Shown here piece after piece: positions 1 to 64,000 of a stretch of DNA of 64,000 nucleotides. Source of the DNA: Candidatus Nomurabacteria bacterium (GTDB taxonomy: Bacteria > Patescibacteriota > Minisyncoccia > Phycocordibacterales > UBA9973). Location of the stretch: NCBI GenBank assembly GCA_020631955.1, contig JACKGL010000003.1, forward strand, positions 8,059 through 72,058. The letters run 5' to 3'. Numbering within the stretch: position 1 is the stretch's first letter; every line of letters begins with the position of its first letter. The notes below the pieces were generated by a model, which worked only from the letters and a program-made list of their open reading frames with translations, ran no database searches and was not told the DNA's origin. A program made the position numbers and the translations under genes.

Positions 1-1
1 T

Positions 2-127
2 CACCACCATCCCCGAAGGGACTGTCTTTAATGGCAATGCTTACTTCGAGAACTGCACCTCACTCACCACCATCCCTGAAGGTACTGTCTTTAATGGCAA
101 GGCTGATTTCTCTGGCTGCACCTCACT
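2..127 (+). repeat. Two tandem 63-bp coding repeats (LRR units)
   Basis: 2-64 and 65-127 are near-identical at nucleotide level and in frame. Confidence 0.8.
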
Positions 128-199
128 CACAGAGAAAACAAAGGAAATGCTTTATAATATGAAAAATAGCGGTCTTATAAAAGGTGAATTATACATTTA
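2..199 (+). CDS. C-terminal fragment of a leucine-rich-repeat (BspA-like) surface protein; 5' end lies outside the window
   Basis: Frame 2 is open from the window edge to TAA at 197-199. It translates as two 21-aa units, TTIPEGTVFNGNAYFENCTSL and TTIPEGTVFNGKADFSGCTSL, typical of bacterial LRR repeats. Confidence 0.55.
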
Positions 200-228
200 A
201 CATTTGATGGTCTAAAAGATAATCAAAA

Positions 229-259
229 CCCCGACCCTGGTCGGGGTTTCGTGTTTTTT
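229..259 (+). terminator. Rho-independent terminator after the LRR gene
   Basis: Stem CCCCGAC (229-235) pairs with GTCGGGG (240-246), followed by TTTCGTGTTTTTT. Confidence 0.75.
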
Positions 260-261
260 GA

Positions 262-292
262 AGACCTTTCCGACTTTCGGAGGTCTTTTTTA
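262..292 (+). terminator. Second tandem terminator hairpin
   Basis: AGACCT/AGGTCT plus CCGA/TCGG stems, followed by a T6 run. Confidence 0.6.
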
Positions 293-298
293 TTTTAG

Positions 299-307
299 TT
301 ATCCACA
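299..307. promoter_or_regulatory. Perfect consensus DnaA box TTATCCACA upstream of nrdAB
   Basis: Exact 9-mer TTATCCACA, about 250 bp upstream of nrdA. Confidence 0.5.
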
Positions 308-556
308 GTTTTGTGTCGCAAAATGTCACCTCAAGGACTTATAGAAAAAGTTTTAACAAAAATTTTTTTCAATCATGAAAAAAAATATAAATTTGTGCCT
401 AAATTTCACACCATGTTTGACGTTTTTGCAAGCGGGTATTTTACTTGGGAAAAATGCTTGCAAGATTAGGAAAAAAATAAAGCAACATTGTATAATGTAA
501 TTACCCCTGGAGATTTTTTTCTCCGTTTTTTTATCAAATAACCCGTGTTTTTTATT

Positions 557-3100
557 ATGGTCAACAATATTACAATCACACGTCGTGATGGTACAAAAGA
601 GATCTTTGACGCAGACCGTATCAACAGATCTATTGAAAGAGCTTGCCGAGGCCTGTCTGATCCAATAGGAATGGTCACCCAAATAGCTACAGAAACTCAT
701 CTTACTTTATATGATGGGATTACTGAAGATGAGCTAGATGAGGCGACTATTAATGCAGCGTTGCAAAATGCGCAATTGGATCCAGACTTCGACACAGCTG
801 CTACAAGAATTCTAATAAAAACGATGTACAAACGGGTTTTAGGGGATTATAAGAACGACGAAGATCTAAAAAGAGTACATGTTGAAAGATTTCCTGCTCA
901 TATATTGGAGCTTATCGACGCTGGTCTTGTAGATAAAAGACTTGGAACACTATTTAATCTAAAAGAATTAGCAGAAGCACTAGATCCTAGAAGAGATGAT
1001 CTTTACAAATACTCAGGTGCATCTACCATGGCCAACAGGTACATGGTAAAAAATGAAAAGCAACAAGCAATAGAGATACCACAATACTTCTGGATGAGAG
1101 TTGCTATGGGTCTGTCACTTTCTGAATCAGAACCAACAAAATGGGCAAAGAAATTTTATGATAAAATGTCCAAACTAGAATACCTATCTGCTGGATCTAC
1201 CAACCTAGGTGCAGGTACACCTGTACCAAAACTTTCCAACTGTTTCTTGATGGAAATGCATGACAATATGGAACACATAGGAAAGACAGTTTCAGACGTA
1301 CTGCTTCTTTCTAAAGCTACTGGAGGTATCGGTCTTTCTGTGACCAAACTAAGAGCAAACGGGTCTATACTAAAATCTTCAAACACAGTTTCATCTGGAC
1401 CTATTCCTTTCATGCACATCATAGACTCTTCTATCAGAGCTGTGCAGAGAGGTGGAAAGAAAAAAGGAGCTCTTTGTTTTTACATGGAGAACTGGCACTT
1501 GGACTTCCAAGACTTTCTTGATCTAAAACAAAATGCCGGAGACGACTATAGAAGAACTCGTACCGCAAACACAGCTGTGTATCTATCAGACGAATTCATG
1601 AGAAGAGTAGTAAAAGGTGAGGACTGGTATTTGTTTGATCCAAATGAAGTGAAAGATCTTCCAGAACTATATGGGCAAGAATTTGCAAAGAGATATTGTG
1701 AGTATGTAGAGATGGCTAAAGCAGGAAAACTCAAGCTATGGGACAAACTACCAGCAAGACAACAATACAAAAACATACTTGTATCACTAGAAACTACTTC
1801 ACATCCTTGGCTGACATGGAAAGATACTATAAATGTAAGAGCTCTTAACAACAATACTGGTACTATACACTCTAGCAACCTTTGTACAGAAGTAACACTA
1901 CCTCAAGACAAAGACAACATAGCTGTTTGTAACCTTATATCTATCAATCTTTCAAGACACATCATAAACGGACAGGTTGATTGGCATAAGCTAGAAGAAA
2001 GCGCCCGATTGGCAACTCGTCAGCTAGACAACCTTATAGATATCAACGTGCTACCAGTACCTGAAGCAAGAAAAGCAGATGATGAAAACAGAGCAGTAGG
2101 TTTGGGTCTTATGGGATTTGCAGAATCTATAGAAAGAATGGGATTTTCTTATGAAGACGAAGAAGCTTTTGATTTTACTGATAAGATTTTCGAATTCATC
2201 AGCTACATGGCTATAGATGAAAGTGCAAACTTAGCAAAAGAAAGAGGAGTATACAAAAACTTTGAAGGTTCTGGTTGGTCTAAAGGTCTTGTGCCTGTAG
2301 ATACTATGAGCATCCTTGAAGCAGAAAGAGGTGTAGTGATAGATACAAAGAAAGGTTCTGTAGGACAAACACCTATGTTGGATTGGGATACTCTAAGATC
2401 TAAAGTAAAGAAAGGAGTACGCAATGCTACACTCATGGCTATAGCACCAAATGCGAACATAGGTCTTGTTGCGGGAACTAGTCCTGGTATAGATCCTAGA
2501 TTTGCTCAAATCTTTTCTAGAAACAAAATCTCAGGTAAGTATCTCGAAGTAAACACAAACATGGTAGCTGATCTAAAGAAACTTGGACTATGGGATAAAT
2601 ACAGAGATGAGATAATAAAACACTATGGAGACCTAGAACCTATTGCACAAATACCTGAAGATGTAAAAAAACTCTATAAGACATCATTTGCTATCGATCC
2701 ATTTGCTTTTATAGAAGTAGCAGCTAGAGCACAGAAGTGGGTAGACCAAGCTATCTCTAGAAATATGTATCTTGAGACTCGTGATATAGATAAAGTGATG
2801 AATATATATCAAGGTGCATGGGAAAGAGGACTCAAGACTACTTATTACTTACACATGAAGCCAAGACACTCAGCAGAACAATCTACTATCAAAGTGAACA
2901 AGTCCGAAGCTATAGGTAAGAAAGGTTTTGCAGCTCTATCATTTGCAGCAAAACCAAAAGAAGAAGTGGTACAAGAAAGCCAAGCTATCATGGAAGAACT
3001 CCCGACTAAGGTAGAACCAGATACAGTTAAAAAACCAGAATTCGTAGTGCATGGACCTGTAGATCCACAAGACGCAAATATCTGCGAAGGCTGCGAATAG
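557..3100 (+). CDS. nrdA: Ribonucleoside-diphosphate reductase, alpha (large) subunit with N-terminal ATP-cone
   Basis: ATP-cone ITRRDGTKEIFDADRINRSIERA; active-site block SSNLCTEV; C-terminal Cys pair CEGCE. ATG at 557 preferred over the GTG at 545 in the ORF track. Confidence 0.93.
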   Translation: MVNNITITRRDGTKEIFDADRINRSIERACRGLSDPIGMVTQIATETHLTLYDGITEDELDEATINAALQNAQLDPDFDTAATRILIKTMYKRVLGDYKNDEDLKRVHVERFPAHILELIDAGLVDKRLGTLFNLKELAEALDPRRDDLYKYSGASTMANRYMVKNEKQQAIEIPQYFWMRVAMGLSLSESEPTKWAKKFYDKMSKLEYLSAGSTNLGAGTPVPKLSNCFLMEMHDNMEHIGKTVSDVLLLSKATGGIGLSVTKLRANGSILKSSNTVSSGPIPFMHIIDSSIRAVQRGGKKKGALCFYMENWHLDFQDFLDLKQNAGDDYRRTRTANTAVYLSDEFMRRVVKGEDWYLFDPNEVKDLPELYGQEFAKRYCEYVEMAKAGKLKLWDKLPARQQYKNILVSLETTSHPWLTWKDTINVRALNNNTGTIHSSNLCTEVTLPQDKDNIAVCNLISINLSRHIINGQVDWHKLEESARLATRQLDNLIDINVLPVPEARKADDENRAVGLGLMGFAESIERMGFSYEDEEAFDFTDKIFEFISYMAIDESANLAKERGVYKNFEGSGWSKGLVPVDTMSILEAERGVVIDTKKGSVGQTPMLDWDTLRSKVKKGVRNATLMAIAPNANIGLVAGTSPGIDPRFAQIFSRNKISGKYLEVNTNMVADLKKLGLWDKYRDEIIKHYGDLEPIAQIPEDVKKLYKTSFAIDPFAFIEVAARAQKWVDQAISRNMYLETRDIDKVMNIYQGAWERGLKTTYYLHMKPRHSAEQSTIKVNKSEAIGKKGFAALSFAAKPKEEVVQESQAIMEELPTKVEPDTVKKPEFVVHGPVDPQDANICEGCE

Positions 3101-3133
3101 ATTAATAATTTTAGAAACTAATAGATAATTAAT

Positions 3134-4144
3134 ATGTTGTTAGGAAAAGCATCACCTGAAGACATGAATCTTCACCCTATGCACTACAAATGGGCATATG
3201 ATCTTTACAACCAAGCTGTGAGAAACACATGGTTTCCACACGAAATACCGCTAGGAGAAGACCTGATGGATTGGAAGGGTATGACAGACGATGAAAAACA
3301 CGCCGTGACATTTCTTATGGCATTTTTCAATCCAGCAGAGCTCATAGTAAACAGATCTTTAGCACTTGGAGTATATCCTTATATAAAGTCTCCTGAATGT
3401 CACCTATATTTGGCAAAACAAATGTGGGAAGAAGCTAACCACTGTGTAGCTTTCGAATACGTACTAGAAACTTTCCCGTTTGATAGAGACGAGATATACA
3501 ATGTGCATATAAATACACCTTCTATGTTTGCTAAAGAGAGCTTCATAAACAAGTATCTAAAAAGAATGACAGAAGACACTCTAGATATATCTACTATAGA
3601 AGGTAAAAAAGACTTTATACGTAACCTTGTGGCTACAAACATCGTAATGGAAGGTATATGGTTTTACACTGGGTTCATGGTTGCTCTATCTTTCCGTCAA
3701 AGAAACAAATTACGCAATTTCGGCTCTATGATCAACTGGGTTGTGAGAGATGAATCACTACACCTTAAGTTCGGTATCAACCTTATACAAAACGCACTAG
3801 AAGAAAACGCTGATCTTGTGACAGAAGAGTTTGCTACTGAGCTTCGTGACATCATCATAGAAGGAGTAAATCTAGAAACAGAATACAATAAAGACCTCTT
3901 TCCAAAAGGAATACTCGGTCTTAACGCTGACTATGTAAACCAATACGTACAATACATAGCAGATAGAAGACTGGAAGAACTAGGTATGCCTATTTATTAC
4001 AATGCGACCAATCCTGCAAAATGGATGACTACTGCAAACGACGTATATGAACTTGTGAACTTCTTTGAAGCACAAAATACAGCTTATGAAGTAGACGCAA
4101 AAGGTCACGCAAAAGAAGAGGAAGAAAAACCAAAAGAAGAATAA
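3134..4144 (+). CDS. nrdB: Ribonucleotide reductase beta (small) subunit, class Ic-like (R2c-type)
   Basis: Ferritin-like metal ligands E69, E100-x2-H103, E173, E207-x2-H210. F107 sits where class Ia has the radical Tyr, and Glu sits where class Ia has the first Asp ligand. Confidence 0.9.
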   Translation: MLLGKASPEDMNLHPMHYKWAYDLYNQAVRNTWFPHEIPLGEDLMDWKGMTDDEKHAVTFLMAFFNPAELIVNRSLALGVYPYIKSPECHLYLAKQMWEEANHCVAFEYVLETFPFDRDEIYNVHINTPSMFAKESFINKYLKRMTEDTLDISTIEGKKDFIRNLVATNIVMEGIWFYTGFMVALSFRQRNKLRNFGSMINWVVRDESLHLKFGINLIQNALEENADLVTEEFATELRDIIIEGVNLETEYNKDLFPKGILGLNADYVNQYVQYIADRRLEELGMPIYYNATNPAKWMTTANDVYELVNFFEAQNTAYEVDAKGHAKEEEEKPKEE

Positions 4145-4159
4145 TAATTTCAAATCAAA

Positions 4160-4190
4160 ACACCCCAGACAATGGGGTGTTTTGATTTTT
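4160..4190 (+). terminator. Rho-independent terminator after nrdB
   Basis: 8-bp stem ACACCCCA/TGGGGTGT with loop GACAA, followed by a T-rich tract. Confidence 0.75.
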
Positions 4191-4210
4191 ATTTATATTT
4201 GTGGTATAAT
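4182..4210 (+). promoter_or_regulatory. Sigma-70 type promoter for rnpB
   Basis: TTGATT (4182-4187), 17-bp spacer, TATAAT (4205-4210), just upstream of the RNase P RNA. Confidence 0.65.
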
Positions 4211-4211
4211 A

Positions 4212-4546
4212 AAGAGGTACCGGATAACAGCGTCCGCCCAAGGTGGATGAGGAAAGTCCGAACACACACATTTGTAAAAATGTAGCACGGTAGCGGGTAA
4301 CACCCGTCCTCCGACCCAGGTCGGAGAGAGGTGCGAGCAGTGACGCCAAAGTCGAAAGATGGAGGATTCCTTTATGGAATAATTTTATGGCAACATAAAA
4401 GTGAAACGGCTAAATCCTTACCTGTGTGCAAGACCGTATTCTCTGGTTTCCAGAGTTTGAGTCGCTTGAGGTCTGGAGCAATCTAGATCCTAGATAAATT
4501 GTTATCCTTCACTTTGTGAAGACAGAATTCGGCTTATAGGTACAAA
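4212..4546 (+). ncRNA. rnpB: RNase P RNA (bacterial M1 RNA)
   Basis: Universal motif GAGGAAAGTCCG at 4249-4260 and ACAGAATTCGGCTTATA at 4522-4538. 5' GGTAC (4216-4220) can pair with 3' GGTAC (4539-4543) as P1. End coordinates are approximate. Confidence 0.88.
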
Positions 4547-4556
4547 AAAATATGAA

Positions 4557-4590
4557 AACAACCACGTACTCCGTGGTTGTTTTCTATTTT
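4557..4590 (+). terminator. Terminator after rnpB
   Basis: 10-bp stem AACAACCACG/CGTGGTTGTT followed by TTTCTATTTT. Confidence 0.75.
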
Positions 4591-4597
4591 AGATAAG

Positions 4598-4625
4598 TAA
4601 AAACCCCTCGGATAGAGAGGGGGTC
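4598..4625 (-). terminator. Terminator of the Lys/Ala-rich small protein gene
   Basis: On the minus strand, ACCCCCTC...GAGGGGT hairpin followed by a T-run. Confidence 0.6.
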
Positions 4626-4655
4626 TTACTATAGTGGAATAATAATAGTAATTTA

Positions 4656-4814
4656 TTATTTTCTCTTTGTTGTTCTTCTCTTTGCTGTCTTCTTAGTAGC
4701 TTTTTTAGCTGTTTTTCTTTTAGCTGTTTTCTTTGCAGCTTTCTTAGCTGGCTTTCTTTTAGCTACTTTTTTCTTTGCAACTTTTTTAGTTGCCTTTCTT
4801 TTTTTAGCTGGCAT
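4656..4814 (-). CDS. Small Lys/Ala-rich basic protein (histone H1-tail-like / Hc1-like nucleoid protein), 52 aa
   Basis: MPAKKRKATKKVAKKKVAKRKPAKKAAKKTAKRKTAKKATKKTAKRRTTKRK. Internal ATG at 4812-4814 preferred over the longer ORF-track start. Confidence 0.6.
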   Translation of the reverse strand: MPAKKRKATKKVAKKKVAKRKPAKKAAKKTAKRKTAKKATKKTAKRRTTKRK

Positions 4815-4931
4815 GTTTTTTGTACAAAAAAATTTAATAATGGTGATGGACGACCTTTTTTCTCTCATCACTACTTACATATTAATTATCGTACACAAAC
4901 GTACTACTTATCAATACTTTTTTTTATAAAC

Positions 4932-4940
4932 TGTGGATAA
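4932..4940. promoter_or_regulatory. Perfect DnaA box (TGTGGATAA, the reverse complement of TTATCCACA)
   Basis: Exact 9-mer immediately left of a 76-bp pure A/T tract. Confidence 0.45.
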
Positions 4941-4941
4941 C

Positions 4942-5017
4942 TTTTTTTATTTTTTTAAAAAAAATTTTAATAAATATTTTATTTTTAAAAAATTATTTTT
5001 TTTTATTTTATTTAAAA
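4942..5017. other. 76-bp uninterrupted A/T-only tract
   Basis: No G or C between 4942 and 5017. Lies in the 500-bp non-coding gap between the small basic protein gene and secA. Confidence 0.9.
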
Positions 5018-5105
5018 CAAAAATTGAGTACTCTGTTGTCAGCGACGGCATGACTCCAACACAAATGCCTATGTGAGTGCGGTCGCCGACAACACAATAC
5101 TCAAT
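5012..5105 (-). ncRNA. Candidate small RNA: 81-nt imperfect long hairpin with its own promoter and U-tract
   Basis: Arms 5024-5046 and 5082-5104 pair over about 23 bp with 3 mismatches. On the minus strand an extended -10 TGATATAAT (5112-5120) sits about 7 nt before the hairpin, and TTTTTGTTTT follows it. Strand assignment is tentative. Confidence 0.4.
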
Positions 5106-5157
5106 ACTTTTATTATATCAAATTTATTTATAAATGCTTCTGGGTTTTTTATTTTAC

Positions 5158-5231
5158 CAACAGAAAACCCCGACTAGGTCGGGGTGCTCTGTTAGGCATT
5201 TGTATTATTAATTTGGAGTGATTAAACTCAC
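5158..5231 (-). ncRNA. Candidate small RNA (about 75 nt) delimited by a strong promoter and a terminator
   Basis: Minus-strand TTGACT (5261-5266), 17-bp spacer, TATACT (5238-5243) with TGC just upstream. Terminator ACCCCGAC/GTCGGGGT (5167-5187) followed by TTTTCTGTT. No ORF. Confidence 0.45.
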
Positions 5232-5374
5232 GCTTAGAGTATAGCATACTTTGAAAAATAAGTCAAACCCTAAAATATAACTTATTCATACGACTATTTG
5301 TATCTCATATTTAGCTATAGATCGGGGACTTATTTCCTTAGATATTTAGTCAAAAATATGTTAGTATTTCATGT

Positions 5375-7891
5375 ATGAAAATCGGTAAACTAAATGAGTT
5401 ATTTACTACAGGGCAGAGTAAGAATTTCATAAAAAACGCTAATAAAATAGTAGAAAAAATAAACTCCCTTGAGGAGTCTTTTAGCGCTTTGTCTCAAGAA
5501 GATCTGAAGAACAAGACTAGTGAGCTTCGAGCTAGGTATCAGAAAGGGGAGTTGTTGGATGATATGTTGCCAGAGGCTTTTGCTATGGTGCGAGAGGCTG
5601 CAAAAAGGACCATGAATATGCGTCATTATGATGTACAACTTATAGGAGGTATTGCACTACACAAAAGCGGTATAGCAGAGATGCGCACAGGTGAAGGTAA
5701 GACGCTGGTGGCAACACTACCTGTTTTTCTTAACGCTCTTACTGGTAAAGGTGTGCATGTTGTCACAGTAAATGATTATCTAGCTAGAAGAGACGCAGTA
5801 TGGATGGGACAGATATATGATTATCTTGGACTTAGTTTGTCTGTTATAAATAGTCGTGTCTCTTATATATATGATTCTACTTCTACAACTGACTCAGTGG
5901 ATGGAGAAAGAGATGAAGAAGGTGCATACAAAGTAAGTTATGAATATTTACGTGAGGTAAACAGAAAAGATGCGTACGCTGCAGATATCACTTATGGTAC
6001 AAATCATGAATTTGGTTTTGATTATCTTAGAGACAACATTACTAACAACAAAGAAAACTTGGTACAAAGAGGTTTTTATTATGCGATAGTCGACGAGGTA
6101 GACTCTATACTTATAGACGAAGCAAGGACACCTCTTATCATCTCTATGCCGGCGGAGGAGTCAGATGATTTTTATAGAAAATTTGCAGATATAGCAAAGA
6201 TGATGATTCCAGAAACAGATTATAAAGTAGATGAAAAACAAAGAGCCATAAACCTGACAGATGAAGGTATACAAAAAGCGGAGAAAGCTTTAGGTATAGA
6301 AAATATTTATACTGAAAAAGGTATAAAATACGTTCATCACTTAGAGACTGCTGTAAAAGCTAAAGCTCTGTTTATAAAAGATAAAGATTATGTAGTAAAT
6401 GGAGGTGAGATAGTCATAGTCGACGCTTTCACTGGTAGACTGCAGCCGGGTAGAAGATGGAGTGAAGGTCTTCACCAAGCGGTAGAAGCCAAAGAAGGTG
6501 TATCTGTGAAAAGAGAGAGTCGTACAGCAGCTTCTATCACATATCAAAACTACTTTAGGTTCTATGAAAAACTATCTGGTATGACAGGTACCGCAGCTAC
6601 TTCTAAAGAAGAATTTTACAGTGTGTACAAACTAGACGTCATCACTATACCTACTCACAGACCTATACAAAGACTAGATAGAGATGATCTTATTTTCCAA
6701 ACAGAAAATGGTAAGTTCCAAGCTATAGCTAGAAAAATAAAAGAGTTACATGAAAAAGGTCAACCAGTACTAGTAGGTACCATATCTATAGAAAGAAACG
6801 AACTACTTTCTGCTCACCTTATGCAAGAAGGTATACCTCATAAGATACTCAACGCTAAAAACCACGAAGAAGAAGGTTTGATAATCGCAGATGCTGGTAA
6901 AAAAGGTGCTGTGACTATAGCCACGAACATGGCTGGTCGTGGTATAGACATCAAACTAGGAGGTGTAGACGCTACAAAAGAACAAAGTGAAGAAGTAAAG
7001 GCGCTAGGAGGACTATTTGTTTTAGGTACAGAAAGACACGAAGCAAGAAGAATAGATGATCAGCTTCGTGGACGTGCCGGACGTCAGGGAGATCCTGGAG
7101 AAACGCAATTTTTCGTGTCATTAGATGACGACCTTATGAGAATATTTGGACCTGATAGGATAAAGTCTATGATGGGTAGGTTTGGTATACCTGAAGATAT
7201 GCCTATAGAAAACTCTCTTATATCTAGAGGCCTTCGCAACGCTCAAACAAAAATAGAAGGAATTCATTTTGATTCGAGAAAATATGTTTTGGCTTACGAT
7301 GACGTCCTTAGTCGTCAGAGAAATGCCATATATGATAGAAGAAGAAATCTACTTTTAGGTGATAGGACAGAAATAGATTCTTTATTGGAAGAATTATCAA
7401 ACACATCTCCAGATGTACGTATAATGATAAATAATAAAAAAGCTTCTATACCAGAAGATGCTTTTTATGAGACCGTCAGAAGGATAGCTTTGTATGTTAT
7501 AGACTTGCTTTGGGTAGAGCATCTAGAGACCATGGATTATTTAAGGTCGTCTGTAAACCTGCGTGCTTATGGAGGTAGAGATCCACTTGTAGAATACAAA
7601 AAAGAGGCTCTGAATCTGTACAAAAATATGCAAATCTCGTATGAAAACCAAGTTATAGACCTGATAGAAACTATAGAATCCAAAGAAGCTCCTAAGGCAG
7701 AAGTTATACAAGAAAAAACTATAGTGGAAGAAAAACAAGAAACAAAAAGGTTTGATTCTACAGTGAGTGAAGTAAAAAATGTTATGGGTACATCTGGTAA
7801 AAACGATAACGATAAATTTGCCGAAGTTGGTAGAAATGATCCATGTCCTTGTGGTAGTGGAAAGAAATATAAAAAATGCCATGGAATGTAA
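5375..7891 (+). CDS. secA: Preprotein translocase ATPase SecA
   Basis: 838 aa. MRTGEGKT Walker A, DEVDSILIDEARTPLIIS, C-terminal zinc motif CPCGSGKKYKKCHG. Confidence 0.97.
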   Translation: MKIGKLNELFTTGQSKNFIKNANKIVEKINSLEESFSALSQEDLKNKTSELRARYQKGELLDDMLPEAFAMVREAAKRTMNMRHYDVQLIGGIALHKSGIAEMRTGEGKTLVATLPVFLNALTGKGVHVVTVNDYLARRDAVWMGQIYDYLGLSLSVINSRVSYIYDSTSTTDSVDGERDEEGAYKVSYEYLREVNRKDAYAADITYGTNHEFGFDYLRDNITNNKENLVQRGFYYAIVDEVDSILIDEARTPLIISMPAEESDDFYRKFADIAKMMIPETDYKVDEKQRAINLTDEGIQKAEKALGIENIYTEKGIKYVHHLETAVKAKALFIKDKDYVVNGGEIVIVDAFTGRLQPGRRWSEGLHQAVEAKEGVSVKRESRTAASITYQNYFRFYEKLSGMTGTAATSKEEFYSVYKLDVITIPTHRPIQRLDRDDLIFQTENGKFQAIARKIKELHEKGQPVLVGTISIERNELLSAHLMQEGIPHKILNAKNHEEEGLIIADAGKKGAVTIATNMAGRGIDIKLGGVDATKEQSEEVKALGGLFVLGTERHEARRIDDQLRGRAGRQGDPGETQFFVSLDDDLMRIFGPDRIKSMMGRFGIPEDMPIENSLISRGLRNAQTKIEGIHFDSRKYVLAYDDVLSRQRNAIYDRRRNLLLGDRTEIDSLLEELSNTSPDVRIMINNKKASIPEDAFYETVRRIALYVIDLLWVEHLETMDYLRSSVNLRAYGGRDPLVEYKKEALNLYKNMQISYENQVIDLIETIESKEAPKAEVIQEKTIVEEKQETKRFDSTVSEVKNVMGTSGKNDNDKFAEVGRNDPCPCGSGKKYKKCHGM

Positions 7892-7960
7892 TTTTATTAA
7901 AATTAAAGAAGCCCGCCCGTACCGAAAGATACGTTCGGGCGGGTGTCACGGAGCATAATC

Positions 7961-9415
7961 ATGAAAGTCCTAGAAGAACTGCTAAAAGGTGTGGATATAT
8001 TTGAGCAGACAGGACCTTCTGCTATAGAAGTAAGTGCAATATGTTTTGATACACGTGAGGAAATAATTCCACAATCAGTGTTTGTGGCTATTAGAGGTAC
8101 TAAAGTAGACGGGCATGACTTTATAGACACTGCCATAGAAAAAGGCGCTATAGCTGTAGTATGTGATGAAATACCAGAAAATGCTGCTAAGGGTGTAACT
8201 TATATAAAAGTGGAAAGTACAAATCTTTCACTACCTATAATGTGTCACAACTTTTATGACAATCCATCTAATATATTAAAAGTAGTAGGTGTGACCGGTA
8301 CCAATGGTAAGACAACAATAGCTACACTACTTTACCAGCTTTTCGAAGGGTCAGGTAAAAAGTCAGCACTTTTATCTACCGTTGAGTGTAAAATAGGTGA
8401 CAAGGTTTATCCTGCTACTCATACTACTCCAGACCCACTCAGGTTGGCCAAGATGATGAATGAAGCTGTTTCTTATGGAGCGGAATATGTATTTATGGAA
8501 GTGTCTTCTCATGCACTAGATCAAGGTAGAGTAGAAGGTATCAACTTCCGCGCTGCTATATTTACCAACCTTACTTTAGACCATCTTGATTATCATAAAA
8601 CTTTTGAGAATTATAGAGATGCAAAGAAAATACTTTTTGATAATTTATCAAGAAACAGTGTAGCTATAATAAACACAGATGACGAAAATGGGCAGTATAT
8701 GGTAAGAGATACGAAGGCAAAAGTAGTGACAGTAAGCAACAAGAGTACCAGTGACTATATGTATAAAGTAGTAGATATGAATATGGATAATATGGAACTT
8801 TTAGTAAACAACAATACATTTTCTTTGAATCTTGTTGGGCAGTATAATGCTACTAACTTTGTAGAAGTTTTAGCCACAGCAAAAGAGCTCGGACTTGATC
8901 TAGAAGAGATAAAAAATATATCCAGCAGCCTTTCTGGTGCTAGAGGAAGATTGGAAAAAATAGTATCGAAGTCTGGTGTCTATGGTATTGTAGATTATGC
9001 TCATACTCCAGATGCACTTAGCAATGTTCTCGGTACTATTTTAGAGATAAAAAAAGAAGATCAAAATATTATCACAGTAGTTGGTTGTGGTGGAGACAGA
9101 GATAAAACTAAAAGACCAGTCATGGCTAAAGTAGCTTTTGAAAAATCCAACTACACTGTATTTACTTCTGACAACCCTCGTAGTGAAGATCCTGAAACTA
9201 TAATAGATGATATGCTCTCTGACTTACCAAAAGGTTCACCTAAATATGAAAGAGTCACAGACAGAAGGGAAGCTATAAAAAGAGCTGTGTCTTTAGCTAA
9301 GTCAGGTGATATTGTGCTCGTAGCTGGTAAAGGACATGAAGAATATCAAGAAATAAATGGAGTAAAGAATCATTTTTCTGATAAAGAAGAAATAGAAAAA
9401 GTTTTTGGTTTATAA
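7961..9415 (+). CDS. murE: UDP-N-acetylmuramoyl-L-alanyl-D-glutamate--2,6-diaminopimelate ligase (MurE)
   Basis: GVTGTNGKTT P-loop and DNPR motif (TSDNPRSEDP), indicating meso-DAP specificity. ATG at 7961 has GGAG upstream; the ORF-track start at 7943 lies inside a hairpin. Confidence 0.93.
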   Translation: MKVLEELLKGVDIFEQTGPSAIEVSAICFDTREEIIPQSVFVAIRGTKVDGHDFIDTAIEKGAIAVVCDEIPENAAKGVTYIKVESTNLSLPIMCHNFYDNPSNILKVVGVTGTNGKTTIATLLYQLFEGSGKKSALLSTVECKIGDKVYPATHTTPDPLRLAKMMNEAVSYGAEYVFMEVSSHALDQGRVEGINFRAAIFTNLTLDHLDYHKTFENYRDAKKILFDNLSRNSVAIINTDDENGQYMVRDTKAKVVTVSNKSTSDYMYKVVDMNMDNMELLVNNNTFSLNLVGQYNATNFVEVLATAKELGLDLEEIKNISSSLSGARGRLEKIVSKSGVYGIVDYAHTPDALSNVLGTILEIKKEDQNIITVVGCGGDRDKTKRPVMAKVAFEKSNYTVFTSDNPRSEDPETIIDDMLSDLPKGSPKYERVTDRREAIKRAVSLAKSGDIVLVAGKGHEEYQEINGVKNHFSDKEEIEKVFGL

Positions 9416-9416
9416 T

Positions 9417-10766
9417 ATGCAAAAAAAATATTACGAACATTATTTTAAGGGAAAGAGGGTGACTATAATGGGCTTGGGTCTTTTGGGTAGAAGTCTGCAG
9501 GTGGCGCAGTTTGTAGCACAATGTGGTGCTATAGTAACAGTAACTGACCTAAAAGATAAAAAAACTTTAGAAAAATCAATCTCCAAACTAAAAAAACATA
9601 AAATAAAATATGTTTTAGGTAAACACGATCTGAAAGACTTTGAAAATGTAGATATGGTAATAAAAGCTCCTGGGGTACCTATGGATTCTCCGTATATAAC
9701 ACATGCAAGAAAAAATGGGGTAGATGTAGTTATGGATGCATCACTTTTCTCTAGGATAGCGTCATTTGTACGTGTTGTAGGAGTAACTGGCACCCGAGGT
9801 AAATCTATTACTACAAGTGCTATATACCACACATTAAAATCCAATGAAAAAAGTCTAAAGTGCAGTGTGTATTCTGGCGGTAACCTCCGCGGACAAGCTA
9901 CATTACCATTACTTAAAAAAGTGAAAGAAGGTGATATAGTAGTCTTAGAGCTGGACTCATGGCAACTGCAAGGCTTTGGAGATGAGAAAATATCTCCTAA
10001 CGTGTCTGTATTTACTTCTTTTATGCAAGATCATATGAACTATTATGGAGGAAGTATGAAAAGATATTTTGCTGATAAAGCAAATATATTTAAATATCAA
10101 ACTAAAAATGATTTTCTTGTCATAAGACCGAAAATGAAAGAATGGATAAATAAAAATGATGCAAAAGGAAAATTGATAGTAGCAAATAAAAACAAAATAT
10201 CTGGGTACAAGCTCAGTGTCTTTGGTGATTATAATCTGAAAAACATGGCTTGTGTGTATGAAGTCGCAAAGATATTTGATCTAAGCGATATAAAAATAAA
10301 AAAATCACTCGAGACCTTTCCTGGTCTTGAAGGAAGAATGCAGCTTATCGGGAGTTTTAAAGGTATAGATGTATACAATGACAACAACTCTACTACTCCA
10401 CAGGCCACAGTCGCTGGTATAGAGGCTCTAGTGAAGTATAAGAACAAGAAAGGTAAAATAGTACTCATAGCTGGTGGAAATGATAAAAATATAGATATAA
10501 GTGATCTACAAAAAAATATTAAGAAAAATATAAAGCACGTTTTCCTTATACCCGGCACAGGTACTGAAAGACTGGTTTCTTCACTAGGTAATGCAAGCAA
10601 CGTAGACGTCTGTAGAAGTCTAAAGCAAGCGATGGACAAATCCACAAAGTTGGCAAAAAGGGGAGATGTGATACTTTTCTCACCCGGATTTTCTTCTTTC
10701 TCACAGTATAATAATGAATATGAAAGAAATGATGAATTTATTAAGTTGGTAAATAAACTAAAATAA
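9417..10766 (+). CDS. murD: UDP-N-acetylmuramoylalanine--D-glutamate ligase (MurD)
   Basis: N-terminal Rossmann-like GLGLLGRS, GVTGTRGKS P-loop. ATG 9417 follows directly after the murE stop. Confidence 0.9.
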   Translation: MQKKYYEHYFKGKRVTIMGLGLLGRSLQVAQFVAQCGAIVTVTDLKDKKTLEKSISKLKKHKIKYVLGKHDLKDFENVDMVIKAPGVPMDSPYITHARKNGVDVVMDASLFSRIASFVRVVGVTGTRGKSITTSAIYHTLKSNEKSLKCSVYSGGNLRGQATLPLLKKVKEGDIVVLELDSWQLQGFGDEKISPNVSVFTSFMQDHMNYYGGSMKRYFADKANIFKYQTKNDFLVIRPKMKEWINKNDAKGKLIVANKNKISGYKLSVFGDYNLKNMACVYEVAKIFDLSDIKIKKSLETFPGLEGRMQLIGSFKGIDVYNDNNSTTPQATVAGIEALVKYKNKKGKIVLIAGGNDKNIDISDLQKNIKKNIKHVFLIPGTGTERLVSSLGNASNVDVCRSLKQAMDKSTKLAKRGDVILFSPGFSSFSQYNNEYERNDEFIKLVNKLK

Positions 10767-12061
10767 TGAATTTTGATGAGGTAAAAAAAGTATATTTTCT
10801 CGGTATCGGTGGTATAGGGGTGTCTGCTATAGCTAGAATGTTCAAGTCAGAAGGTAAAGATGTTTCTGGTATAGACGCTAGTGACTCTGTGATCATAGAA
10901 GGACTTAGAAAAGAAGGTATAGAAGTGCTCATAGGTTCCAACTCCAGTAGTGTTCCCCCAGGTACTGATTTGGCGGTCTACACTAGAGCTCTAGAAGTAG
11001 CAGACGCTCATATACTAGAAGAAGTAAAAAGTACAGGTGTGCAAGTCATGTCATATCCAGAAGTGCTAAATAAAGTATCTTCTGACAAATACACTATAGC
11101 AGTATCTGGTATGCATGGTAAAACCACCACCACAGCAATGTGTTCACATATATGGAGCGATCTTGGTAAAAGCCCTACCACAATAGTAGGCTCTATAATG
11201 AAAGAAACAGGTAGTAACTATCTTCATGGAGAAAGTGAGTACTTTATTGTAGAAGCTGATGAATATAGAAGAAGTTTTCTTCATCTTAGCCCAAAGATAC
11301 TTATCATTACCAACATAGAAGAAGATCATCTAGATTATTATAAAGACCTAGAAGATATAAAAGACGCTTTTCATGTTTTGGCACAAAAGGTTCCTAAAGA
11401 TGGATATATCATATGTGATAACGAAGATGAAATAGTAGCTTCTGTTATCAAAGATACACAAGCTACTGTAGTGGATTATAAAAAGTATATGACTGATATC
11501 CCTACATTACTTACTAAAGGAGAGTTCAATAGAAAAAATGCAGCTTGTGCCGTAGCTGCAGCTGTGTGCTGTGGTATGGATAAAGAAGAAGCTTTTAAAA
11601 GTATAGCTACGTTTAGAGGTACGTGGAGGAGATTTGAATACATAGGAGAGACAGAAAAAGGAGCAAAAGTATATGATGACTATGCTCATCATCCTACAGA
11701 GATAAAAAGCACGCTAAACATGATAAAAGAAGAGTTCCCTGATAAGAAAGTGTATATAGCTTTTCACCCACATCTTTACTCTAGGACCAAGCTCTTGTTT
11801 GAAGGTTTTGCAGAGTCTTTGACAGACCCATTTTTTGAAGTGGTGCTTTTGCCTATTTATCCTGCTAGGGAAGAGTTTGATCCAAGCATAACTTCAGAAA
11901 TGTTGGCAGAAGAGATAGAGAAAAAAGGAGGTAATGCAAGGGTAATAGATACTTTTTCAGAAATAGAGGCTTATTTTGCAAGCATTTTAGGGCCAAATGA
12001 CATACTGGTGACCATGGGAGCAGGGGAATCCAATAAAATAGCGTATAACCTTGCTAAATAG
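10766..12061 (+). CDS. murC: UDP-N-acetylmuramate--L-alanine ligase (MurC)
   Basis: FLGIGGIGVSAIA and GMHGKTTTTAM motifs. Its ATG overlaps the murD TAA (TAATG). Confidence 0.92.
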   Translation: MNFDEVKKVYFLGIGGIGVSAIARMFKSEGKDVSGIDASDSVIIEGLRKEGIEVLIGSNSSSVPPGTDLAVYTRALEVADAHILEEVKSTGVQVMSYPEVLNKVSSDKYTIAVSGMHGKTTTTAMCSHIWSDLGKSPTTIVGSIMKETGSNYLHGESEYFIVEADEYRRSFLHLSPKILIITNIEEDHLDYYKDLEDIKDAFHVLAQKVPKDGYIICDNEDEIVASVIKDTQATVVDYKKYMTDIPTLLTKGEFNRKNAACAVAAAVCCGMDKEEAFKSIATFRGTWRRFEYIGETEKGAKVYDDYAHHPTEIKSTLNMIKEEFPDKKVYIAFHPHLYSRTKLLFEGFAESLTDPFFEVVLLPIYPAREEFDPSITSEMLAEEIEKKGGNARVIDTFSEIEAYFASILGPNDILVTMGAGESNKIAYNLAK

Positions 12062-12113
12062 GGTTTATATGACAATATTATATATACTTTGTAAAGCACC
12101 TTTTCCTAAAAAA

Positions 12114-12136
12114 CCCTTATTTTATAAGGGTTTTTT
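12114..12136 (+). terminator. Terminator after murC
   Basis: CCCTTAT/ATAAGGG stem followed by T6. Confidence 0.7.
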
Positions 12137-12169
12137 AGCTTGACAAGCCTACTTTTTATTGTATAAGTA

Positions 12170-12198
12170 TTGACATATATTCATATCTGTGATACTAT
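12170..12198 (+). promoter_or_regulatory. Strong sigma-70 promoter (TTGACA-17-TACTAT with TGn)
   Basis: TTGACA 12170-12175, TGA TACTAT 12190-12198. A second TTGACA lies at 12140-12145. Confidence 0.6.
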
Positions 12199-12287
12199 TA
12201 AAGGGCTCCAAAATATATTGGAGTTTTTTAATTCCAAGCAAGTCTTGGACATACTGCCTAGGAGTTGACGGAGCGAAACCGTCACAT

Positions 12288-12869
12288 ATGAATAAAAAAA
12301 TAAATAAACTCTTAAGTTCATTTATCGTATTTCCAATGATTACCAGTATTACGACTATCCCAGCGAACATTCCAAGTGGTATAGTTGCACTCAATTCAAA
12401 TACTGAGTTTTCAATCCAAGAATTATTTGAAAAATCAAATTTAGAAGATAATTTAGAAAAAAGCCGTTTAGAGAAAGCTGCAAAGATAGACCAATATCTT
12501 GCTGAGCGCGATATGCCCCTTGCAGGTTTTGGTTATGACATGGTACTCGAAGCGGAAAAAAACAATTTAGACTGGAGACTAGTGGCAGCTATTGGTGTAA
12601 GAGAATCTAGTGGTGGTCGACATGCTTGTAAAAAAGCATCCTTCAATGCCTGGGGATGGCACTCATGTAAGAGTGGTTTCTCAAGTTACGAAAAAGCTAT
12701 TGAAGAAATATCTGCACACTTAGGTGGTAACAACGAAAGAACATCTAGGTATTATGCAGGAAAAACCACTGAGGAAATTATTGATACTTATAATCCTCCT
12801 TACATCGTACCAAAGTATAAATCTCAGGTCTTAGCGATAATGAACAACATAGAGAAACAAGAAATCTAA
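12288..12869 (+). CDS. Putative secreted peptidoglycan hydrolase (glucosaminidase/lysozyme-like motif)
   Basis: N-terminal signal/TM segment MNKKINKLLSSFIVFPMITSITT. Block LVAAIGVRESSGGRHACKKASFNAWGW resembles the ES..G....N.fG motif of muramidase/glucosaminidase families. Start chosen at ATG 12288. Confidence 0.5.
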   Translation: MNKKINKLLSSFIVFPMITSITTIPANIPSGIVALNSNTEFSIQELFEKSNLEDNLEKSRLEKAAKIDQYLAERDMPLAGFGYDMVLEAEKNNLDWRLVAAIGVRESSGGRHACKKASFNAWGWHSCKSGFSSYEKAIEEISAHLGGNNERTSRYYAGKTTEEIIDTYNPPYIVPKYKSQVLAIMNNIEKQEI

Positions 12870-12939
12870 AACAAAAATCACCCCAAAAGGGTGATTTTTG
12901 TATTAAAAAACCCACCTTTTTAGGAGGCGGGCTATAAGT

Positions 12940-13563
12940 TCAGGATGCAGCTCTGTAAAGCGCATCTCTGTATCGGATGAATAAGTCTTCTATAGCATCT
13001 TTATTATCGAGCCCGAGAGCTTTTACAATAAAGTGATGCACATGATCTTTGTCTGCACGAAGTGCATTGAGATCTCGCACGCAAGACTCTATATAATCCT
13101 GCAACGGGTCGGGGGAATATACCTTTCTTTTATACTTCTTCTCTTTATTCTTGAGTTCTTTGGAAATGGCACTCAAGAACTCAGAAGGGCTTACTCTAGG
13201 CATCTCTTTGGCCCAGTAAAGATATACAAGAAAAAGGAAAATGACATTTTTGGCTTTTGTTTTGCCGTCTATCATTTTTTGAAACCTTTCTTTGAAACTT
13301 CTGGCCAGCACTTTGGTATCGCTTTTTGCAAACAATGCCTCTGTCTCATCTTCCATTTCAGGAAGATTGCTGGCGACTATAGCTTGACCTTTTTTGATGG
13401 TATCACAAGATATCATCAGTAGGCCACGGTCCAATGAAACATGATCCATAGTGTCTCTGTAGTGTGCTTTCCAGCTGTAATACTTATTGTTCAGCTTTCT
13501 GGTTATTATAGGTATCACCTCATAGTCTATTGAGGTCATCCTTTGGTATGAAGAAGATCCCAT
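12940..13563 (-). CDS. Hypothetical protein (207 aa), atypical composition, TGA stop
   Basis: Long ORF with terminators on both sides; no motif recognised. Richer in CTG/GGG-type codons than its neighbours. Confidence 0.6.
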   Translation of the reverse strand: MGSSSYQRMTSIDYEVIPIITRKLNNKYYSWKAHYRDTMDHVSLDRGLLMISCDTIKKGQAIVASNLPEMEDETEALFAKSDTKVLARSFKERFQKMIDGKTKAKNVIFLFLVYLYWAKEMPRVSPSEFLSAISKELKNKEKKYKRKVYSPDPLQDYIESCVRDLNALRADKDHVHHFIVKALGLDNKDAIEDLFIRYRDALYRAAS

Positions 13564-13687
13564 ATATTCTGTTTTGGTTTGTCTTTAAAATACCAGTATT
13601 TTATGGATATTTCAAGGTATTTACAAAAATACAAATATGTGGTAATGTGTGGGTAAATAATTCTGCAAATACTTTAATTTTACTGAT

Positions 13688-14245
13688 ATGAAAAAACGCT
13701 TTAAATTATTACTTCCAGCCTTTTTGGCTGCTGTTGCACTCACTTCATGCTCTAAAAGCATGGTGAGTATCACCACTGCTTATACAAAGGATTCAGCAGA
13801 TACCTCTGCTGTCATCAACAAACAGGATCTGATGGCAACACAGGTTTACCTGAAGGGGTCTTTCACTCTGACGAGAAATATTCTCGATGGGGAAAAATCC
13901 GTTAAACCAGAGAGGATCAAAGTTGTAGATGGACAACAGATCGAAGAGATCACTTTCGAGGATGGGTTACCGGTGATTATTCAGAGTTTCAATGATAGCA
14001 TCGCAATGGTAATGTTCGAAGAAGACTGCGAATGCACTATTCGTTTCGGACCTAATGGGTCTGGGGTGTACCAGCTCATGGCTGTTTTGAGAAAATCGAA
14101 CAGTGGTACGTACTTGACTTTGAAGTATGAAGGAAAAGTTTGGGGTGTAAAGTATTCTTTTCCGCCAACTCTTGAGTTCAATTTACTCAGAGAGAAGAAA
14201 GTTAAAAAGGACTCTAGGTCGGCGGATGGAGTTAAGATGAAGTAA
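13688..14245 (+). CDS. Hypothetical lipoprotein
   Basis: Signal peptide with lipobox LLLPAFLAAVALTSCSK; atypical codon usage compared with flanking genes. Confidence 0.65.
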   Translation: MKKRFKLLLPAFLAAVALTSCSKSMVSITTAYTKDSADTSAVINKQDLMATQVYLKGSFTLTRNILDGEKSVKPERIKVVDGQQIEEITFEDGLPVIIQSFNDSIAMVMFEEDCECTIRFGPNGSGVYQLMAVLRKSNSGTYLTLKYEGKVWGVKYSFPPTLEFNLLREKKVKKDSRSADGVKMK

Positions 14246-14247
14246 CT

Positions 14248-14290
14248 GAACACCTGTGGGAGATATATAAGTCTCCTACAGGTGTTTTTT
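14248..14290. terminator. Bidirectional terminator between convergent genes
   Basis: ACACCTGTGGGAGA...TCTCCTACAGGTGT long stem followed by T-run. Confidence 0.7.
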
Positions 14291-15371
14291 AATATTGATT
14301 CATGAAAGAAATGATATCTGTAAGATATTTTCCTATGATACCTTCCTTGTCGTGTCCATATCCAGTAGCTGTGATAAATGTAGTAGATATACCAGCAGCT
14401 TGCATTAGAGGTACTAACTCGGTACTTTCTGTGTAAGGTACTGTCTGATCCACTGTACCGTGAATGATAAGGAAAGGAGGGTCTCCGGCGTTGAGGTAGT
14501 TGTCTATAGCGAGGTCAGTTCTATCAGGGCAACTTCCATAAGGAGCACAGCCAAATATTTCATAAGTAAAAGGTAGTATGGAAGATGATATATCATCTAT
14601 CTGGTTTTTTACCAAAGATCCAAAAAGATTGATCACTGCAGTAGGACGACTAGAATAAGATGTGTTGCCGCCAGTATTACCTTCAAAAGCACTATCACCA
14701 CTCGTTACACCTGTAAGTGAAGCAATAAGACCTCCCGAAGAAGTACCGAGTACAAATATGTTGTTTGGATCTATACCCAAAGATGAAGAGTTGGCACGCA
14801 TATATCTGATAGCGCCTTTTATATCTTCTACTTGAGCAGGGAACAGTGCCACTTCCATAGAGCGATACTCTATAGCAGCTATGGCATAACCGTATTTTGT
14901 AAAATCATCTTCAAATCCTTTTGCAGTATTTGTACCGCCAGGACCAAAACCCCCACCATGTATCCATATCATCACAGGTAGTGCACCAACAGGGTTTTTA
15001 GGTTTGATGAGGTTGAAGTCTAGACTTACACCATCTTTGGTAGCGTAGTTTACATTTTGGCTAGTATATTGACCACTGTATACTACCGTAGCTTCTGTGC
15101 TGGTATTGCTGTTTGTGCCGGTTGTGCCTGTTGTACTACCTGAGTTGGTGCCACTGCCAGTATTTGTCGTGGTAGAATTTTCATAATAATTATCTTCGTC
15201 AGTGTTGTTAGTAGTATCTGTTGAGTTTGTTGACGAAGATGTGTTGGTTGAGGTTGTGTTTGTATAGTCTGTATGAATAGAGTTATTTTTTATGGTTACC
15301 CCAAAATAAATCCCTATAATAAATAGTAGTGTTATAGATATTATTAAATGTATTTTATTTATTTCAAACAT
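14289..15371 (-). CDS. Membrane-anchored alpha/beta-hydrolase (esterase/lipase) with Ser/Thr/Asn-rich linker
   Basis: Oxyanion motif WIHGGGFGPGG, nucleophile elbow GTSSGG (GxSxG), C-terminal GYGHD. N-terminal TM helix followed by low-complexity TNTSS repeats. Confidence 0.85.
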   Translation of the reverse strand: MFEINKIHLIISITLLFIIGIYFGVTIKNNSIHTDYTNTTSTNTSSSTNSTDTTNNTDEDNYYENSTTTNTGSGTNSGSTTGTTGTNSNTSTEATVVYSGQYTSQNVNYATKDGVSLDFNLIKPKNPVGALPVMIWIHGGGFGPGGTNTAKGFEDDFTKYGYAIAAIEYRSMEVALFPAQVEDIKGAIRYMRANSSSLGIDPNNIFVLGTSSGGLIASLTGVTSGDSAFEGNTGGNTSYSSRPTAVINLFGSLVKNQIDDISSSILPFTYEIFGCAPYGSCPDRTDLAIDNYLNAGDPPFLIIHGTVDQTVPYTESTELVPLMQAAGISTTFITATGYGHDKEGIIGKYLTDIISFMNQY

Positions 15372-15372
15372 A

Positions 15373-15741
15373 TTAATTTATACTTATATTCCAACTTTTA
15401 ATCTGTTCATACTCATTTCCATTTTTATCGCTAAATATCAGCTCATATTGGCCTGGTTTTAGTATTTTATCTAGGTCTGTGTTTTTACTTAAAACATCCT
15501 CCACTTCCATAACAATATTTCCACTTTCATTTTTCACTGTGAGTTTTATATATGTGTAGCCTAGGTTTTGTATCAAAGTATTACTTTTGTCTTTTCCATT
15601 TACAATAAAAGCTGGATTTTCAGTACTCAGCGTATTATTTGAGTTGGAAAATGTAGGCGTTATATAGCCTATAGCTATACCTATACATCCGCTTACGATT
15701 AGTACTACCAAAAGTGTCCAAATACGTACTTTTATTTTCAT
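15373..15741 (-). CDS. Small membrane-anchored/lipoprotein-like hypothetical protein
   Basis: Signal/TM segment LLVVLIVSGC; 1-nt gap to the downstream hydrolase gene. Confidence 0.65.
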   Translation of the reverse strand: MKIKVRIWTLLVVLIVSGCIGIAIGYITPTFSNSNNTLSTENPAFIVNGKDKSNTLIQNLGYTYIKLTVKNESGNIVMEVEDVLSKNTDLDKILKPGQYELIFSDKNGNEYEQIKSWNISIN

Positions 15742-15804
15742 GTTAATATTATAAAATATAATGATCTAAATAGCCATGCTATAATAACAGCAAAATTCGT
15801 TGCT

Positions 15805-16860
15805 ATGAATCGAGGATCTGTATCTGTTTTACTTGGTGGTATGTTGCTGAGTGTTTGCATGATTTTATTCAATATACTTGGTTGGGGTGGAAAAGAGAAA
15901 GAAAAAGAGTCTGAAAAACCAAAAAAAGAATACTATGTAAACCTACCTGACACTCTCACTATCACAGAAGGTGAAGTAGTCACAGTGAGATTTACCTGTA
16001 GTCCTGATCTTTATATAGATTCTGTCATCTGGCATGATAAAGAAGTGAAGTGTTTTGGTAAAGACACAACCCACTTTTTCTTTATTGGATGTCAGGCCGG
16101 GGTAGAGGATTCTATAGAAAGTTATACTATCTGGATGCAAGGCTTTGGTTTTTCTGGATATGTTAGGATAGAGAAAAATGATACTTTCATCGTCAGAGCC
16201 AAAGGTGTGAGTGATTATGAATATGAAAGAAGTAGTTACTTAGACTCTTTGGAGAAAATAAACTTTTCCTTTGTACCTATATCTTCTCCAGTATTTACCG
16301 ACCTCTTTATCATGCCGCTGGTACAGTATAAGACCACTTCTCCTTATGGTGTGATCAGAAAAATATTTCCAGACGGCAGTAAAAGATATCACTCTGGTAC
16401 TGATATCGCTCCTTTGATATCTGGCACAAAAGGAGTGCATGTCTTATCTGTGAATGACGGTATAGTGGTGGCTACTGGTTTTGATCCCGTCTACAGTGGT
16501 AACTTTGTCATCATAGACCATGGTGGAGGTATAATCTCTTCTTACTCACACTTAGAGAAAATCTTAGTAGAAAAAGGTGAGCTTGTACTAAGAGGAGAAA
16601 CTATAGGTATCATGGGAGAAACAGGTAACGCTCAAGGTATACACTTGCATTTTTCGCTTCGGGTGAACATGCAGCTGGTAGACATGGAATGGTTTGTGGA
16701 AAATCAAAAATCCTTGTTTGGTTTTATGATAAAAAGCAAAGCCAGATATTGGGAAAGAATAGATCTTTTTATAAAAAGGCCACACTTGGCCTTTTTTTAT
16801 TATATTGATTGCGTGATAAAATATTATAATAATGTTAGTAAATATCGAAAAAAATACTAA
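15805..16860 (+). CDS. M23 family metallopeptidase (LytM-like)
   Basis: HSGTDIA, IIDHGGGIISSYSHL and GNAQGIHLHF motifs. The last ~28 codons read through a terminator hairpin (16776-16799), so the 3' end is uncertain. Confidence 0.85.
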   Translation: MNRGSVSVLLGGMLLSVCMILFNILGWGGKEKEKESEKPKKEYYVNLPDTLTITEGEVVTVRFTCSPDLYIDSVIWHDKEVKCFGKDTTHFFFIGCQAGVEDSIESYTIWMQGFGFSGYVRIEKNDTFIVRAKGVSDYEYERSSYLDSLEKINFSFVPISSPVFTDLFIMPLVQYKTTSPYGVIRKIFPDGSKRYHSGTDIAPLISGTKGVHVLSVNDGIVVATGFDPVYSGNFVIIDHGGGIISSYSHLEKILVEKGELVLRGETIGIMGETGNAQGIHLHFSLRVNMQLVDMEWFVENQKSLFGFMIKSKARYWERIDLFIKRPHLAFFYYIDCVIKYYNNVSKYRKKY

Positions 16861-16870
16861 ATGGTGGGGT

Positions 16871-19444
16871 ATGTCTACAGAGGATGTTTTGAATGCTCTT
16901 CAGACAGATGAAAATATAGGTCTTTCTGACAAAGATATAAAAGAAAGAAGAGATATATATGGGCTCAATATTCCTTCAAGGAAAAATAACAACTCTCCTT
17001 TGAAAATACTACGCAACCAGTTTGCAAGCCCTTTGGTTATACTTCTGATTTTTGCTTGTGGATTTTCTTTCTTTTTGGGTAAATACATAGAAGGATATTT
17101 TGTGTTTTTTGCGATACTGTTAAATGTGGCCTTAGGTTTTTGGCAAGAATACAAAGCTGACAACTCTATAAAAAAACTCGAGAGACTTATTGTCGATAAT
17201 ATAAAAGTAATAAGGGACGGTAAGAAAGAGATAATAGATTCTAAGTATCTTGTAATGGGGGATGTTGTTTTCCTAAAAAGTGGAGATAAAGTCCCGGCTG
17301 ACATGAGACTCATACACCAAAAAGAAGTGATGTTGAACGAAAGTATTCTTACCGGAGAATCTCTGACTGTAAGTAAAAGTCCGCACAAGATATCCGAAGA
17401 AGTATCTGTTTCAGATAGAGTAAATATGTTATATGCTGGTACATCTTTAGAAAACGGTGAAGCGACAGGTGTCGTGGTGTCTATAGGTGCCAACACAGAG
17501 ATAGGTAAGATAGCCGACCTTGTGGGTAAAGAAGACCTAGCCGAGCAACCAGTGCTTTTAGCAATGAAAAGTTTTACTAGAAAGCTTATATTTTTCTTAG
17601 TGTTTTTGGGTATTGCTATATTTGTACTTGGCACTTTTAGAGGAGAAGACATATCTAGCATGATATTTTTAGCTATTGCTGTAGTTGTATCTGCTGTGCC
17701 TGAGAGTTTGCCTATAGCTATGAGTGTGGTTATGTCTAGAGCAGCCAATGACTTGGCCAAGTCTGGGAGTGTTGTGAGAAAAATATTAGTGACCCAAACC
17801 ATAGGAACAGTAGACACTATCCTTACGGATAAGACAGGCACACTAACCGAAGGCATACTCAGACTCGATAAAATAATACCTTTACATGATAAGAAAGAAG
17901 AAGATGTATTTTATTCTAGTATCACTTGTACCGAAGCCTTGGTGGACCTAATGGGTGGTAAACCAAAAGTACTTGAAGGCAACTCTTTAAACAGAGCACT
18001 ACTTAGCCATCTTTTTTCTAAGTCTGAAGGAAAAGATATATATAAAAATGTAAAAGTACATAAAAGGGTTTATTTTAATTCCAAAATAAAATATGGTGCG
18101 GTGGTTTGTGAGTATGAAAACGGAGATTTTTATTTAAATATATTAGGAGCACCAGACATCATTTTAGATATTTGTGATGAAAGTCAGGATTTGAAAAAAG
18201 AGATAGATACAAAAATACAAGCTGAAGCTGAGGCCGGCTCACGTGTTTTGGGAGTCTTACAAACAAAAATATCCAAAGAGCTCGCTTTATCAGAAACTAG
18301 TATTGAAAAAATATTGGCTGATTCTAAGATGTCTTATCAAGGACTTATTTCTTTCAGAGACAAACTAAGAGACGGAATATTATCGTCTGTAAAAAATCTT
18401 CATATAAACAATGTGGACACTATACTTTGTACTGGAGATCATCCTGGTACTGCGCTATCTATCGCCAAAGAGGCTGGCATAGTAGAGAAGAGCTATTTAA
18501 AAGTCTTAACAGGTAAGGATCTTTCTAGTATGGATAAAGATCGGTTTGAGATAGAGATATTGTCATGTAAGGTTTTTGCTAGAGTGACACCAGAAGACAA
18601 GTTAAGAATATTGGAAGTTTTGCAGAAAAACGGAAAAATAGTCGCTGTCACAGGAGATGGGGTAAATGATGCTCCGGCTTTGCGCAGGGCTCACGTAGGA
18701 GCTGCTATGGGTAGCGGTAGTGATGTGTCTAAAGACGCTTCTGATATTGTGGTAATCGATGATAACTATTCTACTATAGCTCAAGCTGTCGTTTTAGGTA
18801 GAGGAGTGTTTCAAAAAATAAGAAGTGTAATAGTGTATCTTTTAGCCGATGTCTTCGACGAGCTCGTGCTTATAGGAGGGGCACTTTTGGTGGGCATAGT
18901 CGTACCTCTTGGGGCTCTGCAAATACTTTTTGTAAAATTCTTTTCAGATATATTTCCAGCTATGTCTTTCACATATGAAAAGTCTCATCAAGACCACTTT
19001 ATATCGAGACCTGCTAGGGTGGATTCTATATTTGATAAAGATGTGAAAATATTCACTATAGTCAGAGGTATAGTGTCTAGTATGGTTTTGTTTTTGGTTT
19101 ATTATTTCTTGAGTAAGAGTAATTATGATCAAAACATAGTTCGGACTTTTATTTATCTTTCTTTTGCTACTTATATTTTGTTTATTGCTTTTTCTGTAAG
19201 GAATCTAGATAGACCAGTGTCTAAAATAAAACTACTAGGCAACAAACAACTTTTCTTCGGTGTTTTGTTTGGTTTTACTATGGTAATATTGTCTGTATAT
19301 ATACCGTTTTTGCAAAATATATTGGGTACTGTGTCACTACCTTTTATATGGATAATATGGACCGTAGTGATAGGTGTATTTAATCTTTTCCTTATAGAAT
19401 TCATAAAAAGTTTATTAAACAGGAAAAACACATATGCTAGCTAA
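16871..19444 (+). CDS. P-type cation-transporting ATPase (P2/Ca2+-ATPase-like)
   Basis: Cation_ATPase_N-like N-terminus, TGES, DKTGTLT phosphorylation site, TGDGVNDAPAL hinge. ATG 16871 preferred (GGTGGGG upstream) over 16832. Confidence 0.93.
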   Translation: MSTEDVLNALQTDENIGLSDKDIKERRDIYGLNIPSRKNNNSPLKILRNQFASPLVILLIFACGFSFFLGKYIEGYFVFFAILLNVALGFWQEYKADNSIKKLERLIVDNIKVIRDGKKEIIDSKYLVMGDVVFLKSGDKVPADMRLIHQKEVMLNESILTGESLTVSKSPHKISEEVSVSDRVNMLYAGTSLENGEATGVVVSIGANTEIGKIADLVGKEDLAEQPVLLAMKSFTRKLIFFLVFLGIAIFVLGTFRGEDISSMIFLAIAVVVSAVPESLPIAMSVVMSRAANDLAKSGSVVRKILVTQTIGTVDTILTDKTGTLTEGILRLDKIIPLHDKKEEDVFYSSITCTEALVDLMGGKPKVLEGNSLNRALLSHLFSKSEGKDIYKNVKVHKRVYFNSKIKYGAVVCEYENGDFYLNILGAPDIILDICDESQDLKKEIDTKIQAEAEAGSRVLGVLQTKISKELALSETSIEKILADSKMSYQGLISFRDKLRDGILSSVKNLHINNVDTILCTGDHPGTALSIAKEAGIVEKSYLKVLTGKDLSSMDKDRFEIEILSCKVFARVTPEDKLRILEVLQKNGKIVAVTGDGVNDAPALRRAHVGAAMGSGSDVSKDASDIVVIDDNYSTIAQAVVLGRGVFQKIRSVIVYLLADVFDELVLIGGALLVGIVVPLGALQILFVKFFSDIFPAMSFTYEKSHQDHFISRPARVDSIFDKDVKIFTIVRGIVSSMVLFLVYYFLSKSNYDQNIVRTFIYLSFATYILFIAFSVRNLDRPVSKIKLLGNKQLFFGVLFGFTMVILSVYIPFLQNILGTVSLPFIWIIWTVVIGVFNLFLIEFIKSLLNRKNTYAS

Positions 19445-20519
19445 CTTTAAAGCTTACTATAAAAAACACAGCAAGGTAGTGATGCCTATAGCTATCTTCG
19501 GAGGTTTTGCTTTGGATGTCATAACTTTAAATAAAATAGATCAGCTTTTTGATAATGCTGTATTTATATTTCATATAATAGCTTCTCTTATAGTATTTAC
19601 TATTTTGTACTCGGAAAACACCAGTTTGGGTAGGAGACTTAAAGTATCTAGCAACAAAGCTATATATGAGACTATATTACTTTTCTCTTTCGGTGCTTTA
19701 TTTAGTGGTTTTACCATAGTGTATTTTAGAAGTGGATCTATATTTTCTAGTTGGCCTTTTATTCTCACTATGTTTTTTCTCATGGTTAGTGTCGAAGTTC
19801 GAAAAGATTATTTTAGGAATAAAGTTTTTCAGTTTTCGATCATATACTTATCTTTATTTTCGTATCTGGTTATTTTTTATAGCTTGATATTTAAGAAAAT
19901 AGAAGATTGGGTGTTTGTACTTAGTGGCACTTCTAGTATTGTATTTGCTTTTATATATATTTTTTTACTTCGGTTTATAGATAAGCAAAAATCAAAGATA
20001 TTTACTTTTAGACTACAAAGAAGTGCCACTTTGATATTTTTAGTATTAAATATATTCTATTTTACAAACATCATTCCTCCTGTGCCGCTGTCTTTGAAGT
20101 TCAAAGCTGTGTATCATGACATACAAAAGTTGGCAGATGGTGGGTACGTAGGTACCTATGAAGTATCTAAAGGGCTGGGTATTTTTAGAAAAAGAAGTCA
20201 TACAGTACATAGGACTTTTGATGATAGTATATATATATTTACCGAAGTCTATGCTCCCACGAGGATAAGTACCGACATATATCATGTGTGGCAGAAATTT
20301 GAAAATGAAAAAATGGGTTGGGTGGATATTGATAAGATAAAACTTAGCATAGTCGGAGGACGTGATGAAGGGTATAGAGGATATTCTTCTAAGACAAACT
20401 TATCTGACGGCAGGTGGCGAGTCAAAGTAGAAAACAAAAGAGGTCAAATACTAGGATATATAAACTTTAAGGTAATAAACAATATAGAACCTGCGTATCT
20501 TTATGTGGAGGCCCTGTAA
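19434..20519 (+). CDS. Multi-pass membrane protein with C-terminal beta-rich domain (DUF2914-like, tentative)
   Basis: About 6 hydrophobic helices, then YVGTYEV...DGRWRVKVENKRGQILGYINFKV. Overlaps the ATPase stop by 11 nt. Confidence 0.7.
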   Translation: MLANFKAYYKKHSKVVMPIAIFGGFALDVITLNKIDQLFDNAVFIFHIIASLIVFTILYSENTSLGRRLKVSSNKAIYETILLFSFGALFSGFTIVYFRSGSIFSSWPFILTMFFLMVSVEVRKDYFRNKVFQFSIIYLSLFSYLVIFYSLIFKKIEDWVFVLSGTSSIVFAFIYIFLLRFIDKQKSKIFTFRLQRSATLIFLVLNIFYFTNIIPPVPLSLKFKAVYHDIQKLADGGYVGTYEVSKGLGIFRKRSHTVHRTFDDSIYIFTEVYAPTRISTDIYHVWQKFENEKMGWVDIDKIKLSIVGGRDEGYRGYSSKTNLSDGRWRVKVENKRGQILGYINFKVINNIEPAYLYVEAL

Positions 20520-20555
20520 TGTATTTTTTTCTGTATTTTTACGTATAATAGTATA

Positions 20556-21140
20556 GTGGATACAGAAAAATACCTGGAAAAGACGGACGAAGATCTAGCC
20601 TCCTTATGTGCTTCCGACGGGGCTATTTTTGAGGTGTTAATAAACAGGTATTCAGAAAAACTCTCTAGATATATCAGACGCCGGTCTAGCGCAAGCGAAG
20701 AAGACGTAAAAGATATACTTCAAAATGTGTTTATCAAAGCTTATATGAATATAAACTCCTTTGACGGAGATTTTAAATTTCAATCTTGGATATATCGAAT
20801 TTGTCATAATGAGATAATAGATTGGTATAGAAAAAATAAATCTAGGAAAGAAGATATGAGGATAGACTTTGAAAGTGGTGTAGTGGAAAAAATAGCAAGC
20901 GATATAGATGTGTTTGATATTATTTCTACCAACTATGATGCTGATAATATAAAAGAAGCTCTAAGTAAACTGAGTGATAAATACAAAGAGCTTATTGTGC
21001 TTAGGTATTTTGAAGACAAAGAATATGATGAAATATCCGATATTTTAAAAATACCCATAGGTACGGTTTCTGGTAGGTTGAACAGAGCCAAGGTAAAATT
21101 AAAAGAAATTTTTCTAGAAGAAAATGGAAAAAGAAAATAA
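20556..21140 (+). CDS. ECF-type RNA polymerase sigma factor (sigma-70 family)
   Basis: Region 2 FQSWIYRICHNEIIDWYR; region 4 LIVLRYFEDKEYDEISDILKIPIGTVSGRLNRAKVKLKE. GTG start. Confidence 0.88.
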   Translation: MDTEKYLEKTDEDLASLCASDGAIFEVLINRYSEKLSRYIRRRSSASEEDVKDILQNVFIKAYMNINSFDGDFKFQSWIYRICHNEIIDWYRKNKSRKEDMRIDFESGVVEKIASDIDVFDIISTNYDADNIKEALSKLSDKYKELIVLRYFEDKEYDEISDILKIPIGTVSGRLNRAKVKLKEIFLEENGKRK

Positions 21141-22014
21141 TACGAATAAAATAATGCAAAATATAATAGATAGAGACATAAAACCTCTACCTAAATGGAA
21201 ATTTGTGCTGCAAAATTATATTTTGTATATCATCTCTGTTTTTTCTGTACTTGTCGGAGCTATTGCTGTAGCTACTATGATATTCAGTATAGACAACTAT
21301 AAATGGCAGTACTACAGACTAGTAAACAACAACTTCTTCTCTTTCATCATAGGAGCGTTGCCGCTTATATGGATAATACTGCTCATTGTTTTTTCTGGGA
21401 TAGCTATAAACAGATTAAGAGCTACAAAAAAAGGCTATCGTCATAGTGTGGCTTTTTATACTCTAATAATAACTTTTGTTAGTATCTTGTTGGGAATAAT
21501 AACTTTCTATCTAGGTTTGGGTAATTATTTTGATAGTGTCATGGAAAAAGGTATATCTTCATACAAAGGAGCAGAAGAAAGGATGGGGCTAGTCTGGAAT
21601 GATCCTGACGATGGAAGACTTATGGGTATTATCATAAAGAAAAATGATGAAACTATCACAATAATGGATACAGATAGCCAGGTGTGGGAAGTCTATATAG
21701 ATACTCTTTTGGGTAAAAGTCTTAATGTTATAGAAAACAATGATTTGGTAAGGATCATAGGATTTATAGAAAAAGATGATGATATTTTTCCAGATGATTT
21801 CCATGCTTGTGTGGTTTTACCTGCTTTTGGTCCTGGTGACCGATTGCCAAAAGCTTTGAAAGATACAATAGAGGATTTGGAAGAAAAACCAAGACTTATA
21901 AATAGAGAGATAAATATTGCACCTAAAGAAATTTTGGAAAGTGTAAGAAATTCTGAAATAGATCGTATTAATGGATGTAGGGACCTACTGTTCTACAAAA
22001 ATTTTATAAGGTAA
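21124..22014 (+). CDS. Putative anti-sigma factor / membrane protein co-transcribed with the ECF sigma
   Basis: 17-nt overlap with the sigma gene. Four predicted TM helices and a C-terminal extracytoplasmic domain. Confidence 0.6.
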   Translation: MEKENNTNKIMQNIIDRDIKPLPKWKFVLQNYILYIISVFSVLVGAIAVATMIFSIDNYKWQYYRLVNNNFFSFIIGALPLIWIILLIVFSGIAINRLRATKKGYRHSVAFYTLIITFVSILLGIITFYLGLGNYFDSVMEKGISSYKGAEERMGLVWNDPDDGRLMGIIIKKNDETITIMDTDSQVWEVYIDTLLGKSLNVIENNDLVRIIGFIEKDDDIFPDDFHACVVLPAFGPGDRLPKALKDTIEDLEEKPRLINREINIAPKEILESVRNSEIDRINGCRDLLFYKNFIR

Positions 22015-22024
22015 GAGACAACAT

Positions 22025-22507
22025 ATGAAGAAAAACATATTGGTAGGAGGTGCTCTCGGAGCCCTCACAATATTTGGACTCTTTGCAGGTCAGGCATCTG
22101 CCTTCTATCCACAAGCTAAAAATCTAACAGATGAAGAAAAATCTCAACTCGAAGAGTTGCATACTCTGGTTGAGGAAGGAAATTTCGAAGAAGCTGATAA
22201 GCTTAGGGAAGAACTCGGTTTACCGACAAGAGAAGAAATGCAGGCTAGGCACGAAGAGATGCGTGCTAACCATGAAGCTATAAAAGAGGCCATAGAAAAC
22301 AATAACTACGAATCATTTAAAGATTTGACAAAAGACGCACCGTTCGCAGAAAATGTAAATGAAGAATTTTTTGCAAAAATGGTAGAAATGCATGAGCTAA
22401 GACAGTCAGGGGATTATGAGGCAGCAGATCTTATAAGGCAAGAGCTTGGTCTACCAGATAAGGGAATGGGACACCAAAGACATAGGTTTGGATCCCAAGA
22501 CAACTAA
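22025..22507 (+). CDS. Secreted helical protein with a duplicated E-A-D-x-(L/I)-R-x-ELGLP motif
   Basis: Signal peptide MKKNILVGGALGALTIFGLFAGQASA. Repeats GNFEEADKLREELGLPTREEM and GDYEAADLIRQELGLPDKGM. LTDEEKSQL is LTxxQ-like. Confidence 0.65.
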   Translation: MKKNILVGGALGALTIFGLFAGQASAFYPQAKNLTDEEKSQLEELHTLVEEGNFEEADKLREELGLPTREEMQARHEEMRANHEAIKEAIENNNYESFKDLTKDAPFAENVNEEFFAKMVEMHELRQSGDYEAADLIRQELGLPDKGMGHQRHRFGSQDN

Positions 22508-22543
22508 ATAATAAATACGATAATACATAAACACAACATAACA

Positions 22544-22568
22544 AAAACCCTCCTCTAGAGGGTTTTTG
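22544..22568. terminator. Bidirectional terminator
   Basis: AACCCTC/GAGGGTT stem flanked by A-run and T-run. Confidence 0.7.
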
Positions 22569-22570
22569 AC

Positions 22571-24049
22571 TTATTCATTTTTTACGAGAGGGAAGAAGAT
22601 TGTATCTCTTATATTTTTCTCTTCTAGAAGTATGGCGCAAAATCTATCTATACCCATACCAAAACCTGTCATAGGCGGCATACCATGTTCCATAGCTGTG
22701 AGGAATCTATTGTCTACTTCCATAGCTTCTTCGTCTCCTTTTGCTTTGGCTTCGCTTTGGTGCTCTAAAAGGTCTCTTTGTACTACTGGGTCTATGAGTT
22801 CTCCATACATGTTGGTTATCTCGCTTCCTGCTATCACAAGTTGTGCCACTATAGAAGTACCGTCACCAGTTGGTTTAGCTAGAGGCTTGAGTTCTTGTGG
22901 GTAATTGGTGACAAATGTTGGTTGGATTATCTTACCGCGAGAAGTTTTTTTGTATATAGCATCTAGTAGGTTTCCTCTTCCTGTACCTTCGACTTCTTTT
23001 TGATCTACACCTACTTCTATAGCTTTGGATCTGATCTCTTCTATGCTAGCTTTCTTTGCATCTATATTCGCGTCTCTTTCTAGGAGTTCATCAAAACGTA
23101 CCTGTTCGAAAGGTTTTGAAAAGTCTACTTCGTGTTCGTTGTCATCTTTGTCATATACTTTGAAGACAGATTTGTTGAAGTTATTTAGAGCTATGTTGCG
23201 GATCATTTCTTCTGTCCAAGATATGTTGTCATCTAGAGTTTTGTAAGCAGCATACCACTCGAGCATGGTGAACTCTTGTATGTGGGAGCTATCCATACCT
23301 TCGTTGCGGAAACATTTTCCTATTTCATACACACCATTGTAACCAGCTGTCATGAGTATCTTGTGATCTATCTCAAGCGCAATACGCAAAACCATTTTTT
23401 GGTCTAGAGCATTGTGATGTGTTTCAAAAACTTTTGCCATAGCCCCTCCTGTTTGGGACTGAAGTATCGGGGTCTCTACTTCTAGAAGGTGTTTGGAGTC
23501 CAAGTATTGTCTTATGTCTTTTATTATTTTTGATCGTATCTCATATCTTTGGAAAGCCTCGCTGTCACTTATTATCTCTAGGTATCTCTGGCGGTATTTT
23601 GTCTCTATGTCTTGTAGGCCGTGCCATTTTTCAGGTAGAGGTAGTAAACTCTTAGAAGCCATTTGCCAATCTTTTGCTAAAAGACTATTTTCTCCTCTTT
23701 GTGTGACGAAAAGATTTCCTGTGAAAGATATAAAGTCGCCTATATCTGCTGTGTCGTAAAGTAGGTCAAACTTTTCTTCTTTTATCTCATCTTTCTTTAC
23801 TACCACTTGAAACTCCTCATTATCATCTTTGATTACGAAGAATCTTATCGCTCCTTGTCCACGTATAGCCATGACTCTTCCAGACAAAGACACCTCGTCA
23901 CCGGATTTTTCTAGTTTCTCAAAGTCAGATTTTACTTCTTTTATAAGATGTGTGTGTGGTACAGAGCTAGGGTATGGGTCCATACCAGCCTTTTTAAGAA
24001 TATCTATTTTTTTCAGCCTTTCTTGGCGGATCTCGCTTAAACTTGCCAT
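22571..24049 (-). CDS. lysS: Lysine--tRNA ligase, class II
   Basis: 492 aa. OB-fold N-domain and class II motifs (FRNEGMDSSHIQEFTMLEWY, GFGMGIDR). Confidence 0.96.
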   Translation of the reverse strand: MASLSEIRQERLKKIDILKKAGMDPYPSSVPHTHLIKEVKSDFEKLEKSGDEVSLSGRVMAIRGQGAIRFFVIKDDNEEFQVVVKKDEIKEEKFDLLYDTADIGDFISFTGNLFVTQRGENSLLAKDWQMASKSLLPLPEKWHGLQDIETKYRQRYLEIISDSEAFQRYEIRSKIIKDIRQYLDSKHLLEVETPILQSQTGGAMAKVFETHHNALDQKMVLRIALEIDHKILMTAGYNGVYEIGKCFRNEGMDSSHIQEFTMLEWYAAYKTLDDNISWTEEMIRNIALNNFNKSVFKVYDKDDNEHEVDFSKPFEQVRFDELLERDANIDAKKASIEEIRSKAIEVGVDQKEVEGTGRGNLLDAIYKKTSRGKIIQPTFVTNYPQELKPLAKPTGDGTSIVAQLVIAGSEITNMYGELIDPVVQRDLLEHQSEAKAKGDEEAMEVDNRFLTAMEHGMPPMTGFGMGIDRFCAILLEEKNIRDTIFFPLVKNE

Positions 24050-24138
24050 AAGTATATAAAATTATAGCTTATTTGGGTGTATTTTGAAATAGGGAGCAAA
24101 GTCGTATTTATGGTATAAATAAACAAAAGGAGGGACTT

Positions 24139-24471
24139 ATGTTGCTTAAAAAATATATTTATACCAACTATCCTATGGATAGTTGGGACAATATCAGAGC
24201 TCTGTTCTATGTATTTTACCAAGCTATTCAAATGTTTGTGGATGGTGTCGCTCGTTATAATGGTGTCTATGAAGAATTTCATATAAAAGTACGTACAGAT
24301 TGGACTACTGAATCCATGGGGCATAGTGGCTGGGGAACGGTATTTTATGTAGAAATAGACGGAGTTTCTACAAAAGTAATAGTGAGAAAAATAAAACCAA
24401 AAAAAGTTTTAGAAGTCATAGAAGAGTTTAACAAACTCTATTCTCAATTCATCGACTTCAGTTCAAATTAA
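24139..24471 (+). CDS. Hypothetical protein (110 aa)
   Basis: ORF with GGAGG 6 nt upstream of the ATG; no motif recognised. Confidence 0.55.
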   Translation: MLLKKYIYTNYPMDSWDNIRALFYVFYQAIQMFVDGVARYNGVYEEFHIKVRTDWTTESMGHSGWGTVFYVEIDGVSTKVIVRKIKPKKVLEVIEEFNKLYSQFIDFSSN

Positions 24472-24557
24472 TATATCCATGATGACACAGTGTCGCCATG
24501 GATTTTTTTATTTGACAAAATTTATGAAAAATTCTACATTTTAAAAAACCTTCATTT

Positions 24558-25028
24558 ATGCAAGAAAGTATTATTTCCGAAATTATTGACGCAGGGTACG
24601 ATATACAAAATTTCTGGATTAAATCAGGAATTATTAAAGAGAGTAAGCATATGGTAGAAAATGGGATATTTTGGCAAGAATTTTGCAACATAATTTCTTG
24701 CTATGAAGAATTTCCCATAGTGGCAGTAAGATATCTGTCCATGATAAAGCTTATAGATCATAGCAGTATACTTGGTCGTAAAAGACATAAGACAGAACTC
24801 AATGGATTTTCTTCTTATGTAGCGGTGGACCATGTATATGCTGGACGTTATTATGATGGCTCGTATGAATTTCTTTCTTGTTACATAGAGACTGAAAAAA
24901 ATGCAACGATCAATGCCGTAGAAAAGCTTATTGATCTGGATGCTCCGGTCGTGACTTCTGAGGGAGACTTTTATGTAGCAGACATTGATCTCAGATACTT
25001 ATTGGGTGTGAAGTTGGTTAACTGGTAA
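24558..25028 (+). CDS. Hypothetical protein (156 aa)
   Basis: ORF followed by terminator hairpin ACCTGAC/GTCAGGT at about 25037-25060; no motif recognised. Confidence 0.55.
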   Translation: MQESIISEIIDAGYDIQNFWIKSGIIKESKHMVENGIFWQEFCNIISCYEEFPIVAVRYLSMIKLIDHSSILGRKRHKTELNGFSSYVAVDHVYAGRYYDGSYEFLSCYIETEKNATINAVEKLIDLDAPVVTSEGDFYVADIDLRYLLGVKLVNW

Positions 25029-25112
25029 ATATATACCTGACTTATGTCAGGTGTTTTTATTTGTATTTTATTAGAGTTGTAATATAAAAACGTAATTCAC
25101 AGGCTACAGATA

Positions 25113-25140
25113 TTGCTAGTGCTAATAGACTTGATATAAT
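25113..25140 (+). promoter_or_regulatory. Sigma-70 promoter TTGCTA-16-TATAAT
   Basis: TTGCTA 25113-25118, TATAAT 25135-25140. Drives a ~90-nt leader plus a 34-aa basic ORF. Confidence 0.55.
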
Positions 25141-25234
25141 TATTGTGCAAGTGACGACACCTAGTGGGATATCGATGGAGAGCCATGTAGGACCTTCACG
25201 GGTCGAATTATAAGTTCTTTATTATATATTTTGT

Positions 25235-25339
25235 ATGGCAAAAGCAAAGAAGTCAGCAAAAAAAGCTCCTGCTAAGAAGATGGCTAAGAAAGCCGCTCCA
25301 AAGAAGGCTGCTAAGAAGAAGACAGCAAAAAGAAAATAA
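25235..25339 (+). CDS. Very small Lys/Ala-rich basic protein, 34 aa (paralogue-like of 4656-4814)
   Basis: MAKAKKSAKKAPAKKMAKKAAPKKAAKKKTAKRK. Own promoter, and terminator AAACCACC...GGTGGTTT at about 25358-25388. Too short for the ORF track. Confidence 0.5.
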   Translation: MAKAKKSAKKAPAKKMAKKAAPKKAAKKKTAKRK

Positions 25340-25387
25340 TATTATAATATTAGAACAAAACCACCATCTATCAGGTGGTTTTGTTTT

Positions 25388-25870
25388 TTATATCTCAAGT
25401 AATTCTTCTAGTTCGTGTTCTAGTATTTGCGAAGTATAGTTTTCGTCTGAAGGTTTGTCCATGACAAATCTTCCTCTAAACATTTTGTCTTCCAAAAGAA
25501 GTGGCAACCAGTGTATATCATCTGGCCACATTTTTGAAAAAGGAATATCTTCTATAAGAAACCATTCTGGACGCATTTCGTCTGATTCGAAAGGTGTACA
25601 GGTGAAATCTTGTATTTTGTATATGTGCACTTCTAGTTCTTTTGGATCATCACGGAAACTAAAATCTATAACACCATACTTACTTATAGTACCTGTTTTT
25701 ATTCCAGATTCTTCTTCCAGCTCTCTATATACAGCTTGTTCTATAGTTTCTCCTTCTTCTACTTTACCTCCAAAACCGTTCCATCTACCACTACCCATAC
25801 CTCTTTTTTTCATACCCAAAAGCACTTTTCCATCTTTTATAGGTATACATAGTGTGAGTATTTTTTTCAT
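25388..25870 (-). CDS. Nudix hydrolase, MTH1/NUDT1-like (oxidised purine nucleoside triphosphatase)
   Basis: GRWNGFGGKVEEGETIEQAVYRELEEESGI contains an intact Nudix box and the MTH1-type GRWNGFGG preamble. Confidence 0.85.
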   Translation of the reverse strand: MKKILTLCIPIKDGKVLLGMKKRGMGSGRWNGFGGKVEEGETIEQAVYRELEEESGIKTGTISKYGVIDFSFRDDPKELEVHIYKIQDFTCTPFESDEMRPEWFLIEDIPFSKMWPDDIHWLPLLLEDKMFRGRFVMDKPSDENYTSQILEHELEELLEI

Positions 25871-25872
25871 AA

Positions 25873-26079
25873 TTAAAGTTTGCCGTTTAGGTATTTACCA
25901 GCGAGACTGATGGCAAAAGAGGGGAGTATGATAAATATACAAGTTTGAAGCAGTCTTACAAGTATCTCGCTCAGAGCTGTAGACTCTCCATCCAGGCCGC
26001 CTATAAGTACGAGAAATATACCTACTATACCGAAGGCGATAGATGCATATATGAATATTTTTGTCGCTATTTTTTGCAT
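25873..26079 (-). CDS. Small two-TM membrane protein
   Basis: 68 aa, two hydrophobic helices, 2-nt gap to the Nudix gene. Confidence 0.5.
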   Translation of the reverse strand: MQKIATKIFIYASIAFGIVGIFLVLIGGLDGESTALSEILVRLLQTCIFIILPSFAISLAGKYLNGKL

Positions 26080-26136
26080 GTTTATATTATACCAATAAAA
26101 TAAAAACCACGCCTATATGGCGAGATTTGGAAGTTT

Positions 26137-26787
26137 CTAAGATTTTTGAGATGTTTCCGATGATGACACTTCAGAATTAAACCCTTTTGACTTTACGATA
26201 ATATGCAACCACTTATCATTATCGGCGTGCGAAATACTTACTATTTCAAAAGGTAATGCAGAAAGTAGGTTCCTTATTTCTTCCTCGTTGTGATAGTTAA
26301 AGTATCTCGGAGCATCCATTTTTTCTTCGGTTACTTCTTCACCTTCACCAGTTTTCAAAGAAAAACCAGCAACTCCGTTTTTCTTAAGGACTTTTGATAT
26401 GTTAGCTACCGCTTTTTCAAAAACATCTTTGGGCGCGTGCAATAGTACAGCATTAGCAAAAAATCCATCAAACTTATTGGCCCATTCTTCTTTTGGTTCA
26501 TTTCTGAAGTCAAACTCACTGGTTTCAAAACCTTCTTCTGAAAGTTTATTTAGGGCTTCGGGGATAATATCCGTACAGGTTACTTTATATCCTTTTGAGG
26601 CAAAGTACTGAGCATCTCTACCAGTTGCAGAACTTAGCTCAAGAATTGAGCCATTTTGTGGTAAATGACTGGTAAAGTTGTCCATCCATTCCTTAAACTC
26701 ACTGCTAGCTTCAGTAGGGGTACGGTCTTTGTATTTTTGAAAACCTTCTTTATAGGTTTTTATAGTAAGGTCGTTGAGATTTTCCAT
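26137..26787 (-). CDS. Class I SAM-dependent methyltransferase
   Basis: Motif I ILELSSATGRDAQYFASKGYKVTCTDI and post-I acidic residue. Confidence 0.7.
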   Translation of the reverse strand: MENLNDLTIKTYKEGFQKYKDRTPTEASSEFKEWMDNFTSHLPQNGSILELSSATGRDAQYFASKGYKVTCTDIIPEALNKLSEEGFETSEFDFRNEPKEEWANKFDGFFANAVLLHAPKDVFEKAVANISKVLKKNGVAGFSLKTGEGEEVTEEKMDAPRYFNYHNEEEIRNLLSALPFEIVSISHADNDKWLHIIVKSKGFNSEVSSSETSQKS

Positions 26788-26869
26788 TATTTTATCTTAA
26801 CATTTTCACAAAAAGTTCTAAACCCTACTTGGATAACAAAAATCACCTTGATCTACAAGGTGATTTTAA

Positions 26870-26945
26870 TGGCTCCGCGGGTAGGGCTCGAACCTACGAC
26901 CAATCGATTAACAGTCGACCGCTCTACCAACTGAGCTACCGCGGA
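26870..26945 (-). tRNA. tRNA-Asn (GUU), CCA encoded
   Basis: Cloverleaf TCCGCGG-TA-GCTC..GAGC-G-GTCGA-CTGTTAA-TCGAT-TGGTC-GTAGG-TTCGAGC-CCTAC-CCGCGGA-G-CCA. Terminator hairpin at 26838-26868. Confidence 0.93.
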
Positions 26946-27015
26946 ATATGTTTTATTCCACGTTACGCTCAGTAGACTGAGCCCTACCTCTCGGTAGGCA
27001 GGTACCGCGGAATAT
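26937..27015 (-). repeat. 13-bp direct repeat of the tRNA-Asn 5' end (TACCGCGGAATAT) bracketing a 53-nt CCTGCC-type hairpin segment
   Basis: Identical 13-mers at 26937-26949 and 27003-27015. The intervening minus-strand sequence CCTGCCTACCGAGAGGTAGGGCTCAGTCTACTGAGCG includes a degenerate D-arm copy. Confidence 0.7.
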
Positions 27016-27082
27016 AAATTGGGTTTTAAAAATCTAGCTTTTGGCTAGATATGTGCTCCATATTATCAAGAATACTTTGCTT

Positions 27083-27111
27083 TTGCAAGCCAATAAATAC
27101 AGGTGTATAAT
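27083..27111 (+). promoter_or_regulatory. Sigma-70 promoter TTGCAA-17-TATAAT for hpf
   Basis: TTGCAA 27083-27088; TATAAT 27106-27111. Confidence 0.6.
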
Positions 27112-27140
27112 TAAGATGTTATAAGATAATCTAAGAAAAT

Positions 27141-27494
27141 ATGTTAAATATCTCAATCAAAAATACCAATATGGATCTTACCTTAGATCAACAAAACTAT
27201 GTAAAAAGTAAGATGCAAAATGCACAGAAATACATAGGTGACGGAGATGCGAGCTTGTTCTATGAAGTCGAGATGGATACTTCGGCTCATAGTGGAGATA
27301 TTTACAGGGCAGAAGCCAGGATGCAGATAGGGCATGATAGTTTTTACGCTGAAGCAAAGGGTAGCACCATAGAGTCTGCCATGGATCAAGTAAAAGATAA
27401 ATTTTTTAGAGAGTTAAGAAGAAGCAAAACAAAGAAATCCAATGCTTTTATAAAAGGAGCACAAAGGATAAAAAAGATGTTAAGAGGGGAGTAG
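27141..27494 (+). CDS. hpf: Ribosome hibernation promoting factor / RaiA family (short form)
   Basis: 117 aa. N-terminus MLNISIKNTNMDLTLDQQNYVKSKM and overall S30AE-like pattern. Confidence 0.7.
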   Translation: MLNISIKNTNMDLTLDQQNYVKSKMQNAQKYIGDGDASLFYEVEMDTSAHSGDIYRAEARMQIGHDSFYAEAKGSTIESAMDQVKDKFFRELRRSKTKKSNAFIKGAQRIKKMLRGE

Positions 27495-27495
27495 T

Positions 27496-28203
27496 TTATA
27501 GTCCCAATATATTAAGAAAGCTCTTAAGCTCTTTATCTCTTATTATTCTTATCTGGTTTGACCGAAGTCCAGATAGGGATATGTTTTCTATTCTAAATCT
27601 TTCCAATGACTTTACATCGTAGCCAAAAGCAGCACACATTCTTCTGATCTGTCTGTTTTGACCTTCTGTCAGTATGATATCAAAAGTATTTTCGTTTATT
27701 TTTCTTACCTTTGCTGGCTTGGTGCGAAATTCTCCCACCCGAACACCTTCTTTTAGAGATTTGAGTAATGTGTTATTTATTTTTTTATTCACTCTCACAT
27801 GGTACTCTTTTTCGTGTTCGAATTTTGGGTTTAAGAGTTTGTCAGTGATCCTTCCATCGTTGGTAAGTATGATGAGTCCAGAACTATCTTTGTCTAATCT
27901 ACCTATAGGAAATACTGTATCAGAGTATTTACCTATCATATCTTTGATAGATTTTTGCCCTACATCTGGCAGAGTTGATACTCCTTTTGGTTTGTTATAT
28001 GCGAGATATATGTAGTCTTCAGTGATTTCTTTCTTTCCAGTTTTTATTTCTACTTTATCTTTTGCACCCACCTTATCTCCTAAAGTAGCTTTTTTACCGT
28101 TTATATAAACAAACCCTTTTTCTATAAGAGCTTCGACAGACCTTCTAGTACCATACCCCAGGTCTCGTAAATATGAATTTATTCTTTTATTATCTTGTGT
28201 CAT
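27496..28203 (-). CDS. rRNA pseudouridine synthase (RsuA/RluB family) with S4 domain
   Basis: S4-like N-terminus RINSYLRDLGYGTRRSVEALI and catalytic GRLDKDSSGLIILTNDG. Confidence 0.88.
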   Translation of the reverse strand: MTQDNKRINSYLRDLGYGTRRSVEALIEKGFVYINGKKATLGDKVGAKDKVEIKTGKKEITEDYIYLAYNKPKGVSTLPDVGQKSIKDMIGKYSDTVFPIGRLDKDSSGLIILTNDGRITDKLLNPKFEHEKEYHVRVNKKINNTLLKSLKEGVRVGEFRTKPAKVRKINENTFDIILTEGQNRQIRRMCAAFGYDVKSLERFRIENISLSGLRSNQIRIIRDKELKSFLNILGL

Positions 28204-29350
28204 GTATTTTCAATGCTATCGTTGCTCCGAATATTAGCACTATTCCTAGTGTTATGTACAATCCCAAAAATCCAAACAAACTTATTATAAGAGTGGCCAC
28301 TACAGGCGCTATAAGATAAGCTGCGGGTGTCATATTTCTAAAAAGACTTATTAGAAAAGGTTCTCTGTCGTCTATACACTTGAAGAAGTAAGTGTTTGAC
28401 ATCACCTCGACAGTAGCAGCTCCGACTCTACTAAAGAAAAGTAGTATAGCTATATATAAAAGAGAGTTACCTGTATATGTACCGAACAAAAATACAGCAC
28501 AAGCCATGATGATAAAACCGAACACCAGGAGCTCTTTTTCTCCCAGTTTTTTATCTGCGAGCCTTCCTAAAGGTAGCTCTAGTAATACAAAAGGTAGTAG
28601 CATGATGGTAAATATGATACCTATATCACCAAACTCAAAACCTTTTTCTTTTATCAGGTAAAGAGGTGTATATATCACCATCCATGCATAGAAAACTTGC
28701 AGTAAGAAAAAAGATAATATGATAAGAGATATATCTTTATGTGAATGTATGAACTGGAAAGATGCAAAAAGGGATCTGTCGTGATACTTTGTGTCTTGAA
28801 ACTTTTTTATACCAAACAAAATTATAAGTAGTGCTGGTGCTATGGTAAGAGAAGCTATAGAGTATAGAACAGGTGCTCCAAAAATTTGGACTACTACTCC
28901 AGCCAAAAAAGGAGACATTAACCAAGCCAAGTTGGTGATAGTCAGGTAAAGACCTCTTATTTCTCCTACATGACTTTGGTTTGCGAAGTGGGCTATGATT
29001 ATGTCTATGTTGTAAAGGATAATATTGTTTGTAGCTATGTAGAATATAAGGGCTAAAGCTATGAAAATACCTTGTGTGGCTGTAGCCAACATAGATATCA
29101 TAAGTAGGTTTATAAATAAAAATATAGATGTTGTGCGTCTTACACCGAGTTTCTCTAGTATCCTAGGACTGAATTCTAATATGATAAGAGTGCTAAGTGA
29201 TGCAAGAGAAAATATCACACCCACCATCTGGGCGCTGAAATAGTTACTCAAAAAGGAAGAGTTGATATAAGCAGTGAGCGCAACGTTGAAAGAAAATATA
29301 AATGCGGCAAGTATAGATCTGCGAGCTAGGCTATTCTTCAATGTCTCCAT
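28190..29350 (-). CDS. MFS transporter
   Basis: 386 aa, about 12 TM helices, GRLADKKLGEKE loop motif. Confidence 0.8.
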   Translation of the reverse strand: METLKNSLARRSILAAFIFSFNVALTAYINSSFLSNYFSAQMVGVIFSLASLSTLIILEFSPRILEKLGVRRTTSIFLFINLLMISMLATATQGIFIALALIFYIATNNIILYNIDIIIAHFANQSHVGEIRGLYLTITNLAWLMSPFLAGVVVQIFGAPVLYSIASLTIAPALLIILFGIKKFQDTKYHDRSLFASFQFIHSHKDISLIILSFFLLQVFYAWMVIYTPLYLIKEKGFEFGDIGIIFTIMLLPFVLLELPLGRLADKKLGEKELLVFGFIIMACAVFLFGTYTGNSLLYIAILLFFSRVGAATVEVMSNTYFFKCIDDREPFLISLFRNMTPAAYLIAPVVATLIISLFGFLGLYITLGIVLIFGATIALKIHDTR

Positions 29351-29362
29351 ATAGATATAATA

Positions 29363-31297
29363 CTATACAGATAGCACTACTGGAATAACAAGGGGTCTTT
29401 TTCCTGTGGATTGGACCAAAAATCTTTCGATATTGTCTACTATTTCTGATTTTACTATATCAAAGTTGATAGTTTGATGAGGTGCTGAGTTTTTCTCTAT
29501 TGTTCTTTTTATTATAAACCTAGCTTCCTTTAATAGTTCTTGGGATTCTTTTAGATAGACAAAACCTCTAGAAATGATATCTGGTGATTTGTGTAGTTTA
29601 CCTGTCTCTGTGTTGATAGTAGCTACGATAACAAACATACCGTCTTCTGCTAGCATTTGTCTGTCACGTATCACTACGTCTTGTTCATCTCCTACAGTAA
29701 AGCCGTCTACCATCATAGGCCCAGCTGGAGCCTTCTCTCTGATAGAGTATATTTTTTCTCCTTTTTCATCTATTTCTATAACAGAACCGTTGTCAGGGAC
29801 TACTATATTTTCTTCTTTCATTCCTATTTCCATAGCGAGCTGTTTGTGTAGCTTTAGATGGAAGTGGTGTCCGTGTATAGGTATGAAAAACTTCGGCTTT
29901 AGTTTTTGGTGTAGCCACTTTATATCTTCTTTGTTTCCGTGTCCTGTGGCGTGAACATAGTCTTCACCTGGAGTACGATAAGAAATGATCTTTACATCTT
30001 GTCTGGCTAGCCCGTCTTTTAGTTTTTGTACAGATTTTTCATTACCTGGAACGATAGAAGCAGAAAGCACCACAGTGTCACCACGCTTTAATGTAAACTT
30101 TTTATGAGTTTTGTTTGCAGCTCTGTTTAGCGCAGCAAACTCTTCTCCTTGAGCACCTGTCATAAGTATGATGACTCTGTCTGGTGGGTATTTATCCACT
30201 TCTTCTATAGGTATGAGAGTGCCTTTGTTTGGTTTTATCAATCCAGCTTCTATAGACACTTCTATGTTGGTCTTCATACTTCTACCATCAAGAGCCACTT
30301 TTTTGTTGAGTGATTCGGCTACTTTTATGATATGCATCAGACGTGTTATATGAGAAGCGAAAGCTGCAATGATCATTCTACCTTTTACTTTTTTTATGAG
30401 GTTTTCTAGTCCTTCGTGTACATATACTTCTGGAAGCGCAAAACCTTCATTTTCTATGTTGGTAGAGTCTGTCATAAGAAGAAGTACTTTATTCTTCTCA
30501 AATATCTCGTATTCTTTTAGTTCGCTATCTGTTACCACACCATCTATCTGATCTAGTTTGTAGTCACCAGGGTTTACTATCCAACCATGTTCTGTCTCTA
30601 TTATGATACCCATAGAGTCTGGGATAGTGTGTGTCACACCCCAAAATCTGACTTTTATGTCACCACATTTTATAACTTGATCTTTTTCTACTGTGATAGC
30701 GTTGAGTTTTGGTAGGTGAGGGAATTCAGCTTGTCTTTTCTTCATGAGAAGAACCGTAAGGTTTCTCGAATATACAGGAGGGTTTCCGATACGAGAAAGT
30801 ACCAAAGGCACACCACCTATGTGGTCTAAGTGTCCGTGAGTGATGATCATAGCTCGTATTTTGTCTTTGTTTTCTTCTAGGTAAGTAGTGTTTGGTATGA
30901 TGTAGTCTATACCAGGAGTATCTCCTCCTGAGAACTGCATACCAGCATCTACAACTATGATATCGTTACCGATCTCTATAGCTGTCATGTTTTTTCCTAT
31001 TTCTTCTACACCACCAAGAGGAACTATTCTGATCACACCTTTTTTTACTTTTGGTATCTGATCTTTAGTTCTTTTTCTTATCGGGGCGAGTCTTCTAGGA
31101 GCTACTTTTGGTCTTTTTGGCATAGCTTTTGGTCCATGAGAAGGAGCACCACTTTTTACTGGTGGTTTTCTTTTTATGTTTGCCAAGACTTTAGATAAGT
31201 CTTTGGGAGCTTGCTTTTTTATTTGATGTTGTTTTGGTTTATGATTTTTCTTATTTCTTTGCGGTACAGCATGGTACGGCTTTGGTGTATTATTCAT
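29363..31297 (-). CDS. rnj: Ribonuclease J (metallo-beta-lactamase/beta-CASP) with ~85-aa Lys/Pro-rich N-terminal extension
   Basis: IRIVPLGGVEEIGKNM, HGHLDHIGG and beta-CASP blocks. Basic extension is MNNTPKPYHAVPQRNKKNHKPKQHQIKKQAPK... Confidence 0.92.
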   Translation of the reverse strand: MNNTPKPYHAVPQRNKKNHKPKQHQIKKQAPKDLSKVLANIKRKPPVKSGAPSHGPKAMPKRPKVAPRRLAPIRKRTKDQIPKVKKGVIRIVPLGGVEEIGKNMTAIEIGNDIIVVDAGMQFSGGDTPGIDYIIPNTTYLEENKDKIRAMIITHGHLDHIGGVPLVLSRIGNPPVYSRNLTVLLMKKRQAEFPHLPKLNAITVEKDQVIKCGDIKVRFWGVTHTIPDSMGIIIETEHGWIVNPGDYKLDQIDGVVTDSELKEYEIFEKNKVLLLMTDSTNIENEGFALPEVYVHEGLENLIKKVKGRMIIAAFASHITRLMHIIKVAESLNKKVALDGRSMKTNIEVSIEAGLIKPNKGTLIPIEEVDKYPPDRVIILMTGAQGEEFAALNRAANKTHKKFTLKRGDTVVLSASIVPGNEKSVQKLKDGLARQDVKIISYRTPGEDYVHATGHGNKEDIKWLHQKLKPKFFIPIHGHHFHLKLHKQLAMEIGMKEENIVVPDNGSVIEIDEKGEKIYSIREKAPAGPMMVDGFTVGDEQDVVIRDRQMLAEDGMFVIVATINTETGKLHKSPDIISRGFVYLKESQELLKEARFIIKRTIEKNSAPHQTINFDIVKSEIVDNIERFLVQSTGKRPLVIPVVLSV

Positions 31298-31303
31298 ATA
31301 GAA

Positions 31304-33022
31304 TTATTTGTTGAAGAGTGAATATAGGTATTCACTATATATGTTAGCTTTGTAAATAGTAGATAACCTATCACTGCTCTCAGCAATGTTTGTAGTTACC
31401 CAATTTTTTATAGACTTAGTGTGTACTATTGTAAGGTGAGGGTTGTATATAAATACAGCGCTCGGAGCCTTTTTGTACTCACTTATAAAACTAGAAATAG
31501 TTTTTTCTTTATCATAGTCTCCTGTACCACTACGCATCTTTTCCAACAGAGAGTCGACAGCAGAAACTGTATATTCTGTCACATTGAGTCCTGGATCTTT
31601 TCTTTGAGACGAATGCCAGAAGGCAAAAAGATCTGATTCGTGTTCTATTATTTCTCCAAACAATAGAGCTTCGAACTCTCTTGGTCTTATGATGTCTTGG
31701 TTTAAAGTACCTATATCAAAAATTTGTATTTCTACGGCTATACCTATTTTTTGCAGATTTCTTTGTATCTCTTCTGCGACACTGATGAGTTCCGGTGTGT
31801 CGCTAGTAGCTATCTTAAGAGAAAGATAAGTCGTGTTATCTTTGTCTGTCTTGGACATAAAGCCTGTTTCGTCTATTGACCAGCCTTTAGATACTAAAAG
31901 ATTTATTGCTTTTTCCGGATCGTATTCGCTCACATAATCACTTGGATTGTAGAGTGTGTTTGGTACCGGATTGGAAATAGGAGTAGCGTGTCCGAAGAAG
32001 ATACTATCAATTATTTCATTTTTGTCAATAGCCATCTGTATAGCTTTTACTATGTAGTCATTTCCTAGTAGGGGATTTTGGTTTTTATTAAAGAAAAGTC
32101 CAAAGACGCGAGGGAGTGGTACGCTCTCTACTACAAATGATTTGTCTTCAAACGTATAAGTATTTGCTGGTGAAATACCAGATATAGTATCTACACTCGA
32201 ACCTTTTATTGCGTCTATGGCTTTTTGTTCATTTGGGTAAAACTTTACTAATATGTGATCTATATAAGGACGGCCCAAAGCAAAGTCTCTATTTGATACT
32301 AGAGAATAAGATATGGCTATACCTGAAGATTTCTTTTCTACAGATGATATTTTATAAGGTCCAGTACCTATAGGAGAAGTGTTGTAGTCGTTTATTGAAA
32401 ATTCTGTAGGACTTAGGTCTTTCCATAGGTGATATGGAAGTATACCTAGTGTCAGCTGGTCTTCAAAAGCGGAATATGGTTCTTTTATTTTAAATACTAT
32501 AGTATAGTCATCCACTATCTCTGATGAAACTCCTTGCCATTTTATACGTAGGGGACTTTTTACATCAGGGTTTTGTATAGATTCTATAGTAAAGGATACG
32601 TCTGTAGCAGTGAGCTCTTCTCCGTCGTGGAATTTGACTCCTTTTTTAAGATGGACTGTGTATTCCTTACCATCTTCACTTTTTTCTACGCTTGACGCTA
32701 GGTCGTTTATATATCCACCTTTTTCATCTTTTCTAAGTATGCCGCTATATACAAGTTCTGTAAGGTCTTTGTCTGCATCTGTTATAGCCAATACTGGGTT
32801 TATAAATCTAGGTGTACCAACTATACCTATGGTGTATGTGCCTCCATATGCAGGATTTATCTTAGATAGACTGCGGTTTAGATCTTCAAATATATTTAAA
32901 AAAGAAAAAAGTCCTACAAAAAATAATACTAAAAGCAAAAGCCACTCTTTCTTCGAAAGAGATCTTTCAATCAAAAAGAATTCATCCTTAGACGGAAAAA
33001 AATTTTTTATTTTTTTAAACAT
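31304..33022 (-). CDS. ABC transporter substrate-binding protein, family 5 (peptide/nickel type), membrane-anchored
   Basis: 572 aa, N-terminal TM anchor, SBP_bac_5-like blocks (GTGPYKI, KFHDG). Confidence 0.8.
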   Translation of the reverse strand: MFKKIKNFFPSKDEFFLIERSLSKKEWLLLLVLFFVGLFSFLNIFEDLNRSLSKINPAYGGTYTIGIVGTPRFINPVLAITDADKDLTELVYSGILRKDEKGGYINDLASSVEKSEDGKEYTVHLKKGVKFHDGEELTATDVSFTIESIQNPDVKSPLRIKWQGVSSEIVDDYTIVFKIKEPYSAFEDQLTLGILPYHLWKDLSPTEFSINDYNTSPIGTGPYKISSVEKKSSGIAISYSLVSNRDFALGRPYIDHILVKFYPNEQKAIDAIKGSSVDTISGISPANTYTFEDKSFVVESVPLPRVFGLFFNKNQNPLLGNDYIVKAIQMAIDKNEIIDSIFFGHATPISNPVPNTLYNPSDYVSEYDPEKAINLLVSKGWSIDETGFMSKTDKDNTTYLSLKIATSDTPELISVAEEIQRNLQKIGIAVEIQIFDIGTLNQDIIRPREFEALLFGEIIEHESDLFAFWHSSQRKDPGLNVTEYTVSAVDSLLEKMRSGTGDYDKEKTISSFISEYKKAPSAVFIYNPHLTIVHTKSIKNWVTTNIAESSDRLSTIYKANIYSEYLYSLFNK

Positions 33023-33039
33023 AATTTTAAATTACAAAT

Positions 33040-33273
33040 TTATATTAGTACATGTGACAATAGTACAGCGATAACAAAAAGTATCCCCACTACTATAGTG
33101 AATGTAAAAATAAATTTTTCGAATCCTCTTCTTTTACTGTAAGTGACACTATCGTCACTACCTCCTAGAGCACCACCTATACCTGCACTTCTTTCTTGAA
33201 GGATAACTGAGATTATAAGTATTATAGCTAGTACTATCTGAGCTGAATTTAAGATTTTTGGTAAAAATTCCAT
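33040..33273 (-). CDS. secG: Preprotein translocase subunit SecG
   Basis: 77 aa, two TM helices, glycine-rich loop ERSAGIGGALGGSD. Confidence 0.8.
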   Translation of the reverse strand: MEFLPKILNSAQIVLAIILIISVILQERSAGIGGALGGSDDSVTYSKRRGFEKFIFTFTIVVGILFVIAVLLSHVLI

Positions 33274-33364
33274 TTCCTAACTATATCAAAAAAAATATTA
33301 GAATCAAGTGACGAGGGGGATTTTACATTGGCTATTTAAATGGTAAAATAATATATAAGAAAAT

Positions 33365-35503
33365 ATGTATTTTGGCGACAATAAAGACATTACATATCTG
33401 GCAAAAACCAACTTCCGTAACAAGGAGCAGATTTTTGGTATAAAAACGAAAGATAGAAGGCAACATATGTATGTACTAGGAAAGTCTGGTACCGGTAAGT
33501 CTGCACTCCTATACAATATGATAATTCAAAACATTGCCAATGGTAGTGGTGTTTGTGTTGTAGATCCTCACGGAGAACTAGTAGAAGATGTGCTGAAGTC
33601 TATACCGGACCATCGTTTGGATGATGTTATATATTTCAACCCAGCAGACATCACTAGTCATATGGGATTCAACGTTTTGGAAATAGAAGATCCAAAATAC
33701 AAACACTTGGTAGCGTCTGGTCTGATGGGAATATTTACCAAGATTTGGGCCAACGCATGGAGTGCCAGAATGGAATACATACTAAACAACTCCATCTTAG
33801 CCCTTTTGGATACTCCAGGGACTACGCTACTTGGTATACCTAGGATACTAGTAGACAAAGACTATAGGCAAAAAATAATAGAAAACCTAAAAGACCCAGT
33901 GGTAAGGGCTTTTTGGGTTCATGAGTATGAAGCGTGGCAAGACAAGTTTAGAAACGAAGCCATCGCACCTATACAAAACAAAGTTGGGCAGTTTTTATCC
34001 ACCGCTATCATAAGAAATGTTGTAGGGCAAAGTAACTCGACTATAAATATTTTCGATATTATGAACGAGGAAAAAGTTTTCTTGGTCAATGTTTCAAAGG
34101 GTAGGATAGGTGAAGACAACTCAGCTCTTTTGGGAGGTATGCTTATCACCAAAATACAGCTAGCTGCCATGGAAAGAGTGCGTATACCAGAAAAAGATAG
34201 AAAAGATTTTTATCTATATGTCGACGAATTCCAAAACTTTGTTACTGATTCTTTTGCTTCTATTTTGTCTGAAGCTCGTAAATACCGACTTTGTCTTACT
34301 ATCGCTCACCAATACACAGGCCAACTCATCACTGATGCAGGTCCGGCTGTGCGAGATGCTGTTTTTGGTAACGTAGGAACCATGATCATATTTAGAGTTG
34401 GAGCTGATGATGCAGACTTTCTAGAAAAGGAATTCTCACCAGAGTTTACTGTGGAAGATATAGTAAACCAACCAAACTATCATGTATATATGAAGCTTAT
34501 GGTGGACGGTGTGACATCTAGACCTTTTTCTGCTTGGACATTACCGCCTTATGAATCAGAGAACGGTGAAGTAAATAGAGAGAAGATCATAAAAAGATCA
34601 AAAGAACTTTACACCAGACCAAGAGAGGTTGTAGAAAAAGAGATCAACGAATGGAGTGGTATGACAAACAACGACGAAGATGGCAAAGATGGTAAATGGA
34701 AAGCTGTATGTAGTAACTGTGGTGTAGATATCACCTTACCTTTTATGCCAAAAGAAGGAAGAAGTGTGTACTGTAAAGACTGTATGGCGAAGATAAAAAA
34801 AGGTGACCTTATGCCAGTGCAGAACTTTAAGACCAATCCTAAAAAAGAAGCTGAGAGTTATGAAGCTTTGGCAAATCTGGGGATAGAATTTTCAAGCTCA
34901 AATAACAAAAACTCAAACAGACGTGATGGTAACAAAAAAGTAGAAGACATAAATACTCAAAGAAGAAAAGTGTCTAAGAGAAAAAATAATGGAGATGACA
35001 AAACTAAAAAGGTGGACCTAGGAAAGATCTTGGCGGAAGCACTCAAAGTAAGTCCTAATAAAAAAGATATTCCTCAAGTAGAAGAAGTAAAAGAAATTAA
35101 AACTGAAAAAGACGAAGAAGGGTATGTATCTTTGAGTGATCTAAAAGGAAATACTGAGGAAGTGGTAAATAAAGATGATGAAGTAAAAGAAGAACCAAAA
35201 CAAGAGTCTACAAAAGAAGAAAAAGATAAAAAGGACTGGAAGTTTGCAAGCAAAGACCAGAGTGAAGAAAGTAAAAACTCTCTCAAAGAGGCTCTTATGT
35301 CTATGAAGAAAAATGTTGCTGATGTTTCCTTGGATAGTGAAGTAGAAGATGACAAAGATGAAGGAAAGCCTGTAGAGACAAAGTCAGTAAAACAACTCAA
35401 AGAAGACATAGCTCTAGATGAAGATCTAGATAATATTCAAAAACCATCAAACAAATCTAGAAAAGAAGTACCAGAAGATGTACTTAAAGATTTGTTGAAG
35501 TAA
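33365..35503 (+). CDS. TraD/VirD4-like (type IV coupling protein / DUF87-type) P-loop NTPase with C-terminal zinc ribbon and long charged tail
   Basis: Walker A GKSGTGKS, Walker B FYLYVDEFQNF, ARKYRLCLTIAHQY. Zinc ribbon CSNCG-x17-CKDC. About 230 aa of K/E/D-rich low-complexity tail. Confidence 0.7.
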   Translation: MYFGDNKDITYLAKTNFRNKEQIFGIKTKDRRQHMYVLGKSGTGKSALLYNMIIQNIANGSGVCVVDPHGELVEDVLKSIPDHRLDDVIYFNPADITSHMGFNVLEIEDPKYKHLVASGLMGIFTKIWANAWSARMEYILNNSILALLDTPGTTLLGIPRILVDKDYRQKIIENLKDPVVRAFWVHEYEAWQDKFRNEAIAPIQNKVGQFLSTAIIRNVVGQSNSTINIFDIMNEEKVFLVNVSKGRIGEDNSALLGGMLITKIQLAAMERVRIPEKDRKDFYLYVDEFQNFVTDSFASILSEARKYRLCLTIAHQYTGQLITDAGPAVRDAVFGNVGTMIIFRVGADDADFLEKEFSPEFTVEDIVNQPNYHVYMKLMVDGVTSRPFSAWTLPPYESENGEVNREKIIKRSKELYTRPREVVEKEINEWSGMTNNDEDGKDGKWKAVCSNCGVDITLPFMPKEGRSVYCKDCMAKIKKGDLMPVQNFKTNPKKEAESYEALANLGIEFSSSNNKNSNRRDGNKKVEDINTQRRKVSKRKNNGDDKTKKVDLGKILAEALKVSPNKKDIPQVEEVKEIKTEKDEEGYVSLSDLKGNTEEVVNKDDEVKEEPKQESTKEEKDKKDWKFASKDQSEESKNSLKEALMSMKKNVADVSLDSEVEDDKDEGKPVETKSVKQLKEDIALDEDLDNIQKPSNKSRKEVPEDVLKDLLK

Positions 35504-35543
35504 TTTTGTTGACAAAAATACCAGCTAAGTGTACATTTGCTTT

Positions 35544-37022
35544 ATGCAAAGCAAAATACAGTATTTCTTAATTTTGTCTATTTTTTCATTAGGGATATTA
35601 CTTCCAAGAAGTGATGTATTTGCTCTCCGTATAAATGAGATTATGTATGATGCTCCAGGTTCTGATACTGGAGCTGAATGGGTAGAGATATATAACGATG
35701 AAGGTTCATCTGTGAATCTATCCGGCTATAAGTTTTTTGAAGCAGACACCAACCACGGGCTCACTCTTATATCTGGTAACAGCACTTTAGCTTCTGGTGA
35801 TTTTGCTATTATAGTTTCTGATCCTACTATTTTTGAATCTATTTATCCTGGTGTGAGTGTCAGTATTTTTGATTCTAGTTTTTCTCTAGTGAACACAGGA
35901 GGTGAGTATATAGCTATCAAAGACGCTTCGGGTAATGTATTGGATGGACTTACATATGATCCAAGTATAGGAGCAGGAGATAACGGCAACACATTATCTT
36001 ATTCTTCTGGTGTGTGGGTATCAGCCAGTCCAACACCTGGTACTACCAACGCATCTGGCTCTACAGAAAATACCGATGATACAAACGAGGATACTTCTGG
36101 TTCTAATAGTGATTCTGATTCAGATACAGTAAACAGTACAACTTCTTCTTCTGACGGAACTGTGTCTAGTTCAGAAAATGTTGTAGAGACAGTTTGGACT
36201 ATGGAAATAAAAGCTCCAGCGTATGGGATAGTGGGTTCTGATGTAGTTTTTGAATCTGAAGTTTATAATAATAACGGTAAAAAAGTTTATCCTGGGAAAT
36301 TGGTTTGGAATATGGGGGATGGTACTGTCATACATCAAGACAGTGCTGGAGAACTAAGACATACTTATTTTTCTACAGGAACTTATGTGGTATATGTAGA
36401 TTATTACAAAGCTACATCTTTTCCTGCAGATGAACCTGTAGTTTCAGCTAGAGTAAATCTAAATGTAAATAACAATACTTTTACTATAGAAAGAGGAAAA
36501 GAGATAGGTTTTCTGACAGATGTAGTACTCACAAATAAAAGTGGTAAAGAAGTAAATCTGGGTGATTGGAAAATAGTAGGTGATTTACATACTTACACTA
36601 TACCTAAAAATACAATATCTATTTATGGTAAGGATCTTACACTATCTGGAACTGCGACGGGTTTTACTACTGGTGATGAAACTATTACTCTGTACGATCC
36701 GAGTGGAACAAATGTTGCTTCATATAACGTAAATCAAAAACCTGATACCGTAATAACATCTTCAAGTAGAAGCTCCTCTGGTTCTTATAGTACAGGTAAT
36801 ATTATCTCGTCTTCTAGCAACAATATAGATAGTAAGTCTTTGGAAGCAAATGTAGGAGATGCTTACGAAAAAATAAAAGATAAAAATCCAAATATACTAC
36901 TGTATATACTGCTTATAATAGCTATCATGTTTATGGGAGCTGGTTTGGGTATATATTTTTTCTCAAATAAAAAATCTACAGTAAAGGATCAAGATGATTT
37001 AGATAAATACAACTTTATTTAA
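35544..37022 (+). CDS. Cell-surface protein with lamin-tail domain(s), PKD-like domain and C-terminal TM anchor
   Basis: LTD motif LRINEIMYDAPGSDTGAEWVEIYNDEGSSVNLSGYKF. PKD-like WNMGDGTVIHQDSAGELRHTYFSTGTYVV. S/T/N/D-rich linker and C-terminal hydrophobic helix. Confidence 0.8.
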   Translation: MQSKIQYFLILSIFSLGILLPRSDVFALRINEIMYDAPGSDTGAEWVEIYNDEGSSVNLSGYKFFEADTNHGLTLISGNSTLASGDFAIIVSDPTIFESIYPGVSVSIFDSSFSLVNTGGEYIAIKDASGNVLDGLTYDPSIGAGDNGNTLSYSSGVWVSASPTPGTTNASGSTENTDDTNEDTSGSNSDSDSDTVNSTTSSSDGTVSSSENVVETVWTMEIKAPAYGIVGSDVVFESEVYNNNGKKVYPGKLVWNMGDGTVIHQDSAGELRHTYFSTGTYVVYVDYYKATSFPADEPVVSARVNLNVNNNTFTIERGKEIGFLTDVVLTNKSGKEVNLGDWKIVGDLHTYTIPKNTISIYGKDLTLSGTATGFTTGDETITLYDPSGTNVASYNVNQKPDTVITSSSRSSSGSYSTGNIISSSSNNIDSKSLEANVGDAYEKIKDKNPNILLYILLIIAIMFMGAGLGIYFFSNKKSTVKDQDDLDKYNFI

Positions 37023-37593
37023 TCTGTTCTATTTTATTTAAAATACTTGGTATTTTTTTGAAGTCTTTCATTAAGGTCTCTCTCATACTTCCGTTATACA
37101 GTGCTGCTGCGGGATGGTAGAGCGGTAAGAAATATTCTACAGGGAAGTCTGAGAATTTTTTATGTATTAGTTTTCCATGTGCTGTACTTATTTTTAGGTC
37201 AGGGAAAAAGTCATTCATAGAGTGGCGACCTAAAAATACTATTAATTTTGGAGATATTGATTTGAGTTCTTCGTAGAGCCACTCTCTACAAGCTGACTTT
37301 TCTTCTGGTAGAGGATCTCTATTTTTAGGAGGTCTGTATTTTACTATGTTTGTGATATAGATATCTTCTCTCTTTAGTTTTATAGTAGATAGCATTTCAT
37401 CCAAGAATTTACCTGCCGATCCAACAAAAGGCACACCTGTTTCATCTTCTTTTTGTCCTGGAGCTTCTCCTATGAAAACTATATCTGCTTTTGGGTTTCC
37501 ATGACCTTTTACAGCCTGATTAGCAGTCTTTTTCAGTTCACAGGTGCAGTTTTCTATCCAGTATAGATGTATAGCTTCCAGGTCTTTTTTCAT
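37015..37593 (-). CDS. Uracil-DNA glycosylase, family 4
   Basis: GEAPGQKEDETGVPFVGSAGKFLD and HPAAALYN motifs. Start at MKKDLEAIHLYW (ATG 37591-37593). Confidence 0.88.
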   Translation of the reverse strand: MKKDLEAIHLYWIENCTCELKKTANQAVKGHGNPKADIVFIGEAPGQKEDETGVPFVGSAGKFLDEMLSTIKLKREDIYITNIVKYRPPKNRDPLPEEKSACREWLYEELKSISPKLIVFLGRHSMNDFFPDLKISTAHGKLIHKKFSDFPVEYFLPLYHPAAALYNGSMRETLMKDFKKIPSILNKIEQIK

Positions 37594-37631
37594 GCTTTCA
37601 TTATACAATAATATTTGGTATATTATCGTGC

Positions 37632-37949
37632 ATGGGAATAAAATCATTTTTAACAAAACAAGTATTAAAAGCAAAAGGAGTTAGTGGAGAAGAAGCGGAT
37701 AGAATATCTAAAATGATGGATGAAAATCCTGCGCTTGTAGACTCTCTAAAGGAGCTTGAAAAAAACAAAGAACTCAAAACTCTTTTTGAAAACATACAAA
37801 AAGAAATAGATGAAAAGAAAAAGTCCGGTATGCCAGAAATGTATGCCATGATGAATGTGATGAGTAAATACAAAGAACAGGTGAGAAAGTATCAAAACGA
37901 ACTCGCGCCTTTACTACAAATAATGCAAGGCATGCAAGGTAAGAAATAA
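37632..37949 (+). CDS. Hypothetical helical protein (105 aa), Met/Gln-rich C-terminus
   Basis: ORF immediately upstream of ychF; no motif recognised. Confidence 0.5.
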   Translation: MGIKSFLTKQVLKAKGVSGEEADRISKMMDENPALVDSLKELEKNKELKTLFENIQKEIDEKKKSGMPEMYAMMNVMSKYKEQVRKYQNELAPLLQIMQGMQGKK

Positions 37950-37954
37950 TCCAT

Positions 37955-39067
37955 ATGAAACTCCAGATAGGTATAGTGGGGCTACCAAACGTAGGCAAAT
38001 CCACACTCTTTAACGCACTAACAAAAAAAAGTGTTCCAGCAGAAAATTATCCTTTTTGTACTATAGATCCATCTGTGGGTATTGTTTCTGTGCCAGATGA
38101 AAGACTTTATAAACTTTCAGAATTTTCAAAATCAGAAAAGACACTTCCTGCTGTAGTAGAATTCGTAGATATTGCAGGTCTAGTGGAAGGAGCTTCTAAA
38201 GGTGAAGGATTGGGTAATCAATTTCTTTCTCACATACGTGAAGTAGACGCCATACTTGAGATGGTGAGACTTTTTGAAATAGTAGGTGGAGATGATGACA
38301 TCACTCATGTGTACGGCAACGTAGACCCTATGCGTGATATAAAGGTTATCAATATGGAGCTTATGCTTTCTGATCTTGAGACTGTGACAAAAAGACTTGG
38401 TAATATTGCTAGAGATGTAAAGAAAAATGAAAAGGAGGCTATCATAGAAGAGTCTGCTCTAAAAAAAGTAATACTGGCTCTGGAGAAAGAAGATATGATA
38501 AATACTATCGACTTTACCGAAGCAGAAGAAAAGAAGGTAAAGGCGCTGAATCTTCTAACTTCAAAAAAGATAATATATGGACTTAACAAAAGATCTGGGT
38601 CAAAAAACTTTGATGAAGAAAATCCAGCTATGTTTAAAGAGCTTACCGACTTTATAGAACAAAACGGTGCTGGATGGGTAGTGATAGATGCCAAAATAGA
38701 AAACGAACTAAAAGACTTTGAAGGAAATGAAAGAGAAGAAATGAGAGAAGCTATAGGTGCTCCTAAAGATGATGGAATAAATACTCTTATAAAGTCTTGC
38801 TACAACCTGCTAGATCTTTGTACTTATTTCACCACAGGACCTGATGAGACTCGTGGGTGGACTATAAAAAAGGGAAGCAGTGCTCCAGTTGCGGGTATGG
38901 CTATACATACAGACTTCAAAGACAAATTTATACGAGCTGAGGTGATAAACTGGCAAGATCTACTAACAGCTGGTAGCTACGCCAACGCTAGAGCTCAAGG
39001 TAAGCTACGTACAGAAGGAAAAGAATATATAGTCAAAGACGGAGACGTAGTGGAGTTTAAGATCTAG
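37955..39067 (+). CDS. ychF: Ribosome-binding ATPase YchF
   Basis: GIVGLPNVGKSTLFNALT, DIAGLVEGASKGEGLGNQFL, C-terminal TGS-like YIVKDGDVVEFK. Confidence 0.95.
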   Translation: MKLQIGIVGLPNVGKSTLFNALTKKSVPAENYPFCTIDPSVGIVSVPDERLYKLSEFSKSEKTLPAVVEFVDIAGLVEGASKGEGLGNQFLSHIREVDAILEMVRLFEIVGGDDDITHVYGNVDPMRDIKVINMELMLSDLETVTKRLGNIARDVKKNEKEAIIEESALKKVILALEKEDMINTIDFTEAEEKKVKALNLLTSKKIIYGLNKRSGSKNFDEENPAMFKELTDFIEQNGAGWVVIDAKIENELKDFEGNEREEMREAIGAPKDDGINTLIKSCYNLLDLCTYFTTGPDETRGWTIKKGSSAPVAGMAIHTDFKDKFIRAEVINWQDLLTAGSYANARAQGKLRTEGKEYIVKDGDVVEFKI

Positions 39068-39098
39068 TTTTAGTTTGACTTCCTCTTATCTTAGAGAT

Positions 39099-39638
39099 AT
39101 GCTGAAAAAAAGCATAGTCATGGATATAGACAAGATAATTATTGTTCGAGCCAGGCAGTCGACTTTAGACTCCCTGAAGCGCATAGTGAGATATTTTAAT
39201 AAAAAGAATTCACATCGTCTTTATGCCACCACTGATCCTGACACCGCATTATCATGGGTAAAACCTGATAATAATTATATTTTTGTAACAGGTAACCATT
39301 TCCAGGGTATAGAAAGAAACTCAGAACTTTCCAAAATGGCTTTGTTTGTGAGGAATACTTCTCCCGAGTCGATAATCATAGGATATTCGTCGACCTTCGG
39401 TGAAGTTGCGGATAAAAGTTTGGATTTTTATTTTGATCTTAACGATAAGTCGATGTATGAGGACATAAGTTCTTCTATCAGTGTTAAACTCAATTCTATG
39501 GGGCTTGATGTTCAAAACTACAGACTGGGGACATTTCTCTCTCTTCCTTTTGAAGATTTGGAAAGAGAAAGGTTGATAGAGATACTCAATCATCCAGTAG
39601 ACTGGGAGCAGGAGCTTAAAGATCTCAAAAGAGCATAA
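39099..39638 (+). CDS. Hypothetical protein (about 179 aa)
   Basis: ORF with terminator GAGCATCC/GGATGCTT at about 39645-39672. Start uncertain (TTG 39075, ATG 39099 or 39120). Confidence 0.5.
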   Translation: MLKKSIVMDIDKIIIVRARQSTLDSLKRIVRYFNKKNSHRLYATTDPDTALSWVKPDNNYIFVTGNHFQGIERNSELSKMALFVRNTSPESIIIGYSSTFGEVADKSLDFYFDLNDKSMYEDISSSISVKLNSMGLDVQNYRLGTFLSLPFEDLERERLIEILNHPVDWEQELKDLKRA

Positions 39639-39701
39639 AATATATAGGAGCATCCTTATGGATGCTTTTTATTATTACCAATAAATCTGTATAATAGTTA
39701 C

Positions 39702-40265
39702 ATGAAAGCCAAAAAAAGTTCAAAAATATTTGTCCTACCGACTGATACTCTCTACGGTATATGTACATCTGCTTTTGATAAAAAATCCGTACAAAAGATA
39801 TATGATTTAAAAGGAAGAGATGAAAATAAACCTTTTATTATTCTTATATCTAAAGTATCTGACTTGGAGAAATTTGGAATAGAGAAAGATGTGATCAAAA
39901 AAAATAAAAAGTTTTTAGACAGTGTATGGCCAGGGAAGGTGAGCGTGATATTACCTTTGTCTAAGTCAGCTATAAAAAAATACACATACTTACACCGTGG
40001 TACAAACAAACTGGCATTTAGATTGCCACGCAAAAAAATAACTCAAACATATATCAAAAAATACGGTCCACTTGTAGCTCCTTCTGCCAACACTCAAGGT
40101 AAAAAGCCGTCTGAAAACATAAAAGAAGCCAAGAAGTATTTTGGAGACAGTGTGGACTTGTATGTAGCAGGAGGTAGACTCGTGGGTAAACCTTCTACAA
40201 TCCTTGAAATTACAACACAAGGAGTCAATATTGTGCGACAAGGAGCAAAAGAGTTAAAATTATAA
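39702..40265 (+). CDS. tsaC: L-threonylcarbamoyladenylate synthase (TsaC/YrdC family)
   Basis: VLPTDTLYGICTSAFDKKSVQKIYDLKGRDENKPFIILI and APSANTQGKKP motifs. Confidence 0.88.
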   Translation: MKAKKSSKIFVLPTDTLYGICTSAFDKKSVQKIYDLKGRDENKPFIILISKVSDLEKFGIEKDVIKKNKKFLDSVWPGKVSVILPLSKSAIKKYTYLHRGTNKLAFRLPRKKITQTYIKKYGPLVAPSANTQGKKPSENIKEAKKYFGDSVDLYVAGGRLVGKPSTILEITTQGVNIVRQGAKELKL

Positions 40266-40292
40266 TTACCTTACCAACTAATAAAAAAAACA

Positions 40293-41531
40293 ATGCAAAA
40301 CACACCATTTGAGAATTATAAAAAGAGAGTACTTAGTACTATGGAAAAGTCAGGTATGCCTAAAGAGTATGCTACTCCTTTTCTAGAACCAGAAAATATT
40401 GTCGAAGGAAATATAGATGTAAAGATGGATGATGGAAGTACTAAGAAGTTTAAAGGTTATCGAGTGCAATACAACAGCGCTAGAGGTCCTTATAAAGGAG
40501 GAATAAGATTTCACCAAGACGCAGATCTAGACGAAGTCAAAGCACTAGCTGCTCTTATGGCTATAAAGTGTGCAGTTGTTGGTATACCTATGGGTGGAGG
40601 AAAAGGTGGTGTGACTGTAAACCCAAAGGAACTATCTAAAAAAGAAATAGAAAACTTATCTAGAGGCTGGGTCAGGCTTATGGGTGACAATATAGGAGTA
40701 GACAAAGACATTCCAGCACCTGATGTAAATACTACACCTGAGATCATGGGCTATATGTTAGATGAGTTTGAGAAAATAAACAAAAGAAATGAACCTGGTA
40801 TGATCACAGGTAAACCACTTGCCTTAGGTGGCTCCCAAGGAAGAACACCAGCTACAGGCCAGGGTGGTTTTTATGTTTTGGAATCACTTATGAAAGCGCT
40901 AGGTAAAAAAGAAAAAGGTACCATAGCTATACAAGGTTTTGGTAATGTTGGATATTATTTTGCGAGACTTGTACATGATGCAGGGTATAAAGTAGTAGCC
41001 GTGTCTGACTCAAAAGAGGGTATATACGTACCAGGAGGTATAGACCCAGTAGCAGCAGAAAACCTCAAATCTTCAGGAAAAAGACTTAGTGATTATGATG
41101 GAGCACAGGTGATAACAAATGAAGAACTTTTGGAGCTCGACGTAGATATACTTGTGCCAGCAGCTCTGGACAACCAAATAAGAGAAGACAATGCCAAGAA
41201 CATAAAAGCTATGTTTATCATTGAGCTAGCCAACGGACCTATTACTCCAGAGGCAGACGTTATATTGGAAAACGCCGGTGTCATAGTGGTACCAGATGTG
41301 CTTGCCAACGCTGGAGGTGTGACAGTGTCTTATTTCGAATGGGTACAAAACAGATCTCAGTTTTATTGGACTGAGGAAGAAGTGCTTGCAAAACTAAAGC
41401 CGATCATGGACGATGCTTTCGAAAAAGTATTTATCGCTTCCAAAGAAAAAGAGATAAGTATGAGAGAAGGAGCTTTCTATGTAGCTCTCGAAAGACTAGT
41501 AGAATCCATGAAACTTCGCGGGAGAATATAA
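40293..41531 (+). CDS. gdhA: Glutamate dehydrogenase (Glu/Leu/Phe/Val dehydrogenase family)
   Basis: KGGIRFH, GIPMGGGKGG, GFGNVGYY Rossmann motif. Confidence 0.94.
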   Translation: MQNTPFENYKKRVLSTMEKSGMPKEYATPFLEPENIVEGNIDVKMDDGSTKKFKGYRVQYNSARGPYKGGIRFHQDADLDEVKALAALMAIKCAVVGIPMGGGKGGVTVNPKELSKKEIENLSRGWVRLMGDNIGVDKDIPAPDVNTTPEIMGYMLDEFEKINKRNEPGMITGKPLALGGSQGRTPATGQGGFYVLESLMKALGKKEKGTIAIQGFGNVGYYFARLVHDAGYKVVAVSDSKEGIYVPGGIDPVAAENLKSSGKRLSDYDGAQVITNEELLELDVDILVPAALDNQIREDNAKNIKAMFIIELANGPITPEADVILENAGVIVVPDVLANAGGVTVSYFEWVQNRSQFYWTEEEVLAKLKPIMDDAFEKVFIASKEKEISMREGAFYVALERLVESMKLRGRI

Positions 41532-42125
41532 TTATTTCTTCACAGCTATTTTTCTAGACAGTTTTTTGGTTGTTTTTACGGTAGGTTTCTTACTTACTAA
41601 CTTTTTGTCTTTTTGAGCTCTATTTTCTTTTACTTTGTTTAGCTCGTCTATGATAGATATAAGTGTTTTTTCTATTCTATCGAAAGAAGCCTTGTCGAAC
41701 TCATGCTCTTGAGTGCTTTTTAGATTTTCACGAAATCTATCTTCTGCTATTTCATCCACGTCTTCGACGATATCTTCTACATCTTCTGCTATTTCATCGA
41801 TGTCTTCTTCAATCTCAGCTACATCTTCCGCGATCTCATCAATATCTTCCTCGATCTCAGCGACATCTTCCTGGATACTTACTATACTAGCGGTGTTTTT
41901 GTTTACAGACATTTGTATGAAGATAGCCAAGTATATAGCTTCAAGTGATACGGCTGTTGTCAGGATCAAAAGTACTTTATCTACGTCTATATGAAAAAAG
42001 ATCAAGGTTATTGCGATGATAAATATGAGAGTATGTACCAAAAGAGACGAAGTAGATCCTACCCAGCGTGTAGCTCGGTTTGCAAAATATTCGATTTTTG
42101 TATTTTGCGGATTATTTTCATTCAT
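41532..42125 (-). CDS. Two-TM membrane protein (DUF1003-like, tentative) with acidic tandem-repeat region and basic tail
   Basis: TM pair LVHTLIFIIAITLIFF / LLILTTAVSLEAIYLAIFIQMSVNKN, then repeats VAEIEEDIDEIAED. Confidence 0.65.
   Translation of the reverse strand: MNENNPQNTKIEYFANRATRWVGSTSSLLVHTLIFIIAITLIFFHIDVDKVLLILTTAVSLEAIYLAIFIQMSVNKNTASIVSIQEDVAEIEEDIDEIAEDVAEIEEDIDEIAEDVEDIVEDVDEIAEDRFRENLKSTQEHEFDKASFDRIEKTLISIIDELNKVKENRAQKDKKLVSKKPTVKTTKKLSRKIAVKK
41744..41872 (-). repeat. About 3 copies of a 42-bp in-frame tandem repeat (14-aa acidic unit)
   Basis: Repeated ...ATCTTC(C/T)GC(G/T)AT(C/T)TCATC(A/G)AT(A/G)TCTTC(C/T)TC(G/A)ATCTCAGC(G/T)AC... units. Confidence 0.75.
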
Positions 42126-42315
42126 AAATAACATATTGAATATACCAAAAAAATGAAGTAAAATAAAGGTATGAGAGAAAGTTACCCTGAATATTTTGGT
42201 CCTGTGGACAGAAAAGATCTAGACATCACTTCTGATGAAAATTTGGATTTGGCTGCAGAAAACCTAAAGGATGCTTTAGATTTTGGAGGTAAGAAATTAG
42301 ACGAAAAGAAAGACA

Positions 42316-45165
42316 ATGATGAAGAAGTACGATCATAAGGATATTGAGAAGAAATGGCAGGACAGATGGGAAGAGGAAGGTTTATACAAAACACCCAACA
42401 AGGTTCCAGGAAAAGACAACTACTACACTTTGGTGGAGTTTTCTTACCCTTCGGGGAACTTGCACGTAGGACACTGGTACGCTTTTTCTGTACCAGATAT
42501 GTTTGCAAGATACAAAAGGATGAGAGGGTACAACTCTCTATATCCTATGGGTTTTGATTCTTTTGGACTACCTGCAGAAAGAGCCGCTATATTACATGGT
42601 AAAAATCCAAAAGATTGGACTTATAAAAATATGGAATACATGCAAAACCAGCTACGTAGTATGGGAGCTAGTTTTGATTGGGACAGGAGAGTGATCACCT
42701 CTGATCCAGAGTATTATCGCTGGACTCAATGGATGTTCAACCAATTTTACAAAAACGACTTAGCTTATAAAGCCAACACAAAAGTGAACTGGTGTCCTAC
42801 TGATAAGACTATACTAGCCAACGAACAGGTGATAGATGGTAAATGTGATAGGTGTGGTACAGAAGTAGAACAAAAAGATCAAGAGCAGTGGATGCTCAAA
42901 ATCACAGAGTTTGCAGATGCGCTTACTGATGATCTAGATGGTCTTGACTGGAATGACGCGATAAAAGAAGCTCAAAGGTCATGGATAGGTAGGAGTGAGG
43001 GAAGTGAGATAAGTTTTAAGCTTTCTTCTGGAGACTCTGTAGATGTTTTTACTACTCGTGCGGATACGCTTTTTGGTGTCACATATGTTGTGCTTGCTCC
43101 AGAGCACCCACTGGTAAATAAACTTCTTGATCAAGTAGAGAACAAACAAGAAGTAGAAAAGTATATAGAAGAAACAAAGAAAAAATCAGAACTTGATAGG
43201 CAACAAGCAAAAGAAAAAACTGGAGTAGAACTAAAAGGTATAACGGCTACCAACCCTGCCTACCGGCAGGCAGGCCTGCAAAATGACGAAGAAGTCCCAG
43301 TTTGGATTGCGGACTATGTGCTTGCCGGGTATGGAACAGGTGCGGTAATGGCGGTACCAGCTCACGATGAAAGAGATTTTGAGTTTGCAAATAAATATGG
43401 ATTACCAATCAAACAAGTAATAGCACTCCAAATAGGGGAAAGAATTATTAATGCAAAAGAACGTTTAGGTGTTTCAGCAATTATAAGGAATTCTCAGGGT
43501 AAAATACTTGTTCAACAAAATGAACACCAAAGAGGGATATTGCATTCATTACCAGGTGGAGGTGTAGAAGAGGGTGAAAATGTAGAAGAGGCTTTAATCA
43601 GAGAGATTAAAGAAGAAACCGGATATACTGATCTTGAAATAGTTTTTTGTAAAGGGGCTTATGAATATAATTTTAACTCTCCTGAACGTGGTTATGACCG
43701 GAAATTAACCGAATTTTTATATGAGGTAAAATTAATTTCTGATAAGAATGAAGGAAGACATCTTACTGATAAAGAGAAAAGTATTATAAAAGATGATCTG
43801 TGGTTGGACCATAACGAAGCTATTAAAATTTTGAAACAATCAAATAATTTCTGCGGATACGCGGAGGCTATTTTAATGGAAAGAAAAAATAATTATTTAG
43901 ATGGAATACTCGTGAATTCAGGTAAATTCGACGGTCTTACATCCCAAGAAGCGCGGGAAAAAATTACAGAATTTGTTGGAGGAAAAATGGTAAAGACTTA
44001 CAGACTTCGTGACTGGGGGATAAGCCGCCAGAGATATTGGGGTTGTCCGATACCGATAGTTTATGACCCTGAAGGTAATGCTCATGCCGTGCCTGACGAG
44101 CATCTGCCTTGGCTGCTACCTGAAGATGTAGATCACACGCCAGACGGAACAGCACCACTAGCCAGGAGTAAAGAGCTTTTTGAAAGAACAGAAAAAATAT
44201 TTGGTAAAGGTTGGAAGCCAGAGGTAGAGACTATGGATACATTTGTAGATTCTTCTTGGTATTTTTATCGTTATCTTGATCCAAAAAATGAAAAAGAGTT
44301 TTGTAGTACTGACTCACAGAAAGATTTTATGCCGATAGATATTTATTTTGGTGGAGCAGAACACACCACTATGCACCTTTTGTATTCTCGTTTTTGGGTA
44401 AAGGCACTTCGTAAAATAGGTCTTACAGATATAAACGAACCTTATACAAGGAGAATCAACCGCAGCCTTATACTAGGACCTGATGGCAACAAAATGAGTA
44501 AGAGTAAAGGTAACGTGATAGACCCAGACGAAGTCGTAGGTTTTGTTGGAGCAGACACTGTACGTATGTATTTGGCATTTATAGGCCCTTATGGAGCTAC
44601 TAGCCACTATCCTTGGGATCCGAACGGTGTAGTAGGTATAAGAAGATTTATAGAAAGATTTTGGAAGACTACTGATTTTATAGTGGAGGATGATACAAAG
44701 TCACTAGACACTCTTTTACACAAGACTATAAAAAAAGTCACAGATGATATAGAAAGATACAAATTCAACACAGCCATATCTGCTATCATGATATTTATCA
44801 ACGAAGTAGAAAAGGAAAAGAAGATAAGTAAGGAGCAATATTCTACTATGGTCAAACTTCTTTCTCCTTTAGCTCCTCATGTGTCAGAAGAAATATGGAG
44901 AGAAGTTTTAGGTAACAGCAAATCTGTTCACCTAGAAGACTGGCCGGTATATGATGAGTCTCTTATAAAAGAAGAAGAGGTCAACATATCTGTATCTGTA
45001 AATGGTAAGTCTAGGTCTTTGGTAAAAGTGCCTTTTGATAGTGAAGAAGAATTTGTCTTGAGTGTAGCGAAAGAAGATCAAAATGTCTCTAAGTGGATAG
45101 ATGGGAAAAATATAAAAAAGATTATTTTTGTTCCCAATAAAATAATAAATATAATTACAGATTAG
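42316..45165 (+). CDS. leuS: Leucine--tRNA ligase carrying a ~160-aa Nudix-domain insertion and a 7-aa palindrome-encoded insertion in the CP1 editing domain
   Basis: HIGH-type SGNLHVGH, editing-domain blocks TTRADTLFGVTYVVLAPEHP and GTGAVMAVPAHDERDFEFA, YRLRDWGISRQRYWG, KMSKS. 949 aa, longer than typical bacterial LeuRS. Confidence 0.95.
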   Translation: MMKKYDHKDIEKKWQDRWEEEGLYKTPNKVPGKDNYYTLVEFSYPSGNLHVGHWYAFSVPDMFARYKRMRGYNSLYPMGFDSFGLPAERAAILHGKNPKDWTYKNMEYMQNQLRSMGASFDWDRRVITSDPEYYRWTQWMFNQFYKNDLAYKANTKVNWCPTDKTILANEQVIDGKCDRCGTEVEQKDQEQWMLKITEFADALTDDLDGLDWNDAIKEAQRSWIGRSEGSEISFKLSSGDSVDVFTTRADTLFGVTYVVLAPEHPLVNKLLDQVENKQEVEKYIEETKKKSELDRQQAKEKTGVELKGITATNPAYRQAGLQNDEEVPVWIADYVLAGYGTGAVMAVPAHDERDFEFANKYGLPIKQVIALQIGERIINAKERLGVSAIIRNSQGKILVQQNEHQRGILHSLPGGGVEEGENVEEALIREIKEETGYTDLEIVFCKGAYEYNFNSPERGYDRKLTEFLYEVKLISDKNEGRHLTDKEKSIIKDDLWLDHNEAIKILKQSNNFCGYAEAILMERKNNYLDGILVNSGKFDGLTSQEAREKITEFVGGKMVKTYRLRDWGISRQRYWGCPIPIVYDPEGNAHAVPDEHLPWLLPEDVDHTPDGTAPLARSKELFERTEKIFGKGWKPEVETMDTFVDSSWYFYRYLDPKNEKEFCSTDSQKDFMPIDIYFGGAEHTTMHLLYSRFWVKALRKIGLTDINEPYTRRINRSLILGPDGNKMSKSKGNVIDPDEVVGFVGADTVRMYLAFIGPYGATSHYPWDPNGVVGIRRFIERFWKTTDFIVEDDTKSLDTLLHKTIKKVTDDIERYKFNTAISAIMIFINEVEKEKKISKEQYSTMVKLLSPLAPHVSEEIWREVLGNSKSVHLEDWPVYDESLIKEEEVNISVSVNGKSRSLVKVPFDSEEEFVLSVAKEDQNVSKWIDGKNIKKIIFVPNKIINIITD
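43255..43274. repeat. 20-nt GC-rich palindrome CCTGCCTACCGGCAGGCAGG inside leuS
   Basis: Matches 19 of 20 positions of the palindrome at 49183-49202. Together with flanking bases it encodes the extra peptide AYRQAGL (43258-43278). Confidence 0.85.
43423..43902 (+). other. Nudix hydrolase domain nested in LeuRS (aa ~370-529)
   Basis: Intact Nudix box GGVEEGENVEEALIREIKEETGY. Flanked by LeuRS blocks ANKYGLPIKQVI and GILVNSGKFDGLTSQEA. Confidence 0.8.
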
Positions 45166-45166
45166 T

Positions 45167-46828
45167 ATGGTGAAGCGTTTTATTTCTTTTTTCTTTCGTG
45201 AATATAAAAATGTACACATGGCAGCTTTTTTACTAGCTGTGTCTACTTTTGCTTCACAAATATTGGCGCTTATAAGAGATCGTATATTTGCTACACAGTT
45301 TGGTCCGGGACAAGTGCTAGACACTTATTACTCTGCTTTTCGTGTGCCTGACTTACTTTTCATCACTATAGCCTCGCTTGCTTCTGTGACAGTACTTGCA
45401 CCGAAGCTGAACAGTTTTATAGGTACAGATGACAAAGACAACACCCAAGCCAAAAACTATCTAGGTAATATAGCAAAAGTATTTTCTATATTTATGATAG
45501 GTTGTTCTTTCTTGGCTTTCTTGCTCATGCCTTTACTTGCCAAGATAGTAGCTCCTGGTTTTGACGCAAGTTCACAGGCTGAGCTAGTGCTTTTATCTAG
45601 AATAATGCTTCTTTCTCCTATAATGCTTGGTTTTTCCAACTTGCTTTCTTCTGTGACACAAATATACAGAAGGTTTACCACATACGCTCTTTCTCCGGTG
45701 CTGTATAACTTGGGTATCATAATAGGTGCACTTTTTATATATCCTCATTTTGGTATAGTTGGGCTAGCTTTTGGTGTAGTTATAGGAGCTATCATGCACG
45801 TAGGTATACAAGTACCGGCTGTCAGAGATTTGAACATGACACCTGTTTTTCAGAAGAAAATAAATTGGTCAGAAATATATTCTCTGGCGGCTACATCTTT
45901 ACCTCGTACTCTTACACTAGCTTTTACTAGCATAGGATTTTTAGCTTTGACTGCTATAGCTTCTGATATAGGAGAAGGTTCTATCAGTCGTATGCAGTTT
46001 GCTTATAACCTACAGTCTGTACCTATAGCTATCATAGGTCTTTCTTATGGAGTAGCTGTGTTTCCTACACTTACAAAATATTTTTCTTCTGGGGACAAAA
46101 CAGAGTTCTCACGAGTACTTAGCAACTCCTTCAGGCATATACTTTTGTGGTCTGTACCCGTAGCAGTATTTTTTGTTGTTCTTAGAGCTCATATCGTCAG
46201 AGTTATCCTTGGAGCTGGAGAGTTCACCTGGGACGACACCAAACTCACAGCTGCTGCTTTTGCCTTGTTTACCATATCTGCAGTATTTCAAAGTTTACTT
46301 ATTCTCATCATACGTGCGTATTATGCATCTGGTACAACATGGAAACCTCTTAAGATGGGGCTTATAGCTACTGTAGTGCAGACTATATTAGCTTTTGTTC
46401 TAACAAAACTCTTCTTGATACATCCTGAATTTGGCGCACTTATGTCTAAGTATCTTAGAGTTACTGGGGTCCCTGACAACGAGATGCTTATGTTGCCGCT
46501 AGCTTATACTATAGGTACTATAATCAATTTTGTTTTCCTTTGGGGTATTTTTAAGTCAGATTTGATGCAAAAAAAAGATCTATACAAGATAGGAGCTTCG
46601 CTCAAACAAATACTCATAGCCAGTCTTTTCTCTGGGTTTGTCGTATATATGATGTTGAATATTTTGGCTACATTTTTCAATCAAGATACTTTCAAAGGTA
46701 TATTCTTGCAAGGGTTCCTTTCAGCTATAGTCGGAGCTATTATGTGGGGTATAGTGCTCAAATGGTTTAAAAACGAGGAATTTAGTAATCTGTACTTGAG
46801 ATTTTCTAAAAAAACCGGACTATCATAG
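45167..46828 (+). CDS. murJ: Lipid II flippase MurJ (MviN family)
   Basis: 553 aa, about 14 TM helices. N-terminal SRILGLIRD-like ASQILALIRDRIFATQFG. Confidence 0.88.
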   Translation: MVKRFISFFFREYKNVHMAAFLLAVSTFASQILALIRDRIFATQFGPGQVLDTYYSAFRVPDLLFITIASLASVTVLAPKLNSFIGTDDKDNTQAKNYLGNIAKVFSIFMIGCSFLAFLLMPLLAKIVAPGFDASSQAELVLLSRIMLLSPIMLGFSNLLSSVTQIYRRFTTYALSPVLYNLGIIIGALFIYPHFGIVGLAFGVVIGAIMHVGIQVPAVRDLNMTPVFQKKINWSEIYSLAATSLPRTLTLAFTSIGFLALTAIASDIGEGSISRMQFAYNLQSVPIAIIGLSYGVAVFPTLTKYFSSGDKTEFSRVLSNSFRHILLWSVPVAVFFVVLRAHIVRVILGAGEFTWDDTKLTAAAFALFTISAVFQSLLILIIRAYYASGTTWKPLKMGLIATVVQTILAFVLTKLFLIHPEFGALMSKYLRVTGVPDNEMLMLPLAYTIGTIINFVFLWGIFKSDLMQKKDLYKIGASLKQILIASLFSGFVVYMMLNILATFFNQDTFKGIFLQGFLSAIVGAIMWGIVLKWFKNEEFSNLYLRFSKKTGLS

Positions 46829-46859
46829 AAACCGGTTTTCTGTTAATATATCATCACTC

Positions 46860-48656
46860 ATGAATAAGAATATAAGAAATTTTTCTATAATCGCTCATAT
46901 AGACCATGGTAAGTCTACACTTTCTGACAGAATGCTAGAGGTGACCAATACTATAGAAAAAAGAAAAATGAAAGATCAGGTTCTAGACAACATGGAGCTA
47001 GAAAGAGAAAGAGGTATCACCATCAAGATGCAGCCTGTTCGTATGCAACACAAGATAGACGGACAACAGTATATATTCAACCTCATAGATACTCCTGGAC
47101 ACATAGACTTTTCTTATGAAGTGTCTAGAGCCATCAAAGCAGTGGAAGGATCTGTGCTTTTGGTAGATGCTACACAAGGTGTACAAGCCCAGACTTTGTC
47201 AGTACTTGAAATGGCTAAAAATGCAGGACTTGTGATAGTCCCAGCAGCTACGAAAGTGGATTCTCCGCTCGCTAGAGTAGATGAGGTAAAGCTTGAGATA
47301 GCTGAGCTCATAAACTGCGACCCAGATGATGTGATAGGTGTGTCTGGTAAAACAGGAGAGAACGTAGAAGAGCTACTTCGACTTATAGCTAAAAAAGTAC
47401 CACCACCTACAGAAGTATCTGACAAACATACCAAGGCTTTGGTCTTTGACTTTAAATATGACAACCACAAAGGAGTAGTGGTATATGTAAGAATGATATC
47501 TGGTTCTATAAAGAAAAATGACAAGCTTATATTTAGAGTGTCTGGTGAGAAGTTTATATGTCTGGAAACAGGTATATTTTCTCCAGATGAGAAACCAAAA
47601 GATAGTTTAGAAGAAGGTGAGATAGGTTACATAGTGACGGGTATCAAAAAGCCAGGTGTGGCTACTGTGGGAGATACTATAACTATGGAAAAAGATCCGT
47701 CTCCAGCACTATCAGGATATGAAAGACCAAGACCAGTAGTATGGGCGTCCATATTTCCAGAAAGCCAAGACGATTTTGATGTATTGAAACAAGCTCTAAA
47801 CAGACTCCGTCTGTCTGACTCATCTATTTCATATGAAGAAGAATCTTCCGGCACTTTAGGTAGAGGTTTTAGAATAGGTCTTTTGGGTATGCTTCACCTA
47901 GAGATAGTGACAGAAAGACTAAAAAGAGAGTTCAACATATCTTTGGTAGTTACTACACCTTCTATTACATACAAAGTGATAAACAAAAGTGGTGAAGAAG
48001 AGTGGATATATTCTCCGATAAAATTTCCAGATGATGGTAGTGTCAAAGAGATATATGAACCATGGGCAACTGTAAATATCATTACACCTTCATCTTATCT
48101 ACCCAACATCATGCCTATGCTGTATGATCACGAAGCTGAGATAGGGGATAGTGAGTCTTTTGGTGATGGCAGGTCTAGAGTATTGATCAACCTGCCTCTA
48201 AGAGAACTAATGAGGAATTTTTTCGATGAGCTAAAGAGCGTAAGCTCTGGGTATGCTTCTATATCTTATGAAATAAACGAAATGAGAAAAGCCGATGTGG
48301 TGAGGATGGATCTTTTAGTGGCTGACGATGTGGTTCCTGCTTTTTCTACTGTGGTTTCTAGAAGAAAAGTACAAGATGAAGCTGAGAAGTCTGTTGCAAA
48401 ACTAACCAGCATACTTCCTCGTCAACAAATAGCTGTAAAAATACAAGCCAAAGCCCTAGGAAGGATAATATCTTCAGAAACATTGAAAGCTTTCCGAAAA
48501 GATGTGACAGGGTATTTGTATGGAGGTGATGTCACTAGAAAAATGAAACTCCTAGAAAAGCAGAAAAAAGGTAAGAAGAAAATGCAAAAAACAGCCAAGG
48601 TAAATATCCCAGAAGATGTGTTTGTAAAGATGATGAGAAGGGGTAGCGGTAACTAG
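46860..48656 (+). CDS. lepA: Translation elongation factor 4 (LepA)
   Basis: IRNFSIIAHIDHGKSTL, DTPGHIDF, LepA C-terminal domain. Confidence 0.97.
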   Translation: MNKNIRNFSIIAHIDHGKSTLSDRMLEVTNTIEKRKMKDQVLDNMELERERGITIKMQPVRMQHKIDGQQYIFNLIDTPGHIDFSYEVSRAIKAVEGSVLLVDATQGVQAQTLSVLEMAKNAGLVIVPAATKVDSPLARVDEVKLEIAELINCDPDDVIGVSGKTGENVEELLRLIAKKVPPPTEVSDKHTKALVFDFKYDNHKGVVVYVRMISGSIKKNDKLIFRVSGEKFICLETGIFSPDEKPKDSLEEGEIGYIVTGIKKPGVATVGDTITMEKDPSPALSGYERPRPVVWASIFPESQDDFDVLKQALNRLRLSDSSISYEEESSGTLGRGFRIGLLGMLHLEIVTERLKREFNISLVVTTPSITYKVINKSGEEEWIYSPIKFPDDGSVKEIYEPWATVNIITPSSYLPNIMPMLYDHEAEIGDSESFGDGRSRVLINLPLRELMRNFFDELKSVSSGYASISYEINEMRKADVVRMDLLVADDVVPAFSTVVSRRKVQDEAEKSVAKLTSILPRQQIAVKIQAKALGRIISSETLKAFRKDVTGYLYGGDVTRKMKLLEKQKKGKKKMQKTAKVNIPEDVFVKMMRRGSGN

Positions 48657-48790
48657 TTGCGCAAAGCTGGAGCTGCGTATAGTAATACCATAGAAATAAC
48701 TGTCAGTAGAACTAGTATAGACCAAACCACTCGCATCCTTTTCTTATTTTTCTTGCTCATTAAAAACATAGGGAGTATTATAGATTATAT

Positions 48791-49162
48791 ATGGCAAAAG
48801 TACAACATAAGACCAAGATCCCTTCATTTTTCACCACATATCCTATGATTGTGCTTTATTTGATCATATCTATATCACTCTTATCTTCTTCTTTTGTTAT
48901 GGTAGGTAAGGCTTTTGATACTAGAAAAAAAGCTAACATTGCAGAATCTAAATACGAAGAAGCTTTAAAGCAAAATGAATATTTGCTAGATAAAACAAAT
49001 AGTGAAGAAGAGGGAAGTGAATATTTCTTAGAGTCAGTACTACGAGATGAATATAGAGCTGTGAAAGAAGGTGAGGAGATAGTCGTGATCACTGACCAGT
49101 ATGAAGATGTAGACCCTAACGCGAAAAAAGGTCTTTGGAATAGAATATTTGGTGACAAATAG
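48791..49162 (+). CDS. Septum formation initiator (FtsB/DivIC-like)
   Basis: Single TM helix followed by coiled coil, and the conserved C-terminal block YFLESVLRDEYRAVKEGEEIVVI. Confidence 0.7.
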   Translation: MAKVQHKTKIPSFFTTYPMIVLYLIISISLLSSSFVMVGKAFDTRKKANIAESKYEEALKQNEYLLDKTNSEEEGSEYFLESVLRDEYRAVKEGEEIVVITDQYEDVDPNAKKGLWNRIFGDK

Positions 49163-49181
49163 TGGTGCCCTTGCCAGGAAT

Positions 49182-49203
49182 CCCTGCCTGCCGGCAGGCA
49201 GGG
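49182..49203. repeat. Perfect 22-nt palindrome CCCTGCCTGCCGGCAGGCAGGG, splitting the T-loop of tRNA-like copy A
   Basis: Self-complementary 11+11 nt; very GC-rich in an AT-rich genome. Confidence 0.9.
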
Positions 49204-49298
49204 AACCAGAACCACTCCTCCCTGCTTCGCTGAAGCTACAAAGGACACAGTAGGACGGAGTTGTTGCCCGCCTGCCAAATTAATACATTTACAAATTG

Positions 49299-49370
49299 TG
49301 TCTCTGGTAGGAATCGAACCCACAATTACTCCTTAGGACGGAGTCGTTATATCCATTTAACTACAGAGAC
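49299..49370 (-). tRNA. tRNA-Arg (CCU), intact (copy B), nested within copy A
   Basis: GTCTCTG-TA-GTTA-AATGGATA-TAAC-G-ACTCC-GTCCTAA-GGAGT-AATT-GTGGG-TTCGATT-CCTAC-CAGAGAC-A. No encoded CCA. Confidence 0.88.
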
Positions 49371-49482
49371 ATTTATTTTTACAAGCCGGGCAGGTATCCA
49401 TTTAACTACAAGGGCTTATAAATTAAGACAGACTAAAATCCGCTTGTTAGCGGATTTTAGCATATATGATATTTTTTTAAAA

Positions 49483-49716
49483 CTAAAGACCTAGTAGTTC
49501 TGATAGTTTTGCTTTATTGAAACCCACTACTATATCATTGTCTATCATGATAACAGGTACACCCATTTGTCCGCTTCTTTCTATCATTTCTTCTCTTCTT
49601 ACGGCGTCGGCTGCTACGTCAAATTCTTGGAACTCTACATTGTTCTCATGGAAGAATTCTTTTGTTGCTTTACAATATGTACATGTAGGTGTTGTGTAAA
49701 TTGAAACTTGCTTCAT
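49483..49716 (-). CDS. Glutaredoxin-like / NrdH-type small redoxin
   Basis: 77 aa. CTYC active site at the N-terminus of helix 1 and GVPVIMID motif. Terminator AAATCCGC/GCGGATTT at 49430-49460. Confidence 0.85.
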   Translation of the reverse strand: MKQVSIYTTPTCTYCKATKEFFHENNVEFQEFDVAADAVRREEMIERSGQMGVPVIMIDNDIVVGFNKAKLSELLGL

Positions 49717-49801
49717 AACATCTAACTTAATTTTTAATATGCCAATTATATCATATTAGATACTGGTGTGTATCTTGTCAGGGTGTGGTATAATTTTGTT
49801 T

Positions 49802-50137
49802 ATGGATCCAGAAATAAAAAGCCTTTTGGCTAAAAATCTAGAGCTTACAAGGGAGAGTCATGAGATGCTCAAAACGATAAAACGTATTACTGTAAGAGAG
49901 CATTTATATAGAAATATATATAGAGGTATCATCATACTTACTATATTGTTTTCTCTTTTCTTTGCTCAAAAAATATTGGGAGGTCTTTTGAATATGACAG
50001 GCGTAGGTCCTCTTATGGAAGTATACGGAGGAGGTTCTATAGACGGTCTAGGTAATCTAAACCTAGGAGATGTCTATGGAGGTCTTGGTGATCTTCAAAA
50101 TACAGACCAAATAAAAGACGCTATAAACGGTTTGTAA
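49802..50137 (+). CDS. Hypothetical single-TM protein with Gly-rich C-terminus
   Basis: MDPEIKSLLAKNLELTRESHEMLKTIKR..., one TM helix. ATG 49802 preferred over the ORF-track start. Confidence 0.5.
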   Translation: MDPEIKSLLAKNLELTRESHEMLKTIKRITVREHLYRNIYRGIIILTILFSLFFAQKILGGLLNMTGVGPLMEVYGGGSIDGLGNLNLGDVYGGLGDLQNTDQIKDAINGL

Positions 50138-50177
50138 AATTACCTAGATATGATATAAATATAGAGCTAAATTATAT

Positions 50178-50251
50178 GCTCAGGTAGCTCAGTTGGTTAG
50201 AGCACTCGCCTGAAGAGCGAGGTGTCGGCAGTTCGAGTCTGCCCCTGAGCA
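50178..50251 (+). tRNA. tRNA-Phe (GAA)
   Basis: GCTCAGG-TA-GCTC..GAGC-A-CTCGC-CTGAAGA-GCGAG-GTGTC-GGCAG-TTCGAGT-CTGCC-CCTGAGC-A. Confidence 0.93.
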
Positions 50252-50309
50252 CATAAAACACAAATAATGAAATTTAAATAATAAATGCTATAATTAATAA
50301 AATTCATTT

Positions 50310-50978
50310 ATGAAAAATGTACTTATAATTGGTGGTAGCTCTGGGTTAGGTTTGGAATTAGCTAAAATCTACTCAAATGATCATAAAGTTATTATAACTG
50401 GTAGAGAAAAGAAGGAAAGTATAGAGTACGACTTTGTTTCCTTTGATATGGATAAATATGAATCAACTGAAGGTTATTTGGAAAGTTTTCTAGATCAGTT
50501 ACCCAAAATAGATATTTTGATCTATGCCTTGGGTTACTACCAGAAAGGGGTTATTACAGACATTTCAGACGATGATATAAAGATGATTACAGACTCTGGA
50601 ATCACCGTGCCTTCTTTGATAGTTAAGAAGATATTAATCAAACAGGGTGTTCTGGATACTTTTATTGCTATTACCTCCACTTCCGCCTGGACACCGAGAT
50701 TGCTGGAGCCGCTGTATGCTACTTCCAAAGCAGGACTGACCATGCTTGCTGCATCTCTATCTTTGGATGACAGGATAGATAAAGTCATGGTTGCAGGACC
50801 AGCTGGAATGAAGACTCCGTTTTGGAAAAATAATCCAGAGGTGGATACTAGCGAGATGTTAGAGTCACATTGGGTAGCAGAAAATATTTTCCGAGAAGTG
50901 CATGAGGACTTTAAGTATAAATATATACAACTACTGAGAAAACCTGAAAGGGTGGTCTTAGTAGAAAAAAGACAATAA
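50310..50978 (+). CDS. Short-chain dehydrogenase/reductase (SDR) family oxidoreductase
   Basis: IIGGSSGLGLELA cofactor motif and YATSKAG catalytic motif. Confidence 0.82.
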   Translation: MKNVLIIGGSSGLGLELAKIYSNDHKVIITGREKKESIEYDFVSFDMDKYESTEGYLESFLDQLPKIDILIYALGYYQKGVITDISDDDIKMITDSGITVPSLIVKKILIKQGVLDTFIAITSTSAWTPRLLEPLYATSKAGLTMLAASLSLDDRIDKVMVAGPAGMKTPFWKNNPEVDTSEMLESHWVAENIFREVHEDFKYKYIQLLRKPERVVLVEKRQ

Positions 50979-50980
50979 AA

Positions 50981-51005
50981 AAAGCACCTTAACGGTGCTT
51001 TTTAT
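50981..51005. terminator. Bidirectional terminator
   Basis: AAAGCACC-TTAA-CGGTGCTTT hairpin flanked by A- and T-runs. Confidence 0.7.
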
Positions 51006-51487
51006 ATTGATTTTACTTTTACTGTTGTTTTTCTTGATTTGTCTAGTTTCGGTAGTCTTAGTACGAGTAGTCCGTGTCTTTCTATGGCTTCTGAGTTGTC
51101 TACATCTACTTCGTGAGGAAGGGCTATGGTTCTTGAGAAAGATCCCCAATAAAGTTCTTTTATAAAATAGTTTTCATCATTCACTGTCTTGTTTTCTTCT
51201 CTACGACCGTTGATAGTCACGCTGTCTCTAGTGATACTCACAGACAAATCTTCTGGTCTTACACCAGCTACCATACTTTGTACCACTATTTCTGTAGGTG
51301 TATCATATACGTCTACAGTGAGTTGACCTTCTTCCTCTTCTTCTACAGCAGATACTTCGTCATCTACATGCTCAATACGAAGAGATTTTTGTTTCTCTTG
51401 TGACACATCATCATCGTAATCAAATTCTTCATCAAATTTGATACTTCCGGCTATTTTATTGAAGATTGAATTATTTTTTCCAAACAT
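51002..51487 (-). CDS. Hsp20/alpha-crystallin family small heat-shock protein
   Basis: Alpha-crystallin domain LTVDVYDTPTEIVVQSMVAGVRPEDLSVSI...GSFSRTIALPHEVD...GLLVLRLPK. Confidence 0.88.
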   Translation of the reverse strand: MFGKNNSIFNKIAGSIKFDEEFDYDDDVSQEKQKSLRIEHVDDEVSAVEEEEEGQLTVDVYDTPTEIVVQSMVAGVRPEDLSVSITRDSVTINGRREENKTVNDENYFIKELYWGSFSRTIALPHEVDVDNSEAIERHGLLVLRLPKLDKSRKTTVKVKSI

Positions 51488-51488
51488 T

Positions 51489-52196
51489 TTATATAATTTC
51501 AGTACCCATTCTTCTTAATTTCTCAAATACGAGAAGAACAAAAACGGTAGCTATCCAAAGGAAAGAATATATAGCTAATATATCATTTCCACCTCTTTCT
51601 ATTATAAAGAAATTAAAGGCACTATGCAATGCTATAGCTGCAAAAACTCCTACTATTGTGTATAAGTGTCTTACGAACTTTGTTTTGTAAAAAGCCAGAC
51701 CTATGGATATACCGATAGTAGCACTTGCTGTGGAGTGTAGTAGAGTAGAACCTAGAAATCTTAGTTGTCCTGCCAAAAGACCTACGGTAAATTCTCCAGA
51801 AAGATTTGGGTCTACAAGGAAGAGACTGTTTTCTAAAGCGGCAAAACCCATAGCAGCTGTGATGAAGTATATAGGGAAGTCTACTGGTTCATCCATGACC
51901 TTGCCTGGTATAGCCAATATACCTACTGCCAAGAACTTGATGATCTCTTCTACACCCGCGGCAGATATTATGCCAAATATTCCAGAGTCTGGTACAACTT
52001 GTAGTATAAACTTCTGTAACGGTATCACGAATACCACACCCAAAGCTCCTAGAATAAATGTAAGAAAAAGCAGACCTTTTGGTTCTGGGTTTACATTGTC
52101 TTCTTTAAGCCAAAACCAAAGCCATATCAAAGTAGGCAAGAGCGCCGCTACGACTATGTATAAAACTAGTTCTGGTGTTATTGGATTTGATCCCAT
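51489..52196 (-). CDS. PrsW family intramembrane metalloprotease
   Basis: EEIIKFLA, AALENSLF and HSTASA motifs in a multi-TM protein. Start at MGSNPITPEL (52194-52196). Confidence 0.82.
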   Translation of the reverse strand: MGSNPITPELVLYIVVAALLPTLIWLWFWLKEDNVNPEPKGLLFLTFILGALGVVFVIPLQKFILQVVPDSGIFGIISAAGVEEIIKFLAVGILAIPGKVMDEPVDFPIYFITAAMGFAALENSLFLVDPNLSGEFTVGLLAGQLRFLGSTLLHSTASATIGISIGLAFYKTKFVRHLYTIVGVFAAIALHSAFNFFIIERGGNDILAIYSFLWIATVFVLLVFEKLRRMGTEII

Positions 52197-54376
52197 TTTT
52201 GTACCATTAGGAGATCTTTCTCTTCTAATATCGACCAAAGTTCTTCAGTGACAAAAGGCATGAAAGGATGAAGTACCTTTAATATGTCTCTTAACATTAT
52301 AGCAAGAAAAGCTTTTCTAGAAGCTATTTGAGAAGCATCTCCTTCTGTAAATATTTGTTTACTCTCTTCTAGTATTTCTGAGGCAAACTTGTTCCATACA
52401 TAGCCATATATTTTTTCTGCACTTATGTGAAGTAGATATGAGTCCATCTCTTTTTCTATCTCTCTTACAAAGCTTACGAATTCATCACGGAGCTTTTTGT
52501 CTGACTCGTTTAGTTCATTTGTCATATCAGTAGCTTCTGTGTGAGTCACTACGAACCTAGCTATGTTCCATATTTTGTTGGAGAAGTTTCTCTGACCTTT
52601 TACTTTATCCCAGCTGATGCGAGAGTCTATACCTGGTGCTGATCCAAATATAAGAGACATTCTTCCTGCATCTGCACCATACTTCTCTGCGACTTCTAGC
52701 GGGTCGATACCGTTGCCGAGACTCTTACTCATCTTTCTTCCTTTGTCATCACGCACTGTGCCGTGAAGATATACAGTGTGGAAGGGAATAGTACCGAGTG
52801 CATAACCAGTCATCATGATCATACGAGCCACCCAAAAGAAAAGTATTTCATATCCGGTTTCAAGTACGTCTGTAGGATGATATATCTCTAGATCTTTTGT
52901 TTTCTCTGGCCAACCAAGAGTAGAAAATGTCCAAATACCAGAAGAGAACCAAGTATCCAGAGTATCTGGGTCTTGTTCCCAGCCTTCTTCTTTTGGTGTT
53001 TCAGTACTTACAGATATTTCATCACCTTTGTACCATACAGGCACCCTGTGTCCGTACCATATCTGACGACTTATACACCAGTCGCGGAGGTTGTCTATCC
53101 AGTTGAAATAAGTCTTATCAAAGTGTTCTGGGAGTATCTTTATTTGTCCATTGTCCACTACTTTTCTCATGAGGTATTTCAAAGTGACTTCTTCTCCTGT
53201 AGATATACCATCTATATGTGAATCTTTTACTGTGAAAGGTTTGTTTACGTTGATAAACCATTGGAGTTTTGGCAACGGCTCTATTATCCCACCTGTTCTT
53301 TCTGCTGTAGCTATGTTTTGAGATATTTCTTCTTCTTTTTCTAAGAGCCCTTCGGAACGAAGCCATGAGACTACTTCTTCTCTAGCTTCTGTGGTCTTTT
53401 TACCCAAAATATTTTCACCTCCAACAGTCATTTTGGCGTATTCGTTGATAACTTGTATCTTTGGTAAGTCGTGTCTTTCAGCCATGTCCCAATCTATCAT
53501 CGAGTGTGCAGGGGTTACTCCCAGCGCACCTGTTCCAAAATCTTTTTCTACAGCTTCGTCAGCTATCACTTTTATGTGTATATCAACACCACAAAAGTTG
53601 ATATCGTATTCTTTACCAACATATTCTTTGTATCTAGGATCATCAGGATGCACGGCCACAGCAGTATCTCCGACTTTGGTTTCAGGTCTAGTGGTCGAGA
53701 TACTTATAGGGAAGTCGTGACTGTATTTGAAAGTATAAAGTTTGGCTTTTCTTTCTTCATAAACTATTTCATCATCTGCTATCGTAGTCTGGCCTTTTGG
53801 ATCCCAGTTTACTATCCTGTGTCCACGATATATGAGTCCGTCATCATACATCATCTTGAAAATAGTATTTACTGCTTTGTTGCGAGTATCATCTAGAGTA
53901 AAAGCTTCACGAGACCAGTCGCAAGAAGAACCCATCTTTTTTACTTGTGAGACTATGGTGTCATGAGACTCTTGAGCGAATTTAGATACTCTCTTGAGAA
54001 GTTCTTCTCTACCTAGATCGTGACGGCTTTTACCTTCTTTCTTTTGTATTTCTTTTTCCACTTTTGATTGAGTAGCTATGGCAGCGTGGTCTGTACCTGG
54101 TAGCCAAAGCGTACGGTAGCCTTGCATTCTTTTATACCTGACCATTATGTCTTCTATGGTAAGCATGAGACCGTGTCCCATGTGGAGTACTCCTGTCACG
54201 TTTGGAGGAGGCATCATGATGGTAAAAGGTTTGGCATCAGGTGCAGTGTGCCCGTCGGATATCATTTTTTCAGGGTTGAAATAACCACTTTTTTCCCATA
54301 TTTCGTATATCTTAGATTCTGTATCTAAGTGTTCATAAGGTTTTAGTAGTTTCGGGTTTATTTCTTTATCTTCCAT
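52178..54376 (-). CDS. valS: Valine--tRNA ligase
   Basis: PPPNVTGVLHMGH (HIGH), KMSKSLGN (KMSKS), editing-domain blocks. Start at MEDKEINPK (ATG 54374-54376). Confidence 0.96.
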   Translation of the reverse strand: MEDKEINPKLLKPYEHLDTESKIYEIWEKSGYFNPEKMISDGHTAPDAKPFTIMMPPPNVTGVLHMGHGLMLTIEDIMVRYKRMQGYRTLWLPGTDHAAIATQSKVEKEIQKKEGKSRHDLGREELLKRVSKFAQESHDTIVSQVKKMGSSCDWSREAFTLDDTRNKAVNTIFKMMYDDGLIYRGHRIVNWDPKGQTTIADDEIVYEERKAKLYTFKYSHDFPISISTTRPETKVGDTAVAVHPDDPRYKEYVGKEYDINFCGVDIHIKVIADEAVEKDFGTGALGVTPAHSMIDWDMAERHDLPKIQVINEYAKMTVGGENILGKKTTEAREEVVSWLRSEGLLEKEEEISQNIATAERTGGIIEPLPKLQWFINVNKPFTVKDSHIDGISTGEEVTLKYLMRKVVDNGQIKILPEHFDKTYFNWIDNLRDWCISRQIWYGHRVPVWYKGDEISVSTETPKEEGWEQDPDTLDTWFSSGIWTFSTLGWPEKTKDLEIYHPTDVLETGYEILFFWVARMIMMTGYALGTIPFHTVYLHGTVRDDKGRKMSKSLGNGIDPLEVAEKYGADAGRMSLIFGSAPGIDSRISWDKVKGQRNFSNKIWNIARFVVTHTEATDMTNELNESDKKLRDEFVSFVREIEKEMDSYLLHISAEKIYGYVWNKFASEILEESKQIFTEGDASQIASRKAFLAIMLRDILKVLHPFMPFVTEELWSILEEKDLLMVQKWDQIQ

Positions 54377-54403
54377 ATTGGAATAATATAGCATTTATAA
54401 GGC

Positions 54404-54432
54404 TTGTTTGGAATAGGATATTATGATATATT
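54404..54432 (+). promoter_or_regulatory. Promoter TTGTTT-17-TATATT with TGn extended -10
   Basis: TTGTTT 54404-54409; TGA TATATT 54424-54432. Confidence 0.5.
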
Positions 54433-54438
54433 CTAGAT

Positions 54439-54598
54439 AAGTAGTTCATTTGGAGAAAACCCCAAAAAAGATGGAGTCGTAATTGCTTCGGAAATACCCT
54501 CAGTATCTCTGGGGAGCTCTAAAAGCATTGATTCCTTCGAACCAGTTCAAATGGACTGCAGACCACCCGGGCGAGTGAATTCGTTGCCCGGGTTTTTT
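54439..54598 (+). ncRNA. Candidate structured RNA / riboswitch-like leader upstream of dgkA (class not recognised)
   Basis: An 11-bp long-range helix (54444-54454 with 54546-54556) encloses internal hairpins, including a C(UUCG)G loop at 54486-54491. Strong terminator CCCGGGC/GCCCGGG (54566-54592) plus T6. Confidence 0.5.
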
Positions 54599-54634
54599 AT
54601 TTTATAAAAAACCTTTATCTAGTATAATTTACCC

Positions 54635-55024
54635 ATGGATAAAAAGACCGTAAAAAGTTTTAGCATAATCAAAAGAAAGGAAAGTCTTGGGCATGCACTG
54701 CGTGGTATGTGGCTTTTCTTGCGTACTCAGCACAACGCTTGGCTGCACGTAGCTTCTACTGTGTTTATAGTAGGGCTCGGTATAGCGTACAAAATATCTC
54801 ATATAGAATGGATGGTGCTAGCTATAGTCATAGGTATAGTTTTTATCGCAGAAGCCTTTAACACTGCTATAGAGATAGATATAGATCTGACTTCACCTGA
54901 ATACCATCCCTATGCGAAAGACACCAAAGACGTAGCTGCCGGTGCGGTGCTTCTAAGTGCCATACTTGCTTTTAGTGTAGGGCTAATAATATTTCTTCCG
55001 AAAATACTTGCTCACGTTAGATAG
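54635..55024 (+). CDS. dgkA: Diacylglycerol kinase / undecaprenol kinase family (DgkA-like)
   Basis: 129 aa, three TM helices, conserved EAFNTAIE motif. Confidence 0.85.
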   Translation: MDKKTVKSFSIIKRKESLGHALRGMWLFLRTQHNAWLHVASTVFIVGLGIAYKISHIEWMVLAIVIGIVFIAEAFNTAIEIDIDLTSPEYHPYAKDTKDVAAGAVLLSAILAFSVGLIIFLPKILAHVR

Positions 55025-56174
55025 ATAAGTTGCCTTGTGCATGGAGAGCTTGGCTATTCCAAGGCACAGCTTTTTTTGTATTCATAAATGCACTCACTCC
55101 TATCATCACTGCATTGTCGCCAGTGAGGTTGTGTAGAGGTAAGTGTGTAGGTATATCTATCTCATTTTTTAGCCTATCTCTCAAATGTTTGTTGGCTGAC
55201 ACTCCACCACCCACTATGAGACACTTTGGATCAAAAGCTTCTATAGCTTTTTTTGTTTTTAGTACAAGTATATCTATAGCCGCATCTTCAAACTCTCTAG
55301 CTACTAGCTTTCTCGTGTCTTCGTTACTAATATCATTTTCTTTTGTGTAATAAAGTACGGAGGTTTTGAGACCAGAATAAGAAAAATCATAATCATCACT
55401 ATGGGCCATCGGTCTAGGAAATATATTTTGAGCTTCGTGGTGCTGTCTGTGAGAGTCTGCTAGTTTGGATATTTCTGGTCCGCCTGGGTAGGGAAGAGAA
55501 AGTATCCTTGCCACTTTATCGAAAGCTTCTCCCACGGCATCGTCTTTTGTTTTGCCTAGTATTTTGTATTCTCCCCAGTCTTTGACCAAAACTATTTCAG
55601 TATGACCACCAGATACCAAAAGAGACAGAGCAGGGAGCTCTACGTTATTAGTATTGAAAAATGTGCCATCGGTAGAAAGTACAGATACTATGTGTCCGTG
55701 CATATGGTTGACCGGTATTATTTTTTTATTCCATATTACAGAAAGTGCTTTAGCAAAATTTATCCCAGCCCAAAGCGTAGGAGGTAGACCAGGTCCTACA
55801 GTCACAGCTATGTAGTCTATATCCAAAGATGTATCTATACCTATTTCGTTTACTATATTTTGTAGCAAGACTTCTTCACGACGAAGTACTTTTTTTATCT
55901 TAGCTAGTTTGATATTTTTTGATATACCAGAAAAAATATTTTTTTCTTTTTGTTTTGTATCCAACTGCGCGTCGGACAAAGTCTTTTTTAGTACTGGAAC
56001 AAGGTTCTTCACATGCTCTCTTTTTGCCATCATAGGAAAAACACCACCGTACTGGTTGTGCAGGGATATTTGTGAGGATACGTTGCTAGCTAGCACCTTG
56101 ATACTTTCTCCTTTTTTCTCTAGCAATGCTATAGCAGTATCGTCACACGATGTTTCTATCGCTAGTATTTTCAT
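55017..56174 (-). CDS. tsaD: tRNA N6-adenosine threonylcarbamoyltransferase TsaD
   Basis: MKILAIETSCDDTAIAL, HMHGHI metal site, GGVSAN motif. Confidence 0.93.
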   Translation of the reverse strand: MKILAIETSCDDTAIALLEKKGESIKVLASNVSSQISLHNQYGGVFPMMAKREHVKNLVPVLKKTLSDAQLDTKQKEKNIFSGISKNIKLAKIKKVLRREEVLLQNIVNEIGIDTSLDIDYIAVTVGPGLPPTLWAGINFAKALSVIWNKKIIPVNHMHGHIVSVLSTDGTFFNTNNVELPALSLLVSGGHTEIVLVKDWGEYKILGKTKDDAVGEAFDKVARILSLPYPGGPEISKLADSHRQHHEAQNIFPRPMAHSDDYDFSYSGLKTSVLYYTKENDISNEDTRKLVAREFEDAAIDILVLKTKKAIEAFDPKCLIVGGGVSANKHLRDRLKNEIDIPTHLPLHNLTGDNAVMIGVSAFMNTKKAVPWNSQALHAQGNLSI

Positions 56175-56619
56175 GATTACACTTTTTGCCTAAGCACCAA
56201 CAATGTTTGGTGTCTGTATGCATAATATACAACAATATTAGAGAATATACGATATGGTCGTCTATGATAGGGTTGTTCTCTGGTAGCATAAGAGCTAGAT
56301 ACATAAGCATAAGCATGATGATACCTATAGCGGCTCCTGCTCTAACATATATACCAGTGCAAAGTGTCAGTCCTACGAAAAGTAGACCCAGCATAAACAT
56401 CCAGTCTACAAAATGTACACCAGCTAAAGAACCAAAAAAATCAGCAAAAGGTCCTTTTACTCCATACGTCAGAAAGCCTGTGGTAGGAGAGCCACCAGCA
56501 AGCCAAGACTTGTCTCTAGTGGTAGCGAAGCCCAAGCCGACAAGCTTGTCTATAAATGCCCAAAGGAATACGAATCCAAGAGCTATTCTTATAATATTTA
56601 AAATATTTTCTTTTTTCAT
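56143..56619 (-). CDS. DoxX family membrane protein
   Basis: IIRIALGFVFLWAFIDKL and four TM helices. The 3' tail overlaps tsaD by 32 nt and ends in TGA. Confidence 0.7.
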   Translation of the reverse strand: MKKENILNIIRIALGFVFLWAFIDKLVGLGFATTRDKSWLAGGSPTTGFLTYGVKGPFADFFGSLAGVHFVDWMFMLGLLFVGLTLCTGIYVRAGAAIGIIMLMLMYLALMLPENNPIIDDHIVYSLILLYIMHTDTKHCWCLGKKCNHENTSDRNIV

Positions 56620-56640
56620 ACTTATATTATATCAAAATAC

Positions 56641-56862
56641 TTATCTATGTGGACAGCCGGCCCAGCAACATGGACGGCGTTTTCCTTTGGATAAGTCTTC
56701 GAGAGCTCTTTTTATATGTTTTTCTCTTGTTTCTTTTTTCTTTACAGATATTGTCCAACATATCCATTCATTGCGAGCGAGGGGAGTGATGTCTTCCCAA
56801 GTAGAAATAGCTTTCTTGTCAGAAAAGATTGCTTTTTGTAAGTCTGTAGGGAGTTTATGCAT
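56641..56862 (-). CDS. YdeI/OmpD-associated family protein (short form)
   Basis: LARNEWICWTISVKKKETREKHIKRALEDLSKGKRRPCCWAGCPHR, with the family-typical C-terminal CCW.GC.HR. Confidence 0.7.
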   Translation of the reverse strand: MHKLPTDLQKAIFSDKKAISTWEDITPLARNEWICWTISVKKKETREKHIKRALEDLSKGKRRPCCWAGCPHR

Positions 56863-56978
56863 AATATTTTGAAATATACATTTTAATAATAGCACAGCTT
56901 GTTAATTTTGAGTTTAATATAAATAGTTCGATCTAATTGTTAAAAAACACTTGTAAATAAAGGAAGCGTAAGCATTAG

Positions 56979-57007
56979 TTGATTACAAGCTTGTATATTA
57001 GTATAAT
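56979..57007 (+). promoter_or_regulatory. Promoter TTGATT-17-TATAAT for the toxin-antitoxin pair
   Basis: TTGATT 56979-56984; TATAAT 57002-57007. Confidence 0.6.
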
Positions 57008-57025
57008 ATTATCGTAGATATAGTT

Positions 57026-57229
57026 ATGAAAAAAAACTGGTCAAAAATATTTATAAAAACTTCTTCTAATAATAAAAACAAAGAGGTTTTTGATCCTGGT
57101 AAAGCTAATACAAGTAGTAAGTCTTTGACTGTTGATGTAAATACGGAAAAACGACGTAAAATTGAACAAGGAGCTAGAGACTTCGCTGATCGTTTTGAGG
57201 ATGTAATGAAAGAACTTGCAAATGGATGA
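57026..57229 (+). CDS. Putative antitoxin (67 aa) of a Doc-type toxin-antitoxin pair
   Basis: Small ORF overlapping the Doc-like gene by 14 nt; TGA stop. Confidence 0.5.
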   Translation: MKKNWSKIFIKTSSNNKNKEVFDPGKANTSSKSLTVDVNTEKRRKIEQGARDFADRFEDVMKELANG

Positions 57230-57650
57230 CATAATTTATCCTAATGAAGAAGATTTTAGAATATTCATAAATATTCTCCAACAAGGAGATTATTCAATAA
57301 AAAAATATTTACCTCATATTGATGAAAATTGGTATGATATTGTTGTAACTCAAATGAATTATGTTAAAAACACTTCCTATTATGAAGACTTGAATATTTA
57401 TGAAGTTTGTTCAAAAATTTTGTACAAAATTACTAAAAAACACGAACTTGGTGACGGAAATAAAAGAAGTGGAGTAATATGCGTTGTGCTATTTTGTTTA
57501 GTGAATAATTTTTATATAACAAAACCATCTGAATTAAAAAATCTTGCAAGAAAAATTGCAAAAACACGAGGAAGAAAGAATGAAAATAAAATTAGAAAAA
57601 ACATAACTCCAGATATAAAAAACATAATAGAATTATTATCAGATAAATAA
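57216..57650 (+). CDS. doc: Fic/Doc family toxin (death-on-curing-like)
   Basis: Motif HELGDGNKRSG matches the Doc signature H-x-(F/L)-x-D-G-N-K-R. Confidence 0.72.
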   Translation: MQMDDIIYPNEEDFRIFINILQQGDYSIKKYLPHIDENWYDIVVTQMNYVKNTSYYEDLNIYEVCSKILYKITKKHELGDGNKRSGVICVVLFCLVNNFYITKPSELKNLARKIAKTRGRKNENKIRKNITPDIKNIIELLSDK

Positions 57651-57930
57651 AGGTATTAAAAGTAATAAATATAAGTTTAAAAACTTTATTAAGATTGAAT
57701 TTATATTGTTTATTAGAGCTATTTATCTTTTTTAATTTAACCCTTCTTGAGCGTTCACATTAGCTTAATCTGTAGTGATTCATGTGGGAAGGAATTGGAA
57801 CCATATAGTACAAGACCTTATAGGATGAAGTAATATGGGTAAAGAGATACTTATTTATTAAGTGACTATTTTAGAATGGTGGATTATGGTGGAAATTAGG
57901 CTATTTATTATATAAACCAATAATACAAGC

Positions 57931-58602
57931 TCACCGTAACTTCTTGTATTTATTGTAATTAATATGGAATTTTGAAAGATTTATTACAATATTAAACAGG
58001 ATCAATAGTCCACATAATCCAATTACCGGCATAAAAACACCCGATATTGTCATTACTACAGAAACTAAGATTGCAACAACAGAAACTACAGTTATTTTAT
58101 TTTTAACAAAATCAAAATCATCTGATTTATTAAAAATTTTCTTAAAGTTGACATATAGAAAGATTGAAAGTGTAATTAATATCACCCCGATTCCAAGTAA
58201 AATTAATGCACTTTCATCTATTCCAAATTCTTGTAAAAATATAAAACCTACAAATGAAGATAATAGCCCACCAATACCAACAAAGAAAGAAGTCCATCTA
58301 ATTCTTCCAAGTAACTTTGATACTGATTCAACTAATATATTATAAGAAAGATCCTTTATTTCATCATTAGTTGGTTTAGCTCTTTCTCTATTTTTAATTT
58401 CATTTTTTAAAGAGTTAACTCTTAATTCTATGTATTTAGACTCAGTTTTTTTATCATAACCATCTGACATTGATACTGCTTTTGCCCAAATTCCTTTTAT
58501 TTTTTTGTCTTGCTCAATTTCTTCAAGGGCAATTTCATAAAGATTTTCATCTTCTTTATTATAACTAATTAAATTTAATATTTGTTTAATTTTTTTACTC
58601 AT
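57931..58602 (-). CDS. Hypothetical membrane protein (223 aa); helical N-terminal domain plus 4 TM helices
   Basis: N-terminal IALEEIEQDKKIKGIWAKAVSMSDGYDKKTESKYIELRV motif, then hydrophobic helices. TGA stop. Confidence 0.6.
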   Translation of the reverse strand: MSKKIKQILNLISYNKEDENLYEIALEEIEQDKKIKGIWAKAVSMSDGYDKKTESKYIELRVNSLKNEIKNRERAKPTNDEIKDLSYNILVESVSKLLGRIRWTSFFVGIGGLLSSFVGFIFLQEFGIDESALILLGIGVILITLSIFLYVNFKKIFNKSDDFDFVKNKITVVSVVAILVSVVMTISGVFMPVIGLCGLLILFNIVINLSKFHINYNKYKKLR

Positions 58603-58675
58603 GTTATTTAAATTATTTTATTTTAAATTGTATAAAATTAGACCTCTTCGAGCGCTAGAACAACGCTTTAATTTG

Positions 58676-58747
58676 TGACCCTACGGGGAATCGAACCCCG
58701 ATTTCCAGGATGAAAACCTGATGTCCTAACCGTTAGACGATAGGGCC
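58676..58747 (-). tRNA. tRNA-Glu (UUC)
   Basis: GGCCCTA-TC-GTCT..GGAC-A-TCAGG-TTTTCAT-CCTGG-AAAT-CGGGG-TTCGATT-CCCCG-TAGGGTC-A. Promoter TTGCAA-16-TATAAT upstream on the minus strand. Confidence 0.92.
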
Positions 58748-58845
58748 ATAATTTCTAAAAAAACTCTCTAAATGAGAGCTTGGTGATTATAACACACAGA
58801 ACATCTTTTGCAAATAAAAATGCCCCCCAAAAGGAAGGCTTTTCG

Positions 58846-59490
58846 TTAGCAGCGCAAGTACACTGCCATAGATTTTTGTACCATTGGTGGGAAGATTTTC
58901 GCAGCTTGCTCCATGAGAGCATTGCTGTCAAACTTCTTCACATATATCTTGGCATCACTTTTGTTGCTACCACTATAGCTCACCAAGAGTTTGCGAAACC
59001 TCGGGTCTTCTGTCTCTACGATAAGGTCGCGAGTGAAAGGAAGAGAATTCGTTACTCTTAGGTAGGTGAGCACCGCATACAGAGTGTCGGTCAAGTTCAT
59101 AGGTTCCAGTCTGTGGTCTCCCATAGCCTGGACACTTATAGGCAATACTGGGTTGCTCGGGACATATCTTTTGACCACCATCCAGTCTATGTTGGTGACC
59201 ACGGATTCGTCGTAGATATCCAAACATTTTTCGAAAACTATAGACTCACCAGCGAGCTGTAGTACTTCACCTAGTTCCATACTATATGGCGCTCTTGGTA
59301 TGACTATGTTGTTCACACTAGAAAGTGTGCTCAGATACTTATCAGCAGGTATGTATTTTTGGATATGTTGGAGCGTGTGTGCTCCGTATTCGAAGGACGG
59401 GTCGACAGCTTTATGTGCTGCTTGCACCTCTTCAGGTGTGATGAAGTTTGAGCCAAGTAGCTCTTTTGCAAAAGAATATACAGAGTCCAT
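58846..59490 (-). CDS. Hypothetical protein (214 aa), compositionally atypical
   Basis: Start at MDSVYSFAKELLG. The longer ORF-track version runs through the upstream terminator at 59558-59580. No motif recognised. Confidence 0.6.
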   Translation of the reverse strand: MDSVYSFAKELLGSNFITPEEVQAAHKAVDPSFEYGAHTLQHIQKYIPADKYLSTLSSVNNIVIPRAPYSMELGEVLQLAGESIVFEKCLDIYDESVVTNIDWMVVKRYVPSNPVLPISVQAMGDHRLEPMNLTDTLYAVLTYLRVTNSLPFTRDLIVETEDPRFRKLLVSYSGSNKSDAKIYVKKFDSNALMEQAAKIFPPMVQKSMAVYLRC

Positions 59491-59582
59491 TGTTCTTTGT
59501 TTGATGAACTGTCTTAACCTGAGTATAACAAAACCAGTATTATTGGCAATAAAAAAAGGCCTTCGCAAGCGAAGGCCAAAAA

Positions 59583-60149
59583 TCAGTTGAACATATTGTC
59601 ACTCGGTAAGTATATTGTACATACAACACCTCCAGTTAGTACTGGTATCTCTTGAATATTGATATAATTCCTTACCAGTCTAGTTACTACCAAAATATTG
59701 GCGAAGTCGTTATATGTCAGATGAGACGTGACCATTTTCATTATGGTTTCTTCTTTTGGAAAGCAGCTTGGATCACCCGCCAAATCAATATTCTCTGCAT
59801 GTGTTTTCCATCTCTCTGACAACACAATATCTTCTCTTGTCGTATGATCTGTTGCGAGCTTGTTTTTGAACATTCTCCTCAGAATATTAGAGGGTCCGAT
59901 CACTACAAATTCTGCGGGCCGTCTTAAATGTTGAGGTTTCTCTCTATTAGAAATGTTTCGTTCCTGGATAAGACTCTCTAATAGTTTTTCAAGTACTTGA
60001 GTACCGTATGGTTTTGGGTAGCTTTCCCAAAATTTTTTATTGGGTATCAAGATCTGAAACAAAGGACTAGTCAGGCCAAATGTAGGTGGATTATCTAGTT
60101 GTAAATACAACGATGGATAAAATATTAACTTAACAAATGATCTTGCCAT
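59583..60149 (-). CDS. Hypothetical protein (188 aa), compositionally atypical, TGA stop
   Basis: ORF followed on the minus strand by terminator GGCCTTCGC/GCGAAGGCC plus T-run. No motif recognised. Confidence 0.6.
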   Translation of the reverse strand: MARSFVKLIFYPSLYLQLDNPPTFGLTSPLFQILIPNKKFWESYPKPYGTQVLEKLLESLIQERNISNREKPQHLRRPAEFVVIGPSNILRRMFKNKLATDHTTREDIVLSERWKTHAENIDLAGDPSCFPKEETIMKMVTSHLTYNDFANILVVTRLVRNYINIQEIPVLTGGVVCTIYLPSDNMFN

Positions 60150-60240
60150 GGTTTTGCTTTTATATAAAAAATATCATAAAAAAAGAAACTTGAAAATAGC
60201 TTATAGATAATGTATCCTTTAGATTACTTTTAGCAAAACT

Positions 60241-60313
60241 GCGCCTTTAGCTCAGTTGGTAGAGCGTTCCCTTGACGTGGGAAAGGTCACAGGTTCGAAT
60301 CCTGTAGGGCGCA
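60241..60313 (+). tRNA. tRNA-Val (GAC)
   Basis: GCGCCTT-TA-GCTC..GAGC-G-TTCCC-TTGACGT-GGGAA-AGGTC-ACAGG-TTCGAAT-CCTGT-AGGGCGC-A. Confidence 0.93.
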
Positions 60314-60400
60314 CAGTATAAACAAACGTATTTTTATGTGCTTGAGATACGTAATATTTTATAGAGGTTGTAAGAGTGTTAATATATAAATACAAGTTTT

Positions 60401-60910
60401 ATGAATGAAGAGAAAAGTAAAATAATAAGTATAATAGTTCTCGTAGTGGCTTTGATAGTCATATCTATTTTTATGAAAATAAATAATGTTTCTGATGTAA
60501 AAGACGTAGTGGCTCAGACTCCTGTAGAAGAAGATATAAATACCACAGTACAAGAAGAAACAAATACCAATACTACAAGTACAAGTAGTAACACCTCTTC
60601 GGGAAGTACATCTAGTAGTAACACTAGCAATACAAATACTTCTACCAATACCACCACCACAAACACAGGTGAACAGACTTTTACCTTAGCTCAAGTGGCT
60701 ATGCACAGCACTGATGGAGATTGCTACACTGCTGTAAGCGGCGTGGTGTACGATCTTACTGCTTGGGTGCACCAACACCCAGGAGGGGATAGAAATATAC
60801 TTTTGATATGTGGTATAGATGGTACAAGTGCATACAACAGCGTTCACGGACGTGACGGATTTGCACAAAACATACTTGCTGGATTTGAGATAGGTTTATT
60901 GGTAAATTAA
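60401..60910 (+). CDS. Membrane-anchored cytochrome b5-like heme-binding domain protein
   Basis: TM anchor, T/S/N-rich linker, then FTLAQVAMHSTDGDCYTAVSGVVYDLTAWVHQHPGG (cyt-b5 HPGG motif). Confidence 0.8.
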   Translation: MNEEKSKIISIIVLVVALIVISIFMKINNVSDVKDVVAQTPVEEDINTTVQEETNTNTTSTSSNTSSGSTSSSNTSNTNTSTNTTTTNTGEQTFTLAQVAMHSTDGDCYTAVSGVVYDLTAWVHQHPGGDRNILLICGIDGTSAYNSVHGRDGFAQNILAGFEIGLLVN

Positions 60911-60916
60911 AACAAT

Positions 60917-61288
60917 ATGGATTTTATAAATAAATATTCTAAATATTATTTTTTAGTAGGTAAGCTACTTGTGGTAGGTGTGTTTATATATTTTGGACTA
61001 GACGGTATATTCAACCCAAGTACTTTTAGTTATCTGATACCGAGCTTTGTATCCAACATAATGTCTGCGGACTTTGTCGTAATGATACACGGCGGGATAG
61101 AGGTAGCTTGTGGTCTTATGATACTCTTGAACCTAGGCAAGGCTTGGCCATATGTGATACTGATACTTTCTTTTATAGGAGTACTGTTTACTGTATCTGG
61201 GACAGTGCTCGTTAGAGATATAGGTATATTTGGAGGAATGTTACTCCTACTAAGTAGTCAACACGCTGCTTCGTGCGAAAAGTGCTAG
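60917..61288 (+). CDS. Four-TM membrane protein (DoxX-like, tentative)
   Basis: 123 aa, four hydrophobic helices, 6-nt gap after the cyt-b5-like gene. Confidence 0.6.
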   Translation: MDFINKYSKYYFLVGKLLVVGVFIYFGLDGIFNPSTFSYLIPSFVSNIMSADFVVMIHGGIEVACGLMILLNLGKAWPYVILILSFIGVLFTVSGTVLVRDIGIFGGMLLLLSSQHAASCEKC

Positions 61289-61336
61289 TGTTTAAAACTT
61301 TTGCATAAAAAATATTGCGTGGGTTATAATTTATAT

Positions 61337-61930
61337 ATGAGAAAAGTAAACTACAAGGAAGTTTTGTTTGTGATACTTGGAGCTGCTATTTTACTTTTTG
61401 CTATACCTTACAAGCCAGCAGAAAGTCCCGTTCACGGCAGACCGACTACAAATATTTCCGACTACGAAGAGACTGTAAATGAAATATTGAGTGTAGTAAC
61501 ATTGTCCGCAGAGATCAATGAACCAGTAGGAACTTTGTTTGAAGAATACTATGCTACTCACAGCTCTGCTTCTATGAGTGATATACAAATGAAACTCCTA
61601 GATCAAGCTAAAAGGAGATTTGACGGCGCTGGTGTAGCCCTAAAGATACCTACAGTAGATGGTGTGAGTCTATATTCTATGCAAGGAGGGGAAGGGTACG
61701 GTGGGTACTTTTGGGTGCTTTGGCTTTCTCAAGACAAGAAAGAAAGTCTCTATGGTAACCCTGATATAACTATCAATTTCCCAGTAGAAGACCCTAGTGT
61801 ACTGATGGTAAGGACAGAAAAATTTGTAGTAGACGGTGAAGATGAGCCTCTCGTAAGAGGGTACTTGATAGAAGATGGATTTGCTAAGCCTACAGTAGGA
61901 CTTTCTCCTGTATTTGTGGAATACAAGTAA
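61337..61930 (+). CDS. Hypothetical membrane-anchored protein
   Basis: MRKVNYKEVLFVILGAAILLFA anchor. ATG 61337 preferred because the ORF-track start includes a TATAAT box. Confidence 0.55.
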   Translation: MRKVNYKEVLFVILGAAILLFAIPYKPAESPVHGRPTTNISDYEETVNEILSVVTLSAEINEPVGTLFEEYYATHSSASMSDIQMKLLDQAKRRFDGAGVALKIPTVDGVSLYSMQGGEGYGGYFWVLWLSQDKKESLYGNPDITINFPVEDPSVLMVRTEKFVVDGEDEPLVRGYLIEDGFAKPTVGLSPVFVEYK

Positions 61931-62006
61931 GAAAACACAGCTTTTTATCTAACACTTTACATTTGTGTGTAAAAGTGGTATAAAGATGCAAAACAATTAA
62001 CCACAA

Positions 62007-62276
62007 ATGGGACAGGCTATCATTTTTGATGTTCTTGCCAAATATGGTGAGAGGATCAGTTTCACAAACAATTTCCGGGATGGAAATATTGTGTATTTCG
62101 AATTCCGAGACCCACTCAATGACGCTCAAGGTTTTCAGGAAAAAATCAATCAGAACCTGAAGTACCATCAGATCGAGAAAATTGAGATTCAGGGTTGTAC
62201 CATGAATGTTCATCTGTCGAAGACAGGCCTCGATTCACAATACTTCAGTATTCTGGAGATGATCCAGAAAACCTGA
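62007..62276 (+). CDS. Hypothetical protein (89 aa), atypical composition, TGA stop
   Basis: ORF followed by terminator ACCGGTTC/GAGCCGGT plus T-run (62296-62325). No motif recognised. Confidence 0.5.
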   Translation: MGQAIIFDVLAKYGERISFTNNFRDGNIVYFEFRDPLNDAQGFQEKINQNLKYHQIEKIEIQGCTMNVHLSKTGLDSQYFSILEMIQKT

Positions 62277-62324
62277 AAGAACAACCCGTAACATTAAGAC
62301 CGGTTCTACCCAGAGCCGGTTTTT

Positions 62325-63368
62325 TTATTCTCTATTTATTTTATCATCGAGGACTACTGGTTCACTTCCGAAAGTGTCTCCGGTAATACGTACTACGTCT
62401 TTATCTATTTTTTTGAGTTCTTTTCCAGAAGAGTTGTAGTGGTTGATCACAGTACCTAGAGAGTTGCCGAGTCTGTTGTGGAAGTCCTCGTATGACTTGA
62501 TATGTCTCCCTAGGTCTTCGACTCTTTTTATTATTTCAGTAGCTTTTTCTTCTATCTGAAGAGCTTTGAGACCTTGAAGTACAGTTTGTAAGAATGCTAA
62601 GAAAGAAGTAGGGGATACAATGATAACTTTCTTTTCTTTGAAAGCGTATTCTATGAGGTCCCTAGTATTTACTTTTACTCCACCCACTTGAGCAACAAGA
62701 AGGTCATAATATATAGCTTCGTGAGGAATGAACATGAAAGCAAAGTCCATAGTGTTTTCACTTGGTCTGACGTATTTTGCTGTTTCATCTATGCGAAGCT
62801 TGAGATCGTTTTTGAATTGCTTTTCTAGTTCAGCTCTACGTGTTTCGTCTTTTTCTTCTGTTAGTCTGTTGTAGTTTTCTAGTGAGAATTTGGAGTCTAC
62901 TGGTATGATCTTGTCCTTTACGAAGACAGCCGCGTCGACTATGTCTCCGTTGGCGAACTTGTACTGCATCTCAAAACTTCCTGGAGGAAGTACATTTTTG
63001 AGTACTGTCTCTAGATAATACTCACCTAAGATACCGCGTTGCTTTGGATTTTTCAAAATATCTTGAAGGTTTTCTAGTTGCTCGGCAAACCCGACTACTT
63101 GTTTACCAGTCTCTTTTACTTCTGTCAGCTCCTTTGTTATTTCTCTGATGAGTTTGTTGGATTCGCTAGATTGGAACCTGATAGATTCGTTTACTTGTCT
63201 TTCTGTATCGCGCATCTTTTGGTCCATAGTACGAGAAAGTTCGTTGATCTGCTCTAATATGAGCTTCATAGAGTCGGTGGGAGCCGCAGAAGGTTTACCT
63301 TTTCTTAGTATTAGAAAAACAATAAAGCCTCCGAGTATTATACCTACTATTATCATCAATATTTCCAT
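62325..63368 (-). CDS. rmuC: DNA recombination protein RmuC
   Basis: N-terminal TM helix, coiled coil, and RmuC core blocks (FAFMFIPHEAIYYDL, IIVSPTSFLAFLQTV). Confidence 0.88.
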   Translation of the reverse strand: MEILMIIVGIILGGFIVFLILRKGKPSAAPTDSMKLILEQINELSRTMDQKMRDTERQVNESIRFQSSESNKLIREITKELTEVKETGKQVVGFAEQLENLQDILKNPKQRGILGEYYLETVLKNVLPPGSFEMQYKFANGDIVDAAVFVKDKIIPVDSKFSLENYNRLTEEKDETRRAELEKQFKNDLKLRIDETAKYVRPSENTMDFAFMFIPHEAIYYDLLVAQVGGVKVNTRDLIEYAFKEKKVIIVSPTSFLAFLQTVLQGLKALQIEEKATEIIKRVEDLGRHIKSYEDFHNRLGNSLGTVINHYNSSGKELKKIDKDVVRITGDTFGSEPVVLDDKINRE

Positions 63369-63677
63369 ATATACATTATTTCATGAATATATGTCGAATC
63401 AAAATTGACAAATACTCAAAATAAGTTAATTTAAAGAAAAAAGGCTTATTACTATGAACAACTGGAAAGAGTTGCTGGCTCAACTGCCTATACATTACGC
63501 AGACTGGACAGCAGATCCGAAAAAACTGATGGAAGCTACTCGTAAGTAGTAGATCCATCAAAGAGTACACAAATCCCTAGCATGAAAGTGCAGGACTTTT
63601 TCTTTTCCACAGGTATGTTTGCTATCTGATATATCATATATGATATAATACATGTATTAAAAAATATCAACTTAAAT

Positions 63678-64000
63678 ATGTGTGGAATAATAGGTTATAT
63701 AGGCAACAAAGAAGCTGGAGACATATTGATAGAAGGGTTGCAAAAACTAGAGTATAGAGGATACGACAGTGCTGGTATATGTGTAGCAGATGAAAAAAGT
63801 ATTTCTAGAACAAGAAGTGTAGGAAAAGTAGAGTCGCTCAAAGAAAAATTTGCTTTGAACAAACATAAAGGCACTAGAGGTATAGGTCATACTAGATGGG
63901 CTACCCACGGAGCACCTTTGGAAAAAAACGCGCACCCACACTCTGACCTGGAAGAAAAAATATATGTCGCCCACAACGGTGTTTTGGAAAACTATAAAGA
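63678..64000 (+). CDS. glmS: Glutamine--fructose-6-phosphate aminotransferase, N-terminal fragment (continues beyond the window)
   Basis: MCGIIGYIG...LEYRGYDSAGI...GIGHTRWATHG, the class II amidotransferase N-terminus. Confidence 0.93.
   Translation, partial: MCGIIGYIGNKEAGDILIEGLQKLEYRGYDSAGICVADEKSISRTRSVGKVESLKEKFALNKHKGTRGIGHTRWATHGAPLEKNAHPHSDLEEKIYVAHNGVLENYK

Follow-up and report, generated by a model that had tools for sequence, protein, structure and literature searches.

The closest described counterparts of the element reported here are short hairpin repeats. Bacterial REP, BIME and REPIN sequences resemble it in being short (20 to 40 nt), scattered and non-autonomous, in presumably depending on a nuclease-type enzyme that acts in trans, and in leaving no target duplication. 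REPs are species-specific, imperfect palindromes that lie outside genes, number hundreds per genome and flank a RAYT gene, and the "peel-and-paste" chemistry of HUH enzymes combines exact insertion and the lack of a target duplication with hairpins and unpaired DNA. Rickettsia palindromic elements (RPEs) are about 100 to 150 bp long and limited to Rickettsia and its relatives, and no linked nuclease cassette is known for them; like our element, they are palindromes lying in frame in conserved genes, and, as presumed for ours, they add peptides to the surface of the encoded proteins. The GC clusters of yeast mitochondria, the double-hairpin elements of fungal mitochondria and the "byp" elements are mobile GC-rich hairpins of AT-rich genomes with an unknown mechanism. 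They are found between genes, in rRNA and tRNA regions and inside protein genes, where they keep the reading frame; they measure about 30 to 60 bp and form lineage-specific families, and no dedicated linked nuclease gene is known for them.

Other precedents concern enzymes that act at tRNA genes. SegB, a phage protein, is a larger, I-TevI-type enzyme with a separate DNA-binding domain. SegB homologues are significantly co-localized with tRNAs and promote segmental amplification of the tRNA segment (PMC13096335). Stand-alone GIY-YIG domains of prokaryotes are classed with Slx1, a structure-specific nuclease of branched DNA (Dunin-Horkawicz et al. 2006, PMC1564403). The Slx1/UPF0213 proteins are regarded as vertically inherited housekeeping repair factors. 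Integrative elements that insert at tRNA genes and regenerate them from a tRNA segment of their own span kilobases, rely on tyrosine or serine integrases and in most cases duplicate the 3' end of the tRNA gene.

The window, that is, the whole stretch of 64,000 nt (64 kb) of Candidatus Nomurabacteria DNA that we analyzed, contains a GC-rich palindrome within leuS. A preliminary description took it for an inserted mobile element, in frame in a protein gene and the same as one at tRNA loci, and our results agree with this. The leuS palindrome is probably a non-autonomous solo copy of a hairpin module of 20 bp, and the usual residence of this module is a selfish, widespread cassette invading tRNA genes. 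The features at leuS are the following.

42316 to 45165, plus strand: leuS, the host gene, for a leucyl-tRNA synthetase (LeuRS) with an internal NUDIX module (ORF call and Pfam).
43255 to 43274, no strand: solo 20-nt GC palindrome CCTGCCTACCGGCAGGCAGG in leuS; this is the A8 variant, whose hairpin contains a single A.C mismatch.
43260 to 43280, plus strand: the 21 extra nt (7 codons) of leuS relative to empty-site orthologues, from the alignment with the empty site of L004.

The leuS product has the Pfam domains tRNA-synt_1, Anticodon_1 and NUDIX, and a protein 100% identical to it is annotated to Candidatus Nomurabacteria. Its reading frame runs ...TNP-AYRQAGL-QNDEEVPVW at the insert. As first described, the gene has gained 21 nt in frame, but the palindrome itself accounts for only 20 of them and is joined by one further nucleotide. 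The placement of the 21 nt by MAFFT is ambiguous by 5 nt because of a CCTGC repeat, and the peptide can be read as AYRQAGL or YRQAGLQ. Among 108 LeuRS homologues with a readable site, the seven residues are missing from 105 and present only in P0001, P0002 and P0008; the six-residue spacing NP-ANGEEV-PVW is found in 104 of the 108. The same site is occupied by the identical sequence in a sister strain (L001) and in L002 (LeuRS only 61% identical), and the insert is absent from the next closest relative. The window and L002 have the additional nucleotide at the same position, which could go back to one insertion that was then transferred instead of to two separate events. An AlphaFold model places the insert between strands 303-312 and 326-332 (pLDDT about 80). 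The insertion site in leuS has no obvious fold or tRNA likeness, and folding as single-stranded DNA gave −6.1 kcal/mol for the A8 variant and −8.0 kcal/mol for the perfect 20-mer.

Further copies and related structures in the window lie at tRNA genes, apart from a solo copy of a second hairpin family.

7912 to 7943, no strand: solo copy from a second GC hairpin family that also crosses phyla, identified by its sequence, CCCGCCCGTACCGAA..TACGTTCGGGCGGG.
26870 to 26945, minus strand: intact tRNA-Asn(GTT), directly downstream of the relic in the next line.
26946 to 27015, minus strand: nuclease-less cassette relic upstream of tRNA-Asn, laid out as in cassettes elsewhere.
49163 to 49415, minus strand: "outer" tRNA-Arg(CCT) pseudogene with three insertions, in the T-loop, the anticodon loop and the D-loop.
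49183 to 49202, no strand: perfect 20-mer CCTGCCTGCCGGCAGGCAGG in the T-loop, between TTC and GATT, of the disrupted tRNA-Arg(CCT).
49220 to 49250, minus strand: 31-nt anticodon-loop insertion of the outer tRNA, different in sequence, with a small GCTTC/GAAGC hairpin.
49266 to 49394, minus strand: 129-nt D-loop insertion, consisting of AT-rich spacers and an intact tRNA-Arg(CCT) that represents another allele.
49298 to 49370, minus strand: intact "inner" tRNA-Arg(CCT) (ARAGORN and Rfam tRNA, 61.5 bits).

The palindrome belongs to a family of discrete 20-nt inserted units with the consensus CCTGCCT[G/A]CCGG[C/T]AGGCAGG, to which the copies in leuS and in the T-loop conform. The pattern CCTGCCTRCCGGCAGGCAGG matched with 0 mismatches at both 43255 to 43274 and 49183 to 49202, in line with the reported match between the palindromes of leuS and the T-loop, and with 3 mismatches on the minus strand at 26983 to 27002, where the related segment noticed upstream of tRNA-Asn turned out to be a decayed copy. 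The density here is 3 per 64 kb; 100 dinucleotide-preserving shuffles of the window contained no match, and 7 kb of extra flank beyond the window contained no 20-mer. Elsewhere, at least 120 genome stretches, from no fewer than nine phyla, contain the exact 20-mer, as do 48 viral contigs; the chance expectation, by our own calculation, is about 2 in 596 Gb. It is present in independent assemblies (NCBI, ENA, JGI, Logan) and in cultured isolates, including Winogradskyella echinorum, Olivibacter oleidegradans and Flagellimonas yonaguniensis. The A8/C13 variant, the type found in leuS, makes up 25 to 37 of 186 catalogued copies, depending on the strand read, and the palindrome is free of stop codons in all six frames. 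Since at least nine phyla and the viral contigs share it letter for letter, the 20-mer is not confined to a lineage, and its proposed assignment to REP-like or Rickettsia palindromic elements had to be given up. The proposal of an inserted element stands, since further copies exist and orthologues lack the AYRQAGL residues.

A REP-associated, RAYT-like gene had been suggested as the partner to look for, but the recurrent partner is a minimal GIY-YIG nuclease and not a RAYT/Y1 transposase. The cassettes, about 350 bp as a whole, have the order tRNA 5' part, 20-mer in the D-loop, GIY-YIG ORF of about 78 aa and intact tRNA. In 80 metagenome loci chosen by GIY-YIG similarity alone, the exact 20-mer lay no more than 200 nt upstream of the ORF in 40 and a near copy did so in 11, at a median of 26 nt before the ATG; in another 9 loci a 20-mer or near copy was found solely downstream, which gives 60 of 80 within 200 nt overall, and most of the remaining 20 have another GC hairpin in the same place. 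For 53 hairpins in 51 cassettes, the interquartile range of the distance to the ATG was 19 to 34 nt. A direct repeat of at least 11 nt, usually the tRNA 5' part, flanks the ORF in about 65 of the 80 loci, and the intact tRNA typically starts 0 to 27 nt past the stop codon. Starting from the palindrome, GIY-YIG ORFs were found no more than 100 nt away in six loci, and in a seventh the ORF is fused in frame just after the palindrome. A free-standing homing cassette, copied in by break repair through flanking homology, is one possible model, which would agree with the position of the nuclease ORF between direct tRNA repeats and with the presence/absence polymorphism of the window relative to L001 and L004. 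The intact tRNA copy would, even so, retain any tRNA-based target. We found no description of this hairpin/nuclease/tRNA cassette in the searchable literature.

The nuclease matches the Pfam family GIY-YIG (PF01541, E-values of 8e−14 to 3e−15), and its best solved relatives are the UPF0213 proteins EF2693 and BH0048 (E of about 1e−13). A PDB profile search returned 1ywl (4.7e−13), 1zg2 (9.4e−13), SLX1 (1e−5 to 6e−4) and I-TevI (3e−3). Judged by sequence similarity, the enzyme belongs to the Slx1/UPF0213 clade and is closer to it than to I-TevI or UvrC. We counted no fewer than 7,851 clusters of this family at 90% identity, many of them on short contigs, and the nuclease proteins that adjoin identical 20-mers have a mean identity of 55%. 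An HMM search of all ORFs of at least 40 aa detected no GIY-YIG ORF in the 64-kb window; as no nuclease ORF adjoins them, the copies in the window are classed as solo or relic copies. Cassette remnants lacking the ORF also exist at L010, at L048 and in the first unit of L247.

Both tRNA loci of the window are such nuclease-less cassette relics. At tRNA-Arg(CCT), what had been called a tRNA-like sequence is a real gene broken by three insertions: after removal of 49183 to 49202, 49220 to 49250 and 49266 to 49394, the outer tRNA equals the intact, uninterrupted gene of L001 (16839 to 16913) except for two 1-nt deletions. Because L001 has the empty site, the T-loop insertion is known to be exactly 20 nt without target duplication. 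The downstream fragment of the tRNA-Arg(CCT) cassette L220 has a near-copy at this T-loop site (between GGTTC and GATTCC) or directly beside it. CCTGCC and GGCAGG ends do bound the D-loop insertion, as reported, with limits now set at 49266 and 49394; they are the half-palindromes CCCGCCTGCC (9/10) and GCCGGGCAGG (8/10), and a half at each end implies that the cargo lies at the center of a 20-mer. L004 has the same D-loop arrangement with AT-decayed ends. The inner tRNA-Arg(CCT) is presumably the working copy. For the 31-nt insertion in the anticodon loop, no second copy was found and the fold was not unusual (z = −0.5).

The relic upstream of tRNA-Asn starts with a duplicated ATATTCCGCGGTA, corresponding to nt 1 to 9 of the tRNA plus 4 nt of leader, continues with the decayed 20-mer CCTGCCTACCGAGAGGTAGG (26983 to 27002) and ends in a diverged D-arm plus some 20 nt of filler. 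This order recurs, whether the nuclease ORF is present or not, at L010, L048, L184, L232 and L247. The tRNA association of the palindrome is not incidental: its copies at tRNAs are what is left of a cassette that invades tRNA genes and whose hairpin splits the redundant tRNA fragment. The second hairpin family takes the same D-loop position in the GIY-YIG/tRNA cassettes L207, L235 and L238; at L058 it lies in a tRNA D-loop adjoining a weak GIY-YIG-like ORF, and at L067 and L111 it is solo.

Filled and empty sites differ by exactly 20 nt without target duplication; the leuS copy, at a non-tRNA site, measures 20 + 1 nt. The 63 mapped tRNA insertions are mostly located after nt 14 to 24, with others at 9, 11-12, 26, 32, 44, 55-59 and 64-68, and insertions into tRNA copies occupy unpaired cloverleaf positions or the center of another 20-mer, such nesting being seen at several loci. 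The 10-nt halves can be read as back-to-back terminal repeats; there is one cargo-bearing copy (49266 to 49394), and nested copies exist. The flanks of the 186 copies contain neither a target motif nor a duplication, and a local hairpin context of −12 kcal/mol or lower is modestly enriched (23% versus 15%; Mann-Whitney p = 0.15). Wherever the surroundings are known, a hairpin-bearing tRNA copy is paired with an intact duplicate beside or within it (three cassettes run off the contig), and insertion into a redundant copy is seen alike in the T-loop copy compared with the empty site of L001, in the tRNA-Asn relic and in the cassettes. Among loci with a GC content of at most 0.5, 11 of 117 copies are embedded in ORFs; all 11 are in frame, and deletion of the 20 nt restores no ORF.

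The cassette is thus made up of a partial copy of the target tRNA, a hairpin at an unpaired cloverleaf position of this partial copy, usually in the D-loop, a gene for the minimal GIY-YIG nuclease of the Slx1/UPF0213 type (about 78 aa), and an intact tRNA copy that would keep the host alive. In leuS, a stray 20-mer would have come into the turn between two predicted beta-strands, surviving there because 20 + 1 nt keep the frame, all six frames are free of stops and seven residues are tolerated. The insert is presumably simply translated, being neither spliced out nor functional. As to the mechanism, we tentatively suggest, with somewhat more doubt than belief, that the structure-specific nuclease might cut extruded hairpin or cloverleaf DNA, that host repair or ligation might copy the hairpin in, and that solo copies might be mobilized in trans, for which we assume a trans-acting nuclease elsewhere in this Nomurabacteria genome. 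We know of no GIY-YIG enzyme that inserts DNA. A bolder version, which we think rather unlikely, is that the 20-bp palindrome, a mere cruciform or hairpin that codes for nothing, is the smallest mobile DNA so far seen in bacteria and is cut and placed by a shape-recognizing, 78-aa, Slx1-like GIY-YIG nuclease, the two forming a new class of mobile element. The shape to be read would be that of extruded hairpins and tRNA-gene cloverleaves rather than a sequence. If nothing but the shape of a hairpin counted, the invariance of the 20 letters would be unexplained.

The near-constant placement of the hairpin, 19 to 34 nt before the ATG, could also mean that it is chiefly a functional cis-element of the cassette, with solo copies as by-products; it might stop the tRNA fragment from competing with the intact tRNA, block the repeat recombination that deletes the nuclease gene, or stabilize or process the nuclease mRNA. 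The other GC hairpin in cassettes without the 20-mer fits this idea, as does the fact that the hairpin always lies in the redundant tRNA copy and never in the intact one. However, a structural role would allow compensatory changes, whereas 40 of the 80 protein-chosen loci keep the identical 20 letters next to proteins at 39 to 55% identity, and the solo copies in ORFs and intergenic DNA are left unexplained. We therefore find this reading, which is compatible with our preferred one, possible but doubtful. Less likely again, and on the whole improbable, is that the hairpin cannot transpose by itself and is the passenger of a cassette homing via short-patch gene conversion or abortive repair between tRNAs, with non-tRNA copies such as that in leuS as rare illegitimate repair products. 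With tRNA on both sides, in the order nt 1-20, hairpin, nt 21-37, the cassette hairpin would be an ideal donor for short conversion; 14 of 132 copies lie no more than 300 nt from a tRNA gene, and several hairpins accumulate in dead tRNA copies. Yet the bulk of the 186 copies, in intergenic or coding DNA without tRNA similarity, are still exact and cleanly joined, the leuS site is occupied alike in two lineages that are only 61% identical, and nesting at the center of another copy requires a site preference, not homology.

A REP-like element moved by a RAYT/IS200-type Y1 (HUH) transposase acting on single-stranded hairpins would fit the exact insertion, the lack of a target duplication, the hairpin itself and the preference for unpaired DNA. 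Y1_Tnp-like ORFs were present in 4 of about 250 fetched loci (about 1.6 Mb, approximate queries), and only at L051 is one of them adjacent to a 20-mer, which is situated about 40 nt upstream. This 20-mer, however, sits within a different hairpin, the REP hairpin proper to that RAYT gene, which is itself frameshifted; three sampled genes of the same RAYT family, on 18 contigs, have their own species-specific hairpins and no 20-mer. The association with GIY-YIG is far stronger than that with Y1 in both search directions, and cross-phylum identity, perfect palindromy and intragenic position are not hallmarks of REPs, so that the REP/RAYT reading of the 20-mer is largely refuted and very improbable. 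A MITE or other DDE derivative was rejected, as the filled/empty pairs and the flanks of the 186 copies show no target-site duplication. Bypassed or spliced GC-rich inserts are known from organelles, and archaeal tRNAs have introns at D-loop and T-loop positions, so removal at the RNA level, by a mini-intron or translational bypass, could leave interrupted genes working. But none of the 11 ORF-embedded copies, all in frame, needs the removal of 20 nt, each hairpin-bearing tRNA copy with known surroundings has an intact duplicate, the outer tRNA of the window also has point deletions, and the hairpin matches no Rfam family; this reading, too, is largely refuted, and hardly any likelihood is left to it. 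A native lineage-specific LeuRS loop whose palindromy is accidental, or an assembly or sequencing artefact, supported only by the presence of the element in MAG data, is refuted to the point of having practically no probability: there were 0 chance matches, 105 of 108 homologues lack the insert, and the 20-mer recurs in independent assemblies and cultured isolates.

If the cassette explanation is true, a single 20-letter sequence marks a very large and apparently undescribed selfish system that remodels tRNA genes in Bacteroidota, Patescibacteria, Omnitrophota, Planctomycetota, Proteobacteria, their viruses and others. It would explain tRNA "pseudogenes", nested tRNAs, short hypothetical "endonuclease" ORFs beside tRNAs and contig breaks at tRNA loci, as well as GC-rich islands and small, conserved-looking peptide insertions in the housekeeping proteins of AT-rich genomes. 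An Slx1-type structure-specific nuclease would be a testable case of a mobility factor. Were the bolder version true, the pair would be neither transposase, integrase nor classical homing endonuclease, and shape recognition would explain how the element crosses phyla, why any tRNA gene can be a target and how 7-residue "GLPAGRQ/PAYRQAG" loops arise in essential proteins. The 20-mer is a natural insertion open in all six frames and a simple search key for cassettes and relics.

Set against the known systems, the 20-mer differs from REPs in being a perfect palindrome that crosses phyla at low density, lies within genes and tRNA fragments and has a GIY-YIG partner. At 20 bp, in many phyla and tied to tRNA-gene cassettes, it also differs from RPEs. 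The cassette resembles SegB of T4 and T6 in that a GIY-YIG gene lies beside tRNA genes, and its nuclease would likewise act on tRNA-gene DNA and drive the inheritance or duplication of the adjoining tRNA segment; in contrast to SegB, it has a bare 78-aa Slx1/UPF0213-like domain, resides in bacterial chromosomes and always combines a partial tRNA duplication with a conserved GC hairpin. Unlike the housekeeping Slx1/UPF0213 proteins, its nuclease behaves as a multi-copy selfish gene at tRNA genes. With tRNA-inserting integrative elements, the cassette shares the tRNA target and the partial duplicate beside an intact working copy; it differs from them in its size of about 350 bp, the lack of an integrase, a duplication that is usually of the 5' part, and a spare fragment that is interrupted by a hairpin.

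The GC-rich palindrome in leuS recurs at two tRNA loci of the window, as the preliminary description had claimed, and none of 100 shuffles of the window sequence contained a match to its pattern. No more than eleven 20-nt stretches of the window reach a GC content of 75% or higher, and the palindrome sites belong to these; the window as a whole is AT-rich (GC of about 0.36). It is bacterial DNA, with an RNase P RNA of class A at 4217-4547 and a LeuRS 100% identical to a protein named Candidatus Nomurabacteria. The RNase P RNA scores 100.5 bits (gathering score, 100) and contains a GC-rich hairpin at 4301-4324; such GC islands are few in this sequence.

Features of the window that carry or surround the 20-nt palindrome (20-mer)
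26870-26945, tRNA-Asn
26983-27002, minus strand, 20-mer copy with 3 mismatches (pattern match)
42316-45165, LeuRS ORF, 949 aa, host of the palindrome
43255-43274, 20-mer in leuS, CCTGCCTACCGGCAGGCAGG (sequence match)
49163-49415, minus strand, tRNA-Arg(CCT) gene broken by three insertions
49183-49202, insertion 1, 20-mer in the T-loop between TTC and GATT, a perfect palindrome, CCTGCCTGCCGGCAGGCAGG (sequence match)
49220-49250, insertion 2, 31-mer in the anticodon loop, minus-strand sequence CTGTGTCCTTTGTAGCTTCAGCGAAGCAGGG
49266-49394, insertion 3, 129-nt block in the D-loop
49298-49370, intact tRNA-Arg(CCT), another allele, between two half-palindromes inside the D-loop block

The insertion in leuS left the gene in frame. 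Among the 120 LeuRS homologues listed, 108 were readable at the site, and the shorter spacing NP-ANGEEV-PVW occurs in 104 of these; NP-AYRQAGLQ[N/D][D/G]EEV is confined to the query, the sister-strain protein P0002 and P0008, a LeuRS with 61% identity. In the next closest relative (locus L004, protein P0003), the site is empty and reads AACCCCGTAAATGGAGAAGAA. An addition of exactly 21 nt had been proposed, and both this length and the frame stand, but the palindrome itself accounts for only 20 nt, and one base beyond it restores the frame. The same 20 + 1 nt are present in a TrpRS gene (L098). The insert DNA is identical in the window, the sister strain (L001) and the P0008 locus (L002) despite the diverged flanks of the latter; since this region is conserved anyway, the local identity does not distinguish common descent from independent insertion. 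In an AlphaFold model built from 40 sequences (mean pLDDT, 81.9), residues 315 to 321 lie between strands 303-312 and 326-332 (pLDDT of about 80), so that the insert is predicted to lengthen a β-hairpin turn. No frame of the palindrome contains a stop codon (its readings include PACRQAG, LPAGRQ, and CLPAGR), and the leuS copy is most probably a passenger that is translated and tolerated.

Two other LeuRS proteins are altered nearby: at the same turn, P0116 carries another and longer insertion, NPAYAKLGGASSANGEEVYPAEAVVPVW, and P0023 has one about 20 residues upstream of it, RQ-IGSKDPSTGSGLG-KTG. Judging from these two proteins, the region may repeatedly receive, or tolerate, insertions. The LeuRS of the window also contains an internal NUDIX module (PF00293; 43398-43932). 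The window and L001 share 99.3% identity up to 43397 and 94% from 43933 onward, the NUDIX stretch of about 535 nt between these positions does not align at all, and the module is absent from P0003 (768 aa), the closest other relative; hence, it looks like a swappable insert.

The interruption of tRNA-Arg(CCT) is a polymorphism between strains. L001 is 94 to 99% identical to the window across 22 kb and has the outer gene intact, without interruption, and the window gene minus its three blocks equals the L001 gene, bar two 1-nt deletions. In L004, the inner tRNA lies between AT-decayed forms of these half-palindromes, and all that is left of the outer gene is a remnant. The 31-mer folds unremarkably and has no second copy in any fetched locus. 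At tRNA-Asn, a 13-mer, ATATTCCGCGGTA, which comprises the leader and tRNA nucleotides 1 to 9, is duplicated upstream, and behind the upstream copy come the decayed 20-mer and a diverged D-arm.

The 20-mer is not peculiar to Nomurabacteria. When one genome per species was scanned for exact copies, at least 120 stretches matched; chance would give, by our own calculation, about 2 matches in 596 Gb. The hosts among the matches listed are Bacteroidota, including the cultured Winogradskyella, Olivibacter, and Flagellimonas, several groups of Patescibacteria, Omnitrophota, Planctomycetota, Gamma- and "Delta"-proteobacteria, Nitrospirota, Chloroflexota, Bdellovibrionota, and Ignavibacteriota. A further 48 stretches came from viral contigs, one of which, 29 kb long, has up to six copies. 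The majority of copies are intergenic, others lie within genuine conserved genes (FtsK, dTDP-glucose dehydratase, TrpRS, and histidine kinase), and two homologous membrane proteins carry the 20-mer at the same site. All-against-all BLAST of the loci revealed no longer element common to the copies; what the loci shared was limited to the 20-mer and its nested copies, to tRNAs, and to a second hairpin family. No Rfam family matched any of the hairpins at the gathering threshold or at an E-value of ≤1.

A tRNA gene lies within 300 nt of 14 of 132 copies. In the recurrent layout, the 20-mer lies in the D-arm of a 5' tRNA fragment, which is followed by a spacer and then by the same tRNA in intact form; in locus L056, a 79-aa GIY-YIG ORF makes up this spacer. 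An HMM derived from ORFs of this type placed one within 100 nt of a 20-mer in six loci. In a seventh (L093, 3861-4160), the GIY-YIG domain is fused in frame after the 20-mer in an hsdS gene; this Type I restriction S-subunit has the 20-mer and the complete domain between its two target-recognition halves, a nuclease-in-a-gene fusion. The reverse test, from the protein to the 20-mer, is the strong one of the two directions. Eighty metagenome loci were fetched by protein similarity alone, and an exact 20-mer was present within 200 nt upstream of the ORF in 40 and a near copy in 11 (median, 26 nt before the ATG); 9 had the 20-mer solely downstream, and most of the remaining 20 had another GC hairpin at the same spot. 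A direct repeat of 11 to 40 nt, mostly the 5' part of a tRNA, flanks the ORF in about 65 of the 80 loci; where the 20-mer is upstream, the upstream repeat copy terminates at it. The intact tRNA (Leu, Arg, Phe, Lys, Asn, Met, and others) typically begins 0 to 27 nt past the ORF stop codon. Mirror-image cassettes, with an intact tRNA, the nuclease, and then a 3' tRNA fragment bearing the hairpin, also exist, and one of them, at tRNA-Arg(CCT), has a near copy at, or next to, the position of the window's T-loop insertion. Cassettes occur in tandem and also without the ORF. The tRNA-Asn relic and the broken tRNA-Arg gene of the window are nuclease-less cassettes; the 7 kb of flank added at one end of the window in looking for the nuclease gene hold a 16S rRNA gene and no 20-mer.

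The cassette protein is a bare GIY-YIG domain. Its family is very large (at least 7,851 clusters among 8,000 candidates scored). Among solved structures, it is closest to EF2693 and BH0048, both UPF0213 proteins, and next to eukaryotic SLX1, with I-TevI much weaker. Stand-alone prokaryotic GIY-YIG domains have been grouped with Slx1, a nuclease that recognizes branched DNA (Dunin-Horkawicz et al., PMC1564403).

Whether interrupted fragments are set against the intact copies in their own cassettes or the window is set against L001, exactly 20 nt are inserted and the target is not duplicated. Most of the 63 mapped insertions lie after tRNA nucleotides 14 to 24, in the D-loop and its edges; the other positions (9, 11-12, 26, 32, 44, 55-59, and 64-68) are largely unpaired or at the edges of cloverleaf loops. 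The working tRNA copy never carries the hairpin. Copies are found nested at the center of other copies, and the letters of the 20-mer are constant where neighboring proteins average 55% identity (minimum, 39%). The 20-mer is depleted in coding DNA: in loci with a GC content of ≤0.5, 11 of 117 copies lie in ORFs, all in frame and nine of them read as LPAGRQ, and removal of the 20 nt restored no ORF.

Several further regularities were tried and discarded. Apart from a shortage of T at position -1, pooled flanks of 186 copies gave no target motif, and the same base on both flanks (37% versus 25% expected) was not consistent enough for a target duplication. A constant location in hairpin loops received weak, nonsignificant enrichment when folded flanks were compared with random positions. 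A primary 22-nt insertion with a 2-nt duplication had seemed to account for five "del19/del22" ORF restorations, which are intergenic read-through (for example, ParB/Ndk). Isolated pairs of half-sites, considered as transposon ends with cargo, proved with few exceptions to be nested 20-mers; cargo is clear only in the tRNA-bearing insert of the window.

Substitute GC hairpins can occupy the place of the 20-mer in cassettes. A second cross-phylum family, CCCGCCCGTACCGAA..GTACGTTCGGGCGGG, is represented in the window by a solo copy (7912-7943; CCCGCCCGTACCGAAAGATACGTTCGGGCGGG) a short way upstream of where an ORF starts. Bdellovibrionales and other genomes have near-identical copies (L067, L111); such copies also take the D-loop position in GIY-YIG/tRNA cassettes (L207, L235, L238) and, in a Gammaproteobacteria MAG (L058), lie in the D-loop of a tRNA-like copy. 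A further GC hairpin motif, CCCTCTCC..GGAGAGGG and then GGGGTGAGG, repeatedly adjoins 20-mers (L102, about 1260-1330; L150, L151, L021, L080), lies in frame within a histidine kinase in one case, and may represent a third such family. Unrelated genomes also share the GC hairpins GGCTCTCCGCCAGCTGGCGGAG..GGAATGACAAA (L018, 3327-3362; L059, 2957-2992) and TAGATTCCCGCTTTCGCGGGAATGACAT (L021, 3063-3090; L089, 5618-5645); the latter resembles the Neisseria dRS3-type repeat, ATTCCC-N8-GGGAAT. Terminator-like hairpins, AACCCCGACC(CT/TA)GGTCGGGGTT, occur in the window (227-248, 5168-5187) and in L253 (4771-4793), and the first 130 nt of the window are part of a tandem repeat of about 63 nt seen upstream in L253 (6490-6871).

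How could the palindrome be installed? A perfect GC palindrome could extrude as a hairpin or cruciform, and a single-stranded tRNA gene could fold as a cloverleaf. Both would be branched substrates of the type cut by Slx1-type enzymes, and on this basis we propose cleavage of such structures by the cassette nuclease, followed by host repair or ligation that installs the hairpin or the whole cassette, with the tRNA sequence, conserved across phyla, serving as portable homology. Solo copies such as that in leuS would be trans-mobilized or stray products. We offer this route tentatively, with confidence somewhat short of even.

The preliminary description had likened the pattern to Rickettsia palindromic elements or REP-like sequences and called for a search for a RAYT-like gene. 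For REP/RAYT the chemistry fits, but we reject this reading, as the RAYT partner did not hold up in the loci sampled and the 20-mer is not species specific. Spread solely by gene conversion would account for the tRNA sites and can explain only part of the distribution, for many sites are free of homology. A structural role of the hairpin inside the cassette is plausible and compatible with installation by nuclease and repair, yet it leaves the invariant sequence unexplained. RNA-level removal, chance, and artefact are effectively excluded, the first by the in-frame ORF copies and the failure of 20-nt removal to restore an ORF, chance by the shuffles.

Literature searches by the 20-mer sequence and by GIY-YIG, tRNA, and palindrome topics, which covered few subscription journals, returned no description of the cassette, only analogues (SegB and the Slx1 classification); an earlier description may exist. 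The closest studied analogue of the GIY-YIG/tRNA cassette is SegB, a phage GIY-YIG homing endonuclease that is associated with tRNA genes and promotes tRNA-segment duplication (PMC13096335). The closest repeat analogues of the 20-mer are REPs, Rickettsia palindromic elements, and mitochondrial GC clusters. In none of these systems are three features of the cassette united: a minimal nuclease of Slx1-like type, partial duplication of a tRNA, and a 20-bp palindrome that is invariant across phyla.

What the first reader, a model, noticed from the sequence alone, without database searches (positions are those of the whole stretch)
49163..49415. tRNA-Arg(CCU)-like gene split by three insertions, one of which carries a second, intact tRNA-Arg(CCU)
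Read on the minus strand, the segment GCCCTTG-TA-GTTA-AATGGATA (49395-49415) is the acceptor 5' strand plus D-arm of a tRNA. Its exact complement CAAGGGC-A-CCA lies about 230 nt away (49163-49173). Between them the remaining cloverleaf parts occur in the correct order: CAAC-A-ACTCC-GTCCTA (49251-49266), then A-GGAGT-GGTTCTGG-TTC / GATT-CCTGG (49174-49219). Joining the pieces gives a 71-nt tRNA-Arg(CCU) paralogue of the intact gene at 49299-49370. It has the same D-loop and the same ACTCC/GGAGT anticodon stem and GTCCTA loop, plus one D-stem and one T-stem mismatch. The three interruptions are as follows. (i) D-loop: about 129 nt (49267-49394) consisting of CCTGCCCGGCTTGT..., the entire intact tRNA-Arg(CCU), then ...GGCAGGCGGG; its ends can pair (CCTGCC/GGCAGG or TGCCCG/CGGGCA). 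(ii) Anticodon loop: 31 nt (49220-49250) exactly at the canonical 37/38 position, forming an extended rod with the anticodon. (iii) T-loop: the 20-nt palindrome 49183-49202, between TTC and GATT. Multiple non-canonical tRNA interruptions are known from some archaea and algae, not from bacteria. The alternatives are a decaying pseudogene colonised by palindromic elements, or a processed or spliced gene.
Basis: partly seen in the sequence, partly recalled or inferred. Interest (0 to 1): 0.8.

Follow-up and report, generated by a model that had tools for sequence, protein, structure and literature searches.

The report
tRNA gene broken by replacement cassette
An arginine-tRNA gene in an uncultured Nomurabacteria bacterium has been split by three small DNA insertions, one carrying a working copy of the same tRNA. 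The old gene is therefore a fresh pseudogene rather than a spliced gene, and the same insert-and-replace cassette recurs in many related bacteria, which points to a selfish element that targets tRNA genes.

Summary
On the minus strand, four pieces (49415-49395, 49266-49251, 49219-49203, 49182-49163) join into a sequence that ARAGORN calls tRNA-Arg(CCU). An intact tRNA-Arg(CCU) (49299-49370) lies inside the D-loop insertion.

Close strains with an identical neighbouring glutaredoxin carry the same gene uninterrupted, 178 nt shorter. So the outer gene is the resident tRNA-Arg(CCU), recently interrupted at positions 21/22 (128 nt), 37/38 (31 nt) and 56/57 (20 nt), without target-site duplications.

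The outer exons are decaying differently in different strains. The window has T22C and a lost T-stem G. Another strain has anticodon CCU changed to ACU. The inner tRNA is unchanged.

No bulge-helix-bulge motif, group I/II intron or ribozyme match was found, so splicing is not supported.

The D-loop insert belongs to a widespread family in candidate phyla radiation (CPR) bacteria: 5'-CCTGCCCG...[tRNA-Arg of the same anticodon]...GGCAGGCGGG-3', always at 21/22 and co-oriented, with outer copies ranging from intact to truncated. The 20-nt palindrome recurs in frame inside LeuRS and in other genomes.

Best reading: a selfish DNA cassette that disrupts tRNA-Arg and brings its own replacement. The mobilising enzyme is unknown. 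GIY-YIG mini-ORFs sit in analogous tRNA insertions in relatives. I found no description of this in the literature searched.

The parts
49395..49415 (-). Outer (resident) tRNA-Arg(CCU), positions 1-21: acceptor 5' strand, D-stem 5' strand and D-loop
   Evidence: Matches 21/21 the uninterrupted allele in L082.
49371..49394 (-). Cassette left flank CCTGCCCGGCTTGTAAAAATAAAT. The conserved end CCTGCCCG pairs with the right end.
   Evidence: The same 8-nt end sits at the same D-loop position in L067 and in at least 14 metagenome loci.
49299..49370 (-). Inner intact tRNA-Arg(CCU), the functional replacement copy carried by the cassette
   Evidence: ARAGORN; Rfam tRNA 61.5 bits. Identical in all long-allele strains. 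Matches L078 at 69/72 and is of the same type as the inner tRNA of the L240 sister lineage.
49267..49298 (-). Cassette right flank CAATTTGTAAATGTATTAATTTGGCAGGCGGG, with conserved end GGCAGGCGGG
   Evidence: The same end occurs in L100, L123, L138, L150, L161, L166, L176 and L189.
49251..49266 (-). Outer tRNA positions 22-37 (D-stem 3' strand, anticodon-stem 5' strand, loop through A37). Carries T22->C.
   Evidence: In strain L083 this piece reads TAACAATTCAGTACTA, so the anticodon CCT has become ACT.
49220..49250 (-). 31-nt insert at 37/38 with internal hairpin GCTTC-AGC-GAAGC. No target-site duplication.
   Evidence: Absent from the short allele. Related GC-rich inserts at 37/38 occur in L166 (41 nt) and L025. 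No full homologue elsewhere.
49203..49219 (-). Outer tRNA positions 38-56 (anticodon-stem 3' strand, variable region, T-stem 5' strand, TTC). Has lost one G of the T-stem.
   Evidence: L082 and L083 keep CTGGG.
49183..49202 (-). 20-nt perfect palindrome CCTGCCTGCCGGCAGGCAGG inserted at 56/57. Its halves resemble the two cassette ends, like an 'empty' cassette.
   Evidence: Exact copies in L029 and L092 and variants in L051, L109, L111 and L161.
49163..49182 (-). Outer tRNA positions 57-76: rest of the T-loop, T-stem 3' strand, acceptor 3' strand, discriminator A and encoded CCA
   Evidence: Matches the L082 allele 20/20.
43255..43274 (+). Second copy of the palindrome (1 mismatch) inside the LeuRS editing domain, adding 21 nt / 7 aa in frame (..NPAYRQAGLQND..)
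   Evidence: Alignment to T. thermophilus LeuRS shows a 7-residue gap exactly here. Present in all 3 full-length members of the 90% cluster.

Best explanation
The outer gene is the resident tRNA-Arg(CCU) of this Nomurabacteria lineage. It was recently inactivated at the DNA level by precise insertions into its three most conserved sequence blocks. The first-order event is a 128-nt promoter-less cassette at position 21/22. Its ends (CCTGCCCG / GGCAGGCGGG) pair to clamp the insert shut, and its cargo is a complete tRNA-Arg(CCU). Transcription from the resident promoter then yields a precursor. RNase P and 3' processing release the inner tRNA from it, so the cell keeps AGG decoding even though the target gene is destroyed. 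The outer halves are by-products and decay. Once the outer gene was dispensable, it could also retain two cargo-less GC-rich hairpin mini-inserts (31 nt at 37/38, 20 nt at 56/57) that would be lethal in a sole-copy tRNA gene. The cassette belongs to a selfish, site-specific family that spreads among CPR bacteria. It most likely spreads by nuclease-initiated copying (homing-like gene conversion) after DNA uptake, and escapes the usual need for self-splicing by carrying a replacement gene.

Shown: the resident gene was interrupted; the insertions are precise and lack target-site duplications; the outer copy decays while the inner copy is conserved; the family recurs at the same site, in the same orientation, with the same anticodon.

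Inferred: the transcription and processing route; that the cassette is selfish and mobile; the homing mechanism and the nuclease.
For: (1) Sister strains with an identical glutaredoxin carry the uninterrupted gene, 178 nt shorter (= 128+31+20-1). Strain L083 shows that all three insertions are exact, with no duplication or loss of target bases.
(2) Window and L083 differ by 0.9% over 2.8 kb, yet they show 5 differences in the 74 nt of outer exons and none in the inserts or the inner tRNA. L083 has lost the CCU anticodon.
(3) The nested architecture recurs: L007, L046 and L067 among 80 species representatives, the sister lineage L240/L241, and about 14 metagenome loci sharing the same ends CCTGCCCG...GGCAGGCGGG at 21/22.
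(4) Inner and outer copies are always co-oriented. They have the same anticodon in 10/10 informative cases (CCT, CCG or TCT).
(5) Outer copies range from intact (L150, L189) through point-damaged (L100, L161, L067) to truncated (L098, L176). Loci sharing one insertion by descent decay differently (L007 vs L046; L240 vs L241), while their inner tRNAs keep compensatory pairing.
(6) No locus was found with a hairpin-interrupted tRNA-Arg and no intact copy nearby.
(7) The window's inner tRNA matches distant L078 (LepA 61% identical) at 69/72, but closer relatives only about 55-60/72.
(8) In relatives, GIY-YIG (PF01541) mini-ORFs sit in analogous insertions that also restore the target by duplication. 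Examples are the T-loop of a tRNA-Arg(TCT) in L152, and position about 11 of tRNA-Phe in L240 but not in its near-twin L241. Further cases are L056, L020 and L073. All start with GC-rich hairpins at the junction.
(9) No sigma-70-like promoter lies between the outer 5' end and the inner tRNA.
(10) Strain divergence switches from 0.7% to about 5% exactly at this tRNA gene, so a recombination breakpoint lies there.
Against: No nuclease, transposase or integrase was found among 40 window ORFs scanned, nor inside the cassette. The mobilising enzyme is therefore unidentified, and the GIY-YIG link rests on neighbouring tRNA genes in other genomes.

The inner tRNA keeps identical D-loop, anticodon-loop and T-loop blocks, so the cassette does not obviously immunise its host allele, as classical homing predicts.

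All three insertions are either present or absent in the strains seen, with no intermediates. That would also fit simultaneous loss, for example through an RNA intermediate.

The flank helix is conserved and shows some compensatory change (T-A to A-T at pair 17). This suggests an RNA or single-stranded DNA structural role that homing alone does not explain.

In 4 of 8 nested pairs the anticodon arm of inner and outer is identical while the acceptor and T stems differ, which a simple foreign origin does not predict.

The cassette was not found on viral contigs, so no vector is known.
Confidence: 0.6

Rival explanations
1. The inserts are hairpin transposable elements of the MITE, REP or IS200/IS605 kind, moved as single-stranded DNA by a transposase encoded elsewhere in the genome. 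The 128-nt element is a cargo-carrying member and the 20-nt palindrome a minimal member. A tRNA gene folded as a cloverleaf in single-stranded DNA would expose its three loops as targets. This is still a DNA-level selfish insertion plus a pseudogene, but it works by transposition rather than homing.
For: The element ends are self-complementary with a conserved CxA mismatch. The 20-mer is dispersed: a second copy lies in LeuRS, and exact or near copies occur in L029, L092, L051, L109 and L161. The insertions are precise and lack target-site duplications, as in the IS200/IS605 family (family property from my own knowledge). All three hits are in loop-coding segments.
Against: No shared target tetranucleotide precedes the insertion points (GATA, CCTA, GTTC, and CAAC or CTGC). 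No Y1/HUH transposase was found in the 40 ORFs scanned. Copy number is very low, about 1 per 100 kb. The strict 21/22 site and strict orientation across many species look more site-specific than a MITE.
Confidence: 0.2
2. The outer gene is a genuine multi-intron tRNA. The three inserts are removed from the RNA by an unknown bacterial pathway, the D-loop 'intron' delivers a second tRNA, and the short allele arose by loss of all introns through a processed RNA copy.
For: The insert positions 21/22, 37/38 and 56/57 are classic intron positions in archaeal tRNAs (my own knowledge). All three inserts are present or absent together, with exact junctions. The flanks form a helix that would bring the exon ends together. 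Several outer genes in other loci are perfectly intact once joined (L150, L189).
Against: The junctions lie in uninterrupted helices with no bulge-helix-bulge. No group I/II intron or ribozyme family matches at E<=10. The organism is bacterial (RNase P class A), and no EndA or RtcB was seen in the ORFs scanned. The outer exons carry strain-specific lesions, including a changed anticodon. Outer copies are truncated in L098 and L176. An intact same-anticodon tRNA is always present, so nothing requires splicing.
Confidence: 0.06
3. The nested arrangement has been put to use by the cell. The outer halves plus the GC clamp serve as a processing or folding scaffold for the inner tRNA, for example as an RNase III stalk like those flanking rRNAs, or as an insulator against mispairing. 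They are kept for that role rather than being pure junk.
For: In the canonical family members a 15-17 bp flank helix sits directly next to the inner acceptor stem, with one compensatory pair change. Inner and outer acceptor and T stems differ systematically, while the D and anticodon arms are often identical, as expected if mispairing must be avoided.
Against: In the window the helix is weak (13/19 pairs). Truncated or clamp-less versions (L240, L098, L176) still keep an intact inner tRNA. Most relatives express tRNA-Arg(CCU) with no such flanks.
Confidence: 0.08
4. There is no mobile element. Local duplication and rearrangement of the tRNA-Arg gene was followed by random decay, and GC-rich hairpins arose by template-switch repair.
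For: Inner and outer anticodon arms are identical in 4 of 8 pairs. The locus is rearranged or inverted among relatives.
Against: The outer acceptor strands lie 230 nt apart, match each other 7/7, and differ from the inner stem at three compensated pairs, which rules out tandem copies with deletions. The same 8-10 nt ends occur at the same nucleotide position in many unrelated genomes. The identical 20-mer occurs in distant genomes.
Confidence: 0.04

Closest known systems
Integrative elements (phages, islands) that insert into tRNA genes and regenerate the gene from a copy carried by the element
   Same: A conserved tRNA gene is the target. Lethality is avoided because the element carries a replacement for what it displaces, and an orphan fragment of the old gene is left behind. 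The 'type B' arrangements in relatives (L017, L039, L042, L054) show exactly this for the 3' end, starting from T-loop position about 56/57.
   Different: Here the insert is only 128 nt and has no integrase. It sits in the D-loop, not the 3' half. It carries a whole tRNA rather than a 3' segment, leaves both halves of the old gene as orphans, and has no flanking direct repeats.
Free-standing GIY-YIG homing endonucleases in tRNA gene clusters (phage T4 SegB; PMC2330249, PMC13096335) and 'intronless homing'
   Same: Nuclease-driven, non-reciprocal copying of a segment that includes tRNA genes. The junctions are precise and lack target duplications, and the target is a conserved tRNA sequence. 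GIY-YIG mini-ORFs are present in analogous tRNA insertions in relatives.
   Different: No endonuclease gene lies in or near the window's cassette. The hosts are bacterial chromosomes, not phages. The element nests inside the target gene itself. Cleavage of tRNA-Arg DNA has not been shown.
Archaeal multi-intron and split tRNA genes (bulge-helix-bulge introns; PMC3978253 reviews disrupted tRNA genes)
   Same: Several interruptions in one tRNA gene, at 21/22, 37/38 and 56/57, each able to form a hairpin.
   Different: There is no bulge-helix-bulge and the host is bacterial. The exons are not conserved, an intact paralogue is always present, and an uninterrupted allele exists in sister strains.
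Group I introns in Patescibacteria tRNA genes (Nakagawa et al. 2026, PMC13011429)
   Same: Same phylum. tRNA genes are interrupted and missed by annotation tools.
   Different: Those are introns of about 200 nt or more, self-splicing, in the anticodon loop (33/34 to 36/37), and shown to splice in vitro. Here the inserts are 20-128 nt, lie in three loops, and have no intron-family match. That paper does not mention nested tRNAs.
Rickettsia palindromic elements and REP-type repeats (my own knowledge)
   Same: Short palindromic repeats that can sit in frame inside essential protein genes, as the LeuRS copy does here, as well as in RNA genes.
   Different: The element is much shorter (20-21 nt), its copy number is very low, its sequence is conserved across species, and it is related to the ends of a cargo-carrying cassette.

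Membership tests
Bulge-helix-bulge (archaeal-type) tRNA introns | Two 3-nt bulges separated by a 4-bp helix at the exon-intron junctions | tested here: not met
   The T-loop insert is a perfect palindrome that extends into T55-A58 and C56-G57. The D-loop insert pairs from its first to its last base. At 37/38 only one unpaired nucleotide lies between the anticodon-pairing helix and the anticodon stem.
Bulge-helix-bulge (archaeal-type) tRNA introns | Splicing endonuclease (EndA) and RtcB-type ligase encoded by the organism | not testable with these tools
   Only 64 kb of the genome is available. None was found among 40 ORFs scanned against Pfam. RNase P RNA is bacterial class A.
Bulge-helix-bulge (archaeal-type) tRNA introns | Exons under purifying selection, with the interrupted gene needed for that anticodon | tested here: not met
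   There are strain-specific lesions in the exons, including anticodon CCT->ACT in L083, and an intact tRNA-Arg(CCU) lies inside the insert.
Group I / group II introns in tRNA genes | Ribozyme core detectable by covariance model, and a length of about 200 nt or more | tested here: not met
   The inserts are 128, 31 and 20 nt. An Rfam E<=10 scan of 49050-49520 finds only the inner tRNA. Related loci also have no intron hits.
Integrase-mediated integrative elements at tRNA genes | Direct repeat of a tRNA segment flanking the element (attL/attR), plus an integrase gene | tested here: not met
   No flanking direct repeat and no target duplication. No integrase in the scanned ORFs.
Homing-endonuclease-driven insertions | Presence/absence polymorphism at a homologous site, with exact junctions and no target-site duplication | tested here: met
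   Long versus short alleles in strains with an identical glutaredoxin. L083 shows exact junctions.
Homing-endonuclease-driven insertions | Endonuclease gene inside or beside the element | tested here: not met
   None in the window's cassette or among the nearby ORFs scanned. GIY-YIG ORFs occur in analogous tRNA insertions only in other genomes: L152, L240, L056, L020, L073.
Homing-endonuclease-driven insertions | Co-conversion of flanking markers or a recombination tract at the site | tested here: inconclusive
   Divergence between long- and short-allele strains jumps from 0.7% to about 5% exactly at the tRNA. The pattern extends for kilobases and can be read in several ways.
MITE / REP-like palindromic repeats | Dispersed multi-copy family with self-complementary ends | tested here: met
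   Two copies in the window against 0 expected. Exact or near copies in L029, L092, L051, L109, L111 and L161. Copy number is low.
MITE / REP-like palindromic repeats | Target-site duplication, or a cognate transposase (DDE or RAYT) | tested here: not met
   No duplication at the three tRNA sites. No transposase in the scanned ORFs. The rest of the genome is not available.
Plain tRNA pseudogene with a functional paralogue | Structural lesions that vary among close strains, while a paralogue stays intact | tested here: met
   The window has T22C and the T-stem G deletion. L083 has three substitutions in the anticodon arm. The inner tRNA is identical in all strains.

The most novel reading that the evidence does not exclude
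The CCTGCCCG...GGCAGGCGGG-clamped insert, and the small GC hairpins at 37/38 and 56/57, might be a new class of bacterial tRNA intervening sequence that is removed or bypassed at the RNA level. For example, RNase P/Z release of the inner tRNA could leave two outer halves held together by the clamp and rejoined, or used as a split tRNA. In that case at least the freshly interrupted outer genes (L150, L189, and the ancestor of the window allele) would still yield a working tRNA, and the short allele could have arisen by intron loss.
Probability: 0.06. Interest if true: 0.9.

Novelty: new variant of a known kind. Interest (0 to 1): 0.62.

Why it matters
Selfish elements that land in essential, conserved genes normally survive by splicing themselves out (introns, inteins) or by regenerating the gene end they displace (integrases). 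This family appears to use a third solution: it carries a whole replacement gene into the middle of the target.

If that is right, tRNA-Arg genes in CPR bacteria are being serially overwritten, in Russian-doll fashion, and tRNA sequences in these lineages need not track organismal phylogeny.

The dead outer copy would also record small hairpin insertions that can never be seen in sole-copy tRNA genes.

Practically, annotation pipelines will call only the inner gene and miss the nested structure. The short GC-rich palindromes also explain odd in-frame insertions in proteins such as LeuRS.

The result also removes a tempting false lead: there is no evidence here for archaeal-style tRNA splicing in bacteria.

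Tried and rejected
- Bulge-helix-bulge introns: I inspected the junctions and the fold. There are no bulges.
- Group I/II introns and small ribozymes: Rfam found none, both with gathering thresholds on the window and at E<=10 on 49050-49520. An E<=1 scan of seven related loci also found none.
- Tandem triplication with deletions: rejected. The outer 5' and 3' acceptor strands are mutually complementary and differ from the inner stem at three compensated pairs.
- Phage vector: the junction pattern AAYGGATACCTGCCCG gave 25 hits in viral contigs, none in a tRNA context.
- Nuclease, transposase, EndA or RtcB in the window: a regex for GIY-YIG and Pfam scans of 40 ORFs found none.
- Polymorphism of the LeuRS palindrome: the 90% cluster has only 4 members, and all 3 full-length ones carry it, so this was uninformative.
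- Homologues of the 31-nt insert: none full-length. Only partial resemblance in L025 and L067.
- Intermediate alleles with one or two of the three inserts: none among the 10 strain contigs shown.
- Literature: four of the five searches looked for nested tRNA, CPR tRNA insertions or palindromic elements and found no description of this arrangement. The closest paper is about group I introns and does not mention it.

Full report
**Observation.** On the minus strand the window reads as follows. GCCCTTGTAGTTAAATGGATA (49415-49395) is followed by a 128-nt insert (49394-49267), then CAACAACTCCGTCCTA (49266-49251) and a 31-nt insert (49250-49220). Next come AGGAGTGGTTCTGGTTC (49219-49203), the 20-nt perfect palindrome CCTGCCTGCCGGCAGGCAGG (49202-49183), and GATTCCTGGCAAGGGCACCA (49182-49163). 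ARAGORN calls the four joined pieces tRNA-Arg(cct), 74 nt including CCA. In the native sequence ARAGORN and Rfam see only the inner gene at 49299-49370 (61.5 bits). The outer acceptor strands lie 230 nt apart and pair 7/7. They differ from the inner stem at three compensated pairs, so this is a true nesting and not tandem copies with deletions.

**Context.** The window is bacterial. It holds an RNase P class A RNA. Sources name its proteins Candidatus Nomurabacteria (Paceibacteria, candidate phyla radiation or CPR). The closest species representatives have LepA 60-71% identical. The usual gene order in relatives is LepA, a DivIC/FtsB-like gene, tRNA-Gly(CCC), glutaredoxin, tRNA-Arg(CCU), tRNA-Phe.

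**Decisive comparison.** I looked up the exact 77-aa glutaredoxin next to the locus. This returned strain-level contigs with two alleles.
- Five assemblies carry the window's long allele.
- Four carry a short allele, 178 nt shorter. In it the outer gene is uninterrupted: GCCCTTGTAGTTAAATGGATATAACAACTCCGTCCTAAGGAGTGGTTCTGGGTTCGATTCCTGGCAAGGGCACCA (ARAGORN; Rfam 57 bits).
- 178 equals 128+31+20-1.

The outer gene is therefore the resident tRNA-Arg(CCU), interrupted at 21/22, 37/38 and 56/57. Long-allele strain L083 keeps T22 and the full CTGGG T-stem. This shows that all three insertions were exact and had no target-site duplication. The window's 'mismatches' are later lesions (T22C and loss of one G).

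**Decay.** Window and L083 differ by 0.9% over 2.8 kb. Yet the 74 nt of outer exons hold five differences, and the inserts and the inner tRNA hold none. In L083 exon 2 reads TAACAATTCAGTACTA, so the anticodon is no longer CCU. Loci that share one insertion by descent also decay differently in the outer copy (L007 vs L046; L240 vs L241), while the inner copies keep compensatory pairing. This is pseudogene behaviour.

**A family, not an accident.** Among the 80 LepA-syntenic loci, L007, L046 and L067 are nested, and L025 and L017 keep remnants. The sister lineage L240/L241 (LepA 77%) is also nested. Its inner tRNA is of the same type as the window's, and part of the 3' flank is shared.

A metagenome scan for the junction AAYGGATACCTGCCCG gave mostly chance hits. 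It also gave about 19 hits in a tRNA context. Their consensus is: outer positions 1-21, CCTGCCCGCCATAGCCTGA, an intact tRNA-Arg, TAGGCGATGGCAGGCGGG, then outer position 22 onward.
- The flanks form a 15-17 bp helix with a conserved CxA mismatch at pair 7 and one compensatory change at pair 17.
- Inner and outer copies are always co-oriented. They share the anticodon in 10/10 informative cases (CCT, CCG, TCT).
- Outer copies run from intact (L150, L189) through point-damaged (L100, L161, L067) to truncated (L098, L176).
- L166 combines the D-loop cassette with a 41-nt GC-rich insert at 37/38, as the window does.
- Cargo-less hairpin versions exist (L122, L131).
- I found no locus in which an interrupted tRNA-Arg lacks an intact partner.

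**The small inserts.** The two halves of the 20-mer resemble the two cassette ends, like an empty cassette. A second copy (1 mismatch) lies in LeuRS at 43255-43274 (0 expected). There it adds 7 residues in frame relative to solved LeuRS structures. Exact or near copies occur in L029, L092, L051, L109, L111 and L161. The 31-nt insert has only partial relatives (L025, L067).

**Tests for splicing.** The junctions lie in continuous helices, with no bulge-helix-bulge. No intron or ribozyme family matches. No EndA or RtcB was found among the 40 ORFs scanned, though most of the genome is unseen. Known Patescibacteria tRNA introns are group I introns in the anticodon loop (PMC13011429).

**Mechanism.**
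- Shown: precise DNA insertions into a resident gene; a replacement tRNA delivered with the first insert; decay of the old copy.
- Inferred: the promoter-less cassette uses the resident promoter, since no sigma-70-like site lies between the outer 5' end and the inner gene, and RNase P and 3' processing free the inner tRNA.
- Inferred: the cassette is selfish and spreads between lineages. The window's inner tRNA matches distant L078 at 69/72 but nearer relatives only about 55-60/72.
- Inferred: the most likely route is nuclease-initiated copying. In relatives, GIY-YIG mini-ORFs (PF01541) sit in insertions that likewise restore the tRNA by duplication. One is in the T-loop of a tRNA-Arg(TCT) in L152. 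Another is at position about 11 of tRNA-Phe in L240 but not in its near-twin L241. Further cases are L056, L020 and L073. All start with GC-rich hairpins at the junction.

The three insertion sites are the three most conserved sequence blocks of the gene. Such blocks are what homing nucleases favour, so no RNA-level event needs to be invoked. A recombination breakpoint (0.7% versus about 5% divergence) coincides with the tRNA.

Weak points: no nuclease in the window, no intermediate alleles, and an inner tRNA that still carries the presumed target blocks.

**Rivals.** Hairpin-transposon mobilisation is a DNA-level variant of the same idea (0.2). The others are an exapted processing scaffold (0.08), true splicing (0.06) and purely local rearrangement (0.04).

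**Novelty.** The closest known systems are integrase elements that regenerate tRNA ends, and free-standing GIY-YIG nucleases in tRNA clusters (T4 SegB, PMC2330249). A cassette nested in the D-loop that carries a full same-anticodon tRNA, recurring across CPR, was not found in the library searched. I rate it a new variant of a known kind, with interest 0.62.

Noticed in passing
window 43255-43274 (LeuRS ORF 42316-45165 +): The 20-nt palindrome (CCTGCCTACCGGCAGGCAGG, 21 nt net) is inserted in frame in the LeuRS editing domain and adds 7 residues (AYRQAGL-type) absent from solved LeuRS structures. A CCTGC motif flanks it on both sides. This is a GC-rich palindromic element tolerated inside an essential protein gene.
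   Followed up: partly
window 43462-43827 (LeuRS residues 383-504): LeuRS carries an inserted NUDIX domain (PF00293, 68.7 bits) right after the editing domain. The LeuRS of relatives L237/L238 lists it too. This is an unusual domain fusion for an aminoacyl-tRNA synthetase.
   Followed up: partly
L017 6854-7028; L042 6797-6962; L039 5409-5579; L054 7281-7436; L076, L029, L200: A second kind of tRNA-Arg-associated element. Downstream of an intact tRNA-Arg lie an inverted copy of its T-arm and acceptor 3' part, then about 100-150 nt of GC-rich structured sequence, then a direct repeat of the tRNA's last 17-21 nt starting at T-loop position about 54-57. It looks like a miniature insertion at 56/57 that regenerates the 3' end. 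No Rfam match.
   Followed up: partly
L007 6957-7050; L046 about 3335-3430; L004 about 7100-7190; L054 and L076 just before the repeated 3' end: A conserved module of about 85 nt, found in or next to decayed outer tRNA-Arg copies: GAGAAATGGG..CCCATTTCGCAAGACC, a covarying hairpin, then AARGTRTACYG and a hairpin with a 7-nt loop YTGTAAG whose stem covaries (GCTT/AAGT, GAAG/CTTC, GACC/GGTC). Its function is unknown and no Rfam family matches.
   Followed up: partly
L240 5694-6002 versus L241 (same site); L056 6261-6606; L020 about 7708-8009; L073 6867-7231: GIY-YIG mini-ORFs (75-86 aa, catalytic domain only) are inserted at about position 9-12 of tRNA-Phe or tRNA-Gly, with duplication of the first 9-12 nt of the tRNA and GC-rich hairpins (CCCGAC..GTCGGG, CCCGCCC..GGGCGGG) at the junction. 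L240 and L241 are a clean presence/absence pair.
   Followed up: partly
window 48791-50252: Relative to most relatives, the glutaredoxin/tRNA-Arg block is inverted with respect to LepA and the FtsB-like gene. The tRNA-Gly(CCC) that usually follows the FtsB-like gene is missing from this locus, and from the whole window.
   Followed up: no
window 49163-50214 versus flanks (alignment with L082): Divergence between long- and short-allele strains is 0.7% in the segment bounded by tRNA-Arg and tRNA-Phe, about 5% on the LepA side and 2-3% beyond tRNA-Phe. The tRNA genes appear to act as recombination end-points.
   Followed up: partly
window 228-247 and 5167-5185: GC-rich hairpins CCCCGAC-N-GTCGGGG in an AT-rich genome. 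The same motif starts the GIY-YIG insertions in the tRNA genes of relatives. Here they may simply be terminators.
   Followed up: no
L083 3443-3458 and L046 (outer anticodon region): Two independent outer pseudogenes carry the same C34->A change (CCT->ACT) in the dead anticodon. This may be coincidence, a mutational hotspot, or selection to disarm a defective tRNA.
   Followed up: no
L109 about 2300-3000; also L152 and L067: Multi-layer 'Russian-doll' nests. L109 has 4-5 tandem copies of a 70-nt outer-5'-half unit plus cassette left end, then one intact tRNA-Arg(CCT), then two copies of the 3' part. This could be real serial insertion or an assembly artefact.
   Followed up: no
nested pairs in window/L082, L100, L150, L123: Inner and outer tRNAs have identical anticodon arms (0-1 differences in 17 nt) but differ at 14-57% of acceptor 5' strand positions (41% over all eight nested pairs) and in the T-stem. 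This mosaic is unexplained. Candidate causes are gene conversion between conserved blocks, selection against mispairing, and escape from a nuclease that reads the acceptor and D region.
   Followed up: partly

Follow-up and report, generated by a model that had tools for sequence, protein, structure and literature searches.

The window (the whole stretch of 64,000 nucleotides analysed here) contains a 240-nt gap between valS and dgkA that is occupied by a candidate structured RNA. The question raised by this locus is whether that RNA controls dgkA in cis, as a riboswitch or attenuator would, or is the product of a gene of its own. valS (52178-54394, - strand) is the divergent neighbour, identified from the list of open reading frames (ORFs) and from Pfam domains on identical contigs; its first ATG is at 54394, and a start at 54376 is more likely. 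dgkA (54635-55024, + strand) encodes a 129 aa protein with a DAGK_prokar domain (Pfam PF01219, E = 6.5e-32), adjoins the RNA without being part of it and is convergent with tsaD. The genome belongs to the Patescibacteria (CPR) and is of the Paceibacteria/Nomurabacteria type: contigs identical to the window have been deposited as Candidatus Nomurabacteria bacterium, and the nearest valS loci among GTDB genomes all bear Paceibacteria/Nomurabacteria-type names. Contigs of this organism are also present in SRR6747803/4, SRR14234084-121, SRR28338157 and the ERZ28655xxx series. Because CPR/Patescibacteria have tiny genomes with very short intergenic regions, a conserved non-coding interval of about 240 nt stands out. 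The RNA region has a G+C content of 45%, compared with 36% overall. A search of the full-text literature found no regulatory RNA described for CPR/Patescibacteria, no ncRNA in CPR/Parcubacteria and no dgkA-linked RNA motif; if validated, a lineage-specific small RNA (sRNA) would be a useful entry point to gene regulation in these uncultivated bacteria.

The RNA appears to have a promoter of its own. As the original prediction had placed it, an extended -10 promoter (TTGTTT-17-TATATT) is present at exactly 54404-54432 of the + strand. It consists of a -35-like TTGTTT (54404-54409), a 17-nt spacer and an extended -10 element, TGaTATATT (54424-54432), in which the hexamer TATATT occupies 54427-54432 and the TG at 54424-54425 falls inside the spacer. 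A simple consensus scan missed this promoter, as its -35 element matches the consensus at only 3/6 bases; like the start site and termination of the RNA, it was read from the sequence only. The predicted start is the A at 54439/54440. In two homologues from related lineages, L108 (TGTTATATT) and L091 (TGTTAGTAT), the pattern TGnTAnnnT is found at a constant distance from the basal helix of the RNA (P1) despite a variable spacer. The hairpin that joins the promoter block to the start region is not kept in L091. Elsewhere in the window, the gene for RNase P RNA (4217-4547, + strand) begins 7 nt after an extended -10 element (TGgTATAAT), and the same layout is seen here, with TGaTATATT followed by 6 nt before 54439; this shared arrangement supports reading the element as an RNA gene that starts independently.

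The promoter region of valS overlaps a 40-nt block (54377-54416, ATTGGAATAATATAGCATTTATAAGGCTTGTTTGGAATAG) that spans the back-to-back valS and RNA promoters. This block is almost invariant in all lineages, with conservation far above that of neutral sites, and may contain a binding site for a regulator.

At the other end of the RNA, the strong intrinsic terminator that had been predicted upstream of the dgkA ATG (54635), with a T6 run ending at 54598, was confirmed. It is an inverted repeat (54565-54598, + strand) with the stem ACCCGGGCGAG...UUGCCCGGGU followed by U6; the hairpin occupies 54565-54593 and the T6 run 54593-54598, and the T-run is found on the + strand only. The arm has 8 bp of perfect, GC-rich pairing that extend to about 12 pairs, which classes it as an intrinsic (Rho-independent) terminator, and it contributes about -19 kcal/mol to the predicted fold (-56.4 versus -37.5 kcal/mol). 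A simple consensus scan missed it, the loop being longer than 8 nt when the GC arms alone are counted. The pairing survives U-A and G-U changes in L091 and in a third related lineage, L106, and is also kept in L108. Folding of the terminator does not depend on the core, and its 5' half has no competing pairing in either the window or L091.

Beyond the terminator, dgkA has a putative promoter of its own (54601-54628, + strand; TTTATA-16-TATAAT), which was called by the consensus scan and lies outside the RNA. Six nucleotides separate its -10 element from the ATG. TAGTATAATTT is invariant in four lineages and the 6 nt after it vary; L091, L106 and L108 retain both the -10 element and its spacing, and a further relative, L012, has TACAAT at an equal distance. 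A TATAAT positioned 6 nt before the start codon is a signature of leaderless mRNAs. Few candidate starts in the window have a Shine-Dalgarno (SD) sequence, and in several first genes a TATAAT precedes the start codon by exactly 6 nt, which points to leaderless, SD-free gene starts being widespread in this genome. Sites with this layout are found at 15373-15741 (-), 20556 (+), 39702 (+), 54635 (+) and 61301-61930 (+). The scarcity of SD sequences in the window agrees with a study of CPR ribosomes, which reports that the anti-SD motif was detected in only 48% of Parcubacteria (PMC9297842). Judging by these sequence features, the dgkA mRNA would also be leaderless and would be made from the promoter past the terminator. 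Such starts matter when any apparent 5' leader in this genome is judged; read-through from the RNA promoter would give dgkA a long structured leader, a type that this organism seems not to use.

The minimum free energy (MFE) of the + strand is -56.4 kcal/mol (z = -3.7 relative to 200 dinucleotide shuffles); the minus strand folds less well (-50.2 kcal/mol, z = -3.0). The homologues also have non-random folds, with z = -3.4 for L091 and -2.7 for L108. A multi-hairpin core had been proposed for this RNA; instead, the three intact variants (window, L108 and L091) share one unbranched rod with no junction. This rod is the unconstrained MFE structure for the window and L091, and for L108 it is within 1.1 kcal/mol of the optimum once the second helix (P2) is enforced (-27.3 versus -28.4 kcal/mol). 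From base to tip, P1 is followed by a large, asymmetric loop rich in A, then by P2 and two short helices, and the rod is capped by an apical hairpin that varies.

P1 is formed by 54441-54454 (GUAGUUCAUUUGGA) and 54546-54559 (UUCAAAUGGACUGC) of the + strand. The 11-bp long-range helix with two G-U pairs that had been proposed here (GTTCATTTGGA at 54444-54454 with TTCAAATGGAC at 54546-54556) holds as the core of P1, with its length revised, as the helix extends to 14 bp in full. Twelve of its pairs are conserved across the three variants; one position is G-C, A-U and U-A in the three, and three others toggle between G-U and Watson-Crick pairs. Above P1 is a 15/7-nt asymmetric internal loop. Its 5' side (54455-54469, GAAAACCCCAAAAAA) is unpaired in the MFE structures of the window and L091, and a G(A/G)AAACC block and an A-rich run within it are conserved in the alignments; its 3' side is 54539-54545. 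P2 pairs 54470-54478 (GAUGGAGUC) with 54530-54538 (GAUUCCUUC). L108 has five substitutions in the 3' strand of P2 with 8/9 pairs still intact, and L091 has two pairs changed on both sides once a 5-nt gap is shifted.

The inner rod begins on its 5' side (54479-54497) with the loop GUAAUU, the helices GCUU and GGA and the loop AAUAC. By fold and alignment, 54515-54545 holds its 3' side together with the P2 3' strand and the 3' side of the large loop. The loop next to P2 is thus GUAAUU on the 5' side and AUU on the 3' side, the two short helices are 54485-54488/54523-54526 and 54490-54492/54518-54520, and the loop below the apical hairpin (P3) is AAUAC/AGC. AAUUG and GGAAA blocks in the inner rod are conserved. 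In helix 3, 94% of cells are paired and one pair has changed on both sides. P3 (54498-54514; CCUCAG-UAUCU-CUGGGG, pairing 54498-54503 with 54509-54514) is the variable part: the window and L091 differ in both partners of pairs here, L091 has a 12-nt insertion in the loop, and the apex of L108 is a different, longer hairpin than that of the window.

The inner hairpins of the original prediction (CCCCA/UGGGG, GAU-GAG/CUC-AUC and a C(UUCG)G-capped hairpin) are not preserved in L091 or L108. The UGGGG segment pairs instead with CCUCAG in the apical hairpin, and the CUUCGG of the proposed cap becomes UCUAGG or CCUAGG in relatives, such that the UUCG loop is replaced by CUAG. The earlier statement that the approximately 160 nt contain no plausible ORF was upheld: no ORF is conserved, and indels break every reading frame. 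The ATG at 54472 of the window reads ATG GAG TCG TAA, and a small protein-coding gene was rejected.

In the alignment of the three sequences, standard pairs are found in 92% of cells, versus 31-47% when the partners are slid by 1-3 columns, and five pairs have changed on both sides; this covariation is drawn from three intact sequence variants and comprises few events. Thirteen G-U cells would become A-C mismatches on the opposite strand. Together with a T-run that is present on the + strand only, these G-U pairs identify the + strand as the functional one.

The core of the RNA is about 77% identical between the window and L091 at aligned positions; for the four-fold sites of valS, dgkA and tsaD, the corresponding identity is 45-55%, near saturation. 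This difference indicates that the RNA, its -10 element and its terminator are under purifying selection. Indels of 5, 12, 2 and 4 nt distinguish the window from L091.

The RNA is found in about four related lineages, one of which has lost its 5' half. Contigs encoding an identical DgkA carry an identical RNA, and the order valS-RNA-dgkA-tsaD recurs in three further lineages, reached via the neighbouring proteins: L091 (from a JGI metagenome, with a DgkA 87% identical), L108 (for which four more contigs have an identical RNA) and L106. No homologue was detected by blastn, nhmmer or covariance model at 80 valS loci of GTDB species representatives, which are up to 83% identical over the ValS N-terminus. 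Covariance models built from two (R1) and three (R2) sequences found no further member in about 700 kb of related loci, no second copy of the RNA was found in the 64-kb window, and there was no copy in about 700-840 kb of related loci. Pattern scans of viral contigs and a single metagenome scan gave nothing beyond chance matches inside coding regions, BLAST of phage and plasmid collections gave no match to the RNA, and a protein search with the ValS N-terminus gave only partial proteins (≤79% identity) and no closer lineage. In these searches, the RNA was found only in a narrow group of Nomurabacteria-like Patescibacteria. Carriers include the 643-kb contig with MEZ6209279.1, and CP060230.1.

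Identity to the window at four-fold sites gives the order of the lineages: 84-88% for L108, 56-71% for L106 and 45-55% for L091. In L106 (2104-2205, - strand, of a Logan assembly contig; reads in SRR28089850), about 62-67 nt appear to have been deleted, removing the -10 element, the start, the 5' strands of P1 and P2 and the large loop; dgkA, its promoter and the terminator are retained. The P1 3' strand left without its partner has four substitutions, each of which improves its pairing with a block further upstream (AAGGCUUGUUUGGA; 13/14 pairs), and the RNA appears to be dispensable or changing in this lineage. At informative sites of the three flanking genes and the terminator, 74 group the window with L108, versus 22 and 24 for the alternatives. 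In the 3' core (window 54490-54559), the grouping is the window and L106 versus L108 and L091 (8 sites against 1 and 2), and a long apex is common to L108 and L091. The discordance between the core and its flanking genes points to an exchange of two core allele types among lineages, bordered by the invariant promoter block on one side and the terminator on the other.

The original prediction could assign this RNA to no recognised class, and a scan of the whole window against Rfam 15 bears this out: at gathering thresholds, the only matches are RNase P RNA and five tRNAs, with none at the RNA. (The RNase P RNA has 100.5 bits where the gathering score is 100, and several of its helices align only in shortened form or not at all.) At E<=10, the window, L091 and L108 have weak matches far below threshold, none of which is common to all three. 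Those in the window are mostly driven by the terminator; STnc370 and L20_leader recur in two variants, also far below threshold and located on the terminator. By these comparisons, the RNA would be in no described family.

Taken together, the promoter and independent terminator of the RNA, its conserved fold and the separate start of dgkA argue for a stand-alone sRNA gene. We lean, with modest confidence, towards a clade-restricted, trans-acting sRNA of about 155-160 nt with its own promoter and terminator and without cis control of dgkA. The original prediction had offered an independent sRNA divergent from valS as one of its options, and it is this option that the separate starts and the uncontested terminator favour. 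Transcription would begin near 54439 from the extended -10 promoter and would always stop at the terminator at 54565-54598. The product would fold into a long imperfect hairpin with a P1 of 12-14 bp, a P2 of 8-9 bp and internal loops displaying the conserved AAUUG and GGAAA. dgkA would be expressed as a leaderless mRNA from the downstream promoter, and the RNA would act in trans, its stable rod and conserved internal-loop nucleotides binding or sequestering a protein. Transcription of the RNA, its action in trans and its binding partner are predictions.

RNAs that bind or sequester proteins are usually built as a stable rod with conserved nucleotides exposed in internal loops. As conserved loop nucleotides combined with compensated helices are typical of such RNAs, we infer that a protein-binding or decoy role is the most likely mode of action, followed by base-pairing with mRNAs through the A-rich loop. 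The RNA resembles bacterial sRNA genes with sigma-70-type promoters in having its own promoter, a discrete (here predicted) product of approximately 160 nt, a Rho-independent terminator, an intergenic location and a narrow, patchy distribution, and it is most likely a new, clade-restricted member of this general class. It differs from them in belonging to no known family and in the location of its conserved nucleotides, which are not in an exposed seed but within internal loops along a long rod.

This last difference bears on the possibility that the RNA is a base-pairing sRNA, in which unpaired conserved nucleotides, for instance those of the A-rich loop (GAAAACC...AAAAAA), would pair with mRNAs from elsewhere in the genome. 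A promoter and terminator of its own, as in classical sRNAs, and the presence of a conserved unpaired stretch in all variants are consistent with this mechanism. However, the candidate seed is held within the internal loop of a very stable rod instead of being exposed at the 5' end or the apex, selection acts on helices along the whole length, as is more typical of protein-binding RNAs, and predicted pairing with the neighbouring 5' ends (dgkA and valS) is no better than random. We regard base-pairing in trans as unlikely.

If the RNA were instead a dgkA leader acting in cis, whether as a riboswitch of a new class or as an attenuator that depends on a protein or tRNA, the rod would be its sensor and the terminator would decide whether transcription from 54439 proceeds into dgkA. 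The original prediction had described the architecture as aptamer plus expression platform, and promoter, structured RNA, terminator and dgkA do follow one another on one strand in all four lineages, with conserved nucleotides in internal loops, as in aptamers. The RNA is directly upstream of dgkA on the same strand in every carrier; as the carriers are close and syntenic, this is uninformative on a link between the two. Against a leader, no antiterminator that competes with the terminator was found in the folds of the window or L091: when the nascent transcript is folded as far as the terminator loop, the rod is unchanged and the 5' half of the terminator remains free. The conserved TATAAT past the terminator, 6 nt from the ATG, has a layout that recurs in this SD-poor window, and L106 keeps dgkA, its promoter and the terminator yet has lost the 5' half of the RNA. 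No recurrent association with dgkA was found across lineages. The dgkA homologues in three other relatives checked (L101-L103; 63-66% identity) are 24-34 nt behind the upstream gene or overlap it, which leaves no room for the RNA, and in L012, the only one of the 80 valS loci with dgkA nearby, two ORFs precede dgkA. No known aptamer class matches. The RNA is thus like terminating riboswitches in its order of promoter, conserved P1-closed structured domain, terminator and gene, and unlike them in having no switching helix, a gene promoter past the terminator, no dgkA association outside the clade and no aptamer match. Given the separate dgkA promoter, the lack of an antiterminator, the absence of the RNA upstream of relatives' dgkA and the narrow distribution, the riboswitch reading is weak. 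The RNA is probably not a riboswitch for dgkA, and a leader of any of these kinds seems improbable; in practical terms, there is probably no new riboswitch class here reporting lipid-carrier or cell-wall metabolism.

We give a similarly low probability to the RNA being a decaying relic with no present function, derived from a former 5' UTR or from an element inserted at a variable chromosomal spot. Several features are compatible with such an origin: none of 80 related genomes has the RNA at this locus, the valS-tsaD interval differs between relatives, the 5' half has been lost in L106, another relative (L001) retains only a 15-mer of the 5' end, and a 12-nt inverted repeat (54429-54440/54615-54626, TATTCTAGATAA/TTATCTAGTATA) brackets the gene. 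This repeat overlaps the -10 regions of both the RNA and dgkA promoters and is not kept in L091, and it probably arose by chance in promoter sequence that is rich in A and T. Decay is difficult to reconcile with a conservation of the window and L091 sequences that far exceeds neutral expectation, with pairing kept through both-sided changes and G-U intermediates, or with the maintenance of the -10 element and terminator. With a single copy in 64 kb and none in 840 kb of related DNA, the RNA is also no repeat element.

Among protein-sequestering RNAs, we considered a small functional analogue of 6S RNA, in which a rod with a central bubble mimics an open promoter and sequesters the RNA polymerase holoenzyme. 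The unbranched rod, the 15-nt/7-nt internal loop between two helical arms, an apex that is the only variable part, the promoter of its own and the apparent dispensability of the RNA in L106 are all in keeping with this model, and 6S RNA (RF00013 and relatives) likewise has an unbranched rod, a large internal bubble, a variable apex and a structure conserved more than its sequence. 6S RNAs are usually 150-200 nt long and are normally clade-wide. In contrast, this RNA has a core of only about 120 nt with a closing stem of 12-14 bp, its bubble has sides of very unequal length (15/7 nt), only about four lineages carry it, and no variant matches an Rfam 6S covariance model at E<=10. A 6S analogue is therefore quite improbable. 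Just as speculative is the broader proposal that this is the first example of a CPR/Patescibacteria-specific, protein-sequestering RNA (for example, a minimal 6S-like decoy of RNA polymerase or a decoy of another global factor) with a core that would pass between related lineages as an allelic cassette, flanked by the invariant promoter block and the terminator.

Of the remaining candidates, bacterial SRP (4.5S) RNA likewise forms one long hairpin, about 100-120 nt in length, whose internal loops are conserved; it was rejected on the lack of an Rfam match and on the apex, as SRP RNA has a conserved GNRA tetraloop and domain IV loops, whereas the apex here varies in sequence and length (a 5-nt loop versus longer hairpins) and half of the RNA is lost in one lineage. 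A T-box leader, suggested by the adjacent valS, was rejected since the RNA is on the strand opposite valS and neither strand has a T-box match, and 5S rRNA and tRNA-like RNAs were rejected for the lack of a match and the variable apex. In the layout of a retron, a reverse transcriptase is expected downstream; closing inverted repeats are present here, but there is no such gene. The GGA motifs of a CsrA sponge are not conserved between variants in the alignments, a MITE/REP-like or other mobile repeat is inconsistent with a single copy, and predicted antisense duplexes with the 5' ends of dgkA or valS are no better than those of shuffled sequences.

The 15-mer in L001 (at about 3900, - strand; AAGTACTTCATTTGG), a relative without the RNA, has one mismatch to the RNA 5' end and directly follows TTGACA-18-TGGCATAAT, in the same place upstream of valS. 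The sequence past it has no rod-like fold and runs into a 163-aa ORF, and an Rfam scan of L001 at E<=10 gave nothing meaningful. The valS-tsaD interval itself is occupied by the RNA and dgkA in the window, by the 163-aa ORF and a kinase-like ORF in L001, by a 225-aa ORF in L003 and by two ORFs and dgkA in L012. The L003 ValS (3983-6760, + strand; 925 aa) has a His_Phos_1 histidine-phosphatase domain (aa 464-640, E = 9e-28) inserted in its catalytic domain. This domain is absent from the ValS of the window (732-738 aa), and the same domain combination as in the L003 ValS is found in P0177.
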